A stretch of DNA of 63,932 bases, counting the filler, from Licmophora abbreviata (lineage: Eukaryota), in the NCBI GenBank assembly GCA_900291995.1. It is 13 parts of 13 records of this genome, joined end to end, with 100 filler letters (N's around TTAATTAATTAA, not from the genome) between each part and the next. Parts side by side here need not be neighbours in the genome. Positions count along the whole stretch, not along the records: positions 57,473 to 61,811 come from OLMU01005182.1; 12 more parts are not named here. One strand, given 5' to 3'. A program made the translations under genes and the position numbers. Position 1 is the stretch's first letter. Every line of letters begins with the position of its first letter. Below the pieces are notes generated by a model. That model was not told the origin of the DNA, did not search any database, and saw only the letters and a program-made list of their open reading frames with translations. Below, piece by piece: positions 1 to 63,932 of this stretch.

Positions 1-194
1 TGATTTCTCGTACTGGCACGTGGATTCACGTAGATTCTGTACCACCAGAAAGATACGCTCTATCATACTCGTATAGAGAGTTTGGATCTTTCGGGTCACC
101 GTCGTCCGTCGTCAATTTCGAAAACGGGCTCGTCGCCAGTGGGAAGTCAGTCTACAATCAGAGTTGCTCCACTTGCGTCCTTCGAATACCATCC

Positions 195-3100
195 ATGCTC
201 TCTCGGATCACAGCTGCCACCAGGAGGACCGCGAGTCGTCGAGCCGTCTTGCTGCAGGGCTTCGCTGCACGAAACCAGCTACTTCGTGTCGCCGCTTCAG
301 ACCCATCACCCATCCGTTTTCTTCTACGACAATTAGACTCCTGTTTCCCCCGTCGCTACTTGCACTTGGCTCCTCGAGAAATTGATCACTTACAGCTGCA
401 CAATGCTGGGAGACTTGCTCAGTATCGACTGGCCAGGGGCGTCAAACTGAACTACGTCGAAGCCACTGCGCTCATTACCATGCAAATGATGGAGTACATT
501 CGTGATGGCACTTACTCCGTCGGCGACTTGATGTCAATGGGACAGCAACTTCTGGGTAGAAACCAAGTTATGCACGGAGTACCGGAACTTATCAAGAATG
601 TTCAAGTGGAAGCGACCTTTCCCGATGGAACGAAAGTGAGTGTGACAGGCTTGCGGTTGCCCGCATCTGTGTATTGGATGCTTGCCTTGTACCTGGTACT
701 CACTCGTCCCGTGGATATTATTTTATAATAACATCATTACAAACATACAGCTCTTGACGATTCATTCTCCCATTAGTGCTCTTGATGGAAATCTCCAACT
801 CGCCTTGGAAGGCTCTTTCCTTCCTGTTCCCGACACGAGCGTCTTCGGTGGTGCAGCAGATCACGAGGACTCTTCTCTTTACCCCGGCAAGGTACTTCCA
901 CGCGAAGGAACAATCGAGCTGAATGCAGGCCGTGATCTGGTGGAGCTTTCCGTAACCAACACAGGTGATCGACCCATTCAAGTCGGCTCTCATTATGCAT
1001 TTTGCGAAACCAACGCCATGTTGGTCTTTGATCGAGAGGTCAGTATCGGGAAACGACTGAATGTGCCGTCGGGTGCGTCCGTGCGATTTGAGCCAGGCGA
1101 GAGCAAGGCCGTCACGCTTGTTGATATTGCTGGTAACCGGCGAGTGCTGTCGGGAAATGGATTGACGAATGGAAGTGTTGAAAATGTGGAAGAAATTATG
1201 AATCGCATTACCGAACGAGGCTTTGGACACGAGGCGGCTCCCAGCACTCCACCCAAGGGAGCGGCATACGTCATGGACCGCGCGGCATACGCCGACATGT
1301 ACGGACCGACCACAGGAGATCGAGTGGTGCTGGGAGATACATCCCTGTCGATCCGCGTCGAAAAAGATTTTACTGTGTATGGCGATGAATGCAAGTTCGG
1401 AGGCGGAAAGTCGTTGCGCGAAGGCATGGGGCAGGCGACCGGGGTCTCTTCTCGGTATGCTCTCGATACAGTCATTACGAATGCTTTGATCGTTGATGCT
1501 GTGCTGGGTATTGTGAAGGCCGATGTGGGAATTAAAGGAAATCGTATTGCAGGAATCGGAAAGGCAGGAAATCCAGATGTAATGGAGGGTGTCGATGACA
1601 ACATGATTGTTGGGACGACGACCGAAGTGATTGCCGGCGAAAAGTTTATTCTGACCGCAGGTGCTATTGATACGCACATTCATTGGATCTGTCCGCAGCA
1701 GATTTATGATGCTGTGGCGAGCGGCGTGACGACAATGTATGGGGGTGGCACGGGTCCGTCAGCCGGGACGTCGGCGACGACGTGCACGCCAGCACCGTCT
1801 CAGATCGAAATGATGCTCAAGGCGACGGATGTATTTCCGCTCAACTTTGGATTTTCTGGCAAGGGCAATACGAGTGATCCGGCGGTATTGGAAGATGTTG
1901 TAAAGGCAGGTTGCGCGGGATTTAAACTGCATGAGGATTGGGGAACGACTCCCAACGCGATTGATGCAGCCTTGACTTTCGCCGAGGACCACGATGTGGC
2001 TATTACGATCCATACAGATACTCTGAATGAATCCGGGTTTGTCGACGACTCGATTGCAGCCATGAAAGGAAGAACGATTCACACTTATCACACAGAGGGA
2101 GCGGGTAAGTTGCTTGCTCTTTGTTCGTCTGGTGAGCTCCCCATGGTGATGGAAAAGAACTCACATGCACTATCGTGCCTCTCACCGAACGATGCCTAGG
2201 TGGAGGCCATGCGCCTGACATAATTAAGGTGAGTACGAGGTTGTGCCTGCATACCAGGTTGCTTTCGCGCGAGTGAGAGAGAATCTTGCAACACAGCGCG
2301 ATATTGGAAACTTACAGGCCTGAACTTCCTTCTTCACTTTCACCAGATTGTGTCTAAGGATCATGTTCTTCCTAGCAGCACCAACCCTACGCGTCCGTTT
2401 ACCACAAATACCATCGACGAGCACTTGGATATGCTAATGGTGTGCCATCACCTCGACTCTAGCATTCCGGAAGATGTAGCGTTTGCTGAATCGCGTATCC
2501 GCGCTGAGACGATTGCCGCAGAAGACATGTAAGACTTTGGTTTGAATTACTGTAGCGTGAATCATATCGGGACTCATTCACTTTTTATTTTCTCTTCTCG
2601 TTTACCGCTAGTCTCCATGATATGGGCGCCATGAGCATGATCAGTAGTGACTCCCAAGCCATGGGTCGTGTCGGTGAGGTGATTTGCCGTACCTGGCAGA
2701 CAGCCGACAAGATGAAACAGCAGCGGGACCTCTGGAGGAGGACTCGACTCCGTACTCAGACGGAAGCATGGACGACAACCACCGTGTGAAAAGATACATC
2801 GCCAAGTATACGATCAACCCTGCTATCACTCACGGCATGAGCAGTCTTGTCGGATCCGTAGAAGTGGGCAAGCTCGCGGATCTTTGCCTCTGGAAGCCAG
2901 GACTGTTTGGTGCCAAACCGGAAATGGTCATCAAGGGCGGTACCATTGCATGGGCTCAAATGGGCGACCCCAATGCATCGATCCCTACACCACAGCCTGT
3001 TATGATGCGGCCTATGTTCGGTTCGCTCGGCAAGGCTGTTGGTGATAACAGTGTTGCCTTTGTGTCCGCCGCAGCGGCTGCCGAAGGAATCGGTGAGAAG

Positions 3101-3292
3101 TATGGGCTACAGAAAGACGTCGTTCCGGTCATGCACTGCAACAATCTTACAAAGAAGGACATGGTTCTCAACGATAGCACTCCAGATGTGCACGTGGACC
3201 CTGAGACATTCGAGGTGTTTGCTAACGGTAGTCGCCTCACGTGCGACCCAGTTGACAAAGTTCCCCTGGCGCAACGCTATTTCCTTTGCTAG
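195..3292 (+). CDS. URE: Urease, single-chain gamma-beta-alpha fusion, with N-terminal presequence; exons about 195-635, 751-2104, 2200-2228, 2347-2528, 2612-3292; apparent 1-bp deletion at 2725-2727
   Basis: Motifs [64 protein letters not shown] (rebuilt across the intron), [29 protein letters not shown]. Four GT-AG introns keep the frame. Confidence 0.97.
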
Positions 3293-3380
3293 CGGGGGGC
3301 CTGTACAATATGCACGATGGAGTGGGACTCTTGGTGGAGGCGACAATGCCCTGGGTAGGCGCGCTTACTAGAGAGACAGC

Positions 3381-3480
3381 NNNNNNNNNNNNNNNNNNNN
3401 NNNNNNNNNNNNNNNNNNNNNNNNTTAATTAATTAANNNNNNNNNNNNNNNNNNNNNNNNNNNNNNNNNNNNNNNNNNNN
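3381..3480. other. Artificial contig linker N44-TTAATTAATTAA-N44; also at 5796-5895, 8035-8134, 13471-13570, 29798-29897, 30943-31042, 35918-36017, 37078-37177, 38866-38965, 47477-47576, 57373-57472, 61812-61911
   Basis: Identical 100-bp N-padded spacer with stops in all six frames, repeated 12 times. Confidence 0.99.
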
Positions 3481-3481
3481 C

Positions 3482-3682
3482 GTTCCGTGGTCCGAGGCAA
3501 ACAACAAGTTTATCTGTCCTTGTCATGCATCGCAGTACGATGAGGTGGGACGAGTTTTGCGCGGACCGGCACCGCTGCCTCTTGCGCTGGCGCACGTCGA
3601 TATCGACGAGAAAGGAGCGGTAGTCATGCTTCCTTGGAGCGAACTGGACTTTCGTACCAATGAGACGGCATGGTGGAACTAA
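3482..3682 (+). CDS. petC: C-terminal fragment of cytochrome b6f Rieske iron-sulfur protein (5' part lost in gap)
   Basis: Manual translation [66 protein letters not shown] has Rieske box II, the GPAP loop and the PetC-type DFRT..WW tail. It is absent from the ORF track. Confidence 0.9.
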
Positions 3683-3856
3683 GTTGGAGGAATGAGTAGA
3701 CAAACGGTATCGATAAACAGAAATCCTTATGATGGTTGACAGTGTGTGCAAGGTATTTCGTCCAAGTGTGGATGCGTTAGGCAACAAGGTAGAGCGTTCT
3801 AGAGGTTGACGTTTGCGAGCGGCGCTGGGTTTCGGAATCGCCAGAAGAGAGCTATC

Positions 3857-5986
3857 TCAACGGCGAAAGCCACGACCCCCACCACGCCCTCCACCTCGCC
3901 CATATCCACCGCCACGACCAAACCCTCCTCTCGAGTAGCCTCGTCCCCCACCGTTCATATACCCTCGACCGCCCCGGCCTCCTCGCCCTCGTCCTCCCCC
4001 TCCATACCCGCGCCCCCCACCGCCAAACCGATTGCGTGGCACCATTGCCTGCAATTCGGGCGGGATTTCCTGTTCTGCCTTGCCCAGTACTTCCACCAAC
4101 TGCCTCGCGCACTTGCGATCTCCCTGTGTAAAGAAAGTGGAAGCCACTCCCTTGGCTCCAGCTCGACCTGTCCTCCCGATGCGATGCACTATGAAAAAAT
4201 GGAATGAACAATGAAGCAGAGTGTTGGCACCTAGAATACACACAGATCGATCGTCATACCAAACCCTTCCCCCATCCACTCACCGTAATCTTCCACCGCG
4301 TTGACACCAGCCGGCATATCGTAATTCACCACCGTCGAAATGTCCTTCACGTCCAACCCACGCGCTGCCACGTCTGTCGCAATCAACATGCGCAATGCGC
4401 CACTCTTGAAAGCATTCATCACCTTGGTTCGTTCCCATTGCGCACGATCACCATGCAACGAATCGACCGCAAACCCATCCTCCCAAAGCTGATTGGCAAG
4501 GTCATTGCATGAAACTTTTTTCGCGACAAAAACAATCACTTTGGCGTGCTTTTTGCCACCCAAATCGTTCATACGATTGTTGTTGTTCTTGTTGGAATCG
4601 TTCGGCTCGCTTTCTTCCATCAGTTTCTTCAGAATCTCCGTGAGTTTGTCAAACTTTTCCGACTCTTGACACATAATGATATTTTGTGTGATGTCCTTGT
4701 TGGCATTCAAGGCATTGACCTCCCCGACATTGATCTGAATGGGATCCTTCAAGAAGTCATGGGCGAGCTGCTGAATTTCTCGAGGCCAGGTGGCGGAGAA
4801 CAACATGGTTTGACGCGAGGGGGGGATGTTCTGAATAATGGAGCGAATCTGCGGTTCAAAGCCCATATCCAGCATGCGATCGGCTTCGTCCAAGACAAGG
4901 TACTTGACAGTGGAAAGGTTGGCCTTTTTCATTTCGATCAAGTCGTTCAGACGACCCGGTGTGGCAATGACACAATCGACACCTCGTGAAAGAGCAGCAA
5001 TTTGTGGATACTTGGGCGAGCCACCGTAGCAACAGACACTGCGAATGCCAAGAGTACGGCCAAACTTCTGTGCTTCCTCCATGATTTGCACTGCAAGTTC
5101 TCTCGTTGGAGCAAGTACCAAGAGACTCGGAGACGGACTGCGGTGATCAGGTCGACGGGCACCTCCGCCACCGCCGCCGCGACTTTGCAAGTGCTGATGA
5201 AAGGCGGGAAGCAAGAACCCACAAGTCTTTCCAGATCCAGTTTTGGCGATTGAAATCAAGTCAGCCCCCTTGATGGCAATGGGCCAGGCCTTGAGAGTAT
5301 TGAAATAGAGTGAAGAGTGGCTGTGTTAGATCGGATTGTGGCTAGAGCGAGACACATTCTTCATTGGCCGCAGCTTGTAGCACAGCTTCGACTCAGTCTT
5401 CGTTGATGTACTTACTTGCGATTGAATAGCAGTCGGTGCTGAGAACCCAGCCTGTTGAAGCGACATCTGGATTGCACTGGAAAAGGGTGCATCCGTAAAC
5501 TTGAAAAAGGGACTAGCAAACTCTGACGTACCGGCGTTCGTCCCGTGCCCCCGAATCTCAATGCCATGTTCATTCCTCCACGCCTCAGGCGACTGTTCTT
5601 CCTCCTTGGCATCCATAGAGCGCGTTCGACGCTTCTTAGTCTCTTGACCGGCTTGTTCCGTAAAATCCTTGGACCAGCTGCGCATGCGCTTCATCTCCGT
5701 AACATGTTCTGACGAGTCGGTTCCAAGCTGCGCGGCTTCGCGTTTCTTGTCCTTTTTCCGTTCCGCCTTGAGTTCTTCGTACGAAATTCCCATGGNNNNN
5801 NNNNNNNNNNNNNNNNNNNNNNNNNNNNNNNNNNNNNNNTTAATTAATTAANNNNNNNNNNNNNNNNNNNNNNNNNNNNNNNNNNNNNNNNNNNNAAGCA
5901 GCTTCCTTTTTGAGTGCTTCTTTCTTGGCCTTGCGAGCGGCCTTGTCGTCCTTGTCTGAAGCAGTAGTGTGAGTGGTTGTGGCCAT
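3857..5986 (-). CDS. DEAD-box RNA helicase, DBP2/p68-like, with RGG tail; spans linker 5796-5895; introns 5290-5415 and 4189-4283
   Basis: PTAIQSQAWP (Q motif), [43 protein letters not shown] and C-terminal RGG repeats. Confidence 0.93.
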
Positions 5987-6532
5987 GGTAGTGATAGGCG
6001 ACGTGTTTACGATGGAAAAAGTGAGAAAGCAGTGTGTGGATACCGAAAACAGAAAACTCAAAACTGAAAACGTTTCGGTGGTTGTCAGAGCACTCGACTG
6101 ACGGAGGAGAGACGGGCGCTTCCTTCTATATTGACACTTTTGGTGTTCTCTTATCGCGAACCCTCGTCACTGATGAAACGGGGTGCGAATTACAAACTCA
6201 AAACAGAGTTGAACCGTTGACACGTAGACGAGCGACGAGAGTTCATCCACTCCTGCTCGACACGTTGTGTGAAACGGTGTACTTTTGTTCTCTCTCATTT
6301 TCGGGCTATCTTAGTTTTTGATTCAAGAGAGCGGAGGAATACGCCTGGTACCGCCAAAAACTCACGCAAAAATTAAGTTTTGACGTCGAGAACCGCACCG
6401 TATCTTTTTAGAACAGAACACATATTTAAGTCTCCCACAACAAATCCAGAAAAGGCTTCTTGCAACCCATCCGATTGCCATTATTCTCATCCCCTCAGAA
6501 TATTTGCAAGGTCCTACAGAGACGCAGTCATC

Positions 6533-7461
6533 ATGGGAGGACCTGGTCTCAACGATAAGGTTCGAAGGCTTGAATCTGAACCTACCATGCTTATGTGCGA
6601 TGTCGCTCGCCATCTACATGGTACACTCACGCTGTCATCGGTTTTGTCTCTCGCTGTTGTAGTTTCCCAACCTAAAAGGTAGCACGCAGGACACTGAAGC
6701 TTTCGACTTGTACGAGTATATTGGAGATGCTTGGGGATTGGTGTTTATGCATGTAAGTGCGAGAGGAGTCTTAGCTAGGTCGGTAGGCGTTGAAGATCGT
6801 GTTTTGCACTCACTCACACTACCACCGATATCACTACTTCAACACTCGTCTCAATAAACTCTTCCTATCTACTCTCGATCTTTCGCAGCCTGGCGACTTT
6901 ACGCCCGTCTGTACGACCGAACTTGGCGCTGTGGCCAATTTGAAAGACAAGTTTCAAGCCCGAGGTGTCAAGCTCTGTGGATATTCTTGCAACGATGCCG
7001 CCTCCCATAGGATGTGGATTCAAGATATTCTGCACGTCACGGGCGGTCAAGTAGACTTTCCTCTCTTTTGCGATCCCACCCGTACACATGCAGTGGAACT
7101 GGGCATATTGGATGAATCCAACAAGGATGCCAAGGGCCTTCCGATGCCCGTTCGAAGTGTCTTTGTTCTGAAGCCCGACAAGACAATTGCACTCACGATT
7201 GCGTATCCTGCATCGACGGGACGGAACTTTGGTGAAATTCTACGAGTTGTGGATGCGATGAGATTGACTGCCGACCATCAGGTCGCTACTCCGGCCGATT
7301 GGAAACGGGGACAAGATGTGATTGTCAACTTTCCCTTGACAGACCAAGAGGCGGATGAGAAGTTTGGGGAGAGTGGGTATCGTGTTGTGTCGGTGCCATC
7401 AGAACGAGGGAAAGAACTGGCTACGCACTATCTCCGATTCACCAAAGATCCATCGACGTGA
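6533..7461 (+). CDS. 1-Cys peroxiredoxin (PRDX6 family); introns 6560-6662 and 6753-6888
   Basis: Splicing gives WGLVFMHPGDFTPVCTTELG; also YPASTGRNF and ATPADW. Confidence 0.93.
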
Positions 7462-8178
7462 AAACAATAGCAACTCTTGCAGGAGACGAACTCGGACAAT
7501 GTTTAATAAACTTTTATTCTTTTTGACGTCTTGGCTCTCTTGGACTCTCAGTCTGTCGCACTCCCTGATACAAGCGAACGCAAACATCGGAGAGGGTCAT
7601 TGGCAAGTCGGCTGTGTGAAAAATATGGCGGAGAAATGATCAAATTAGGTGCAGCTATAGCGGCAGTGCTCAAGCTCACTATAGAAATAGGATCGCCGGC
7701 TCTAGAGCCCTAGAAACCCGTGGCATGACCAAGAACAACGCATGCTCCCGGATACGACGCGAGGCACGCGTATTGATCCGAAGCTGCTAACCATGCTACG
7801 TGGGCAGAGTAGAAGCGATCACTACGCCCACTATAGTCGTCGCACTTCTTGCAGTTGCAAAGAGTGTTGCGTCGACTAGACTACTACGTAGTAGCTCTTC
7901 AAACGTCCGTGTGTCGCCTTCACCGCCGGAGGTACCCGCCCTGTACTGTATCATGTAGTGTAGTGTAATGATTTCTGTATTCTAAAATAATATTCCTATT
8001 TTTACTAGTTCGACACGGACGGCAGCCACTCAAANNNNNNNNNNNNNNNNNNNNNNNNNNNNNNNNNNNNNNNNNNNNTTAATTAATTAANNNNNNNNNN
8101 NNNNNNNNNNNNNNNNNNNNNNNNNNNNNNNNNNTCAAAACTGAAAAGCCATAAAACAGCGCAAAACATCATCCGACC

Positions 8179-9162
8179 ATGGCGGCGGCAAGCAGCAAAC
8201 TCTTCTCCTCGCCCAGTGCGGCCTTGGTCATTCCCGGCCAAGTGATCGCTTCCTCGTGGACTGCCTCGGAAGAACGTGACTTTTTACGAGGCCACGGAAC
8301 GTACGTCGAGCGAACTACTACGTCTCCTACCACAGAACAAGATTCTAGTACTGGTAGTACTCCTCAAGAGGAACGCTTGATTGCCAGTGTGGCGGGCGTT
8401 GTACAGCGCGTCAACAAACTGGTGTCCGTCATTCCCTTTTCGAGCTGTTATTTCAATGGGCAAGTGGGAGATTTGGTCGTGGGTCGAATCACAGCTGTAC
8501 AGTCTTCCCGCTGGAAAGTTCAAATATCGTCGGCCGGCAGTAGTACCACACAGCTGCCACTGTCTGGAGTGCATTTGCCCGGAGGAGTGCAGAGAGTGCG
8601 GACGGCGCAAGATGCGAGGGATATGAGACTTTTGTTTCAAGAGGGGGACTTGGTGTCGGCGGAAGTACATACGGTATTGCAGGACAATAGTCTCATGTTG
8701 CATACGCGGTCTCTGCGATACGGAAAGTTGCAGAATGGATGCTTGGTTGTAGTACCACCCTCCTTGATTCCGCGGCTGCCACAACATTTTGTTTTATTGG
8801 AGGTACAAGAAGAAAACGAAGATATTCAACTGACAGTACTCTTTGGGATGAACGGCTATCTTTGGATTCAACGTGCTGTACCTAGCACTGCTACTACTTC
8901 CACAACAACAACAACAGCAATCGACAACTGGCACGAAGGACAACAGAAACTGCATGCCTCCACACCGGTCGATGTGTCCACGCGACAGGCCATAGCGCGA
9001 ACACGAAATGCTATTCAGTGTTTGAGTATGGTGCACGCTATGGTGACACCACAGCATGTAGAAAGTGTCTATCAGGCCAGTGTCGAGCAACATGTACGTG
9101 TCGGGGATATGTTGCGGCCGACGCATGTCCTGGAATTGACAGCGTCTTGTCGAAGAGCATAG
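8179..9162 (+). CDS. RRP4: Exosome cap subunit RRP4/EXOSC2 (S1+KH)
   Basis: RGHGTY, ASVAGVVQRVNKL, GDLVVGRI, LHTRSLRYGKL, GMNGYLWI. Confidence 0.92.
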   Translation: MAAASSKLFSSPSAALVIPGQVIASSWTASEERDFLRGHGTYVERTTTSPTTEQDSSTGSTPQEERLIASVAGVVQRVNKLVSVIPFSSCYFNGQVGDLVVGRITAVQSSRWKVQISSAGSSTTQLPLSGVHLPGGVQRVRTAQDARDMRLLFQEGDLVSAEVHTVLQDNSLMLHTRSLRYGKLQNGCLVVVPPSLIPRLPQHFVLLEVQEENEDIQLTVLFGMNGYLWIQRAVPSTATTSTTTTTAIDNWHEGQQKLHASTPVDVSTRQAIARTRNAIQCLSMVHAMVTPQHVESVYQASVEQHVRVGDMLRPTHVLELTASCRRA

Positions 9163-9594
9163 GTAAAGTAGTCTAGTGAATGGCGCCCATGATAGTGTCC
9201 CCTTTCTACATCGTAGGATCCACCGAACTAGACCGCAGAGATCCCTACTACCCTAGCTAGTCCGCAGCTGATGATCGACAGACAGACTTCAAACTCTTTA
9301 GTACAGGTCCAGGGAACAGTCGAACCGGTAGGATGCATAATGCACAACACTAGTGAAGATCTCCGCAAATACATACTTCTCCTCTTATTTACCTGGTACT
9401 CGCACCTGGTACAATCGACCACCGGTAGGTTGCGTCTTGTATTTTAAGTAGCCCTGCTCATTTTATTCAGTCATGGGTCGACAATGGCAGTCACGGGTGG
9501 AATGCGGAATTCTCGGAAGTCCAAACTCTCCCCAAAACACAACACATCAAGATGAGCGCGCCGCCGACCATGAGAAAACTGACAAAGAGACGCG

Positions 9595-11454
9595 ATGGCT
9601 CTTTCTAGACGAGCTCAGAAGTTTCTGCTCTTTGTGATGCTCCCGTATGTACTGTTGGAACGGGGGAGATCAGGGATAGGTCGATGGGCCGATGCATTTG
9701 TGTTTTCGAGCCGAAAATCACGGCGCACATACATCCGGCCCCCGTATCGGCAGACACAAAATCATGGGTACTTGTTCCTCATCAATCCTCATCAACGAGA
9801 GGTTCCTTCAGTGAGAACGGCGTATGGAATGGACACTTTATCATCGAACGATGTCAGATCCAGGCCTTACCCGAACTCCCCTTCATTATCAATACTGAAT
9901 TCCGCTTCATTTTCTTCGGAGGCTGCATCTTCCTCCAGAGACCTCACGAATGACGATGGCGACGACGACTCGCATGACGACACGATCTATGCACTAAGCA
10001 CAGGCGCTGCTGCATCGGGCCAAGCTACGGCTGTGGCTGTGATTCGAATAACGGGTCCAGACGCGCATTCGATCCTAGAAACCCTCACTCCGACCCATAA
10101 ATTCATGCCCAAACCACGCGTCAGTGCCGTGCGAACGTTGAAGGACGTCACACAGACCCCACCCGTATTGCTGGACCAAGCGCTGGTCTTGTTGTTTCAT
10201 GGCCCTAACTCCTTCACTGGGCAAGACGTTGTGGAACTGCATTGTCATGGGTCTCGTGCCGTCGTGCAGGGAATTCTCGACGCACTGTCTCACCATGCTC
10301 GATTGGCTGAACCCGGCGAATTTACACAACGTGCCTTTTGGAACGGCAAGTTGGAATTGCTTCAGGTGGAAGCACTTGCTGACTTGCTTACAGCCGATAC
10401 GCAGACACAACGACAACAAGCCTTGCAGCAGTTGGAGGGGACCTTGACTCAGCTCTACGAGCAGTGGCGCACACGGCTCACCAAGGGACTGGCGCATGCA
10501 GAAGCTGTGATTGACTTTGGAGATGATGAGCGTCTGGATGAAGAAGATGGAGATAATGATGCGGGTCAGTGGAATGTTTGGGGAGGAGTGGGCGATGGAA
10601 TGTCTGCGCTGCGACAAGATATGCAGCGACATTTGCAAGATGCACGAAGAGGCGAGTTGGTGCGAGAGGGGGTGAAGATTGCCATCGTTGGGCCACCGAA
10701 CGCGGGCAAGTCATCCTTGTTCAATGTCTTGGCACAGCGAGATGCTGCTATCGTATCGCCCATAGCTGGAACGACGCGCGATGTCTTGGAGCTGGCGCTG
10801 GATTTGGGAGGCGTTCGGTGTACGCTCAGTGACACGGCCGGAGTACGACAAGAATCCTCGGATGTGATCGAGCTGGAGGGAATGAAGCGTGCCCGGAACG
10901 CGGCCCAGAATGCTGACGTCGTCGTGGCTATGGTGGACGGGACAGAAGCTGAGAAAGGCATATCTGCTCTGAAAGATATATTAAAGACGTCTCGAGAGCA
11001 AGGCGGAACCCTGGATCCTAACAATGTCTTGTTGGTGCTCAACAAACAGGACTTGCAACAGGAGGGCAGGGGTCTTGGCCCGACGGCAACAACTCTAAAG
11101 ACCGCGCAGAATATTCGAGCAGCTTTTGAAATGAGTTGCGAAACAAACCGTGGTGTGGACAGTTTCTTGGATGCTCTCACTGAAACGGTCGTCGAACGGA
11201 TTTCTTCGGGCGACTCTCCAGGAGAGAACGAAGAGGGGGCCATTATTACACGAGCTCGTCACCGCCAGCACGTCGAGGCAGCTGTGGAAGCCCTATCACG
11301 CTTTGAAACTCTTAGCACTCAGGGAACCATGGCGGTTGACATGGCTGCGGAAGAGTTGCGATTGGCCACGTCTGAAATGGGACGCATTACTGGAGCCGTC
11401 GACGTGGAAGACGTGTTGGACGTGCTGTTTACCGACTTTTGCATAGGCAAGTAA
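9595..11454 (+). CDS. mnmE: tRNA modification GTPase MnmE/TrmE, organelle-targeted
   Basis: DTIYALST, GEFTQRAF, GPPNAGKSS, GTTRD, DTAG, NKQD and C-terminal FCIGK; long N-terminal extension containing ADAF. Confidence 0.95.
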   Translation: MALSRRAQKFLLFVMLPYVLLERGRSGIGRWADAFVFSSRKSRRTYIRPPYRQTQNHGYLFLINPHQREVPSVRTAYGMDTLSSNDVRSRPYPNSPSLSILNSASFSSEAASSSRDLTNDDGDDDSHDDTIYALSTGAAASGQATAVAVIRITGPDAHSILETLTPTHKFMPKPRVSAVRTLKDVTQTPPVLLDQALVLLFHGPNSFTGQDVVELHCHGSRAVVQGILDALSHHARLAEPGEFTQRAFWNGKLELLQVEALADLLTADTQTQRQQALQQLEGTLTQLYEQWRTRLTKGLAHAEAVIDFGDDERLDEEDGDNDAGQWNVWGGVGDGMSALRQDMQRHLQDARRGELVREGVKIAIVGPPNAGKSSLFNVLAQRDAAIVSPIAGTTRDVLELALDLGGVRCTLSDTAGVRQESSDVIELEGMKRARNAAQNADVVVAMVDGTEAEKGISALKDILKTSREQGGTLDPNNVLLVLNKQDLQQEGRGLGPTATTLKTAQNIRAAFEMSCETNRGVDSFLDALTETVVERISSGDSPGENEEGAIITRARHRQHVEAAVEALSRFETLSTQGTMAVDMAAEELRLATSEMGRITGAVDVEDVLDVLFTDFCIGK

Positions 11455-11531
11455 CACTATGTACGACAGCCTAGCTACGCAATCATCTCATAGCAGTTGT
11501 CTCGGTGTCCGTCCAACCATCTATCTTCTTT

Positions 11532-12969
11532 TCACTCGACATCACTTGGTGACACATCCGCATTATCTGCATCCTCATTTCCCACCCACTCGGTTTGCAA
11601 GTCCACCTCGTTCTTCTCATTCCCCGTAGCAACGGGTATTCCAATTTCATTCCTCCGTACCATGGGAATGGTATAGGGCGGGTTGTATTGAAAAACGACA
11701 TGCGGTACAACAGATCCATGCGGCACATCCAATTCGACACCGTCCTGTAACAGCAATTCCAGCAATGCATCCTTTTGCCGCGTCACTTCCCCTTCCGTCA
11801 CAAATCCCGGAAACCTGCGAACCGCCAATCGCGCCGCGCCGATATCCACAATCTGTACTGCTCCTGTGTCGTACTGGGAATTGCTGCTATCCTGAAGTGG
11901 CGATGGAATGTCATTTTCCTTTAAATAAAATCTCATTTCTCCTCGACTCGTGGTCGTGACCGGCGTCGTCATGTCCATACTCTTGCCGTCACTGTTGGCA
12001 CCAAACAGGTAGGCAGCGAGTGCATTGAACGCCGCTCCACTGGACGTGACATCATCCATAGCGTAGGGTTCTCCGACCTTACCCATATTGGTGGAAGCGA
12101 CAGTGTATTTGGGATAATCACGAATTTCGTAGCCATTCTTGACACCAAGTACCGTGTACGGAGGTCCCGAGAGTCCCTCCGGAGTTTCCAAAAATACATT
12201 CTTCGCTTCCTTGGCAAGCTCCTCCGTCTGCTGGGTGAGTTTCTGAGGAATCCGGGAAGGATCCTGTAAATCAGTCTGTAGTTCATCGAGAGTGCGTTTT
12301 GCTTGACTTCCGAGGGCATTCAAGACGCGCGATCCAATTTTGGGAAGGACTTCTGTAATGGTCTGCGGCGACGGGGGCGTCGATTTGGCCAACGACGGCA
12401 AAATATCCGTCGTGATCTGCCGCGCGACGGCCCTTGTGCCGTCCTGCAGCCGTTTGCCTGTCGGAGTCAACAATGGATCAATCTGAAGGGTTCGTGCAAA
12501 CGTAAATGTAGAAGATGATTTGAGAACGACGAATCAAAGGAGTGTGAGACACAAGAAACTCTATAAGTCTCACCTTTCGATCTCTCAATGCTACTTGAAC
12601 ACTGTCTCTAATCTCTTGATTGGCGGACATGAGTTCACTGAGTAGCACCTGTCGGTCCGCCAGCGACGTCGCTGGATCCAAAAGGGCCTCCAGGCGGACC
12701 TGCCAGGAATCATCATCGTCATGGCCTTCCCCTTGCGCGTGTGCTTCATTCTCATTTCCTTCGAGAGATTCGGCAAAAGCGGCAAAGGCAGAGTCTTCTT
12801 GCTTTTGGACAAACAAGCGTGACGATACTACGGCAGGAGCGAAGGCTCGTCTCGTGCTGGGGCCTAAACTAGTAAGACTGCCACTGGGAAGGACAGAGGA
12901 GAACGCCGCCGACCCCGGCACAGTCGCCATGAAGAGCACCAGCAGCAACGCGAATCGCTCGAGCGTCAT
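11532..12969 (-). CDS. SOUL heme-binding family protein, probably plastid-targeted; intron 12483-12573; alternative ATG at 12996
   Basis: YEIRDY, AFNALAAYLFG, MDMTTPV, QYNPPYTIPMVRRNEI; hydrophobic signal ending SAAF followed by a Ser/Arg-rich transit peptide. Confidence 0.88.
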
Positions 12970-14351
12970 CGTTTTCTCCCAGTTCGACAACGCCATCGTG
13001 TAAACTTCACTTCGGTGAGGCAAGATCACGAGGCACCCCAAAGAATGAGACGACAAAGCCAACAGCCGACGAAGAAGGATCGCTTTCCTCAATTTGCCGG
13101 CGAAGAAGGCACTCCTAAGATTTGCTCAGGTTGAAGTTTGGACTTAGACCAGAACACTGCTAAAACATTCGAAATTTGGAGCGAGTCGAAGCAGTCAAAG
13201 AGAGAAGGGAAGGCGAGTCACGAGTCTGACTAGACTCAGCCCTTCCGGTTTGTTCTTGTTGTGTGGATGAGAAAAATCGAGTCGATATCATCATTACTTA
13301 AGAGGGTAAAAGACGGAGTTAAAGCCACAGCTCAGTCCCCGGATATAGCCGCAACGTTATCGAGACAGCTCTCCCAAGGTCTACTAGTTCGGTAGTGCAG
13401 GAGAGTACCGATGGCCACTCGGCCGGTAAAATACTAGTACCTGCTGTAGCTACTTTACTCTAGCACTGTANNNNNNNNNNNNNNNNNNNNNNNNNNNNNN
13501 NNNNNNNNNNNNNNTTAATTAATTAANNNNNNNNNNNNNNNNNNNNNNNNNNNNNNNNNNNNNNNNNNNNGGTGGGGCGGGGTGGGTGTTTGGAAGTTAC
13601 CAGTAGGAGGGGGTTCAAAAGTGGGGGGACCTGTTCCAAGTGCACAATCGGACGTTGACAGGAATGACTTGTCGACGCAGCTCTTCGCCACAGCCTTCAT
13701 GCGTAAACGCTTCTGGCCGATCTTCTCGCTGTTACCCAACCGTGCTTTGTTTTGTCATCACAGGTGATGTTAATTTCTAGATTTGAGCAAATGTCAAATA
13801 GGAAATTTACTGTAAAACGATTCTATTCGAGTACAGTCATAATAGCCTGATCTGATAAGAGTGGAGGAGAGGATTCTGGGAGTCCGAATCGCCAGGAGCG
13901 ACAGGTCTGGAAAGCTTGAGAGGATCAATTGGTAACATATATACAAATTTTCGTACTGTCTTTAAATAAGGGCTATACAGCTATACAGTATACATTGATA
14001 TACACAGGTGAATGATTCGAACGGAGTTCATGACTCGGAGGGCGCGCGGGCGCACTTGTGTCACATTTTGCATTTTGTGGCTTGCTCGCATTGGCAGCTT
14101 GGGATGCTCTCCTTGACCCTCTTACATCTTCTTCTTGAGGCGAAAAGTACTTTTCCAACAAGGGGGAGAGATCTCTGCCCTGCGGTTTCATTTTTTACTT
14201 GTGAGAAAACGAAAACGGCGACTGTCAATTTGCGACCTGCCACCCGCGCGGAGTGTTGACCGGCTCCCCGTAGAAAAATCTCGTACATTTCCTACGCAAA
14301 ATCAAAAAGAGATTGCAGATTTCAGCCATTTCACAGTATCAGTGACAGTGA

Positions 14352-15602
14352 ATGTATCGCCTTCCCTCCACGATGCACTCTTCGACGGACAACGAGGGCA
14401 AGCAGCCCTCGTTTCCCCCTCCCTCGTCGCCCTTTTTCCCCCAACGAACATACTTTCAGAAGCTCTTCAACGTTGAATACAGTTTCAAGGACGAAAAGCT
14501 GGATTACGACTATGATCAGCCGCATACATCTCAGAAACCACCCCGAACGAGAGCCAAAGGCGAATATTACGTTGACAGCTGGAACAACGAGCCCTTTAGT
14601 GTAAAGTTTGGTACGGCTGAGTCTGACGGCATCTGGATGAACTCTCGGGACCAGGCGGGAACCATTATGAGCTGCATGGTGTGGCTCTTGATGCTATACA
14701 GTGCCGTGACGGTCACCTTTCTGACACTCACAGAGGGCATTCCTGTGTATCTCGGCATGCTCTACAACATTCTGGTGTGTCTAGCACTCGCGTCGCATGC
14801 CAAGACATCACTCACCGACCCAGGTTCGGTGCCACGAGCCGCTGTTCCGTGCGAACAGGCGCGCCTGACCCAGAACTCTCATAGCATGTGCGGACAGTGC
14901 CAAACCTTCAAGCCTCCTCAATCGCATCATTGTCGCATTTGCAATCGATGTATATCTCGGATGGATCATCACTGCCCGTGGATGAATAACTGCGTGGGAG
15001 CAGGGAATCTGAGTGAGTAGCTAGCGTCTTGAATGATGTGAGTTTTTCCGACTTGAGGTGTTCTCACACGTTATATTGCGCCGCCCTTTGCCATCGTAGA
15101 ACACTTCATGCTGTTTTTGTCTTACACCTGGACGTGCAGTGCATATGCCTTGGTACTGTTTGGGTGGAATTATTTCTTTTGCGCTGACGAAGACTGCACC
15201 TTTCATGTCATTGTTGTGCATTTGGTCCGTGTCATGACTATACTTTGCATCGGCGCGTTTCTCTTTACCTCCAGCATGCTGATGAATGTATGCTATGGCA
15301 TCATGACAGGAATTGGTACAATTGATCGATTAAAGAAAAAAGCTATCAATACCATGGCACAAAGCGACGAAGAACCTATTCGACTGATTGATATATTTGG
15401 AGTCGGTGGCTATCACACATGGTGGTTGCCGATTGATCCTGTCTTTGACGATTGGGATCGCATAATGGGATATTCCATGCCTCAGAGATTGGCGAGGGAG
15501 CAGCAATTGTTGGAACATGCGCCGATTCTATCGCCGCCCGACTTGGAGCCATCTCCGACGCTGGAATTGCCTCAGTGGGTGCAGGACTGGTTGCCCGTGT
15601 AG
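14352..15602 (+). CDS. DHHC palmitoyltransferase; intron 15013-15099
   Basis: TDPG, CGQC...[26 protein letters not shown] and four hydrophobic segments. Confidence 0.95.
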
Positions 15603-15894
15603 CGGAAGACGAGCGAAGGGTGCTGGTGCCCGTTGTAATAAATAGTTCGTGAAAAGATAACTTGAAAAGTGCAAAATATCGATCGTGTGATATAACGATG
15701 GGTATCATATGTCGCCGAGGCAGGCGGAATGTACGATAGGACACTGACTCCAAAGCAGAGCATGGTATAGCGTCTGCAATCGGGCAAGAGGAAGGAGACG
15801 ACCAGGCACGAACGCATTTGCATACTAGCATACGGATCATACCATTTTTGTTGCATCAGCACGTGCTCTCTTTCAAATTACAGTGATTCATCAT

Positions 15895-16845
15895 TCATTG
15901 GCATGTGTAGCACTTGTACCCAGCAAAAGGAAACAACTTCCTGATCTCTCCCGCCCCATCCGTAACGTAGTCGGCAAAGAGCAAATTGGTATCATCACAA
16001 GCGCGAGCATCTCCCACCGTCGATAGGTGTAGGTAGCAATATTTTATGCCAGCCGTGACTCCATAGCTGATTCCGTGAGATCGAGCTGGTCCAAGTCTGT
16101 TGGTGCACAGGTCCTTACAGGTTTGATGATCGCCCACGTCGAGTTTTCCAAAACAAGAATCATAGAAGTTTCCATCGCCATCAAGACACACTCCACCGTC
16201 GCCAAATAATTTACACGAGGGAATGGGCGACGAGGATACGGTCAAAGTTATTGGAGGTGGCGAAGATGCTGGTGTGTTTGTGCTCCTATCTGCCGTAGAC
16301 GTAAGACCACCCGAGTCGTCAAATATCGCCCCTCTTACAATGCTTTCTTCGTTTCGACTCGACGATTCCTCTCTTTCGTCCAGACCATTGATTCCAAATA
16401 CTGTTCTGGTTCTAGACTTTTCACGTTGTCTGGAGTCAGCTTCCAAGAGACCCCCGGATTGGTCCTGTAAGATTTGCGCTTCAGGTGAGTTTGCGCCAGC
16501 ATCGAGTCGTTCTGATTGAGCGCGGTGTGCTTGTCGATCTGACGATGAGGCGAGCAGTTCTTTGTGACGGTCTTCTTGCGGCGCGTCATCGACGAGTTGA
16601 GAAACTGGCTCATTCCGTATTTTGGCGTCATCTGTGACTGTGATTTTCATATGGGTACACATAGACGGCATGGGTCAGCATAAGATCGAAGGTTCCTGTA
16701 GGGAATGTTTTTCTACTTGATCACGAAACACGAATCAAGACATACCTTGAGCAATTCCCCCTACACTGCCCGACGACAGATAGCACAGCGCTACTCCAAC
16801 GACAACGCAACCGGCTGCCTGGATCATGTTCAAGGCCTTAGTCAT
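15895..16845 (-). CDS. Putative secreted protein with C-terminal Cys-rich domain; exons 16845-16746 and 16637-15895
   Basis: An upstream exon encodes signal-like MTKALNMIQAAGCVVVGVALCYLSSGSVGG. A GTATGT donor, CTGAC branch point and phase-1 CAG acceptor join it in frame to the 258-aa ORF. Confidence 0.6.
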
Positions 16846-17219
16846 GATCTATACATACTGTTTTAAAAGCGTAATGATCAAGGAAGAGTCCCTTCGGGCG
16901 CTTGTCAGGGGCAGGCACAGTTGTCGTTCTAAAAAAATTGATGACAGAGAAGTCATGTATCTGGTATTTACTGCGCGTATAGTATAGGTACGACAAAACA
17001 GTATACTTCCTACCATTGGGCCTTTGCAAATCCAGCCTCACAAATATCAAAAAGACCCTTTCTCAACCAATTTTTACCATGGCAGTTCCGGGTTTCTGAT
17101 ATTTTGGAAAATTCAGCGAAGATATTGCAGTCTTGGAATTCCATCTCCGATCTCAGAATTAAAAATGAGCGATAGACCCACCATGATGGCACGGGTACCG
17201 GTACCGGTATAAAACAACC

Positions 17220-18680
17220 ATGGGAACCACTTCGTCCACAGCGGGGGAAGATTCCCCTGCTCCTCCCAATGCCCTTTCTTCTGCGCCCACGACTCTGGAA
17301 AACACTACATATCTATGGCCTGATTTGTACACTGAACTCCGTGACATGGCCGCCGTTTCCTTCTTGGTCTACACCTTTGGATACATTCTCGACGTTGCTC
17401 GCAAACAGGGTGGGTTGAAGGGTCTTCATATCGATAGCGAAGGACAGGCGAGTCGCTCTTGAACCACGAAGCGACTTGCACGTAGCTTCACGCCATCCGA
17501 AGTGAGCGAAATTGTACAAGACAACCAAGAGGTACTCGCAGAGACGTACCCATCCGAGTTTGGGGCGGATACCATCAGCAGGGTGCGACAGTCATTGAAG
17601 CTACTGCAGGATCGTGCTGTGGGCGATGCCAAGAAGGCCGTACTGAACAGCAGTCCGACACGTCGTAAAGCTGATCCAATGGGTAGCGGTACTCTCGCTT
17701 TGTCCATGTCACGCCCATTGACTCTATTGGAGTATGACGACCGGCATCAACAGCACGAAATGGTCTATGCCGTGTGCAAGGACGACGTTCATCGACGGAT
17801 CACGTTAGTCTTTCGAGGAACTGAGAATGAATTGGCCTTTGGCACCAACTGGACTACCAATATCAGCGTGTCCAAAGTCCAAGTGGATGTGCCGGCAGTG
17901 CTCAAGGGCGTCGTTGAAGGTGACACGTTGTGGATGCACAGCGGATTCTATAGTAAGTAGTACGCTGTGACTTCGATAGGCATGAGGGTGAGAGTAGAGG
18001 TATCGACCGAGGGTCTCTCACTCCTCTCATTATTTTCATAAACAGAGTACGTCTTTGGCACCACATACGATCCCACAGACGATGCGTCCACACGCAAGTA
18101 TGATGAAATACTGCTCGACATTAAGCCTCTCCTTCAGCAGTACCCTGACTACAAGCTCTATGTGACAGGCCACAGCTTAGGTGCCGCTTTAAGTACAGTC
18201 GTGGCGTTCTTTCTGGCCTGCGAGCCCGACATTATGAACCATCCAGTGTCCTGCATCAACTTTGCCTCACCTCGTGTAGGAGACGCCTTGTTCTTGGAAG
18301 CGACACAGTATTTGCAACAATCGAATCGGCTGCGACTCTTACGAGTCGTAAATGACCGTGACAGTGTTGCCATGGTTCCCATGTGGGGTTTCCAACATGT
18401 CGGCTTCCAGGTTCGTCTGTACAAAGACACGTCGCGTGAACCGGAAATTACCTTTCCCAAACTCGTGGATAGCAAGACGAACCGGTTCTCTCGTACGTGG
18501 GCTAACTCCTTACTGGCAAGCCTCAACTTTTCCTATGATCATGGGGACTATCGTGAGCGTGTAGATCTGGCACAAGAATATCTGAAAAAGCAAAACTTGA
18601 CTGAGTTGTACAGTCGTGGTGACCTGACTGGGATTTTGAGGCGTACAAACGAACAAGGCATAGTGGGTGCATTGAAGTGA
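17220..18680 (+). CDS. Class 3 lipase with an in-frame TGA at 17460-17462 (possible pseudogene or base error); intron 17953-18045
   Basis: LVFRGT, HSGFY, VTGHSLGAA, FASPRVG, RVVNDRDSVAMVP. Confidence 0.85.
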
Positions 18681-18904
18681 AGAAGGGACGCCATCTTCTA
18701 CGACTGTGAAATCATCTAGAAATAGTAGTACCCCGTAGCTAAGAACATTCCGCGGTAGATTCTATAGTCTATTTGAAGTACCAGTAACTGTCCAGTTTCG
18801 GACCAGGTTTTGTACTGTCCCGTAACGAGAGCTATCGGGACCGACTGTCAGAATGCCTTTCATCATTCACGCGAGAAAACAATGACGATGCCATAACAAC
18901 AAAC

Positions 18905-21250
18905 TCACTTCCGGGGAAGGTACGGAGGTGAGAGGCCAAAGCCGGTCGCCGTTGCCTCGAGCTCTCGAAGTACATTTTCGGGATCGTGGTCGTCCAGGAA
19001 ATGTGTATTTAGTTCAATCTCTTGAAAGTCGGCTACGTCTGCCCATAAAGGGCTATACTGCTTCTTCAGTGGTGACTCTACGATGCCACAAGTGAATACG
19101 CTGGCAATCCGCCGACACAAGTGTTTTGGCCCGGTGCCATTCTGACCGGTTTGGACAAGATGAACAATTTTTCCGGGAGGAAACAGCTCTACATCTTCGA
19201 TCTCTCGCTCTGTTTTCCGGGAGTTTTGATCTTTGTGAAACTTCGCAAGTTGCTCCTTATAGTCGGATTCTGGCAAGTCGCAGGAGTTGTGCAGTAGGTG
19301 CCGACTGGCCTCGGCAAAATTGTTGTCCGTACTGCCTTTCGAAGACCTATTCGCTTCGTACTTCGATACTTTGATTCGCGCCACCATTTCGAGTACATCA
19401 TCTCGCAAGTTTTCCAATGCGTTGAGTGACAATCGAGGCACAAAGTCAGAGTCCAGTACATATGAAGTCAAGTAGTCCCTGCAAGCCTCTGCCAGGTCCT
19501 TCGACATTGTAGCGCCCGGTGGACAAAAACACAAGCATCGCAGATCTGGATGTCTGCTTCGCAGGAAGAGGGCAACGAGACTCGCGCATCCGGCACCTAA
19601 CGAGTGCCCTGCCACTCTGAGTTTGTAATCCTTGTAGCGGGCGTCCTTATCAAGCAATAACTCGTGCAATTTGCCATGTCGCATCAAATCGTCGTACACC
19701 CAAACAGCGCACTCGAGAACACCCTTGTGGGCAAACGAGTGACTTCCATCAAAGCCACACCGATCTCCCAAATCATCCAAAGACGTCGGCTGAACCATCA
19801 AGTCGGCCATGAGATCGTCGAGGCTCAGAGTTCCGCGAATCACCAGCACAACGGAGCGCCATTCATGGTCCAGCACAATGCAGTATGGCGTCTTCTCGAC
19901 TCCCACGTTGAATTGTGCGTACACCAATTCCGCATCGTCTAGACCAGCCCGATTTCGTACCGATGCTTCGTTCCATCCGCATCTGTTGTCCCCAATAATT
20001 CGATCGTTCGACTGAAGACACTGACAGGTCGCAAAACGGCTAACCGTACCAGTGCAAAGCACGCAACAGCATTCTTTGCATGGGTTGTGGGTGATCTGCA
20101 TGAGCCATGAGTAAATGGCTAGCGAGACTCGCATGAAGCGCGCGCCCTCTGCAACCGCCATCAAATCATCGCGATGCCTTTTTGATAGCAGCGACCGCTT
20201 CACCATGTTATTTTTGACGGTACTTCGTACCCTCACAAAGACGGGTTTCGTTATCGATTCTCTTCGGATGATTGGAGTCTGACCTCGTTCCATGTGAAGC
20301 TGTAACTCGATCTCCTGTCGCTCATCGCAAAGAATTCCTTCGTCTGTCGCTTCTATATTACATGGTTGGCGTTTCAAATTCAGCATGGCTCTTTGAGATT
20401 CGAGTCGTCGTTCCATCTGGACACGCCTCAGCATTCGGAACGCAACCAAGACGTCCGTGAGCACCACATCGACAGGTCCCCCCAAATAGTCTTCCAGCAA
20501 TACGGCAAGAGTTGCAAAGTCCCCTTGAAGCGGCGCGTCACCTCCTCCTGTACAGCAGCATGTAATATACGTTGTACAGGAACAGCAGCAGCACACGAAC
20601 CACTTGATACAGGCCTGTCGCGTACAACAAATGCCCGACAGCAGTCTCCTTTGTATGGACCGGGCATGGAGCCAGATCACGTAGACTACAGCTGTGACCG
20701 CAGCACAGGAGTCAGAAAACTGAGATATCACCAGTATTCTCAGCAACATCAGCCATGGAGTGTCGTCTCGGCACTGACTCGTGATCTGGTTATCCTTACC
20801 GCATCGACAGTAGTCCGTTACGGACCTTGCGATGATACCACCATAAGTCGTGAGACCCAGTTTGACGACAAGCAGCAATACGTATTTTCCATAGAGCATT
20901 TTTTGCAGTACAGGACTTCGTCTCTTGTCCATAGTCGGCGTCCCCCATCCCGAGACGACCCAGATGCCAGACTCGAGAGACATCATGAGAATGGTGTATG
21001 CAAGCGACAGCCACAAGTAAGAGTAAAAGAGTCCGAAATCATCTTTCTTCAGGAGCGGTTCTTCTTCATCTTCTGGACACACGTCATCATATTCGACGCC
21101 TCCTTTGATCTTTTCCTTGAGACTGTAAACGATGAGCGGCAAAACGCACGCAATCTGCAGGAGGCGTAGTAGATAGTACCAAACAATACAGCATCGAACA
21201 TCGTCGCCCGCAATCATCGATGGCTTGCCACATAAGTGTAGCGCCGGCAT
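18905..21250 (-). CDS. Diacylglycerol lipase-like protein (N-terminal TM helices plus lipase 3 domain)
   Basis: N-terminus MPALHLCGK...AGDD, TM region, IRGTLSLDD, AHKG, GHSLGAG, DFVPRLS, PPGKIVHL, DH. Confidence 0.88.
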   Translation of the reverse strand: MPALHLCGKPSMIAGDDVRCCIVWYYLLRLLQIACVLPLIVYSLKEKIKGGVEYDDVCPEDEEEPLLKKDDFGLFYSYLWLSLAYTILMMSLESGIWVVSGWGTPTMDKRRSPVLQKMLYGKYVLLLVVKLGLTTYGGIIARSVTDYCRCGKDNQITSQCRDDTPWLMLLRILVISQFSDSCAAVTAVVYVIWLHARSIQRRLLSGICCTRQACIKWFVCCCCSCTTYITCCCTGGGDAPLQGDFATLAVLLEDYLGGPVDVVLTDVLVAFRMLRRVQMERRLESQRAMLNLKRQPCNIEATDEGILCDERQEIELQLHMERGQTPIIRRESITKPVFVRVRSTVKNNMVKRSLLSKRHRDDLMAVAEGARFMRVSLAIYSWLMQITHNPCKECCCVLCTGTVSRFATCQCLQSNDRIIGDNRCGWNEASVRNRAGLDDAELVYAQFNVGVEKTPYCIVLDHEWRSVVLVIRGTLSLDDLMADLMVQPTSLDDLGDRCGFDGSHSFAHKGVLECAVWVYDDLMRHGKLHELLLDKDARYKDYKLRVAGHSLGAGCASLVALFLRSRHPDLRCLCFCPPGATMSKDLAEACRDYLTSYVLDSDFVPRLSLNALENLRDDVLEMVARIKVSKYEANRSSKGSTDNNFAEASRHLLHNSCDLPESDYKEQLAKFHKDQNSRKTEREIEDVELFPPGKIVHLVQTGQNGTGPKHLCRRIASVFTCGIVESPLKKQYSPLWADVADFQEIELNTHFLDDHDPENVLRELEATATGFGLSPPYLPRK

Positions 21251-21596
21251 ATCACAAGGGCTTCCAATAGCTTTAGAAGCGAGGGCGGGGCACTCAGCTG
21301 TTGAGCGATCCTTCTGAGCCGTCGAATGAGACGTAAGGGAGACAAGAACCACATCGTCTCTGTGTCTGACATCTTCTAGAAGAACGGGGCATCAGTGGCA
21401 GCGGGGGGCGCGCCAAAAAGCTGTCAGTTCTTCCGAATTAATTCCAATTGTTGGAATTCTGACAATTCCAGAATTGGCCAAAGTTCGAAACTTCAAGAAA
21501 CATCACCCGATCACATTCTCATCTCGTCAGTGACATCACTGTTTCGAAAGAACATACCTCATCGTCGATCTATCCTTCCGGTGTAAAACTTGCACC

Positions 21597-22535
21597 ATGA
21601 GCCTTTCTACTGTGTCCCGAGGCGTTGCAGTGGCGATAGCGAGAAGTAAGGTATGTCTTTGGAAAGAATTAAGGTGAAAGAAAGACCGCAAGATTTGATC
21701 GATCACACATCCGAATGGGCCTTGCTGTGCGGTTGGATCTTTCGAATCTCTTTGGATTCTCGCGCCGTCGGATTCCATGGTGTCAATAGGGATGTTTATG
21801 TAAATCGTGTAGCAATGGAATCTCCGTGCCAAGCAATTATTCTTGATCCTCACACAATGTTTTCGTCTTCCTCCTTCTCGCCAATAAACTACTCAGCTGC
21901 TCTTTTCGTCTCGCACTATTCCTGTTGCATGCTTCTCTTCAGCTTCAACACAAAGCTTGATAATCAATGCTGTCGGCTTGGATCGCCCCGGTATCGTCAG
22001 CGACGTTACAAAGTATGTGACGCATGCCGGCGGCGGCAACGTTGGCGAGTCGCAAGCCGCCAAGTTGGGGCATTACTTTTCTGTCCTAATGATGATTGAA
22101 GTCCCCAACGCACAAGCGGACGCTCTCAAAGTGGCACTCGTCAATATGCCCGACATGAACGTCAGTGTCTTTGAAACACCACTGCCCGAAGTCAGTCAGT
22201 CTGCTTTGGTGACACCCAAAGCTGGATACTCTGGAACGTTTCGCGTCAGTGGAGCCGACAATCCGGGTATCGTCTATCACGTGACGAAACTGCTGGCCAA
22301 TCACAACCTCAACATCGATTCGATGGAAACTATGCAAGAGACGATTGCGCCGCATGGTGGTACGCACCTGTTCCACATGGTGGGCGTGTGTAGCATGGCG
22401 GAGCCACTCCCGAATAAGTTCGACATTCACTCGATCAAGGACGAGCTGGAGCAGCTTGGAGATAGCCTCAACTGCGATGTCATTCTGGAAGACAAGCACG
22501 ATGATGCGCCAAGTGCGAGCTTCTATGGTGGATAA
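21597..22535 (+). CDS. Tandem ACT-domain protein, GcvR-like, with predicted mitochondrial presequence; intron 21651-21896
   Basis: Two ACT signatures (AVGLDRPGIV, SGADNPGIV); spliced N-terminus is Ser/Arg-rich with no acidic residues. Confidence 0.8.
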
Positions 22536-22872
22536 ATAGGAGAGATCCTGTTGTTGAGTAGGTCAAAGTTTGGATGGGATGCTAGTTCGAGGTACCGTCC
22601 CGGTTGTGACATGTTGCCTGCACCTTGCCTCGCCCGCAGAAATGACGAAGACGAATAAGATTATGGGACGCAGTAACCAAATGAAATGGCATCTCCTCAA
22701 CTAGCCCATTACATATGATAATCTGTAGACAAACACAAAACTATGTAGAACACAGAGAACACTACCCTATCTCCTCCTCTTTCCACTTCTTCTTCTTCTT
22801 CTTCAATCACGGCTGCTGATGGACACATTCTCATACATCGAGCATGTGTTACGTGGAATTCTGATATCCGCT

Positions 22873-25800
22873 CTATTCGTCCATAGATTCTAACTCCTTG
22901 ACCGCGATGGCGGCAGAAGCTAGCTTCTCCAGGAGTTCCGCGGCCTCCACCTGCTCATCCGCCGTGCCGGTGGACAGCGCAGCCGTGCATTCCTCCATAC
23001 GGTCATGAATGGATTCTAACGCTTCCGAGGCAACCGAACTGGCAACACTTACATCATCCGTCGTTGCATTTGCATTATTAATTCGCGGCGATCGCGGAGA
23101 AGACGGCGGCCGGCCCTGACGAGCCCTGCTCATCTCCTCGGGGCGGGGCGGTCGTCGCTTCGTGCGCGGTGGGAGCGGTTTAGTCGATTTAGACCCGGTC
23201 TTGTAGGCGACATCCTCTTCGCCACTGTACACCTTTGACATGACGTTCATAGTTCCTCCCGATGGCGACAAAACAATCTCCATTCCAGAGGGGTCGCGCT
23301 CAAGCGCTCGCTTCGTCCTCGTCCCGTTGTCTTCGACAGTAGAGAGACCAGATTCGGTTGGATTAGCATCACTTGCAGAAGCAACGCTGGTGGAAGACGT
23401 ATTTTTCGCGTCGGCAATTAGACTTCGGAGGGCTTCCTCATCATTCATATCGAAATCGAGGGGAATTTGAAGTGTCACCGAAGCATCCGACGATTCAGGC
23501 GCAGGCTCTTGAGCCGGCGGATCTTGTTTTTCCTCAACGGACTCGGAGCAGCCATGTGACTCAGGAGTCGTATCTGCTTTTGTACTGGCATCGGGATTGG
23601 GCACCTGTCCGTCAGGCATCGGTCCGCAGAGTACGCAACACTCTGAACCTGTTCCACCGGCGCTCATGAGAGGCATGACGCAAACAGGACAAGACATATC
23701 GAGCAGCTTCCAACCCTTCATCATTCTTTTTCCGATTTCCTTGCTGACCTTACTTCGCTTTGTTTCGAAGTCCTCCTTCAGCTCCTCAAGAGTCTTAGAC
23801 GAAGCAGCCGGAATACCCTCGTCTGACTGTGAGAGCCCCTTTGTAACGTCTGGGACGGGATCGTGGATCGTAGCGAGAGCAGCCACAGCATCCATCGGAG
23901 CTGGGGCAGCTTTGTCGTCCTCGTCAGTCGGTGCGTCGGTCATCTGAGAGGCCGTGTAGAGTCCGTCCTGTCCAGATCCAGTGCCGCCGCAGACGACACA
24001 CTCGATCTTCCCATCCAACGTAATTAGTGGGGGGTTGCCGCACTCGATCCCCTTGCAGAGTCGAGGCATCCTACAGCACAAAACGAGCGAGGGTGAGATG
24101 AGCGAATAGCAAGTAACATGGGAGACAAAAGACCAGCGGGTACCGACTTACATGGTCCAGCCTTCCAGCAGACGGTTCGTCATTGCCGATTGGCCTGCGG
24201 TTCGGAGATCTTCCCAGCGAGGCCCTGGGGCGGCGGAGGCCTTAAATGCTTCCGTCTCGGCACGGTCAATTTCTTCGGCTTCCGCAACGGCTTCACGTTC
24301 CGCGTCCGCTATCGTCTTAGCGAAGATTTCTTTTCGAGCTGTGGAAACATGTTCGAGAGCAGCTTTTGCATTTAGAACAGCTTCATCGGCCAACCGAGCC
24401 TTCTCGTGAGCCTCTGTTTCAAGCTTCCCAATCAATTCAGCCTCCTCCATTGCTTTCTTCTGGTCTGCAAATGCTTTGGCTTCAATATCGGCTTCGAAGC
24501 GAGCATCTTCTGCTTCCTTCAGTACGGCAGCTCGGCTAGCTTCGTCCTGGAGGCGTTGCAATGCCTCTTCGCGAGATGTTCCCTGTGAGGACGAACCCAC
24601 GCCGAGCTTTTCCTCAATTTCAGCAAGACGACGCGTCTCTTCCAACAAGCTTTCCTTCTCGTCGGTGAGACCCGCGTCAGCAAGAAGTTTGGCTTCATAG
24701 TCGAGACGCGCTTCCTCGGCAAGTCGTGCCTCTTCCGCGGCCTCTTCCGCAGCTTCATCCTTGGTTGCTTCCTTGGCCCAGGTCTCCAATTCGCGGTCGG
24801 TAGTGCTTTGACGTTCGATTTCGTCGTGAAGAGCCTTTTCTTGTTCAGCTCGCTTGAGGGTCTTCTTAGCCTTCTGGAGCAAGACAGGGCAGACGACGCA
24901 ATCAATCTTCTGATCGAATTCCATCAGCGGCATGTTGCAGCGCTCGCACACATCGTCTCGCAACGTGTAGCCGAGCAAGACTTTGGCGCCCAACACCTTC
25001 GTGGCAATCTGACGGCTGTCGCGTCAAAAGGTCGAGAGTAAAGTAGTGTGAGCACTCAGTATTGCAACTGTGGCGAGAGCTCGTTCACATGTTTCAGTTT
25101 CCGTCTGTACTTACCGGAGACTGAACTCTTTGAATTCTGCTTCGGCTGCCACTTCAATCGGATCACGTTCATCCTCCTCCTCTTCTTCTTCTTCTTGTTC
25201 CTTCTCGTCGGGGGAACCCTGTCCCTCGAACGTTGTTGCGGATTCGGAAGACAGCCCCGTCAAATGAATGTCTGGGATCACCTTTTCTGCCAGCTCGAGA
25301 TCGTTCTCGTTCGTAGGGCTGATGATGTCCGCACTTGCAACAGGGACCATGTGATCAGAGGTGGCCGGAATGATTACCGGGTCTTGGTGCTCTTCCTCCT
25401 TGGTGGGGGCCTCTTCTCCTTCCACCTCTTCGTCTTCGGCATCGTCCTTGTCTGCCAAGGTGGGAGCACGGCAGTCTCTTCAACAATCACAGGTGGAACT
25501 TCCATCTTGATTGTGTCTTCCGCGACATTGCGCAAGGCAGATTTAGATCCGCACGCGCAAAACGAAGTTGTCGTGGTGGCCTCTTGTTTGGGCGCAATGG
25601 CGTCAGCATCTTCCTTGACGTCTTCGACGATTGTCTCCGGTTCCTTTGGACTCTTCGTCTGAGGAGTCTCGTCAATGGGGCAGTCGGGTTCGAGTTGACG
25701 TAGCTTCTCACTGAGCAGGCGTTCCATTTGGCCGTTGTTAGCTTCGCTGTTGGCGGAATCGCCGTCCGACGAAGACTGCGTCGAGGCAGGTTCGAGAGCA

Positions 25801-25910
25801 GCCGGCCCGGATGCCTCGTCGACTTCCCTCGTTTCGGTACGAGGGTTCTTGAGGACGTCCTGTCCGCTCGGACGACTGCTCCCGAAGATGGCCGAGAAGG
25901 TTGACGACAT
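22873..25910 (-). CDS. Acidic coiled-coil protein with three SSSCA1/ZNRD2-like zinc ribbons; introns 25016-25114 and 24071-24151; apparent frameshift near 25460
   Basis: Three repeats of G[YW]xx...C..C..PL...CV[VL]C: LLGYTLRDDVCERCNMPLM..CVVC, LEGWTMMPRLCKGIECGNPPL..CVVC, MKGWKLLDMSCPVCVMPLM..CVLC. Confidence 0.75.
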
Positions 25911-26509
25911 GGTGCTGCGAAGGAGACTTGGTCGCGTTCGTTTTACGTTGCTGTCAATGGCGATCAATGGATTACACCTATCCTATGATACAATCACTAC
26001 AATGGCCGTCACAAGACTTCTTCTTCTATCGCCTTTGGCGAAGCGCGCGAAGAAAGTGAGCAGATATTTCGGCGATAGGTCTTGCGCTGCAACGGAGAAG
26101 CTCGGAATATACTTAGGAGTCTAACTGTTATATACTTCAGGAATGTTAATAAGTATTTACATCGCCAGATCGGCTTGCGGGAGTCGCCTCATTTAATAAA
26201 ATATACAAAAAGGCAGTACTATATAAAAATTCTGTTATGTATAGATAGTTAGGTATGTAAACAATTATTCCTCACAAACCACTTGAATGCAGTATCTTCA
26301 TACTCGAATTATACTTAAAAAATGTCATAGCATCAGCAACTCGTGACCCGGCTGAATACCTGGTACTCGTGACTCACGCAATGGCTGTTCCGCCGGTCAC
26401 CGCTCTTGTTCAGACTTTCGACCGCCGACGGTTCCGTTCCATGGCGGCGTAAAACTGTCACTGAAGTCCACTTAGTCTACGCTTTCGCTGACCCATTCTC
26501 CTCTTCGCC

Positions 26510-29500
26510 ATGGCTCTTTCTATCCCGCTCGAAACGAGCGAGTCAGACGATCGCAAGTATCACTACATGACGCTCCCAAACTCACTCCGAGTGCTCCTGA
26601 TTTCAGATCCGTCCACCGACAAGTCCAGCGCCGGCATGGACGTCGGGGTCGGCCAGTATTCAGATTCCATACCGGGACTAGCTCATTTTCTTGAGCACAT
26701 GGTGAGCAGAAAGTGAAAGGAAGTCAACGTGCAGTGCTGTAGCTCGTGTGGGGTCTCACTCTCGCCTGATTTCAAAACTTTTTCCCCCAAAACTACAGCT
26801 CTTCATGGGCACCTCCAAGTACCCCGACGAAAACGACTACCAGGCCTTCTTGAGTTCGCACGGTGGCAATTCCAACGCATTTACGGATCTCGAACATACA
26901 AACTATTACTTTGACGTCAGCAGTAGTAGTTTATACGGTGCACTGGATCGATTCGCCCAGTTCTTTGTGCATCCTCTGCTACTGGAAGGATCCATCGATA
27001 GAGAACTGCAGGCGGTCGACAGTGAGCATGCCAAGAACAAGCAAAGTGACTTCTGGCGGTTCTTTCAATTGAGTAAAACACTGTGTCGTAAGGACCATCC
27101 TTACAGTAACTTTGGCTCGGGGTGTTTGGAAACACTTCAGCAGGAAAACATTCGAGACGAACTACTTCAATTCTATAAGAAATACTACTCTGCTCATCGA
27201 ATGACGCTGACCGTACTGGGCGCGGAGTCCATTGAGGAACTACAAGCGTGGACAGAGGAATTGTTTGGAGATGTGCCATGTCACGAGAATCCGACAGCCT
27301 TGACGTTTCCCGGCAAGCCGTACACGGATACGGAACTTGGCAAACGAGTTCACATCGTACCCGTCAAGGAACACACCATGACGCTCGACATGATGTTTGT
27401 CATGCCAGAAATGCAGTCGTCGTATCTGTCCAAGCCGACTCAGTACTTGTCGCATTTGCTGGGACATGAAGGCAAGGGCAGTATACTATCGCTATTGAAA
27501 GAAAAACATTGGGCGCACGAATTGTCGGCGGGGACAGCGCGGAGTTGCAGCGATTGGAGCAGCTTCGTTGTGAGCATTCATCTCACGTTAGAAGGACTAC
27601 AGTGCGTGGAGCAAGTATTGGAAGTGGTTTTTGCTTATTTAAACATGCTGCGAGAGGTGGGACCGCAAGAGTGGGTGCACGAGGAAACTTCGACCGTGGC
27701 GGACTGTTCGTTTCGGTTCTTGTCCAAGCGGGATCCAATGGACTAGTGAGTAACAAGTGTCTGCTCGTGTGTGTTGAACCTGGGTGTGCCTGCGCACAAT
27801 ATCATACTTAGTGCGGCTGTTCGACTTTGTTATTTCACTTCAGCGCGTCGTCGGTTGCTGGATTCATGCACCTGTACTCGCCTGAGCACACTCTGTCCGG
27901 ACCCTACAAGATTCGCCAGTACGATCCTGAAAACATTGCGCAGGTGAGAAAGATAGATGAAATTCAGTGCTTCTGACATTTAGTTCCTTAAAATTGATGG
28001 GCTCACAATTTGCTCTCTTCTTTTTTCGCAGTGTCTGTCGTACATGACCCCGCAGAATATGATTGTCATGATCGCCGCCAAGGAGTTTGAGGAAAGCGCT
28101 TCGCTGACGGAAAAGTGGTATGGCACCAAGTATACGGTATCCGACGTGGAACCTACGCTGATGCAGACTCTGCAGATTGCATCCGTTGAAACCGACTGGA
28201 TGGAACCGAAACTCACTTTACCTGAAAGAAACGACATGATTCCGACGGACTTCTCGTTGCGCAGCGTCGACGCCGTCCCGACGGACCAGCCGACGCTCCT
28301 AGAGGATACGGGCACCTGCCGCCTATGGTACAAACCAGATAACGTGTTCAACATGCCCAAAGTCAATTTCATGGCCAATTTGCGGACGGCTGTCGCGTAT
28401 GAGTCGCCCGAAGCCACCGTCTTGACGGCTCTGTGGACGAATGTCTTGGAAGAACATTGTAACGAGTTTACCTACCTCGCTTCCATGGCAGGCTTGCACT
28501 GTTACTTTGCCAACTCTCGGACAGGCGTCGAAGTCCACGTAAGTGGCTACAATCATAAAGTGAACGTGTTGATTCAACGCGTCGTCCGAACGGTGCAGGA
28601 TCTCTCTGAGCATTTGACGGACGAGCTCTTTCAACGTCTGTGCAACAAACTGCAGGAAGAGTTTCAGAGTTTTCTCTTCTCTCAGCCGTACCAGCATGCC
28701 TTTTATGGAGCAAGCTTATGCTGCATGGATCGCAAGTGGACCGTGGAGGAGAAATTGGAAGCATTGCAGGGATTGACACGGAACAAGCTCATTGAATTCT
28801 CAAACCGCCTCTTATCAAGGTTTCACATGGAAGTGTTAGTCCATGGCAATGCTTCCCCCGACGAAGCCAAGCGAATGACCGATACAGTGCTGGATGGTCT
28901 GAAGCCGTCGACTCCATTTGTGTCCAACTTGCCCCAAACCCGCGTCGTTCAGCTCAAGGCTGGCACGGACACGATTTATCGCTTTCGCGAGTTCAATCGC
29001 GAAAATACCAACCATGCTATCAAGGTCTTGTATCAGATTGGCCCCATGAGTCTCGCCACCAACGCGACTCTCGCCCTGCTGCACCATTTTGTCAAAGAAC
29101 CGGCGTTCAATGAGCTGCGCACCGAAGAGCAGCTTGGATACATTGTTCACACAAGCATTGATACGATGGGCGACGACGTGAAGGGACTCTTGTTTCTGAT
29201 ACAGAGTGATTCGTATGATCCGATTCACTTGGATGAGCGCGTTGAGGCGTTCTTGGAGCGATTCCGGACGAAACTCGTGATGATGTCGGCGGACGAGTTT
29301 CAAAGCAATGTTCAGGCGGTCGTCAATAATTTCCTGGAGAAGAACAAGAATCTGGGAGAAGAGAGCAGCAAATACTGGCAGGTTGTGACGAATCGGACCT
29401 ACCTCTTTCGCAAGCATCAAATGATTGCTGAGGAGGTTTCGAAACTCTCAAAGGAAGCGGCACTGCGGTTGTTTGATCGCCATTTGAGCAAGGGAGCTCC

Positions 29501-29678
29501 ATGTCGTCAGAAACTATCCGTGCAAGTCTTTGCTGGGGAGGTAATTGAAGACGTAAAGGCCGATGAGGTGTTGGTCAAGGACGAGGACGTGGTTGAGTTC
29601 AAACGAGGACTGCATCTGTTCCCACTGGCGAAGTCTGTTGACGTGACGGATATGGCATTCGATGGTTTCGTTAAGTGA
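26510..29678 (+). CDS. IDE: Insulin-degrading enzyme-like M16A metallopeptidase; introns 26702-26798, 27746-27843, 27944-28031
   Basis: GLAHFLEHMLFMGTSKYP (HxxEH), NAFT, LLGHEGKGS, LRTEEQLGY. Confidence 0.95.
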
Positions 29679-29897
29679 GCAAAGAGAGCAGTCCCCAACC
29701 AGAACAAGTAGAAGGACAGACAAAATCAGTTTCAACTGTAGATGTTTGAAGTTTTAGTCTAGCCCGTCTTTGTGCTGTATGGGAACGGGAAGGTCGCNNN
29801 NNNNNNNNNNNNNNNNNNNNNNNNNNNNNNNNNNNNNNNNNTTAATTAATTAANNNNNNNNNNNNNNNNNNNNNNNNNNNNNNNNNNNNNNNNNNNN

Positions 29898-30686
29898 AAG
29901 GAGGGCGTGGGACTACTCAGCAAGATCAAAGTTGCCTCTGCTATGTCGAGCATTCTGCCGTTGTTGTCGAAGCTCCTCCCATTCAAGGACGAGACTACGA
30001 CTGACTCACTGGAGAAGCATTGGTGGTACGCCTTCCAACTGGCTTCGCTCACATTTGGTCTGACTCTCATCCTAGAGCTCTATTCGCTCGACACGAGTCG
30101 TGCTGTACTGAAGCAGGACGCTGGACTGTACAAGAGTGCGGTTTGGATGAATCTTCGGAACCATTACTTGTATGGTACGCTAATCTATACGGTTGCCGCT
30201 ACTTGGTTTGTACAAGAAGACAGGAGCAGTGTTGTACACCGAGCGACGAGCACTGTTGGTATCATTGCGATTCATTCACTCTGGTACTATGTAGTCCATC
30301 GCTGGTTTCATTCCAACAAGAGGATGTACAGATATCACGCCTATCATCATCAGTTCTTCGAGCATGTCCCTCCTATGTCAGCGAATGCCGTCAGTACAGT
30401 GGAGTATGTCTTGGCCTACATTTTGCCGTTTGCTGGCGCCATATTCATTGCGCAACCCGACAGCGTTGCACTTCGTATCAGTGTCGCCATTGTTGCAACT
30501 TGTAATCTCTTGATTCATACGCCTAAACTCGAACAGCTTTCCATGCAAGTTGTTCCACCTTACTTGGTTTCGACGAATGACCACCTCGAGCATCATCGTA
30601 AGACAAACGTCAAGTATGCGGCGCCAACCATTAACGTTGACTACTTTGTAAAGAGGGGATGGACGAACAAGAAGAAGGAAGTGTAG
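29898..30686 (+). CDS. Fatty acid hydroxylase / sterol desaturase family protein, possibly 5'-partial
   Basis: Histidine boxes HRWFH, HAYHH, LIH and HLEHH, with TM segments. Confidence 0.8.
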   Translation, partial: KEGVGLLSKIKVASAMSSILPLLSKLLPFKDETTTDSLEKHWWYAFQLASLTFGLTLILELYSLDTSRAVLKQDAGLYKSAVWMNLRNHYLYGTLIYTVAATWFVQEDRSSVVHRATSTVGIIAIHSLWYYVVHRWFHSNKRMYRYHAYHHQFFEHVPPMSANAVSTVEYVLAYILPFAGAIFIAQPDSVALRISVAIVATCNLLIHTPKLEQLSMQVVPPYLVSTNDHLEHHRKTNVKYAAPTINVDYFVKRGWTNKKKEV

Positions 30687-31220
30687 AAGAGGTACTACTT
30701 AGTCGAAAAGTGCAAGTCGAAGCGAAGAGAGGTGCACCGGGAACGTTCGAAGCAGAAGTGGAATTGGGCGGCGGGTGCATATGAAGTACTGTAATGGCTC
30801 TGAAGCTAGCTGGAGAAAGTAAGTAGTTGTGAATTCCTATCAATCCGTGCTCTAGCCACTGGTATGAAGACTATGCACTAATACCTTTCAACCAACAAAA
30901 GTCAGGCAGCGCTCCCAGTCAATGTAGATCCCCCAGAACACCNNNNNNNNNNNNNNNNNNNNNNNNNNNNNNNNNNNNNNNNNNNNTTAATTAATTAANN
31001 NNNNNNNNNNNNNNNNNNNNNNNNNNNNNNNNNNNNNNNNNNTAATTTCGATATGAAATTCGCGTGATGAGAAAGTTCTACAAGTCGTACGGTATGATAC
31101 AAGCATTCCGGATTCCGTTGGCGTGCCCTGTCAGAGTTCTAGTCGGACGCCTAGCTCGACAAGGATGAACAACAACCACAAATTGAAGCAACCGGCCTCC
31201 TAGCTACTGTGCCTTGTTCT

Positions 31221-31273
31221 CCTCTCAACTCTTCCTCGTCGTTCACCTCTCAACTCTTCCTCGTCGTTCACCT
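31221..31273 (+). repeat. Perfect 25-bp tandem duplication upstream of DUS1
   Basis: CCTCTCAACTCTTCCTCGTCGTTCA twice, plus CCT. Confidence 0.95.
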
Positions 31274-31387
31274 AACTAAGAATGCAGACTCAGTTTTGCA
31301 AGCGCGACCAGAAAGGACTGAAGAAAAAAGTCTAGCCTGCACCAAAAATTAGGAGTTCCGAATTTGAAACGTGACCGCAGACACACG

Positions 31388-32704
31388 ATGACCGCTACCG
31401 CCAACCTCCTTTCGCACCCCGTGGACGACCAAAAAAAGGAGGACATTGACACTGTCTCTGCCTCTGCTCCCATATTTCCTTCCAATTGGCTCCAGAAACT
31501 TCTTGAGAAGCACCCGAACCCTTCCACGCCGCCGGATCTCACAAACAAGGCTTTGTGCGTCGCTCCCATGGTCGATCAGAGCGACTTGCCGTTTCGATTG
31601 TTGTGTCGCAAGTATGGAGCCAATATCGCCGTGACGCCGATGATTCATTGTAGACTATTCTGTACGAAACCAGGATACCAAGAGCGATTTATGGATTTGG
31701 TGCATGGCACGCCCAAAACAGATCGTCCGGTGCTGGCACAGTTGTGTGGTAGCGACATTCAGTACGTACTGAAAACGGCCAAACTTCTCGAGCCGCATGT
31801 CGACGGGATTGACTTGAACTGTGGCTGTCCACAGAACATTGCCAAAAAAGGAAACTATGGAGCCTTTCTGTTGGAACAGCCCAAGGAACTACTGGCGTTG
31901 GTCAAGATGCTCAGCCGTGAGCTGGCAATCCCACTAAGTGTCAAGGTGCGAATCTTATTGAGCGGCGTGGAGGAGTCGTTGCAGCTCTACCAAGGGCTAG
32001 TGAAGAATGGCGCTAGTATGATAACAATTCATGGTCGAACACGATTGCAAAAGGGACTGGAAACAGGTCATGCCGATTGGGATACCATCAAACGAGCGGT
32101 CGAACTGCTCCATCCCACCCCCGTGCTGGCAAATGGGAGTATGCAAAACTTGGATGATGTTCGGGAGTGCTTGCAGAGTACTAATGCAGCGGGAGTTATG
32201 TGCAGCGAGGCGTTGCTGGAGTATCCAGCTCTTTTCATGGAAACCAATGTACAGTCGACCAACTACAAGCGCGTCGGACCCGGGCGATTGCAGTTGGCGC
32301 AAGAATATATGGCTCTGGCAACCAGATACCCACCTCACATTGGAGGACAAGGCCGAAAGAATCGATGTATCCGTATGCATTTGCATCGAATATTGCATGC
32401 CGATTTACAGACGCGCGCTACACATTTACGTACCAAGATTTCCGAATCGCAGTCAATGCAGGACATGCAGGATGCGATTGATGAGTTGCGTGATATCCAT
32501 GCACGCATGGATCATGTCGTCGAAGACGAAGAGCTATCGTGGTATGTGCGACATCGCTTGCAGGATGAAGAGGATACCAGCTGTCAGCAGGCCGATGGAG
32601 GAGTGGGACAACGGGTCCAGGTCGATCCTGATGACGACGACAATGGCGGCTCTGTAGCTGGATTGTTTGGCAGCAGCTGCATGGATGAGGCTGGCGATTA
32701 CTAG
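31388..32704 (+). CDS. DUS1: tRNA-dihydrouridine synthase, DUS1-like
   Basis: APMVDQSDLPFR, DRPVLAQLCG, DLNCGCPQNIAKKGNYGAFL, IHGRT, LANG. Confidence 0.9.
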   Translation: MTATANLLSHPVDDQKKEDIDTVSASAPIFPSNWLQKLLEKHPNPSTPPDLTNKALCVAPMVDQSDLPFRLLCRKYGANIAVTPMIHCRLFCTKPGYQERFMDLVHGTPKTDRPVLAQLCGSDIQYVLKTAKLLEPHVDGIDLNCGCPQNIAKKGNYGAFLLEQPKELLALVKMLSRELAIPLSVKVRILLSGVEESLQLYQGLVKNGASMITIHGRTRLQKGLETGHADWDTIKRAVELLHPTPVLANGSMQNLDDVRECLQSTNAAGVMCSEALLEYPALFMETNVQSTNYKRVGPGRLQLAQEYMALATRYPPHIGGQGRKNRCIRMHLHRILHADLQTRATHLRTKISESQSMQDMQDAIDELRDIHARMDHVVEDEELSWYVRHRLQDEEDTSCQQADGGVGQRVQVDPDDDDNGGSVAGLFGSSCMDEAGDY

Positions 32705-32818
32705 CTTGTCTAGACCTATACGGCTAATGTCAATTGAAATCAATCTTTAAAAAATGAAAGAGCCAAGGGCGCGTCTTCAACTGTGTATTGTAGAGCGACA
32801 ATATGACAGTCCTAGTCG

Positions 32819-34727
32819 CTACCACCCGTCAATCTTTTTACTCAAATACGACATGACTTCATCAACAGGAATGCGCACCTGCTCTGTCGAATCGCGATCC
32901 CGAATCGTCACAGCATTATCTTTCTCAATCGTATCGAAATCCACTGTAATGCAAAATGGCGTCCCCACTTCGTCAGCCCTTCGGTAACGTCGTCCGATCG
33001 CTCCCGTTGCGTCCCACGAGACATTCCATCGCATCCGCAACTGGTCAAACAGCCCTCGCGCCGCACTGACGAGCTCCGGTTTGTTCTTTACAAGTGGCAA
33101 TATGCTGGCCTTGATTGGAGCCACTTTGGGATGGAATTTCAAGAATGTTCGCTTGTCACCGCCAATCTCGTCTTCGGCATATGCAGAGCAAATGAGTGCC
33201 AATATGAGTCGATCGACTCCCAGCGATGGTTCAATACAGTGGGGCACAAACTTCTCTTTGGTTTGCTCATCAAAGTATTCGAGATCTATGGCGATGTTGA
33301 TGAAGAAAGGGAAAAGATAAGAACGGCCACATCACACGTTCCATGCACGGACATCTCCCATAGACTCACTCTTTCCAGAACCTTTGGAGTGCTGCTGCAA
33401 GTCATAATCCCCACGCGCCGCAATTCCCATAAGTTCTTGCGTCCCAAACGGAAATCGAAACGAAATATCCGTACAGGCCCGTGCATAGTGCGCTAGCTTA
33501 TCATCCTCATGAACATCCCAGTCCAACAAGTCCGACCGTAACCCCACAACATTCTCCAGAAAGTCGCGACTCGCTTCCATCCACTGTTCATGATAGGGTT
33601 TCCATACACTCTCATCGCCGGGTGGAATGAAATACTCGACTTCCATCTGCTCAAATTCGCGACTTCGGAAAATAAAGTTTCGGGGCGTAATTTCGTTTCG
33701 AAAGGCCTTGCCCATTTGTGCAATCCCAAATGGAATCTTTTGTCGAGACGTTGTGAGGGCGTTTTTGAAATTCAGAAAGATGCCCTGCGCCGTTTCAGGA
33801 CGAAGATAGGCGGTACTACTAGCATCTGTCGCCGCGCCGACGTTCGTCTGAAACATCAAGTTGAATTCACGAGGACTCGTCAGTGTCGGCTTTCCACTCG
33901 CGGGCGACGGAATGCGTGTCATTTCTTCCTCTGTCGCTTCCACCAGTTCTCGCAAGACAAACGTTTCATACTTGGTATTTGAAGGCAAGTCGTTTTCCTT
34001 GAGCAGTTTCTTGGCCTGCTTTGCTGCTTCCTTCATCATTTCGCTCTCATTACCCTCCTGCACGCAAACAAAACCTAGAACAGATTCGTCTTCGCTAAGA
34101 GCGACAGGACCGTACAGCAACTGATCGGCACGAAAACGGAGTTTTGTCTCCTTGCAGTCCACCATGGGGTCACTAAATCCATCCAAGTGTCCTATAGAAT
34201 AAAACAGCAGAACACCGAAAGGATGGGGGCGTAAGAGCTGGCTCGTGAACAACCGGGTGCACCACTCCCTCCCGTGCACGCGACGGCAGAAACTCACCAC
34301 TACTTTGCCACGTGGCTGGATTGTGAATAATGCTACTGTCCAGCCCGACAACATCCTCCCGTCGCGTAACGAAATGAGACCACCACAGATTCTTGACGTT
34401 ATTTTTGAGCTCCACCCCCAGCGGTCCGTAGTCGTAAAATCCAGCATAGCCATTGTAAATGTCTGAAGAAGGAAAGATGAAGCCGCGTCTTTTGCAAAGA
34501 CTGACAAGATCGTCCATCGAAAGTTCGTCATAGGCATTCTCATTGACAATGGGAACCTTGGATGTCGCTTCCTTGGCAGTGTCGGTGGATGCGGAAAAGA
34601 GTCTTGTCGTGGCTGTTGAAACGACGGCACGTCGCCGCGAAACAGCTCGAAATGATGACAGAGAGAAGGCCATGCTGCTCGTTGCCAGCCAAGCGGGGAC
34701 CAAGCACAAGTGCAGCAGTCGAATCAT
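32819..34727 (-). CDS. GARS: Glycyl-tRNA synthetase (homodimeric type), organellar; introns 34192-34297 and 33286-33369
   Basis: [67 protein letters not shown]; signal peptide ending SMAF. Confidence 0.95.
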
Positions 34728-35125
34728 ATGAAAGAGTAGAGGGGAGATTTCAAGATGAAGATAGCCAAAGCTACGCTGCAGGTGAGATGGTTGCGTCGTA
34801 CTCCAGTATACTGCTCCAAGTCTCTGCTCTTCCGAATTTTGATGTGTGTGTGTTCGAATGTTGTGGTGTGTGTGTTGGCGGGAAAACGTCACAGCTTCCC
34901 CGTTCCCTTTTTTGGAGCGACGGACGGTCCTTGACCACCCAAACGTCTGTCTATCGCTACTGAAACACTATGGTCTGTCATCTGTCCACGATCCCGATGT
35001 GTTGCTTACCACTTACTCGAGTACTACATACGGCGTACAGTCAGTACTAAGTGTACAGCAACCACATCTCCCGCCGCAAATCTCTTAATTTCCACACCAC
35101 CCGCAAGGCGAAAACTGTGGCGACC

Positions 35126-35814
35126 ATGACGTAAGTTTGAGCGGCGTTTGACGCTTCTGCGGCGTAACGGATACGACGGGATATAGGAGAGTGGTTTAGA
35201 GATGAACGAAGGAAAAGAAAGCGAACGAAAGCACGCAGAAATGAAATTTACTCGTGACCGCCCTGCCTCCCCGATGTCTGTCCGTGTGCGTGGCATGTCG
35301 ACGCTACGATCCGCTTCCACGGTCAATGCATGTACAGCACTCATTTCCTCACCTAACTCTCACTAATTTTTAACGAACACACAGTGAAGCAAATGAAGTT
35401 GCCCCATTGGGACCCACGGTGCGAGAGGGAGAAGATGTCTTTGGCGTCGCCCACTTGTTTGCTTCCTTCAATGATACCTTTGTCCATGTCACGGATCTCT
35501 CTGGACGCGAAACTCTCGTCCGAGTCACGGGAGGCATGAAAGTCAAGGCCGATCGCGATGAGTCCTCGCCCTACGCTGCCATGTTGGCGGCACAAGATGT
35601 CGCGGTGCGATGCAAAGAATTGGGTATTACCGCGCTTCATATCAAAGTCCGTGGGACGGGTGGAAACAAGTCGCGATCGCCGGGACCGGGAGCGCAGAGT
35701 GCCTTGCGAGCGTTGGCGCGAAATGGAATGAAGATCGGCCGCATCGAAGATGTCACGCCCATTCCCAGTGATAGTACTCGTCGCAAGTCGGGACGTCGTG
35801 GAAGACGTCTGTAA
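35126..35814 (+). CDS. RPS14: 40S ribosomal protein S14 (uS11); intron 35131-35384
   Basis: [53 protein letters not shown]; micro first exon ATGAC|GTAAGT. Confidence 0.97.
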
Positions 35815-36017
35815 ACGCGAGGGTTGTTCTTTACAAATAATAGTGAACTGAGCAATCTAGCTACTTGGTAGTGCCAATCGCGCGACTAGCTAGTACAGTA
35901 CGACAGACTGCTGATAGNNNNNNNNNNNNNNNNNNNNNNNNNNNNNNNNNNNNNNNNNNNNTTAATTAATTAANNNNNNNNNNNNNNNNNNNNNNNNNNN
36001 NNNNNNNNNNNNNNNNN

Positions 36018-36140
36018 AGGCCGTCGATGTCTTTGAATGTGACCGTTTCAGTAATGTCATCCTCCCCACCAGCATAGTTGGTGCGAGCGTCACGACCACC
36101 CGGGTACTGGCCTTTGCCCTCGAGAACGACTTGTTCCCTT
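36018..36140 (-). other. Inverted internal fragment of an alkaline-phosphatase-like paralog
   Basis: Reverse strand reads REQVVLEGKGQYPGGRDARTNYAGGEDDITETVTFKDIDG, aligning with + strand 38491-38615. Confidence 0.85.
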
Positions 36141-37077
36141 GCCCGTCTCCGTTGCCACGAACAACGAGGTCAACCCTCGTCGCAGCGTTTGCGGGGAAGA
36201 GTTCGTGGGCTGGAGCTCAGCAACAGAAACGGTGGGTTCGCGTTCTCTTCAGGATTTCTCCATATCTCCCTTTCAAATGTTAAAAACTCACTCTATTGTT
36301 ACGTGTTCATCTCATTTGCAGCTCCTCTCCCACCTTCCAGAGGCGGGACGAGTCTTGAGCGGTCTCACCTTGTATTCTGAGGGGGCATCCATCGGCTCCA
36401 TCAAAGATCTCATCCCCGAAGCGGCAGATGCGGCAGTTTCGGGCGCTCCTATTGAAGATGGGAAAAGTGGTGACACAGACTTCCCGCACGGAAACCTCAA
36501 GACAGTCGCCACCGTCGGCGAAGCGAGTGTCTGCGAAGGCACTGTCGGCAACTTGGTGGTTGGAGTCCCCGACGGCCTTGGTGCGTATCTCATCGACGAT
36601 GAAAACGTTCGTGTCATCGTTCAGAGTGAGTCCTACGGCCCTCTGCGTTACGAGTCCTATCCATACTCCGTGAACATGGGAGCTGCAACCTTCACTGGTA
36701 GCCACGTCCAGTATGTTGATTATGATCGACACAACCTGCGCAAATTTATGAACAACAACGACCCAGCGTCAGAAATGGTCACTGGCTTCGGAGAAGTCAT
36801 CAAGTACGCATACAACCTCAAGGGTGAGCCCGTCGGGCCCCGTAACCATGACGGCGCGACTGCCTACGGTGCGCACTACTCCAACACGGATGTCACGGGA
36901 AACTACACAGTTGAGAAATTCCCTCCGAGGCCGACTGGCTCATGCAGTCCCTCTGCGCCGCCCATCTAGAAGAAAAACACCAATGGGGACGTGGTATCGG
37001 AGTCGAAGACAACATGTTCATGACCAACGAAGAGTGGATCAACTACATGCCCGACAGCAAGTTTGTTGGTATTTCCT
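36141..37077 (+). CDS. N-terminal part of a putative algal alkaline phosphatase (atypical PhoA/PhoX-like), partial; intron 36232-36321; frameshift 36921-36923
   Basis: ATVGE, GVPDGLGAYL, QSESYG, FTGSHVQYVDYDR, then QSLCAAHLEEKHQWG and MTNEEW; family assignment is from recall of algal phosphatases. Confidence 0.6.
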
Positions 37078-37228
37078 NNNNNNNNNNNNNNNNNNNNNNN
37101 NNNNNNNNNNNNNNNNNNNNNTTAATTAATTAANNNNNNNNNNNNNNNNNNNNNNNNNNNNNNNNNNNNNNNNNNNNCCCGATAGTTGACCGATTGCAAA
37201 GTGACTCAAGTCCTCCAGGCGATCCTCT

Positions 37229-37372
37229 CTACACCGGGATGTCGGGCTGATAACAGAGCCACTGGCCACCACGATCAGCTCCAAAAGTTCCAATAGCACC
37301 ACTGTTGAAGTTGCTTGCCTGCAGGCCCACCAAGATGTACTTGTCGTTGATGTGGACGCGGGCATCCTGCTG
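37229..37372 (-). other. Inverted fragment carrying a protein C-terminus and stop, probably from the same phosphatase family
   Basis: Reverse strand reads QQDARVHINDKYILVGLQASNFNSGAIGTFGADRGGQWLCYQPDIPV*. Confidence 0.6.
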
Positions 37373-38865
37373 ACGCAGTCCCTCTGCGCCGCCCATCTCG
37401 AAGAAAAACACCAATGGGGACGTGGTATCGGCGTCGAAGACAACATGTTCATGACCAACAAAGAGTGGATCGACTACATGCCCGACAGCAAGTTTGTCGG
37501 TATTTCCGCCCATGCCATTGAGCTCGCGACCAGCACTGCCTGGGCCGTCGGTGCTTTCACGCAGTCAGGCTTCGAGAAGATTGTCGAGATCAATCCCAAA
37601 AGTCGCGACCACGTTGCGTTTGTTCTCGGAGGTAAGGATAAAGCAGACTGCGTGGTCGTCGTGACATACATTTGTCGCAACGATATCTCATAGCACTCCT
37701 TATTAATCTTTCACTGCTGCTGTTCAGGATACAACGGCGCGTTTTCCAACTTCGACGCCGTCTTGGCTGCCAGGAACGACATGTACGGACCGCGTCCCGA
37801 TGGTAGCGACTGGGTCTGGACCAAGGACGTCGTCCCGGCTCGCATCTACATTTGTGTCAAGGGAAAGATGGAAGACGGTACTCCGGAGTACGCATTAGGA
37901 TCGTTGGTGCATGTTGAATGTGCACACCGTGTCTGCATGTCTGTTCTCCCCCCGTTCTCTTACCTTCATTCGATTGTCGCATCCTACACTTCTTAGGATC
38001 GGATGCTCCCAAAGACGACTTCCTGGCCCGCAACGGTCTTCGTTACGGCAAGATCTATGGATATGCCGTCGACATGAGCGAGTCTGGTCCTTCTGGAGGT
38101 CTCTACCGTGATGACTTCCACATTGATCCTACCAAGGCCATGAACGGAGCCAGCGTGCCCGGAAAGTGGATCGCCATTGACTGGCAGTGGGACGGAACCG
38201 TCACGGACTTTGAGCACGATGGGGCGTGGCACTTTCAGGTCAAGCCTCCCGGCACCGATGGCGACATGATGTACTACTGGACAGCCAGCGGCATGGACGC
38301 TGCCGGAAAGAAGATGGAACATGTCACTCCCGACCCCCGTCCTGGTCAGACTGGCTTCATCCAGGGCTCAACCGCTGGATACTTTGGTCACTACTACATG
38401 AATGATCTGGACGACTTGCTCGAGTCGGCAAGCGGCCTCCCTGACATGATTGATGGCGAGTACTATGTTTACCAGGGAGAGCTTGACATTCGGTCGCAGA
38501 TCAAGTTGGGCTTGAAAGGCCAGTATGCCGGTGGTCGCGCAGCGAACGTCAACTATGCTGGTGGGGAGGATGATATGCATTACTGTCACGAATACGTTCG
38601 AAGACATCGACGGCCTCGAGGTGTTCCTCGCCAAGGATAGGAACTTGTACGCCATGATTCAAGAAGACTCCGGTAGCACGTCCGGTGAGCGCATGCTCAT
38701 TATGAGCCCCCTGGAGCACGTCGACGACGGCAAGGAGCTCACGTACTACTTTGTCGCCATGAGCGGCGGCAGGGGAAACACGCGCATGAAGGCAGGAGTA
38801 GGCATTCCGGCCGGAACCAATGGTGGTGCTGGTTCTCACGAGTTCTCCGGTCTTTTTGACTTGTC
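37373..38865 (+). pseudogene. Second alkaline-phosphatase-like copy, truncated, with 4-bp insertion at 38574-38577; introns 37632-37727 and 37878-37996
   Basis: QSLCAAHLEEKHQWG, FEKIVE, FLARNGLRYG, EDIDGLE, IQEDSG, HEFSG; frame breaks relative to the paralog at 36018-36140. Confidence 0.65.
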
Positions 38866-39172
38866 NNNNNNNNNNNNNNNNNNNNNNNNNNNNNNNNNNN
38901 NNNNNNNNNTTAATTAATTAANNNNNNNNNNNNNNNNNNNNNNNNNNNNNNNNNNNNNNNNNNNNATTCGTGAGTCGAACGAGTCGACTCAAATGTGTCA
39001 TTTCGGCGTCCCACGTCACGAGCGACGCCATGACTGAACGACCAAAGACGGCATTCGTTTGGCATTTATTTTCACGCTGCGTTGAGCTTGTTCTATTGAC
39101 CTGCGGTACTCTTACTCTCTTGTTTCTTATCGGACTGAGCACCGAGGCATTTTCAATCCTACTAAGAAACCA

Positions 39173-39901
39173 ATGATTTCCTCGAAAACGACAATGAGCG
39201 TCGTCCGTGCGGCGGCGACCGTCCTGCTCCTCCTCGCGGCCTGTTGCCCAACGAGCATTCTCGCAGGCACTTCCGACGAAGGATTGAAGTTTCTGGAAGA
39301 AAACATGAAGAAGGAGGGTGTCCTCACTCTCGATAGTGGCTTGCAGTACAAGGTCCTGGAATCAGGCAGCGGCGCGCACCATCCCGCCCCCAATGCGCCC
39401 TGTAGCTGCCACTACCACGGCACCCTCACGGATGGAACTGTCTTCGACAGTAGCTATGATCGTGGCTCCCCCACCACATTTGCTCCTTCCCAAGTCATCA
39501 AGGGATGGACGGAAGCTATGCAGCTCATGGTGGAAGGAGACAAGTGGGAGTTGACCATTCCCTCCGAGCTGGCCTACGGCGATCGTGGCAGTGGACAAAA
39601 GATACCGGGTGGTAGCGTCTTGCAGTTTGTCATTGAGATCTTGGAAATTCAAGGAGACAAAGTACCGGCGTTGAAATGTAATGTTGTCAGTTATGACAAG
39701 TGCAATGACAGGGAAGTCGAGTACATTGCCAAGGTTGTGCTTTGGGATGACGAAAAGTATCCCAAGGAGCTCGAACGACTGACCAATATTCAGAAAAGTG
39801 GTAAAATGAAGCCAGAATTGAAGGACTGGGTGTCGCGTCGTATCTACGTGCTAGATCAGTTTGCCAAGAAGGGTGGCGATGACGGCGAGAAGGAATTGTA
39901 G
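39173..39901 (+). CDS. FKBP-type peptidyl-prolyl isomerase, secretory/ER
   Basis: SGLQYKVL, HYHGTLTDGTVFDSSYDRG, VIKGWTEAMQLM, IPSELAYG; signal peptide; C-terminal EKEL. Confidence 0.93.
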   Translation: MISSKTTMSVVRAAATVLLLLAACCPTSILAGTSDEGLKFLEENMKKEGVLTLDSGLQYKVLESGSGAHHPAPNAPCSCHYHGTLTDGTVFDSSYDRGSPTTFAPSQVIKGWTEAMQLMVEGDKWELTIPSELAYGDRGSGQKIPGGSVLQFVIEILEIQGDKVPALKCNVVSYDKCNDREVEYIAKVVLWDDEKYPKELERLTNIQKSGKMKPELKDWVSRRIYVLDQFAKKGGDDGEKEL

Positions 39902-40299
39902 CGGCCAGAGAGTGGAAAGTTCATGTTCGGCGGAGACTACGAGGGTAGGCGCTCTCTCTAGTAGGATGGTTTTGACTGCGATTGCGGAAGAGGCCGGCAG
40001 CAGCTACCGGTAGGGCGTAAGACGTAAGAGGAGATGAAACTTTAAATTAGAGGACGAGCGAAAAGTCTATTGGTACGTCGTCTGTTGATAGTGAAGCGCA
40101 TCATCCGGGGGATGTGATTTGATTCGAATCATTCGATCGGTGTGTCCGGTAGATTTTTAGCGGCAGCTCGCACGTTCGGCGCCTCCGCGCACCTCTTCCT
40201 TTGAACTTCTATTCATAGTCTTATACAAATATTATTCGAATATATCAATGCCACTTATCAATCGATAAGGATTTATACTTTGGGCCTAGTTTGGTCACG

Positions 40300-43200
40300 A
40301 TGACCCACAAGATTGCCATAAATCGAGCCGTGCAAATTTTGAGAGACTTGCGTCAATCATCGCCTGTAAGAGCAATAGGATCGTTCTCCATGGAGGCCGT
40401 TCCCCCCACTGGAAGCATCAATCACAGCCGCACGAGCCCCACACGTGTTGGAGAAGACGCGGTGCAAGTGCGTACGAAAGAAAAAATCCCAAAAGATTGC
40501 GAAACTGCAGTTTCTCGAGACCATACGATGGATACTACTTCCTCGCAGTCATCGTCTACCAGTTCGACGGATTCGTCGGTCCTCAATGGACCAACCCCGC
40601 CATCGACGACGCCTCGTAACGTCGCCAAAGTTATCAAGGGAGAAATTCATAATGTCTGGATCGTCATGCGCGGCGATGCTCGCTACGGAAGCCCTCTTCG
40701 CTTCACTGAAGAACTTCCTGTCGACGAACACTTCGTTCTTCAAAGCTTGCGAGAACTCCACGATACACTTAGCGAATGGGAACAAGACAATGAAGAAGAG
40801 TCCAATTTGGATGTCGTCGCCTATGTTACACCGTTTTGCGAAGCTATTTCACGGTCGGACGTTTCGGCTCCTATTACCGGGGCGGCTCTGAGTGCTCTAC
40901 ACAAGTTTCTCCTTTATGGCTTTCTTACGACGCCCGAAGTCAGCCAAGAGGGCATGACTCTCATCGCAAAGTCTCTGATTCAGTGCACTTTTGAAGAATC
41001 GGACAAGATAGGTGCAGGAAAGTCGGAGGTCGGCCGTATGTCCTTTGCAACAACCGCGTCGTCCGCTGCCATAACCACCACCATTCCCGCGACGACGACC
41101 ACCAACTCAACCAACACTTGGAACGACGACGAACAAGTGGTCTTAAAGCTTCTCAATCTCGGTGCTCTCGTGGTGAGGAGCTCAATTCAACATACGGATG
41201 TGGTTCCCCTGTTGAGTACCGATCTTGTCGTGGGCATTCTCGAAACATGCTTGCATGTGTCCCATCGTGCCAAGCTGGCATCCGCGCTATTAAAGTCGGC
41301 CGCTGCCGATGCTCTCGGACAGATTGTGCTGGTGGTCTTTCATACCGAAAACATCGAGACGTGTCGCGATGCCCGCACCGCCATTCTGGCACAACTTTCG
41401 TCGTTGGCGAACCCTCAACAGCATTCCGACGCCACGTGTGTCACTTCTCTCACTCTACTCAATATTGCCCTCGAGACCATGCCTCCCGGTTCGGCAACTG
41501 ACAAGGACGTTTTGATTCTCCAGAATGATCTCTGCAAACATTTGTTGCAGTTGAGTACGACCCAAGATCTGGTGATTTTGGGATTGACGCTGCGCGTCAT
41601 TTTCAATCTCTTTCAGAGCATTCGGAATCACCTGAAAGTGCCCCTGGAAATCTTCTTGACAAGCGTGCATGTGCGCATTTTGGATTCGCCGCAGTCATTT
41701 CCAGAACAATCTGAGGTCGTGCTAGAGAGTTTGCTGGAGTTCTGTCGGGAACCGGCGCTGATGCAAGACTTGTATCTCAATTATGACTGCGATGTTCAGT
41801 GCACAAATCTGTTCGAAACGATTGCAAGTACACTGGGCAAGATGGCGGGCAGTGAAACAGAAGTCGTGAAACCATTGAATGTGCTGAATCGGCTCGCGCT
41901 GAAGGAATTCTATACATTATCGATTCTATTGCCCGACGATGCCGCACCGTTGATGTGCGCGGTCCTATTTCTCTTCGTGACATTGGTCCTCCAAAACTCC
42001 AAAGATCGCAGTCGTCGTTTCTCTCAACGGATGACTGCATTTCGGAGACGAGCAGTCATGGACGTGAACAGTCTTATGACGATTTGAGTGATCGATGGAA
42101 GGCGGAAGAAACTCACAAGAATCTGCAGGAACAAAAACGCCGAAAGGATCTCTTGACTCAGGCATCGGAAGAATTCAATCGCCCCCATCCCGAGTTTGTA
42201 CTTGTCCTGGAAGATCTGGAATTGACGAGCACCCCAGCAACTCCAGAAGAAGTTGCCAACTTCCTGTATTCAACACCACATCTTGACAAAGCTCTGATCG
42301 GACTTTACTTGGGCAAAGGACCGGAGATTGACTACCCCTTCCACGAAAAGGTGCGGCAGGCGTTCGTGGCGTTGTTTGACTTTCGCGGGAAAGGTTTCGC
42401 GGACGCGCTGCGAAAGTTACTTAGCCGGTTCCGCCTGCCAGGTGAAGCGCAGTGCATTGATCGCCTTATGGAGGCGTTCGCACAAGAACTCTACCATCAG
42501 CAGCATGGAGACGATATGTCAGACGCGCTGGGAATCGAGGAGGATGAGGAAGCTGCGGAAGCAGCGAAGTTGTCGCATCCATTCAAGAGTGCCGACTCTG
42601 TCTTTACGCTTGCGTTCTCAACCATTCTTCTTAACACGGACCTACACAATCCGACCATCAAGGATGAGAAGCGGATGACTCTTGAGCAGTTTATTCGAAA
42701 CAACCGCGGGATAAACGACGGTGATGAGTTCGAGGTAGAGTTTTTGACGGATCTGTATGAGCAAATCAAATCACAAGAGATTCAAGTTCGTAAGGAATTG
42801 TTTGACGTTGTGCGTCGCCATGCGATTGAAGATTATGACGGGCACATCCCTGCAAAGCATTGGAACGGCATCCTGACGTCCAAAACACGGGACGTTGCCA
42901 AGGCCTGCTTCACGCCCGCAGAGGCAGCACGAAGCAACAACATCCAGGCGGGAGTGCATGAGCGCGACATGTTTCTGTCAATTTATAAGTCCGCCATCCA
43001 CTGCATCTCCAGTATCTTTATTCGCTCCAAGGACGATGCGCTTGTGTTAAAAGCTCTGAAGGGATTTAAACAGATGGCTCGGATCAGCCTTTACTTCGAC
43101 TTGGACGAGCCGTTGGATCAGATCCTAAAAATTCTTCTAGGTCATGGGAGGGACTACATCATGAGTTGCATCGCACTTGAGTACGCAGGGTTTGATGGCG

Positions 43201-45246
43201 AGCACATCATGGCCGCTGGCTCTCCGTCCCCAACAGGCCATCGGAAAACGGATATGCCCGTACCCAAGACGCTCATCACTTCTCCACTAGGGAGCCTTGA
43301 CGTGGACGCGGAAGGGAGCGCCACCCATCGAGGCTTTCTCTCTTTGGATTGTGCTTTCTCTCTTATTCGGAGGCACCCCTCGAAGATTCGCGAAGCATGG
43401 CCAACATTGATTGAATGTTTGTGTGCCTTGCGCGACGCCCGAGCTCTCCCAGACCGGGTGATCTTTCTCGATGACTTCGCTGACAGCCGAGGAAATCTTC
43501 TCCCTTTGTCGAGATTCGCAAAACAATCCCAAAAACGACTGGACGGCTATTATCGCTCCCTTTCCGACGGCGAGCATAATCAAAGGACGGGTAAAGGTTG
43601 GTTCTCTTCCATGTTCAAGAAAGAGGATCGCTCCTACGATGCCGTAAGCTACGACGGAGGTGAGAGCAGTTCCTCAGAGCGAGAATTGTCCTCGTTTTCA
43701 CAATCACTGCTCGACATCACAAAACGCGCAAGATTGGAAGAAGTCGTTTTGATGCGACCGAAGAACCTTCCAATGGCGAAGCAAACCATCAGTGCACTCC
43801 TAGACGCTATTGACGTTTATCCCTACTTTGATGATCCGATCTTTGAGCAGCACGCCGTGTACTCACTCGAGCTTGGACTTCTTGCGCTCATATCGAACAG
43901 GGATCGAGCGGAAGAGCTTTTTCCGCTCTTTCTACCGAAGTTTGAGACCGTACTGAAGGGTCCAAAGAAGGGGGGTGGCGATGATGCAGGGGAAAGCCCC
44001 AATCTGCCGACGCCATTCTTAATGGAGCGAGTGGTTGTCACAATACTCCGCTCGTCCATTCATCTTTATGATATTCAAGAGGTAAGTGCATCGCTTCAGG
44101 CAATCGATCGACTTTTCGGTCCCCTCTTATCCCAGCTACTCGTTTTGCGACTTTCAGGCGCGTCCGGAACTCTTCAAATCACTTGAGCTGGTGGCTGGAC
44201 TTCCTCCGAGCTTCATGCGCAACATTGCGGACCGCATTTCGTGTGGCATGGCAATCTTCTTGAGTCAAAAGTTTGCCGTCCTGTCCACAACGGAAGAGTG
44301 GACGTACATGCGCGATATACTGGGCCAACTTGCTCAGTTCGGTCCTGGTCGAGGGTTCGTGTTCGATGGAATAGCCAACACGGTCGAGTCTCAGCTGACA
44401 CCATCCAGCCAGAAAGGCGACGCCAGGCAGCAGTTGTCCGCTGAGGGATCGTCTGTATTAGCCAAGCTCCTTCTCCGATTTATCTTTGGGAAATTTGAGA
44501 ACGACATGTCCTTGGCCGTGCCGGCCATGATGTGCCTTGAAAATCTTTACGGTCACATTGTATTACTCCAACGTGCCACTGGAGAGCAGATCAACGGCAA
44601 AGACTCCCCCGTCGAGCTCGTTCCCGACAAAGAGTTGTGGCAGAATGTCGCGGTCGCGTTTTACAGCGTATGTCGATCCACGGATCCTGGTATCTCTCGT
44701 GAAGGTACAGACTGCTTCCAGCGATTCATTGCATCTACCCAGGTCGAATCGTTGCCCGACGAAAAGTGGATTGACATTCTGTATCTGATTGCCAACAAGC
44801 AGCCCCTTCTCGAGGCACACGAGTCTCGAATAAATACATGTACTATCCTTGGAAAAGCGCTGCTGATGACTACTGGACATTTGAGTACAACCAAGGAAAA
44901 CTGGGAAGATCTGACTGATATTATTACGCAGTTTGCATGGGTAGTATCGGAGAATCTCCGCGAGGGGCGAAAAGGCAGAACGCTTCCGCTGTTTGAGCAT
45001 ACGTTACACACGGTTACATTCCTATCGAACCATATGGTCACGTCTGAGTTCCAAGGGGACGGCGAGTTTGGACAGTGGGCCAGCGATACGCTTCTGGCTG
45101 AGCTTGAAAAGATGGGAGCGGGTGGAGGTTCCATCCGCAACGTTGCCGCTACTTCCAAGGCCAGAGCGCTCGTCGCCCCGACAAGGTCGAATAGCTCCAT
45201 TGTTCAAGGGGGTGAATCGGACGGGGAACCGAAAAGTGAGGGCTAA
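40300..45246 (+). CDS. GBF1: GBF1/GNOM-like large ARF guanine nucleotide exchange factor (Sec7); frameshift near 41901; intron 44082-44157; alternative ATG at 40390
   Basis: SAPITGAALSALHKFL, LYLNYDCD (HUS box), FRLPGEAQCIDRLMEAFA, LLNTDLHNP, FIRNNRGIN. Confidence 0.92.
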
Positions 45247-45633
45247 CGGAACTTTTAGTATTAGTTGTTATATTCTCTGGCGATTGTGATGCGATTAGTG
45301 AGAATCAGAAGCGCAAGACCGTGAGCCGCATGGTGGGTCGGCATGTTGAGAGGTCAGAGTTGCCAACCGGGTACACGGCGATTTGACTCAATCGACTCGA
45401 GCCGTAACTTGTTTGATCGCGACAATCAAATCGTTTCGCGTTGCAAAAAATAAAAAATGGACTTTCTCGTTGATTTCAGATTGGCATCCGTACTCCTGCA
45501 GCGCTGCAGCTCACTGCATGTTGGCCAGTAGTCTATCGAGTTCGCGCTGTACACATGTGGCGTGGTGATTCGTGAGGGAAGGGCAGTTTTAAGTGAGAAA
45601 CAACGAATTGAATGGGGAAAAACTCAGGAGAGG

Positions 45634-47367
45634 ATGGTCGGTTTCTACAGATTTCGAATTCTCCTCCTTCTACCGCTTCTGGAGGAGCCATGGTCTGTAG
45701 TGGGACAGATGGAAGCTGCGATTCCGCTCGGTGACAATCTCGGCCAGCATCAAGACAATGAAGTTAAGAGCATCATGGACGCGCTTGGCGAATGGATCGA
45801 CGGCGCGTCTGTGAATGTCCTAGAGTGGGGGCCGAAGGACGGAGCAAAGACCGACAGCGCTACTTGTTCAGACGTGAAGAACGATAAGGATCGAGATCCG
45901 TTTCCAAAAGTACAAAAGGACGCATCGGGTCGATCGAAGCAGCAAGATTTCTCCCTGGGAACCTTGGTGAACATGGCGCAGTCGCTGATGAGTAGCATGT
46001 CCGCAGCTGACGCACAGAACGATCAGCACCAAAGTGCCACGTCGAGCAGTCAGCTGGCTAGTATCATACAAAAGGCACGAAGCTTGTCATCTGGGACCGA
46101 CGTCACTCGTACCCGCAAGGAAGAACTTGACCTCTTGTGGCAGCACTTCCATCAGGTCTATGATTCCATCCAACGCTCATTTTCGCATCTCGAAGACTCG
46201 ATCGAAAAACTTAATCCAGTTGCCTTTTGGTACTATCTCGAGCGCGAGGACGAGCGAAGGAATCCATCGTGGAAACGTCGACGGCACTATTATATGAAAG
46301 GGCTAGACATGTCCACTGTCGAAGATCTCCACGATGCTCTGTATCTCTCGCATTTGAGCTATGCGCACAGACTGGAAGACATCGAGAAGAACCTACAAGA
46401 CTTTCAGAACAACACTTGGGAACTGATTTACTGCACCACGGAAGGCCGTCCTACCGAACCCGCCCACTTTCTCGCCATCCAAAAGGAGAGCAAACAGGAG
46501 AAAGGTAGCTGGCTGCCGTGGCAAAGTCAAGAACCACAAGCGCTCGAGGTCTTGTTGGTAGTTCGAGGAACGAAAGAGATCGGTGATATGTTGTCGGACG
46601 GTATGTTGGAGCCCATTGATTATCGAGGCGGAAAAGCACACGCCGGGATCGCCAAGGCGGGCTTGCATCTTGCGGACAAGCATCGAGCGACTCTGGACAA
46701 GATGCTGGAGGCATCCCAACGCGACACGCTGCATCTGACAACGCTGGGGCACTCTTTGGGAGCGGGCGCCGCCGCGATAGTCGCCATGGAATTCAAGGAG
46801 CATCCGCAGATTGACGCGACTGCGATTGGATTCGGCTGTCCGGCACTTGTGTCGCTGAGTACGTCGGAAGCGGCCAAGGATTACATTACGACGGTAGTGT
46901 CAGACAGCGACATTGTTCCCCGCATGAGCGGGGCCGCCATTGCCAATATGTTTCTTGATGTGGCATCGTACGACTGGACGGCGAAAGGTCTCGAAGACAT
47001 ACAAGACTTCTTACAATATGTCAATACAAGCGTGCCTTTTGATGTGCCGGTGCAAAAAATTGTACAATGGGCTGACAAGATCATGGATCAAGACGATCGC
47101 CCTTTCTTTCGCAAGGTGACAACTGAGCGAGCGACCCCTGTACTGTTCCCGCCAGGCGACTGCATACACTTGTTTCGAGACGGTTTCGGGTACACGGCAA
47201 CGTATACTCCATGCAAATTCTTCGACACGGTCGAGATGTCACGAACTCTGTTGGATGACCACCTGATACCTCCCGGCTATCATCGGGCGCTTCTCAGCTT
47301 GATGCGTGACAGTTTGGGTGACTTTCGATTTGACTTCCAACACGACCTGATCGCTCTACCAGTGTGA
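45634..47367 (+). CDS. Class 3 lipase with hydrophobic N-terminus
   Basis: VVRGT, AHAGI, GHSLGAG, FGCP, DIVPR, PPGDCIHL, DH. Confidence 0.88.
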   Translation: MVGFYRFRILLLLPLLEEPWSVVGQMEAAIPLGDNLGQHQDNEVKSIMDALGEWIDGASVNVLEWGPKDGAKTDSATCSDVKNDKDRDPFPKVQKDASGRSKQQDFSLGTLVNMAQSLMSSMSAADAQNDQHQSATSSSQLASIIQKARSLSSGTDVTRTRKEELDLLWQHFHQVYDSIQRSFSHLEDSIEKLNPVAFWYYLEREDERRNPSWKRRRHYYMKGLDMSTVEDLHDALYLSHLSYAHRLEDIEKNLQDFQNNTWELIYCTTEGRPTEPAHFLAIQKESKQEKGSWLPWQSQEPQALEVLLVVRGTKEIGDMLSDGMLEPIDYRGGKAHAGIAKAGLHLADKHRATLDKMLEASQRDTLHLTTLGHSLGAGAAAIVAMEFKEHPQIDATAIGFGCPALVSLSTSEAAKDYITTVVSDSDIVPRMSGAAIANMFLDVASYDWTAKGLEDIQDFLQYVNTSVPFDVPVQKIVQWADKIMDQDDRPFFRKVTTERATPVLFPPGDCIHLFRDGFGYTATYTPCKFFDTVEMSRTLLDDHLIPPGYHRALLSLMRDSLGDFRFDFQHDLIALPV

Positions 47368-47576
47368 ATACAAGTAGATGGCCCCGTTTGTAAAGTTTGT
47401 TTGACTTATGGTAATGTAGATGCACCGCTGCCTTATGGTTGTTTACCTAGCGGTGGCGCTGCAAGACACACTACTANNNNNNNNNNNNNNNNNNNNNNNN
47501 NNNNNNNNNNNNNNNNNNNNTTAATTAATTAANNNNNNNNNNNNNNNNNNNNNNNNNNNNNNNNNNNNNNNNNNNN

Positions 47577-49067
47577 AGCAACGACGTTGAGACCTTGCTT
47601 CAGAAAGCTCGCCACTTTGCTGATACGAATGCAGATTTCAAAGAAACCAAGTCGGGAGAGGACCTCAACATGCTTCGCGATGAGATCAATGCTGTCCTCG
47701 ACCAGCTCCGGAAGTCTTTTGATCATGTGGCAATTGACAAAATCAACCCTATGGCTTTTCTGTACTACCTCGAGCACGAAGATTCCATAAAGACGCCCAG
47801 CTGGAAACGACGCAGACACCGGTTTCTTCCTCCTCTCGACATGACGACTGTGAACGCTATGCATGATGCTCTGTATCTAGCCGAGCTCAGCTATTGCGAT
47901 TCAGTTGGAGAGATACAGGCTGGACTGGATTTCTATGAGGGCTCGCCTTACGAAATGATTTTCTGCACTGCTGAGGGCTTTCCTCGCCAACCAGCTCACT
48001 ACATCGCCATTCAGAGGGATCTTGGCGAGAACCCTGAAAAGGGCTTTTCGCTTCCATGGCAGAAGAAAGAAAAATGCCTCGAAGTCTTGCTGGTTGTGCG
48101 TGGCACGAAAGAACTTGCCGACTTGTTATCGGACGCCCTCTTGGAAACGGCCGACTATCGCGGTGGCAAAGCGCACAATGGTATCGCCAAAGCAGGCCAG
48201 TGGCTCGTCGAAAAACACACGCCGCTGTTGGAACATCTCTTGGAGGAATCCAAGCGCAACAAGATACGTTTGACGCTTATCGGGCACTCGCTAGGTGAGA
48301 ATCTTTCATGGGAAGCATCCACTGCGCATACCGGTGATCGGTTGAAGACCCGTACGTAACTCACAATTCGTTTATGGTCGCCGATAGGGGCTGGCGCGGC
48401 GGCGATTGCAGCTGCAGAATTCAACGACCACCCCCAAATTAATGCGACCGCCATTGGCTTTGGGTGTCCTGCGCTTATGAATAAGGAACTATCGGAGAGT
48501 ACGAAGGACTACATTACGACCGTCGTGTCAGATAGCGATGTTGTTCCGCGAATGAGTGGGTCGACTGTTGCCAACGTCCTGTTGGATCTCATGTCTCTTG
48601 ATTGGACGGAGCAGGCTGTAGACGACATGAGCGAGTTGATGCGCGGGTCGCCAGTTCACATCCCGGAGAACAAGATTGCTGATGCCGTTCATTGGGCGAG
48701 AGATGAAATCGGAAAAAGCGTCAAAGCCTCAATGGAAAGCGCCTCCGACGAACGCTCGGATGCTATCTTGTATCCTCCTGGAAAATGCGTACATCTCTAC
48801 CGAGATGGTGTTGGCGTTTCGGCATCGTACGTCCCATGCGACTTTTTTACAGCCGTAGACGTATCACGGACAATGGTGGAGGACCACTACATTGCGACAG
48901 GCTACAACAGGCTGTTGCTGGAGCTCATGCGGGGCCACAAGGAAGATTCAAAATTCGAGTTTCGTCACGACGTAGCAGGTGTACGCATAGAGAAGGACAA
49001 GCGAGTCAAATCAGCAAAGCATGACGATGTCAAAGAAGAGGAGGAGAAGTTATGCAAAGCTGCCTAA
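47577..49067 (+). CDS. Class 3 lipase, tandem paralog of the previous gene, 5'-partial; intron 48295-48387
   Basis: VVRGT, AHNGI, GHSLGAG (across the intron), FGCP, DVVPR, PPGKCVHL, DH. Confidence 0.88.
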
Positions 49068-49106
49068 TGTTTAAGTAGCGACACAGATGCGTCTTCACTT
49101 ATCCAT

Positions 49107-50575
49107 CTAAACGCGCTTGTGGTCGTCCGCATCTGGTTCATTTGCCTTTTCTTCTGGTTCCATTGGCCTTTGCGGCAACGTCGTGAGTTCAGTAGTGTTG
49201 CCGACATTGATCGCCAAGGCACTAGCGCCATCCGGACTGAATGCCGTTTCAAGGTTAGGGTTGAGCTTAAGCTGCACGCGCATGTGCATTGAACACGTCG
49301 CTGGATCTACTTGTGAGACATTCGACGCCACATACGCAGCCTTCGCCTTTTCCCAGTACTCGCGTGCCTCCAATTCCAAGGACGCTGCATCACCTCGAGC
49401 TTCATGCAGCTGTCCCTCCTGAAACTGTACAAAGGCTTTGACTTTAGCTGGTAGGGTGTAGAGGGGGGACGATTCCAACTCATTGGCCACTTCGAGTACC
49501 ACTTGAGCCTCATCAAAGCGACCGAGCCTCGTCAAGGCCGCCGCACAAAACGCAAATACTCGCGCTCGCCTGTCAGGCGCAAAGTCTATAGCATCTGATT
49601 CGCGTCCTTCCATCATGGCAGAGACCTGTCGCTCCGGAGTATCAGGCTCGCGGCTATCCACCAGCGCCAAGAGCTGCTTCACGTAAGCCAGAGTTTTTTC
49701 ATCATTCGCCGCAAGGGGGTTGCTGAGTTGCGACAAACGCATATCCAGTTTCTCGACAAGAAGTTTCTTCGCATGACCTTTCAACTGTCGAATCTGACTT
49801 GCTGGTATCCACGGGTTACCATCTTCCGGCTGGTCCACGATAGCCTGTAGGACCTCAATGGCCTCGTCAAGTCGCCCTTGATCACTGAGACTTTGTCCAA
49901 GCGCTAGATGTGCAGCAACAAAATCTGGAGATTCCTCTAGCAATTGACGTAAATGTACTTCTTCCTTGTCTGCCATCCGCAAGCCTCCATGACAAACAGC
50001 CAGTTCGTATCGAAGTTGGTTTCGAAATCTCCGCTGGTCGAGTTGTGAATTACGGGGTACATCGGCATGAAGCTGTGCAATCGCGCGTTTGAAGTGAATT
50101 AGCGCTTGTTTTGGTTTCTGTGACATTGTATAGACCTGTCCCAGGCCGGCGTGTGCCATGACGCAACATCGATCCTTCTTTATACACTGTTGAAAGGTGA
50201 GACGTAGTGTGTCCAGGACGTTTTGGATCTGAGGATCTTGGCGCCGACTGGCATTTTGCATCTCGACGGCAGCCTGATTTGCGCGCTTGTCCGTTTCTAT
50301 GCGAATGGCGAGTGGCTGGAGAGGAATCCGACGCAAGTTGACTGGCTTGACGAGAATGCCTTCTTTTGATTCTGATCCAAGACGACTTGGTAGCGTACTG
50401 CCGCTTCATCGTATCCGATGACTTCTCCGATTTTGTCATTCAATTTTTGCGCATTGAGAGAATACAATTGAACAAACGAACCTTCCTCCAATGGAAGCTC
50501 TTCGACTGACGGTGGGACGGTGTCTTCGTCGGCGCCCTGCTTCTCAAGAGCGGCAGCGGGTGATGAGTCGGCCAT
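49107..50575 (-). CDS. TPR-repeat protein; apparent frameshift at 50359-50360
   Basis: TPR-like helices (AHAGLGQVY, AHLALGQSLSDQGRLDEA, LGRFDEA); adding one base joins the 50575 ORF through KKGILVKPVNLRR. Confidence 0.7.
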
Positions 50576-50957
50576 GCTCGTCGATTGAAACCTTGATTCC
50601 AAACTGCAAACTGAAAGAAAGTTTCAAGTTGCGCTTTGCGTTTACGAAGAATACTCGTACGATGTTTTACTTTCAACATTCTCGATTCCCTCTTTCTTAC
50701 CTCTTACTCGCCCGACTGAGATTACTACGCAAGCACGTAGCATTGTACGAACAAAGTAAGCAATAAGTGGTACACGTAGAAAGTACGATACCAGAGTCGT
50801 CGTAGAAGCTACGTGCGGTCCCAAAATTCTCCCCAACAGCCACCCTCATCTCTTGGCCTCGCGCCCTGTTGCCGTTCCCCCCGTCGCTCTTTTCAGCTCC
50901 CCTCCGGCTTTGCCGACTGTTCCCCTTGCGCCTACTATCCCAGAATAATATTCCATC

Positions 50958-51834
50958 ATGCCGACAAACGCAATGCACCGTAACTGTGAGTAAAATGAAC
51001 GAATTTGGACGAAAAGAACCATCATGGTCTCGACGCGATCGCTGGCCTTCGCTCGAGTTGGTTCTGGTTTTGTGCGAACTCCGATGGCGTCATCTGCGAA
51101 CCCCTTTGTTATGATTTTGTTTGCACTCTGGTGCTTTGTTTGGACGTAGTTGACGTTTCGACCAATCAGAATACAGGACGGTTATCCGGTGTTCGCAACC
51201 CTTCGAATCTCGAAGAGCTACGCTGATTCCTTTCGTATGATTGTTCACTGACATACGCGACCTTTCTGTTGCCTTTCCCCCTCGTGCAGACCGTAAGACT
51301 TTCAAGACTCCCCGTCGTCCCTACGAAAAGGAGCGCTTGGATGCCGAGCTCAAGCTTGTCGGAGAGTATGGTCTCCGATGCAAGCGTGAGATTTGGCGCG
51401 TTCAGTTTGCCCTCGCCAAGCTGCGAAAGGCCGCTCGAACTCTTCTCACCCTGGATCCCAAGGATCCGAAGCGCATCTTCGAGGGAGCGGCCCTCCTTCG
51501 TCGCATGAGCCGTTACGGACTCCTCGCCGACGACGAGCTTGAGCTCGATTTCGTCCTCCAGCTCACCACCCAGAAGCTGCTGGAGCGCCGTCTCCAGACT
51601 AAGGTGTACAAGCAGGGCTTGGCCAAGTCCATCCACCACGCCCGTGTTCTCATCCGCCAGCGCCACATTCGCGTTGGAAATCAGCTCGTTAACGTCCCCT
51701 CCTTCAACGTCAGGACGTCCAGCGAAAAACACATTGATTTTGCCACCAACAGTCCCTACGGTCAGGGTCCTCCTGGACGTGTCGCCAAGAAGCGCGCCGC
51801 GTCGAGGGCCGCTGCAGGAGAGGAAGAAGAGTAG
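50958..51834 (+). CDS. RPS9: 40S ribosomal protein S9 (uS4); intron 50986-51289
   Basis: Spliced [50 protein letters not shown]. Confidence 0.97.
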
Positions 51835-52414
51835 GCGATTCATAGTCTCCTCGTTCCCTTCATACAGACAGTAGTGTGGGTGAAAATTGATAAGCTTTCC
51901 TAATAAGCATCATGTATACTGCTACTCTCGATTTTGTGTATGCAGTAGCCTTCGCCTGTCCTAGTTCTATCGGTAGTTTCACAAGACCTGGGTAGGTATG
52001 CATGCAAGGACCGGCTCTGAGTTCAACGCTTCCATGTCCTCTGTTATGTCGTGTCCTCCCCAGTCATGTGCATGGTATTGGCCTCTTCTTCTCATAAGCG
52101 AAACAAGCTCCTCCAATCAAGCCGTAGATTCAATGGCGTCACGCTCCCCCTCGGATTGGTCTAAAACTTCTGACTGGACAAGGGAAGCAGAGAGTTCTGA
52201 TTGGCCACGATGGGGAATTTGGAATTTGAAATTTGAAATACCAGACATGAGTGACGTATGATACCTCAACCCTCTTTCACAATGGCGACTGATGGCTGAT
52301 GGTGACACCGCAGCAGATTACCAATAGCGCCGCCATTGCAGTCTATCGCTCTAGTTTCTTGTTTGTAGATCACATTCGATCAATATCAGTCCTTATTGAA
52401 AGTTCTCTCCCGGT

Positions 52415-52849
52415 ATGAAGGTGTTCTCGCTCTTACTTGTGTTGGCAGTGAGTCCGAGGCTGTCGGACAGCTTCACGGCAACAACACCAACAACAAGCCA
52501 ATCATGTCGACTCAGCAGTCGTCTTGACGCCTCGGCGACATCACGAGAGGAGAACCGTGTCTCATTGAAAGATGGTTCCCCCATGACTCGCAATTCATTC
52601 TTGTCGTGGACAGCTGCTACAGCAATCGTTTTTACGGGACTTCCGGCAGGCGCAAAGGACGTCGACCCCTCTCTCAAGGGCACCAAGAAGGATCCGGCGT
52701 ACGAGACGTGTGTTTCGACATGCATGTACGACTGCACTAAACCCAAAGGAATGGAACAGAAGAGTCGACAGGAGTGTCTTCCAGAGTGTAAGAGTAAATG
52801 CGCTACTACCAAGGAGCAGCTCATGATTGGAACTCCCACGGCCAAATAG
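52415..52849 (+). CDS. Small Cys-rich protein, predicted plastid / thylakoid-lumen targeted
   Basis: Signal peptide ending SDSF, Ser/Thr/Arg transit peptide, second hydrophobic segment ending AGA, two CX3CX3C motifs. Confidence 0.7.
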   Translation: MKVFSLLLVLAVSPRLSDSFTATTPTTSQSCRLSSRLDASATSREENRVSLKDGSPMTRNSFLSWTAATAIVFTGLPAGAKDVDPSLKGTKKDPAYETCVSTCMYDCTKPKGMEQKSRQECLPECKSKCATTKEQLMIGTPTAK

Positions 52850-53254
52850 TTTATGCTGTCGCAGTGTGCCATATCAGCGATGTGCGGTTGTCTTCCCAAT
52901 CAACGTACCGGCATCTTTTCTGAGACAGACAACAGCTGTAAGAACTGGAGAATAACTGGCACTGGAGAAGGCGCTGAACGGAAGGTCGCTAGGAGTATAG
53001 ATGGTAGCTTCGACAAACGAGATTCACGATATTCAGGTGTTCTCTTATATATATATATACACTACAGTAGTAATGAGTGCCTTGCTCCACAGAGAGCTAG
53101 AGCAATCTTGATGGCCTTTATCCTCCATGCAGTACCCGTAAAAAGTGCATGATGTGCCTTGACTGTCCCTCGCATCATCCTTCTACTACCATAGCACAAA
53201 CGTGTCTTTGTGATTGGTCCGGTATCCGAAGACGCCACGTTCCAATGTGTATCG

Positions 53255-53803
53255 CTACTGCCAGCCTCCCTTACTTCCACTGCTTCCAATATTTGCAGTT
53301 CCTCCTTCTTCCAGAAGTTCATACCGCGTCGTATTGATAGTGACAGTCTCGACGAGTTCCGAAGACACCTCTAATCCAAACGGCCAAAAGCAAATGTAGG
53401 CGAACTTGAAACACTGAATACCAAAAGGCAAGCCCACGATGCTCATGCATAAGAGTATGCCTGTACCCAGCTGCTGTAACGCCAGTATCCACCCTGCCGT
53501 AAGCACCCATATGACATTACAGCAGCAGTTGCAGCCGCGACAATGGTTTCCCTCCATGGGCGGACACGTGACAGTCTTGCCGAAGGGAAAGAGCAGAAAA
53601 CAAGCAATCTTCAAAACTTGGAGTCCACAAGGAATTCCGACGAGACTCAAACAGAGCAGTACTCCAATGATGAGCCACGCCAGAAACATGTGCCACCCGC
53701 CCACCACGAGCCACAGCAAATTGAGAATCCACGAACAAGGTCCTCGGCGATCGCGAACAAACGACACGCGGACCTGTTCGTCGGGGGCAAATCGAGACGT
53801 CAT
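53255..53803 (-). CDS. YccF-domain (DUF307) membrane protein
   Basis: Two repeats of NxxW..GW....G..LC.S.VG.P.G.Q..K.A....[FW]PFG. Confidence 0.85.
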   Translation of the reverse strand: MTSRFAPDEQVRVSFVRDRRGPCSWILNLLWLVVGGWHMFLAWLIIGVLLCLSLVGIPCGLQVLKIACFLLFPFGKTVTCPPMEGNHCRGCNCCCNVIWVLTAGWILALQQLGTGILLCMSIVGLPFGIQCFKFAYICFWPFGLEVSSELVETVTINTTRYELLEEGGTANIGSSGSKGGWQ

Positions 53804-54196
53804 GCTGCCTTTCCAAAATAAAATGTCTTTTACTGGGACCGCACAGTCGGGGTCGTCAACAGATCCAAAGAAGTGTAAGTGAAGTGAAAAGGCTCGTGTG
53901 CGGGCTGAGCTGAGGGCTTCATCAGGTTTCGAATGAATCAGGAATTTGAAATTCGACTCAGTCGACCCGACCCGCCCTCACCGGTCATCGCGCGAGTGTG
54001 AGGGTCTCAACGCTCGCCCGCCGCCCTCAAACCGTCCCAACAAAGGATCGCAGCTTGCTTCGGCGGGATTCATTCGCGGCTCCATTCGTCCCGTTGGCTC
54101 TTTTCTGTACATCTAAGAAGCTCTGCACAGCAGTCTCAGTCTCATTTGATCTTGGAACCTTCGTGTTGTGTTCCAGGAGCGACAGAAGGCTCCAGA

Positions 54197-56393
54197 ATGA
54201 CCTCAAACAAAGAATCGCTGCTTGCGTCCCTGACCGACGTAGATGTCGGTACAAGTCCAACGGATGCCAAAGAGCAAGACTTGTTCGGAGATGTGGTGGA
54301 CGAATCACCTCCTTTGTTTGCCAATGACGACCCTTTAGAGGACCTGGAGCCAACCCCTGCGGCACAGGCGTCATCCCCAGCAGTGACGAACGGTCCGGCA
54401 CCAAACGGGAAGGCCTTAGCTTCGAAACTTCTCGCGGGCAGCGGCTTGTTGGAGGCGACTTCAAGTGCGCCCTCTGGGGGCGGAGGGGGGTTGTTCGATG
54501 AGGTGGACCAAGAGCAGCAGCGTCTGGAACAAGAGGAACGAAGGCGTCAGGTCCAGCAGGAACGTCTCGAACAAGAGCGACGGCTACAGGAACAAGAGAG
54601 ACTCCGCCAGCAGCAAGCGGAGCAGGCGCTCGCCCAACAGCAGCTGGTGCAACAACAACAAGTGCAACAGCAGCAGCAACAACAATATCTGCAGCAGCAA
54701 CAAATGGCGAATCAGATGCAGAGCATTACTATTTCGTCGCCAGGTCAAACGTATACGAACGTCGACGCGCCTGCGTACTCGCCGCAGCAGCAGTTTTCGC
54801 CTCAGGGCTTTTACAGACCACACGATTCGGTCCCCGGAGGAGTTACCGTCCCGAGTGCTACCTCTCCACCGCCTTCTTCCATTCAGTCAAACGCCTATCA
54901 TGGGTCTATGTTGACGTACACCACAACGGGAGGTCCAGTTCAGACACACACGTTTCGTCCTTCAATCACAGCTGGGATGCACAATGCGACCAACATGGCT
55001 CGTCCCCCGAACGTACGCGGGACATTGAAACCACCCGAAAACGTCCGGCCCGTATACACAGAAATCGAAGTGTCAGATCCTATCCTGGTGCAGGGTCACG
55101 GAGGCTTGTTGACGGTGGTCGGAATGCATTCGCCCCCTCATTGGTCGTATCAAGTCACGTGCAAAGTTGCGCCAGAAGAGGGCGGGGGATCGTGGTTGGT
55201 GCGAAGGCGCTTCCGACATGTTGTGGCGTTGGAAGATCGGCTTCGTCAAGAGTGTCCGGGAGCTATTTTACCGGCGAGGTACGACTCATCGAGCGATGTC
55301 TCTGCGCTCAATTCATGTTTGCTAACTATCCTCTCGACATTCATTCAACAGACCAGAAAAGCATGCAACGCGTGCCATCGAGGAGGCCTCTACAACGCAG
55401 ACTGCGGAATTTGCAAAGCAGCGTGTAGAAGAGCTGCAGGTCTATCTAAGGGCACTGTGTGACCACCCTATTGCCGGACATGCCTCCGTCTTGAAGTTGT
55501 TCTTGTCTCTGCAGGACGACATGGGCACGGCATGGCCCGAAGTGAGCAGCAACGCCCTGACGCGCCTGAGCGCAGTGGGAGCCGGTGCGGCGATCATGGT
55601 GGCGGAAACATCGGCTTCTTTGACCGAAGGTTCTGCTACTTCCAGTGCGCTCAAGGTGGGAGAGAGCAATGCCGAGTTGCTGGCGTTGGCATCGAGCGAG
55701 GGACTGCGTATGGGAGCGGTGACACAGGCCGTTCCGAAACTGGAAGGCTCTGTCATGCTGATTCGAGAACAAGGGGAAATGCAAGGAGCATGCGGTATGG
55801 AACTCAACAAGCTGACCAAAGAACTAGGGGAGAGCGATAAGGATCTTACCGTTCCCCTCCAGTTCCTCAGCAGCGGCCTACTGCGCAGTAGTCGCCGGAC
55901 GAAGCGATTGGCCATGGAACTGAGTGCTGCCATGGGTACGTTCGTGAATCAGTACAAGCTGTGCAAGTATGAACAGAAAGCCTTTCAGGATCGCCGACAG
56001 GCCCTGCAGCGGTGTCAAAAAGAACGATCCAAGGCTGACGTCCGCGCACAGAAGCTCTTGTTGCAGCAACGCGCAACGACGGGAGTCTATGGCGAACTGG
56101 AACGTGCTGAACGCGACGCCGTCGTGAGCGACGAAGTTGCGGTAGACGCAGGACAAGAGTGCGAGCAAATTGGCGAGCGTCTCAAGTCGGAAGTCAACCG
56201 CGTGGCCTATGAGCGTCGCTCGGAGTGGAGCAAGAGTATGAAGATTGTCGCGAGCGCAATGAAGGAGGCGAGTAGCGAGCGGGTGGCGATTTGGGAGAGT
56301 ACGCGTGAGCCGTTCCTACAGGCGTTTAGCGACGAGGCTGCAGCCGAGGGGCAAGCCAGTGCCGGTGGCGGCGCAGCAGTGGCATCGAGCTAG
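54197..56393 (+). CDS. Sorting nexin (PX plus BAR/Vps5-like) with Gln-rich N-terminus; intron 55279-55351
   Basis: PX motifs VRRRFRHVVALEDRL, PGAILPARPEK, LCDHP, LKLFL; helical C-terminal region; CAG/CAA-rich tract about 54510-54710. Confidence 0.85.
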
Positions 56394-56513
56394 TGTGTAG
56401 TGTCGACTACGCCGCTCCTAGAGAATACTAGATTTTCAACAAGCACGATCGATCTTCTAAACTCTAGTAGCTAGAGAGAGTAGACCAAGCTCCCGCGCTC
56501 CTGGTCTAGTCAC

Positions 56514-57372
56514 TTAGCTTCTCAAATTTGCCAAACGCGCCTCCAGGTCATCCGTAACAGGGTTCTCCTTTGCTGGGGCCTTGAGCGAAGGTGTCTTCTT
56601 TGCGATAGGCCCGGCCTGCGAGAATGCGTCTCCAAGCTCCAAATTGTTCGAATCGGCAACTTGCTGTACGAGTTCATCGACTTGCTCTGCGGGAGTCGAA
56701 GTGGCAGTTGTCGAGTCCATGACACTATCCATGTAGCCAGTTTTAACATCCAAGTCCTCAAACTGCTCTTCGAATTTGTCCATGAGAACCGAGATCTTTT
56801 GAATGTCCATGGACGCAAGACTCTTGTCCATGCCCCTAACGACCCCCTTCATACTGCCCGTGACCTGGTCCATGCGAACTGCCGTCTCGAGACGACTGGC
56901 GCAGGCATCTATTCGCGACGCCATGCGCAAGTGATTGAGAGATTGATTCTTTTCGCGAATAGCGTCCTGCGCGTAAATACGAGCTCCTTCGTGGTTTCCT
57001 TGTTGGATGGACTAGAGACAAGGAAAGGGAAAGAGGAGGTGAACAATCTGTTGACGAAAACCGCTCACGAAACTCACGGCCCGAACGAACACAGGCCGGG
57101 TGGCACTGTAAGATGCGACCGAGTGACCGATCAGAGTCCTCAAGTGCCATGAAAAACGTAGGAGCGACAAGGAGCAAAGCTGATGGGGTATTTATCCACT
57201 CAGTCTTCCGACCCTAGGTCTCCCAGTTCTCTAGGCGAAAATCCAAAGCACGACCCACCTTTTTCAGCTTTTCAATCGCGGCTTTCTCATTCTTTTCACA
57301 CTTCTTCGACGAGCGCTGCATCTGCTTCGAAGTGATCTTGAGATTGATCAGCTCCTCTTCTAACGAAACTTT
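56514..57372 (-). CDS. CHMP1: ESCRT-III CHMP1/Did2/Vps46, 5' end in gap; intron 57012-57258
   Basis: ELINLKITSKQMQRSSKKCEK, GARIYAQDAIR, LRMASRIDA, MDKFEEQFEDLDV and C-terminal MIM1-type DDLEARLANLR. Confidence 0.93.
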
Positions 57373-57877
57373 NNNNNNNNNNNNNNNNNNNNNNNNNNNN
57401 NNNNNNNNNNNNNNNNTTAATTAATTAANNNNNNNNNNNNNNNNNNNNNNNNNNNNNNNNNNNNNNNNNNNNGGGGTGACTTCTACAGCATGCTTATTCC
57501 CAATCTTTCAATTTGTGGAGAAGTGCATCTCTTTAAAGTGGGCTCCAAGGAAAGCCCGACAAACGTCTCCTCCATCATGACCTCACTTTGTACGGGGAAA
57601 TTAGAATCCACCTCTCTCTACTAGAGCGCCGTCCAGTGCTCAAGCGATACAAGGTGAAGACCTCCTCTGCAAACGACTCTCAACAGTTCAAATGCCTTTC
57701 TTGTCTTCGTTGTCAAGATGCGTCCAGCAACGCGGTCGCTGCATATACTTCCGACGTGCGCGAAAAGACGTCTGTCAGACATGTTGCTTCAACTTCGTCG
57801 AGACGACGTCGTCATCGAGCATACTCTAAAGGTTTTTCAGTGGCTTAACCAATCGAGCAACAGCTCTCATCTCGAAT

Positions 57878-59623
57878 CTACTCTTCTTTCCATACGAAAG
57901 CCTGAAACACGCGCGGGTCAAAATCACAGTGCTGGTCGTCCCAGTTGTACATATCAATGAAGGTGCGATTCGCTTTGTCGAACTTGCAGCACGCGTACCA
58001 GCGCAATGTTGCTTTGAGCGCTTCCTCGTCCGTACATCGCACTCGCACGGCATATGGTACGTATTGGCTTGTGAAGTGGCCCTCACCCCAATATTCTGAC
58101 GAAGAAGAAAAATCGCTTTCCATGGAACGCCAACTCTTTTCCGGAGCTTCCCGCTCATCATCGTCGTCCTCCACAACGTCATGTTGACTCAGAAAGTCCT
58201 CGAATGGCAGAGAATCTATCACGTCATACCAGACTTCACCGTTTCCACGCTTCAGTCGCAAGATTGCCACAACGTGCTCGTGAAAAAAGACGGTCGCAGC
58301 TGCCCTCTTTTCGAGCGGAACGGTCATCGACAGAAGCTTCCAGAACGCGTCTACGTGCTGATCATCAATAATGTTCCCCCCGCAAACAGACACAAACTGG
58401 CTGTGTGAGAGCATTCCTCTCGTCAGTAAGAAGTCATGTACATCCGAAGGAATGATAAGAGCATCTTTTGTCAATCCCAATTCGGTTCGTACTTGTGCTA
58501 GCAGCACGGGCGTCTCGTCATCAATGACTTGTCGGACGGACGAGTCGGGCAAGCCTGGATCATCCGTCTGCCTATAATTGGAAAAGTGATGAAGACAAAT
58601 TAATGGGGCAATAACGGTACACCCATTGATGCTTCCCGGCAGTCTCCCCTGATAGGTATCCACGTGATTGATGCGAATCATTTTGGAAGCACGGAGTTGT
58701 TCAAAGTCTTCGTGATAGCACCGACGCAGAGTGAGAATGTCGATCTCTGAAATGGACTTGGTGCGAGCGCGACTCGTAGCTGTGGATATAGATGTCATGG
58801 AAGGCACACGATCCGTCAACGACACGTCCATGCCACTCAGATATAACGCGCGCTCTAAATCCGTTTCGGAAGACGAGAATGACGGTCGGCGGGTGTGCTG
58901 ATCTGTCGACTGATCATAGGGTCCCGTGGCTGCCTCCGGAGCGATGCGATTTGCAGTGTTGTCATCCACTGTCGTCTTTGCTTGAGATGGACAGATCCCC
59001 TCCGAGAAGGACTCGCTCAGCTGTGCACATAGCATGCCAGCATCCATGTAGCCAAAAGAGTTCTGCTCCTTCTGCTGTCGGTCTCTGAGCTCACACAATT
59101 CTTGTTCCACAACGACGCGGTCCTTTTCGTACGCGTGAGGAGAGACAGTAGCCTGCTCGCCTGCTAGGCGAGCCAGCTTTTCCACTCGCACATTCTCCAG
59201 AGAAGGGTCGTACTCGGTCTGTTGTAGAATCTCTTGGAGCTGCTGTGTGACGCGCAACGCTTGTTCTGTGTTCTGTTTTCGATCTTCATCATGCCGCGAC
59301 GAGTAAAAGTACCCATGCTTCGGAATTTCCAACAACGCCATTTCAACAAACTGCAGTCCGACTGCGTAAGCAATCTGAAACGCGTGCTGCTCCAACAGAG
59401 CATCGAAGGCGATCAAAATTTGCTGGTTCAGGGCGTAGTGCTTTTCAATCGGGGTAATTCGGTATGAGTCTCCCAGAGATCGAGTGCGGCGATGGAGTTG
59501 GCGAGGAGATGAAGGCGACGGGGGGTTTTGCTGCGCGTCAGTCCGATGACGTTGCAAGATAGATGCGGGTGGAGGGTCTTTTGGAGAAGATTTGGTCGGG
59601 GATGGCATATTACGGTTGCTCAT
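57878..59623 (-). CDS. Uncharacterised 581-aa protein: USP8/AMSH-like N-terminal helical domain plus putative Cys-His-Asp protease domain
   Basis: Intronless ORF; AYAVGLQFVEMALLEIPKHGYF; YQG...NGCTVIA; FFHEHVVAI; WYDVIDSLP. Confidence 0.7.
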   Translation of the reverse strand: MSNRNMPSPTKSSPKDPPPASILQRHRTDAQQNPPSPSSPRQLHRRTRSLGDSYRITPIEKHYALNQQILIAFDALLEQHAFQIAYAVGLQFVEMALLEIPKHGYFYSSRHDEDRKQNTEQALRVTQQLQEILQQTEYDPSLENVRVEKLARLAGEQATVSPHAYEKDRVVVEQELCELRDRQQKEQNSFGYMDAGMLCAQLSESFSEGICPSQAKTTVDDNTANRIAPEAATGPYDQSTDQHTRRPSFSSSETDLERALYLSGMDVSLTDRVPSMTSISTATSRARTKSISEIDILTLRRCYHEDFEQLRASKMIRINHVDTYQGRLPGSINGCTVIAPLICLHHFSNYRQTDDPGLPDSSVRQVIDDETPVLLAQVRTELGLTKDALIIPSDVHDFLLTRGMLSHSQFVSVCGGNIIDDQHVDAFWKLLSMTVPLEKRAAATVFFHEHVVAILRLKRGNGEVWYDVIDSLPFEDFLSQHDVVEDDDDEREAPEKSWRSMESDFSSSSEYWGEGHFTSQYVPYAVRVRCTDEEALKATLRWYACCKFDKANRTFIDMYNWDDQHCDFDPRVFQAFVWKEE

Positions 59624-60333
59624 GATGCTGGGTCAAGCCTATGGTTTCGAACGGGATTCGATTCGTAGCTCAAATTTGGAGTTTGCCCCGAAGACTTCAC
59701 TGGTTTCCTGGGTACCAAGTAGAGAAAGAACTGTACTGGTACTTCGATTGTAATGGTCACCCAGATGCAGCGTAAGATCAGAAAACAGCGTGAGCAGCAA
59801 CGCTACCAGGTCAGTAACAGTACAAGTAGAGGGAATCAATCATTTCTGATGCCACGGAACGGTCGCCGTCGCTGATGCGATTGATGCGGTGAATTTTATG
59901 TTGAATGTTGCAAGATTGCTCGCTTACGATTTATCGCTAAACACATCTGTTTATAAAATTAGGCCCAACAGAATATCGACGGGATCTAATCCGACTGACT
60001 CGACTGACTCGATCGCTCGTTTGTCTACTCTGTCCGCATATTGAATATGGTAGACGTCTCATAGATCTACTTCTGTTGAGCCCCGAAGGATGTAACGACA
60101 TTGACCTCCGATATAAGAATTGCAAGGAGTCACGGATGCTTTCATGTGCGTGCTGGATGACTTGAATCTATCGATCGGAGGTGCGGCACATGTACTTCTG
60201 AAGATCATGTAGTGCGCGAGCGGCAGCGAGGTGGTCCGCTATTTTCTCTCGCTGGCTTGAGACAATACGACGGCGTTGATGGTACAATTCACGAGAATGC
60301 TAGCTCAATGGGCTAGGGCCACTTCCTACGCTA

Positions 60334-62103
60334 TCATCCTTTTCTGCAAGTTCTCTCGTTCCTTCTGGGAATACATCTCCGACTGTGTTCGGTTGCGCTG
60401 AGGCTCACTATGCCAGTTCCCTCTGTAAGTCGCATGAGAGAGTATTCCTCCAAGTGCGAAAAATCTCCTCGCCCATGGAAGCCACACTGCCACCAGAATG
60501 CGCCACAACCCTTGACTCTCTCCATGTCGACGTGCTCTCCCGTATCGCAACAGCTGTCCGTCGCCGCGTCTAGTTCATATACGTCGGGAAACTTGTCAGC
60601 CGGCAGCAGCAAGTTTGCTGCATCGTTGACAATTCCTCCCAAGTCGAGGGGATGTGGGATAGGCTGCAATCGATGAGGAATAACTATGCGTCCCTTGTCG
60701 AGTTCCCGTGTAAAGAATGATGTCAGTCGGCCACTCAAAATCTGGTCAGCCTCGGTCAGGAAAAGGTACTTGAACTTCGACGGAGTCTCTCCCAACCAGT
60801 CTGCTGATGGCTTAGTTCCGTTGATTGCTTCCTGGAGACCCTTCAATGCGCCTTTTGGAATGTTTTCTTCTATGAACTTCGATTTGACTTCGTTTGTATG
60901 AACAAACGCGAGTTCTGTCGAACCAAAGTAGGTCGAAAACGGCAGGTGTTCAGGCTTGGTAGAGTTGCTCGCCGAGATCGTGCTGGAAGAAAGTCTCCGC
61001 CGAATCGTACTGGTATCCGTTGCATCTTGCTGTGGGCGATATCGCATCAGTTGTGCGAAAGCACTCTTGGTACATCTGTGATCTGCATCGTAGTAGCCCA
61101 CGACCAAAACTCGCCCGACGCCAAATTGTAGAAGCGACGCAATCGTAGCTGCCAACGATGTAGCCCAAATCTGCTCTTCTGTGCTTCCACCCCTCACATT
61201 CACACCATATGGGATAATAGCAAGCGTCGAGCTCATCGCCGTCGACGGCGTCTTTTGAACGGTCCTCTGAATGTACGATTGCAACTTACCGATACCATAC
61301 ATCATGGCCGGCGCATCGCCCATTTTCCACCACTTGCTCAAATGTTCGAGAGAAAAGTCCAACCAGTCAAGCGCCATTCGAACATCGTCAAATCCATTGC
61401 CAGCCTTTAGGATCGGCTTAAACGCGTCATCCTCCACGATGTAGCACTCCTCGGCGTCGAAATCCATGAAACGAGACATCGTCTGCCACCAGGACGCAGC
61501 GAAGACGTCGTTGAACTTGAACCCTGGATTAAGATCTTGCGGGGGAATCAAGTCGATCTCTGTTGGCTCACTGTTAGCAGCTTCGGCTTTATCTTCCTTC
61601 GTGACGCGATCAGTCTCGGCATGATGTACCGGCTCGGTCGCCGTGGACTCTTTCGTTGCGTCGATGCTGGTATCGCCAGCGCCGCTTCCGTTACTTGCCT
61701 CTGTCGTCAAGTCTCCATTCTCCATAGTGTCTGTCGCATCAAGGAGGCTCTCGTGTTTCACACCTCGAATGGAAGGATTGTCTGTCGTTGCTGGTTGTCG
61801 GTCATCATCACNNNNNNNNNNNNNNNNNNNNNNNNNNNNNNNNNNNNNNNNNNNNTTAATTAATTAANNNNNNNNNNNNNNNNNNNNNNNNNNNNNNNNN
61901 NNNNNNNNNNNGATATCATCATCGTGGTCCTCATGGCCCTCACGAATCTCAAGCGGGACGAAGAAGAGAATATCCTCTAACCCTTTCTTATTCCCCCCTT
62001 CTTTCGATCCAGCAAGCGTCGAGCCCGTAGGAGAGAATCCTGTCACCCTTTGCGCACTGGCTAACAATGTAGACAGGAGAATTATAAGCCATTTGCGTGA
62101 CAT
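60334..62103 (-). CDS. Hypothetical secretory-pathway protein, probably spanning linker 61812-61911
   Basis: The 475-aa ORF stays open to the contig edge at 61811. The next contig supplies a signal-peptide exon (MSRKWLIILLSTLLASA) on the same strand, running into the gap. Confidence 0.65.
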
Positions 62104-63683
62104 GGTTGAGGGAATACCGTTACGAGCAGATACCCTTTCGATAAATTGTGATCTCTCAGCTGTAAAGTACCCGTGATGGTACTACTCGATAAATACTTTC
62201 TATATCATTTAACGTTTGAATGACCTGCCTCGAAGGAGACATTCAATGTGTATTATTTTATATCTGAGAATTAATACAGAAAAACATTCCGATAAGTCAT
62301 ACTGCGGACATTCTTTTCGTGGTCCGATTCGATTCGATTGTGTTGTTGTCTGTGTGACCTGTGTCATGTGATTGCGTAAAATGTAAAATGCGATGATGGC
62401 GTGATGAACAGTACATTTCGCGGCGGCTCCGTGCTACCGGTAGATATCATAATCTCATTGTGTACGTACGCGTTGTGGTACTTGTCAATAGCATTTGCGT
62501 GGATCCACCTTTTGCCATCACCACAAGAGTGTTCGACAGGCAATCTCAGGCTCATTTTTGCTTGTTTTTGGGCTCCCAGTAGAATCATAGTCGAATCATA
62601 AAAAATACACTTCCTTGCCCTCGAAACACCTTATGGAGTGATCTAAAATTCAATCGAGATACTGTTCATTGACAATGTCCACGACAAAAGCGGTACAAAT
62701 CGAGTGACGCTTTCGGAAAGTGTGGCGTTCCGTAATTCATTACACTCGCATTCAAGTCCATCCAAGCCAGCTGCTGCAGCTCAACGCGAAACCAACAGTG
62801 GCTCAACAACTCAAATTTGTATTTCATATGAGCCGAAGACGAGTGTCTCAAAGTGTGAACGCTAGTTTACGAAAGAATGGGTACAACGGTCGATTGTCCT
62901 TCATTGTTGTTTGCCGAGAAGCACAATGACTTGATGTCTTCGTCTCATTGTTGTGATCAATGATGTTTCCAGGGGAACAAGAGCGGCTGGTTCTTCGATT
63001 CCCCGGTAGCGGTCGCCAGCGGAGTTACGCTGTCCCAAGATAGACCGTTCCGCAGCAGAAAGTTGGCATCTTTGCCCGAGTCCTGCACTGACAGCATGAT
63101 GTCGTCTCCGGAAGGCGCAGTCGACAACCTCATTGATTTTGGAGTGTTTCTTAGACTGGGGCTATATTGCTCACTTGACCAGGATCCGTCGGACCATATA
63201 TTATAGCGAATCCATCAGTAGCTACGTCATGGGTGCTAGGAGATATAGCTAGCTAGAAAGAATGAGCCTTCTTTCTAGCAAGCTGTGAGAGTTCTTGAGA
63301 GTACCGGTGCCGATGCCAGTGGCTATTGCCAGGAGTAGGTAGCTCTTCTCTTACCTTTTGACCCAAGTACCAGGTACTCTAGTAGATAGAACATCTATTA
63401 CCGGCAGCGAGCTCCTAGCTAAATCTATGACAGATCAACAACAGAGTGGCAGGTCGTATCACCCCAAGGGACTGTGACGTCATGAAGTCTGACTCGAATC
63501 ATGCGTCATCATTTTTTGGCAGAATTATGAGAAAACTTGCTCATTACGTAGAAACTTTACCAATACCTATGATACGTGGTATCGCTCGCGGCTTGGGGGC
63601 ACCGCGGCCTCGATGACGGTTGCTCACTTTTCCCCCCATTGGAACGCCGTTGAGCAAGCATCACCAGGTACACGACGACGACC

Positions 63684-63932
63684 ATGATGCCGCCCGTCTC
63701 TTCTCGCCGAGTGCTTCTAGCGCTCTCTGTTGTCCTCTCAGTATCCACGGCAATGGTCTTGGATGACAGCGTTCAAATGAAGCAGAGTGCGACCACGCCA
63801 GAGATTATACCAGCCCCCGAAAGCTGCGATGATACTACTAGCAAAAAGGCACAAATGCTCTGTACGGCCAAGAGTGGCGCCTCATCCGAGCGTTCTCTCT
63901 TGCCCTCAGACCCAGTCAAGACTTTTTACGAC
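63684..63932 (+). CDS. 5' part of an unknown protein with signal peptide, running off the window
   Basis: ACCATG start; MMPPVSSRRVLLALSVVLSVSTA... open for 83 codons to the window end. Confidence 0.55.
   Translation, partial: MMPPVSSRRVLLALSVVLSVSTAMVLDDSVQMKQSATTPEIIPAPESCDDTTSKKAQMLCTAKSGASSERSLLPSDPVKTFYD

Follow-up and report, generated by a model that had tools for sequence, protein, structure and literature searches.

Which kind of enzyme, if any, is encoded by a diatom gene whose product appears to join a docking module of the ESCRT pathway to a cysteine-protease-like domain? This question is raised by one locus of the window, a stretch of 63,932 nucleotides of Licmophora abbreviata DNA (13 parts joined end to end, filler included), for which the original prediction had proposed a candidate new deubiquitinase composed of a USP8/AMSH-type MIT-like domain and an unassigned papain-like domain. 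To our knowledge, a new class of deubiquitinase is a rare find, and every one so far has opened new biology. Endomembrane trafficking is poorly characterised in diatoms, which are ecologically dominant.

The gene is genuine, and its conservation goes far beyond chance. Its ORF (57878..59623, on the minus strand like all the features described below) is intact from the ATG start codon to the TAG stop codon, encodes 581 aa with no intron needed, and contains in its translation the peptides on which the prediction was based. A word-indexed search with the 581-aa protein returned 216 homologues (E<=1e-3) and an exhaustive profile search returned 531, alignable over residues about 44-578 of the protein; the family has hundreds of members in diatoms. 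All homologues with a taxon name are from diatoms, Thalassionema nitzschioides being the sole taxon given in the cluster-member listing, and in public databases the family has no annotation other than 'hypothetical protein' or 'USP8 dimerisation domain'. Two paralogs are distinguished, the window-type family (alignment A1) and the paralog B family (alignment A2), and the conservation of residues was counted in a 238-sequence alignment spanning both of them, of which about 235 sequences cover the catalytic columns. The first 55 residues (59459..59623) form a disordered tail (pLDDT <50) that is variable in A1. A Pfam scan of the 581-aa protein returned zero families at E<=10, JAMM and USP included, in agreement with the earlier proposal of a catalytic class different from those of AMSH (JAMM) and USP8 (USP).

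The N-terminal part of the protein (residues 57-190, 59054..59455) is modelled as a five-helix MIT-like domain of the AMSH/USP8 type, with helices at 59-78, 82-102, 109-135, 140-159 and 162-189 and a pLDDT of 83-98 in the full-length AlphaFold model. The domain has the core motif AYAVGLQFVEMALLEIPKHGYF, and at its columns G89, P101, H103 and Y105 at least 96% of the aligned sequences share the residue. Its assignment to USP8_dimer (PF08969) is by transitive homology: the window protein itself has no PF08969 match in Pfam at E<=10 and the A1 members show sub-threshold matches in four of 30 cases (best E 0.013), while 13 of the 28 scanned relatives match PF08969 at E<=0.01, eight of them reaching or exceeding the 24.6-bit cut-off. 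The A2 profile matches the AMSH MIT structure 2XZE_A among the PDB sequences (E 6.8e-7, chain residues 8-141), and A1 and A2 are aligned by hhalign with a probability of 100 and an E of 3.6e-91 over residues 48-581 of the window protein. Because Pfam misses the domain in the window protein, while the paralog family matches both PF08969 and 2XZE, the resemblance to AMSH and USP8 is visible only through relatives; judged by this chain of sequence comparisons, the helical domain at the N-terminus shares homology with the MIT-type domain of AMSH and USP8, in line with the resemblance noted in the original prediction. Helical bundles are poorly discriminated by VIA, which for this region listed the USP8 N-terminal domain 2A9U (Z 8.8) and the MIT domains 2W2U (Z 8.5) and 4U7I (Z 8.0), together with a designed helical repeat, 7UE2, at Z 11.7 (full-length model). 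The same MIT module is carried by two other deubiquitinase classes, AMSH and USP8.

A possible ligand of this domain is encoded next to the protease gene in the window. A CHMP1/Did2-like ESCRT-III gene (56514..57371; exon 1 at 57259-57371, cut by the assembly linker, and exon 2 at 56514-57011; Pfam Snf7, E 8e-10) codes for a protein whose C-terminus, DDLEARLANLRS, resembles MIM1 when read as sequence. The two genes are separated by an artificial N-linker (57373-57472). On one contiguous contig, a CHMP1 homologue lies upstream of a window-type homologue, at a distance of approximately 700 bp and in divergent orientation, and in total CHMP1 adjoins window-type homologues on three contiguous metagenome contigs, which corresponds to 3 of the 18 window-type loci with flanks; the count for paralog-B loci with flanks is 0/26. 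Since the linker in the window is artificial, and since only 3/18 and 0/26 loci show the adjacency, its value as evidence for a functional link was downgraded.

The linker that follows the MIT-like domain contains a UIM-like motif, SSSETDLERALYLSGMD (residues 249-264, 58832..58879), built of an acidic run, L-x-x-A-L-x-x-S and a further acidic position; this motif had been overlooked in the original prediction. The UIM consensus consists of an acidic run, hydrophobic-x-x-Ala-x-x-x-Ser and an acidic position, and it is fitted by SETDLERALYLSGMD (residues 251-265). A helix is predicted at 250-262, with low pLDDT, and L256, A259, L260, L262, S263 and G264 are invariant or almost so in A1. The Pfam UIM family (PF02809) gave no match at E<=10 even with the isolated 36-aa segment, its model being short and liable to have matches dropped by the HMMER filters. 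As 115 of the 119 window-type homologues carry the UIM-like pattern (11.2 being expected from shuffled linkers) and PPxY is present in the linker of paralog B in 110/110 proteins, these motifs of the ubiquitin system count for a deubiquitinase. An acidic, disordered insertion of variable length (residues 481-521, 58061..58183; pLDDT <50 in both models) interrupts the protease domain; hhalign shows a gap against A2 at this place, and paralog B lacks the insertion.

The C-terminal half (residues 295-581, 57881..58741) is, according to the AlphaFold models and their comparison by VIA and Foldseek, a papain-like cysteine-protease domain whose fold is closest to that of the viral tegument-like deubiquitinases (VTD), known from herpesviruses among others, for which M48/UL36 USP, DrT1-VTD2 and Wc-VTD1 (PDB 2J7Q, 8ADD and 8ADB/8ADC) form the reference set (Erven et al. 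2022, PMC9741609). The domain-only model (pLDDT 89.1, pTM 0.87) was matched by VIA to 8ADD_A with Z 16.5 (rmsd 3.2, 189/212 aligned), to 2J7Q_C of M48 with Z 14.8 (183/232 aligned) and to 8ADB_A of Wc-VTD1 with Z 14.1, and the best non-VTD match was AvrPphB 1UKF with Z 10.4 (171/188 aligned). The full-length model gave the same ranking, with Z 16.4 for 8ADD, 14.8 for 2J7Q, 15.0 for 8ADB and 10.2 for AvrPphB; with both models the other cysteine-protease folds stayed at Z <=9.6. Foldseek returned a probability of 1.0 for the VTD structures, with E down to 1.8e-4 for 8ADD, and the ESM Atlas features led to clusters with PF04843 in 17% and 11% (score 0.94, 183 shared features), the score for the C58 cluster being only 0.84.

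At the sequence level, PF04843 was matched neither by the whole protein nor by its C-terminal 288 aa (E<=10) nor by 30 A1 members, so that the ESM Atlas clusters are the sole hint of that family apart from structure; PF03543 gave no Pfam match with the whole protein, its three sub-segments or the 30 A1 members. Since neither the A1 nor the A2 profile matches a VTD (2J7Q and the 8AD entries) or any protease among the PDB sequences at E<=10, the link to deubiquitinases is structural only. The PDB-sequence matches of the single protein and of the A1 profile, to La protein, cortexillin, a designed claudin and a multicopper oxidase, were at chance level and were rejected.

These results bear out the papain-like fold that had been anticipated, VTD structures being top-ranked, and they replace the label 'unassigned' by a VTD-like fold that appears to be without the Asp-x-His signature. 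With Z 14-16.5 for VTDs against 8.6 for Josephin-2, the domain is therefore not of unknown fold, and the Josephin lead put forward at the outset is weak. A Josephin identity was rejected on the basis of Josephin-2 (Z 8.6, 132 aligned), ataxin-3 (Z 6.5) and the lack of a PF02099 match in Pfam; a USP catalytic domain was also rejected, USP structures giving generic papain-fold matches of Z 6-8 only and Pfam giving no match.

The weaker structural neighbours would suit a protease acting on a ubiquitin-like modifier (NEDD8, ATG8, UFM1, SUMO) or a 'clippase' of the ubiquitin C-terminus: UFSP1/2 were found at Z 7.1-7.3, USPL1-SUMO at Z 8.3, bacterial Josephin-like clippases at Z 8.0-8.2 and Cif-NEDD8 at Foldseek rank 10, and in clans of this kind both the topology of the triad and the modifier that is recognised are seen to shift, as with ZUFSP, UFSP and ATG4 (PMC9741609). 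Such matches are, however, far weaker than those to VTDs, and both the UIM-like motif and the MIT domain of AMSH/USP8 type favour ubiquitin at endosomes, which makes a specificity of this kind quite improbable.

The positions of the putative catalytic residues were those proposed earlier from the Q-x9-C motif and the Cys, His and Asp codons, now numbered Q325, C335 (58621-58619), H450 (58276-58274) and D470 (58216-58214), with Q325 located 10 residues ahead of C335. By analogy with papain-like enzymes, Q325 (58649..58651) is a candidate oxyanion-hole glutamine and is kept in 234/235 sequences. The candidate nucleophile C335 (58619..58621, kept in 235/235) is part of STNGC, near the N-terminus of helix 331-348 assigned by DSSP. 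The candidate general base H450 (58274..58276; 234/235, Y in one sequence) opens strand 450-458 and the candidate third triad residue D470 (58214..58216; 233/235, N in two sequences) ends strand 464-470, in the DSSP assignments of both models; the two strands pair as one hairpin in the full-length as well as in the domain-only model. The near-invariance of these four residues, a check named at the outset, is thus borne out by the counts. The choice of H450 as the histidine was also right, because H448, the first His of FFHEH, is H, R or K among homologues and H450 is kept.

With this conservation in view, we considered a catalytically dead scaffold that would bridge ESCRT-III and ubiquitinated cargo. 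Pseudoenzymes usually lose their catalytic residues, and here each of Q, C, H and D is retained in 233 or more of 235 sequences, across two paralogs; VTD domains without activity are frequent in insects (PMC9741609), but for the diatom family a dead scaffold is hardly credible. The papain fold could also support non-proteolytic chemistry (a Cif-like deamidase, a transglutaminase or an acyltransferase) on a protein of the ESCRT or ubiquitin pathway, as Cif, MCF and PaTox domains are among the fold matches; given that these domains do not exceed Z 9.6, and that Q-x9-C with a His/Asp hairpin is the classic protease arrangement, we regard such chemistry as very improbable.

The conserved C335, H450 and D470 are a candidate triad, predicted from the models to be in the canonical Cys-His-Asp order. 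In VTDs, all characterised members of which are deubiquitinases, a catalytic Asp-x-His, that is, a flipped triad, is invariable (PMC9741609). The hairpin strand of the diatom protein reads WYDVIDSLP (464-472), with D470-S-L472 and no His at +2: position 472, where a VTD-type His would fall, is L in 220 sequences and M in 13. The absence of this hallmark at the expected place counts against a deubiquitinase. The sole D-x-H of the protein, D394-V-H396, belongs to a helical-lobe loop at Cys+59; its H396 varies in 6/238 sequences.

A canonical triad could also serve a limited protease scaffolded by ESCRT-III, which would clip one specific substrate, as calpain-7 and Rim13 do, or a lipidated or kinase target in the manner of YopT and AvrPphB, and would not be an isopeptidase. 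Calpain-7 is a non-deubiquitinase precedent for the combination of MIT with a cysteine protease, AvrPphB is the top non-VTD match (Z 10.4), and the Cys-His spacing of 115 residues is near that of AvrPphB, whose catalytic residues C98 and H212 are 114 apart. The Cys-His-Asp order itself is that of YopT and AvrPphB, which are not deubiquitinases (PMC9741609). Nevertheless, AvrPphB is clearly further from the fold than the VTD deubiquitinases are (Z 14-16.5), the ubiquitin system is indicated by the UIM-like motif and by the PPxY of the paralog, and the MIT subtype is that of AMSH and USP8, so that we consider a limited protease unlikely.

Three further sites are conserved. The loop D394-V-H396-D397 (IPSDVHD, Cys+59 to +62, 58433..58444; D394 kept in 238/238, H396 in 232/238 with N in five and Q in one) is a candidate for binding the Arg-x-Arg tail of ubiquitin, equivalent by spacing only to D376/E377 of DrT1-VTD2, which at Cys+54/55 help to recognise the ubiquitin tail (PMC9741609). 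Directly after H450, V451 is invariant, hence there is no aromatic gatekeeper at this place; such a gatekeeper is likewise missing in VTD and ZUFSP deubiquitinases (PMC9741609). Finally, the C-terminal signature FDPRVFQAFVW (residues 568-581, 57881..57922) forms in the models the last strand of the sheet (572-579), with D569 and R571 kept in 232/232 and Q574 in 230/231 sequences.

On balance, we think it likely, by a modest measure, that the protein is an ESCRT-III-docked ubiquitin isopeptidase of diatoms, with a predicted activity that combines MIT docking, UIM-like holding of cargo and catalysis by a VTD-fold domain. The AMSH/USP8-type MIT domain would dock the enzyme onto the C-terminal tails of ESCRT-III subunits, for instance CHMP1, the disordered linker would, through its UIM-like helix, retain ubiquitinated cargo or chains, and the VTD-fold domain would remove ubiquitin from cargo or ESCRT components ahead of vesicle entry. 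In the predicted chemistry, Q325 would provide the oxyanion hole, C335 the nucleophile, H450 the base and D470 the orienting acid, the triad following the canonical papain/YopT order and not the flipped Asp-x-His of known VTDs; D394 and D397 would probably grip the Arg-x-Arg tail of ubiquitin. We infer ubiquitin as the substrate, the docking on ESCRT-III and the exact geometry of the triad. More tentatively, and with the balance of our judgement somewhat against it, a VTD-fold deubiquitinase that kept the ancestral YopT-type Cys-His-Asp triad might represent a third, independently assembled class of ESCRT-III-docked deubiquitinases in diatoms and a living intermediate between YopT-like proteases and tegument-like deubiquitinases, in which the paralogs would split the job, one reading ubiquitin by its UIM and the other docking by its invariant PPxY on NEDD4/Rsp5-type ligases.

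If true, the diatom enzyme would be the third catalytic class on an ESCRT-III-binding MIT module, after JAMM (AMSH) and USP (USP8/Doa4), and a third class on one MIT module would amount to a clear instance of architectural convergence; a literature search found no description of an architecture combining MIT, a UIM-like motif and a VTD-fold protease. The family also bears on the published hypothesis that VTDs derive from YopT-like proteases, their proposed ancestor, and that the flipped active site may have given them ubiquitin specificity (PMC9741609). As it combines a VTD-like fold and a predicted unflipped triad with accessory motifs of the ubiquitin system, it can be used to test this hypothesis, and ubiquitin specificity in the VTD lineage would, if the proposed function is true, be possible without the flipped Asp-x-His site.

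Among known systems, the VTDs (MEROPS C76, PF04843) give by far the closest structural match (181-189 residues aligned), and share with the diatom protein the Gln ahead of the Cys at a helix N-terminus, an acidic loop approximately 55-60 residues past the Cys, at the site of the ubiquitin-tail binders of DrT1-VTD2, and the missing aromatic gatekeeper after the His. The diatom protein differs in having no Asp-x-His on the sheet strands, its conserved His being on the preceding strand, in having no sequence match to PF04843 or to VTD entries of the PDB, in the extra disordered insertion 481-521, and in the addition of an MIT domain and a UIM-like motif, an architecture for which no mention was found in PMC9741609. 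No diatom names occur in the supplementary text of that paper, whose supplementary figures and trees could still list stramenopile VTDs.

The similarity with YopT/AvrPphB (MEROPS C58, PF03543; 1UKF) consists of the Cys-His-Asp order, the close Cys-His spacing and a shared overall fold, whereas the scores are 4-6 Z units below those of VTDs and there is no Pfam match. Moreover, the members known so far are effectors of bacteria, which cleave GTPases or kinases of the host, and not housekeeping proteins of eukaryotes equipped with MIT and UIM modules. With the Josephin deubiquitinases (ataxin-3, JOSD1/2; PF02099) the diatom protein has in common a papain-like core and a strand pair of the H...W..(D/N)S type, but the match is one of generic fold only; ataxin-3 also pairs its protease domain with UIMs. 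Calpain-7, PalB and Rim13 combine MIT domains with a papain-like Cys-His-Asx protease acting on ESCRT-III, and are therefore similar in architectural concept, although their protease is of the calpain subtype and their MIT domains are of another subtype; no calpain was present among the best 50 entries of each VIA list (both models). Finally, although the catalytic domain of the diatom protein belongs neither to the JAMM metalloproteases nor to the USPs, the protein has, as judged from its relatives, an N-terminal domain homologous to that of AMSH/STAMBP and USP8/UBPY/Doa4 (PF08969; 2XZE, 2A9U), and it has the same layout of an N-terminal, putatively ESCRT-III-binding module, a linker and a C-terminal catalytic domain.

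The gene located at window positions 57878-59623 on the minus strand is comprised of one unbroken ORF of 581 codons, running from an ATG to a TAG, and is clearly a real gene. A word-indexed search retrieved 216 homologs at E<=1e-3, the top one 46% identical across 93% of its length, and an exhaustive profile search retrieved 531 homologs at E<=1e-3, 395 of them at E<=1e-10. The taxon-named homologs all belong to diatoms (Seminavis, Amphora, Fistulifera, Cylindrotheca, Mayamaea, Nitzschia, Bacillariaceae sp. and Thalassionema), and all of them are annotated as 'hypothetical', 'expressed unknown protein', 'unnamed protein product', 'uncharacterized', or just 'USP8 dimerisation domain'. Besides the window protein's own branch (window type), the family has a second diatom branch, paralog B; Fistulifera solaris and Cylindrotheca fusiformis each possess one protein of either kind. 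The paralog B proteins (P0212 and P0239-P0347) have MIT and protease domains as in the window type, lack the acidic insertion of its protease domain, and usually display FFFREH where the window type has FFFHEH. With the window protein itself, Pfam reported zero families at E<=10, JAMM, USP and Josephin included, in agreement with the original observation of a protein lacking a JAMM motif and a USP Cys/His box, and a PDB sequence search returned chance-level matches only.

The C-terminal domain was modelled both within the full-length protein, from the window-type alignment (pLDDT mostly >85 in residues 295-480 and blocks of 522-581), and alone (residues 290-581), from a catalytic-domain alignment of 68 sequences (mean pLDDT 89.1, pTM 0.87). 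When compared by VIA-align with 48,161 PDB representatives (Z given for the full-length / domain model), either model had viral-tegument-like deubiquitinases (VTDs) as its top three: DrT1-VTD2 (8ADD_A, Z 16.4 / 16.5, rmsd 3.2-3.3, 189/212 residues aligned), MCMV M48 (2J7Q_C, Z 14.8 / 14.8, 178 / 183 of 232 aligned) and Wc-VTD1 (8ADB_A, Z 15.0 / 14.1, 181/209 aligned). Further matches were AvrPphB (1UKF_A, Z 10.2 / 10.4), PaTox, Mcf and an MCF-like effector (6HV6, 8P51 and 6II2, Z 8.7-9.6), USPL1 (7ZJU_A, Z 8.2 / 8.3) and, in the domain-model list, various USPs and UFSPs (Z 6-8). Foldseek placed the same VTD entries on top, with probability 1.0 for the best entries and at least 0.97 for every VTD chain, and with E values that lay between 4e-3 and 4e-2 when the full-length model was the query and fell as low as 1.8e-4 with the domain model. 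The best rows from a viral structure library were herpesvirus large tegument proteins and uncharacterised giant-virus proteins. Independently of the fold search, ESM Atlas language-model features of residues 300-581 were nearest to arthropod clusters (score 0.94/0.93, 183/179 shared features), 17% and 11% with PF04843 (Herpes_teg_N). Since VTD entries rank first with both models and these clusters carry PF04843 in part, the modelled C-terminal domain adopts the already known fold of the VTD deubiquitinase class. The papain-like fold that AlphaFold and Foldseek had been expected to yield was therefore obtained, while its description as unassigned no longer holds. The suggested Josephin resemblance was rejected: Josephin-2 (6PGV_A, 132/152 aligned) scored Z 8.6 / 8.6 versus 14.1-16.5 for the VTDs, and the likeness is that of a generic papain core only.

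The candidate catalytic residues are C335 (58621-58619), H450 (58276-58274) and D470 (58216-58214), all minus strand with codon positions checked, and Q325, ten residues N-terminal of C335. In an alignment of the window protein with 237 homologous proteins, C335 is kept in 235/235, Q325 in 234/235, H450 in 234/235 (Y in one) and D470 in 233/235 (N in two), the latter exchange being as expected for the putative third member of a papain-type triad. Strong conservation was also found for D394 (238/238), H396 (232/238; N in 5, Q in 1), R379 (237/237), D569 (232/232) and R571 (232/232). The positions originally assigned to the Cys, His, Asp and Q-x9-C were right, and all four residues are kept in at least 233 of 235 proteins. 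As the earlier His of FFHEH (H448) varies among members, some having H and others R or K, the near-invariant H450 was the correct histidine to pick. A catalytically dead scaffold is unlikely because the candidate residues are nearly invariant.

In both models, DSSP places C335 near the N-terminus of helix 331-348, H450 at the opening of strand 450-458 and D470 at the close of strand 464-470, the two strands being linked by a five-residue turn and hence forming a hairpin; this is the predicted placement of a canonical Cys-His-Asp arrangement. According to Erven et al. (PMC9741609), known VTDs have an invariable catalytic Asp-x-His, by which their triad is flipped relative to papain, and their structural relatives YopT and AvrPphB retain the conventional Cys-His-Asp. 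Two positions after D470, where VTDs have a His, the diatom alignment has L in 220 and M in 13 proteins. The Asp-x-His of DrT1-VTD2, given in that text at Cys+129/131 (PMC9741609), would fall, assuming zero net indel, inside strand 464-470, which by spacing and secondary structure suggests that D470 is the counterpart of the VTD catalytic Asp and H450 that of M48 H141, the 'second histidine' described there as near the active site (PMC9741609). The sole D-x-H of the diatom family, D394-V-H396, lies in a helical-lobe loop at Cys+59/61. As mutagenesis of DrT1-VTD2 D376/E377, at the similar spacing of Cys+54/55, lowers cleavage of ubiquitin and RLRGG-AMC (PMC9741609), D394 and D397 may, judging again by spacing and secondary structure, bind the Arg-x-Arg tail of ubiquitin. 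The canonical YopT-like triad leaves room for the main rival to an isopeptidase, a limited protease acting on an ESCRT-III platform, for which calpain-7/Rim13 is a precedent; papain-fold chemistry of another sort is a smaller rival.

The N-terminal region (residues 57-190) is modelled by AlphaFold2, from the window-type alignment, as a five-helix domain with pLDDT 83-98. Pfam reported no PF08969 (USP8_dimer) in the window protein and sub-threshold matches in just 4 of 30 close relatives; 13 of 28 more distant members match this family at E<=0.01, 8 of 28 at or above the curated cut-off, and many paralog B proteins carry a precomputed PF08969 label. A profile of 33 paralog B proteins matched the human AMSH/STAMBP MIT domain crystallised with CHMP3 (2XZE, chain residues 8-141) at E 6.8e-7, and the USP8 N-terminal domain weakly (E 2.6). 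Because the window-type and paralog B profiles align with probability 100 and E 3.6e-91 over window residues 48 to 581, and the paralogs match 2XZE and PF08969, transitive homology identifies an AMSH/USP8-type MIT domain in the window protein, and the AMSH/USP8 resemblance first proposed is borne out via its relatives. The structure search with the full-length model agrees with this, returning USP8 2A9U (Z 8.8) as well as 2W2U (Z 8.5) and 4U7I (Z 8.0), both of them MIT domains; the scores are non-discriminating, many helical bundles scoring alike.

The disordered linker between the MIT and protease domains contains a single conserved helix, SSSETDLERALYLSGMD (residues 248-264, helix 250-262). 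This fits the consensus of UIMs, which bind ubiquitin (acidic run, hydrophobic-x-x-Ala-x-x-x-Ser, acidic residue); the Pfam UIM model reported no match on this linker. The UIM-like pattern [LIVMF]xxA[LIVMF]xxS and PPxY, which binds WW domains of NEDD4/Rsp5-type ligases, were counted in linkers, with shuffled linkers as control, in 119 window-type proteins (120 listed from the word-indexed search, one without the NGC landmark dropped) and 110 paralog B proteins (P0212 and the 109 listed proteins P0239-P0347, ten others of that list being left out). Among the matches listed, the UIM-like pattern was present in 115/119 window-type linkers (versus 11.2 shuffled) and 0/110 of paralog B (versus 3.9), and PPxY in 16/119 (versus 2.4) and 110/110, mostly PPSY (versus 6.7), respectively. 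Long window-type members of 757-919 aa (P0021, P0024 (Seminavis robusta), P0029, P0030, P0039, P0040, P0044 and P0056) carry a textbook UIM, DDDQWMLEHALKESEREME, about 100 residues ahead of the catalytic Cys. By carrying a UIM-like motif or PPxY, the linkers connect the family with the membrane-associated ubiquitin system. Another of the smaller rivals is a clippase, or a protease acting on some ubiquitin-like modifier.

An ESCRT-III gene of CHMP1/Did2 type is located at 56514-57371 on the same (minus) strand, 500 bp past the stop codon of the protease gene. It is composed of exon 1 (57259-57371, its 5' end cut by a linker) and exon 2 (56514-57011) separated by a 247-nt GT-AG intron, matches Pfam Snf7 (E 8e-10), and encodes a C-terminal tail, DDLEARLANLRS, that is MIM1-like, MIM1 being the motif bound by MIT domains. 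The 13 contigs of the window are joined at 12 places by linkers, each consisting of TTAATTAATTAA with 44 N on either side (3381-3480, 5796-5895, 8035-8134, 13471-13570, 29798-29897, 30943-31042, 35918-36017, 37078-37177, 38866-38965, 47477-47576, 57373-57472 and 61812-61911), across which gene order and orientation may be artificial; as linker 57373-57472 separates the two genes, their adjacency in the window is not physical evidence. Independent data support the linkage in part: a CHMP1 homolog (62-64% identity) was found in 3 of 80 metagenome loci encoding relatives (L021, L013 and L015), all three window-type. On the contiguous contig behind L021, CHMP1 (3722-4117, minus) and a 718-aa window-type homolog with all motifs (4818-6974, plus) point away from each other, CHMP1 being upstream at a distance of about 700 bp; in L013 and L015, too, the two genes are divergent neighbours, and they may share a promoter. 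Among loci flanked on one side by 1.8 kb or more, the linkage was present in 3/18 of window type and 0/26 of paralog B; being recurrent yet not general, it is treated as no more than a hint of a functional link. The CHMP1 contig also carries, at 54146-56393 (plus), two successive ORFs in different frames with weak matches to PX (E 0.004) and to Vps5/BAR (E 0.002). By sequence they probably belong to a single SNX-BAR sorting-nexin gene with an intron, which would make it the second endosomal gene of this contig. Directly upstream of the protease gene, on its contig and strand, lies a 475-aa ORF (60334-61761, minus) with no Pfam match at E<=0.01.

The best-supported reading of the window protein is an ESCRT-III-docked ubiquitin isopeptidase, whose gene, homology, fold, conservation and linker motif the analysis shows and whose substrate, docking and geometry we infer: the MIT domain would bind a CHMP tail, the UIM would hold ubiquitin that is attached to cargo or ESCRT components, and the VTD-fold domain would cut the isopeptide bond via Q325, C335, H450 and D470. 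Full-text literature searches for an architecture of MIT and VTD-like protease returned nothing relevant. The searched text of the VTD paper (PMC9741609) contains no mention of MIT or USP8 domains and one mention of stramenopile VTDs, in its Discussion, and its readable supplementary files, one file being unreadable, contain no diatom names. The protein bears on the published idea that the flipped site created ubiquitin specificity and, if it is active on ubiquitin, would represent a new branch of DUBs.

The diatom protein resembles AMSH and USP8 in its architecture, and its C-terminal domain shares the VTD fold. It was nevertheless not classed as a VTD, because PF04843 is not matched by the sequence and the Asp-x-His signature is absent from its expected place. 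The order Cys-His-Asp is as in YopT/AvrPphB, with a Cys-to-His spacing of 115 residues (C335 to H450) versus 114 in AvrPphB (C98/H212), and, judging from the models, the diatom family is a VTD-like branch with a YopT-type triad rather than a VTD proper.
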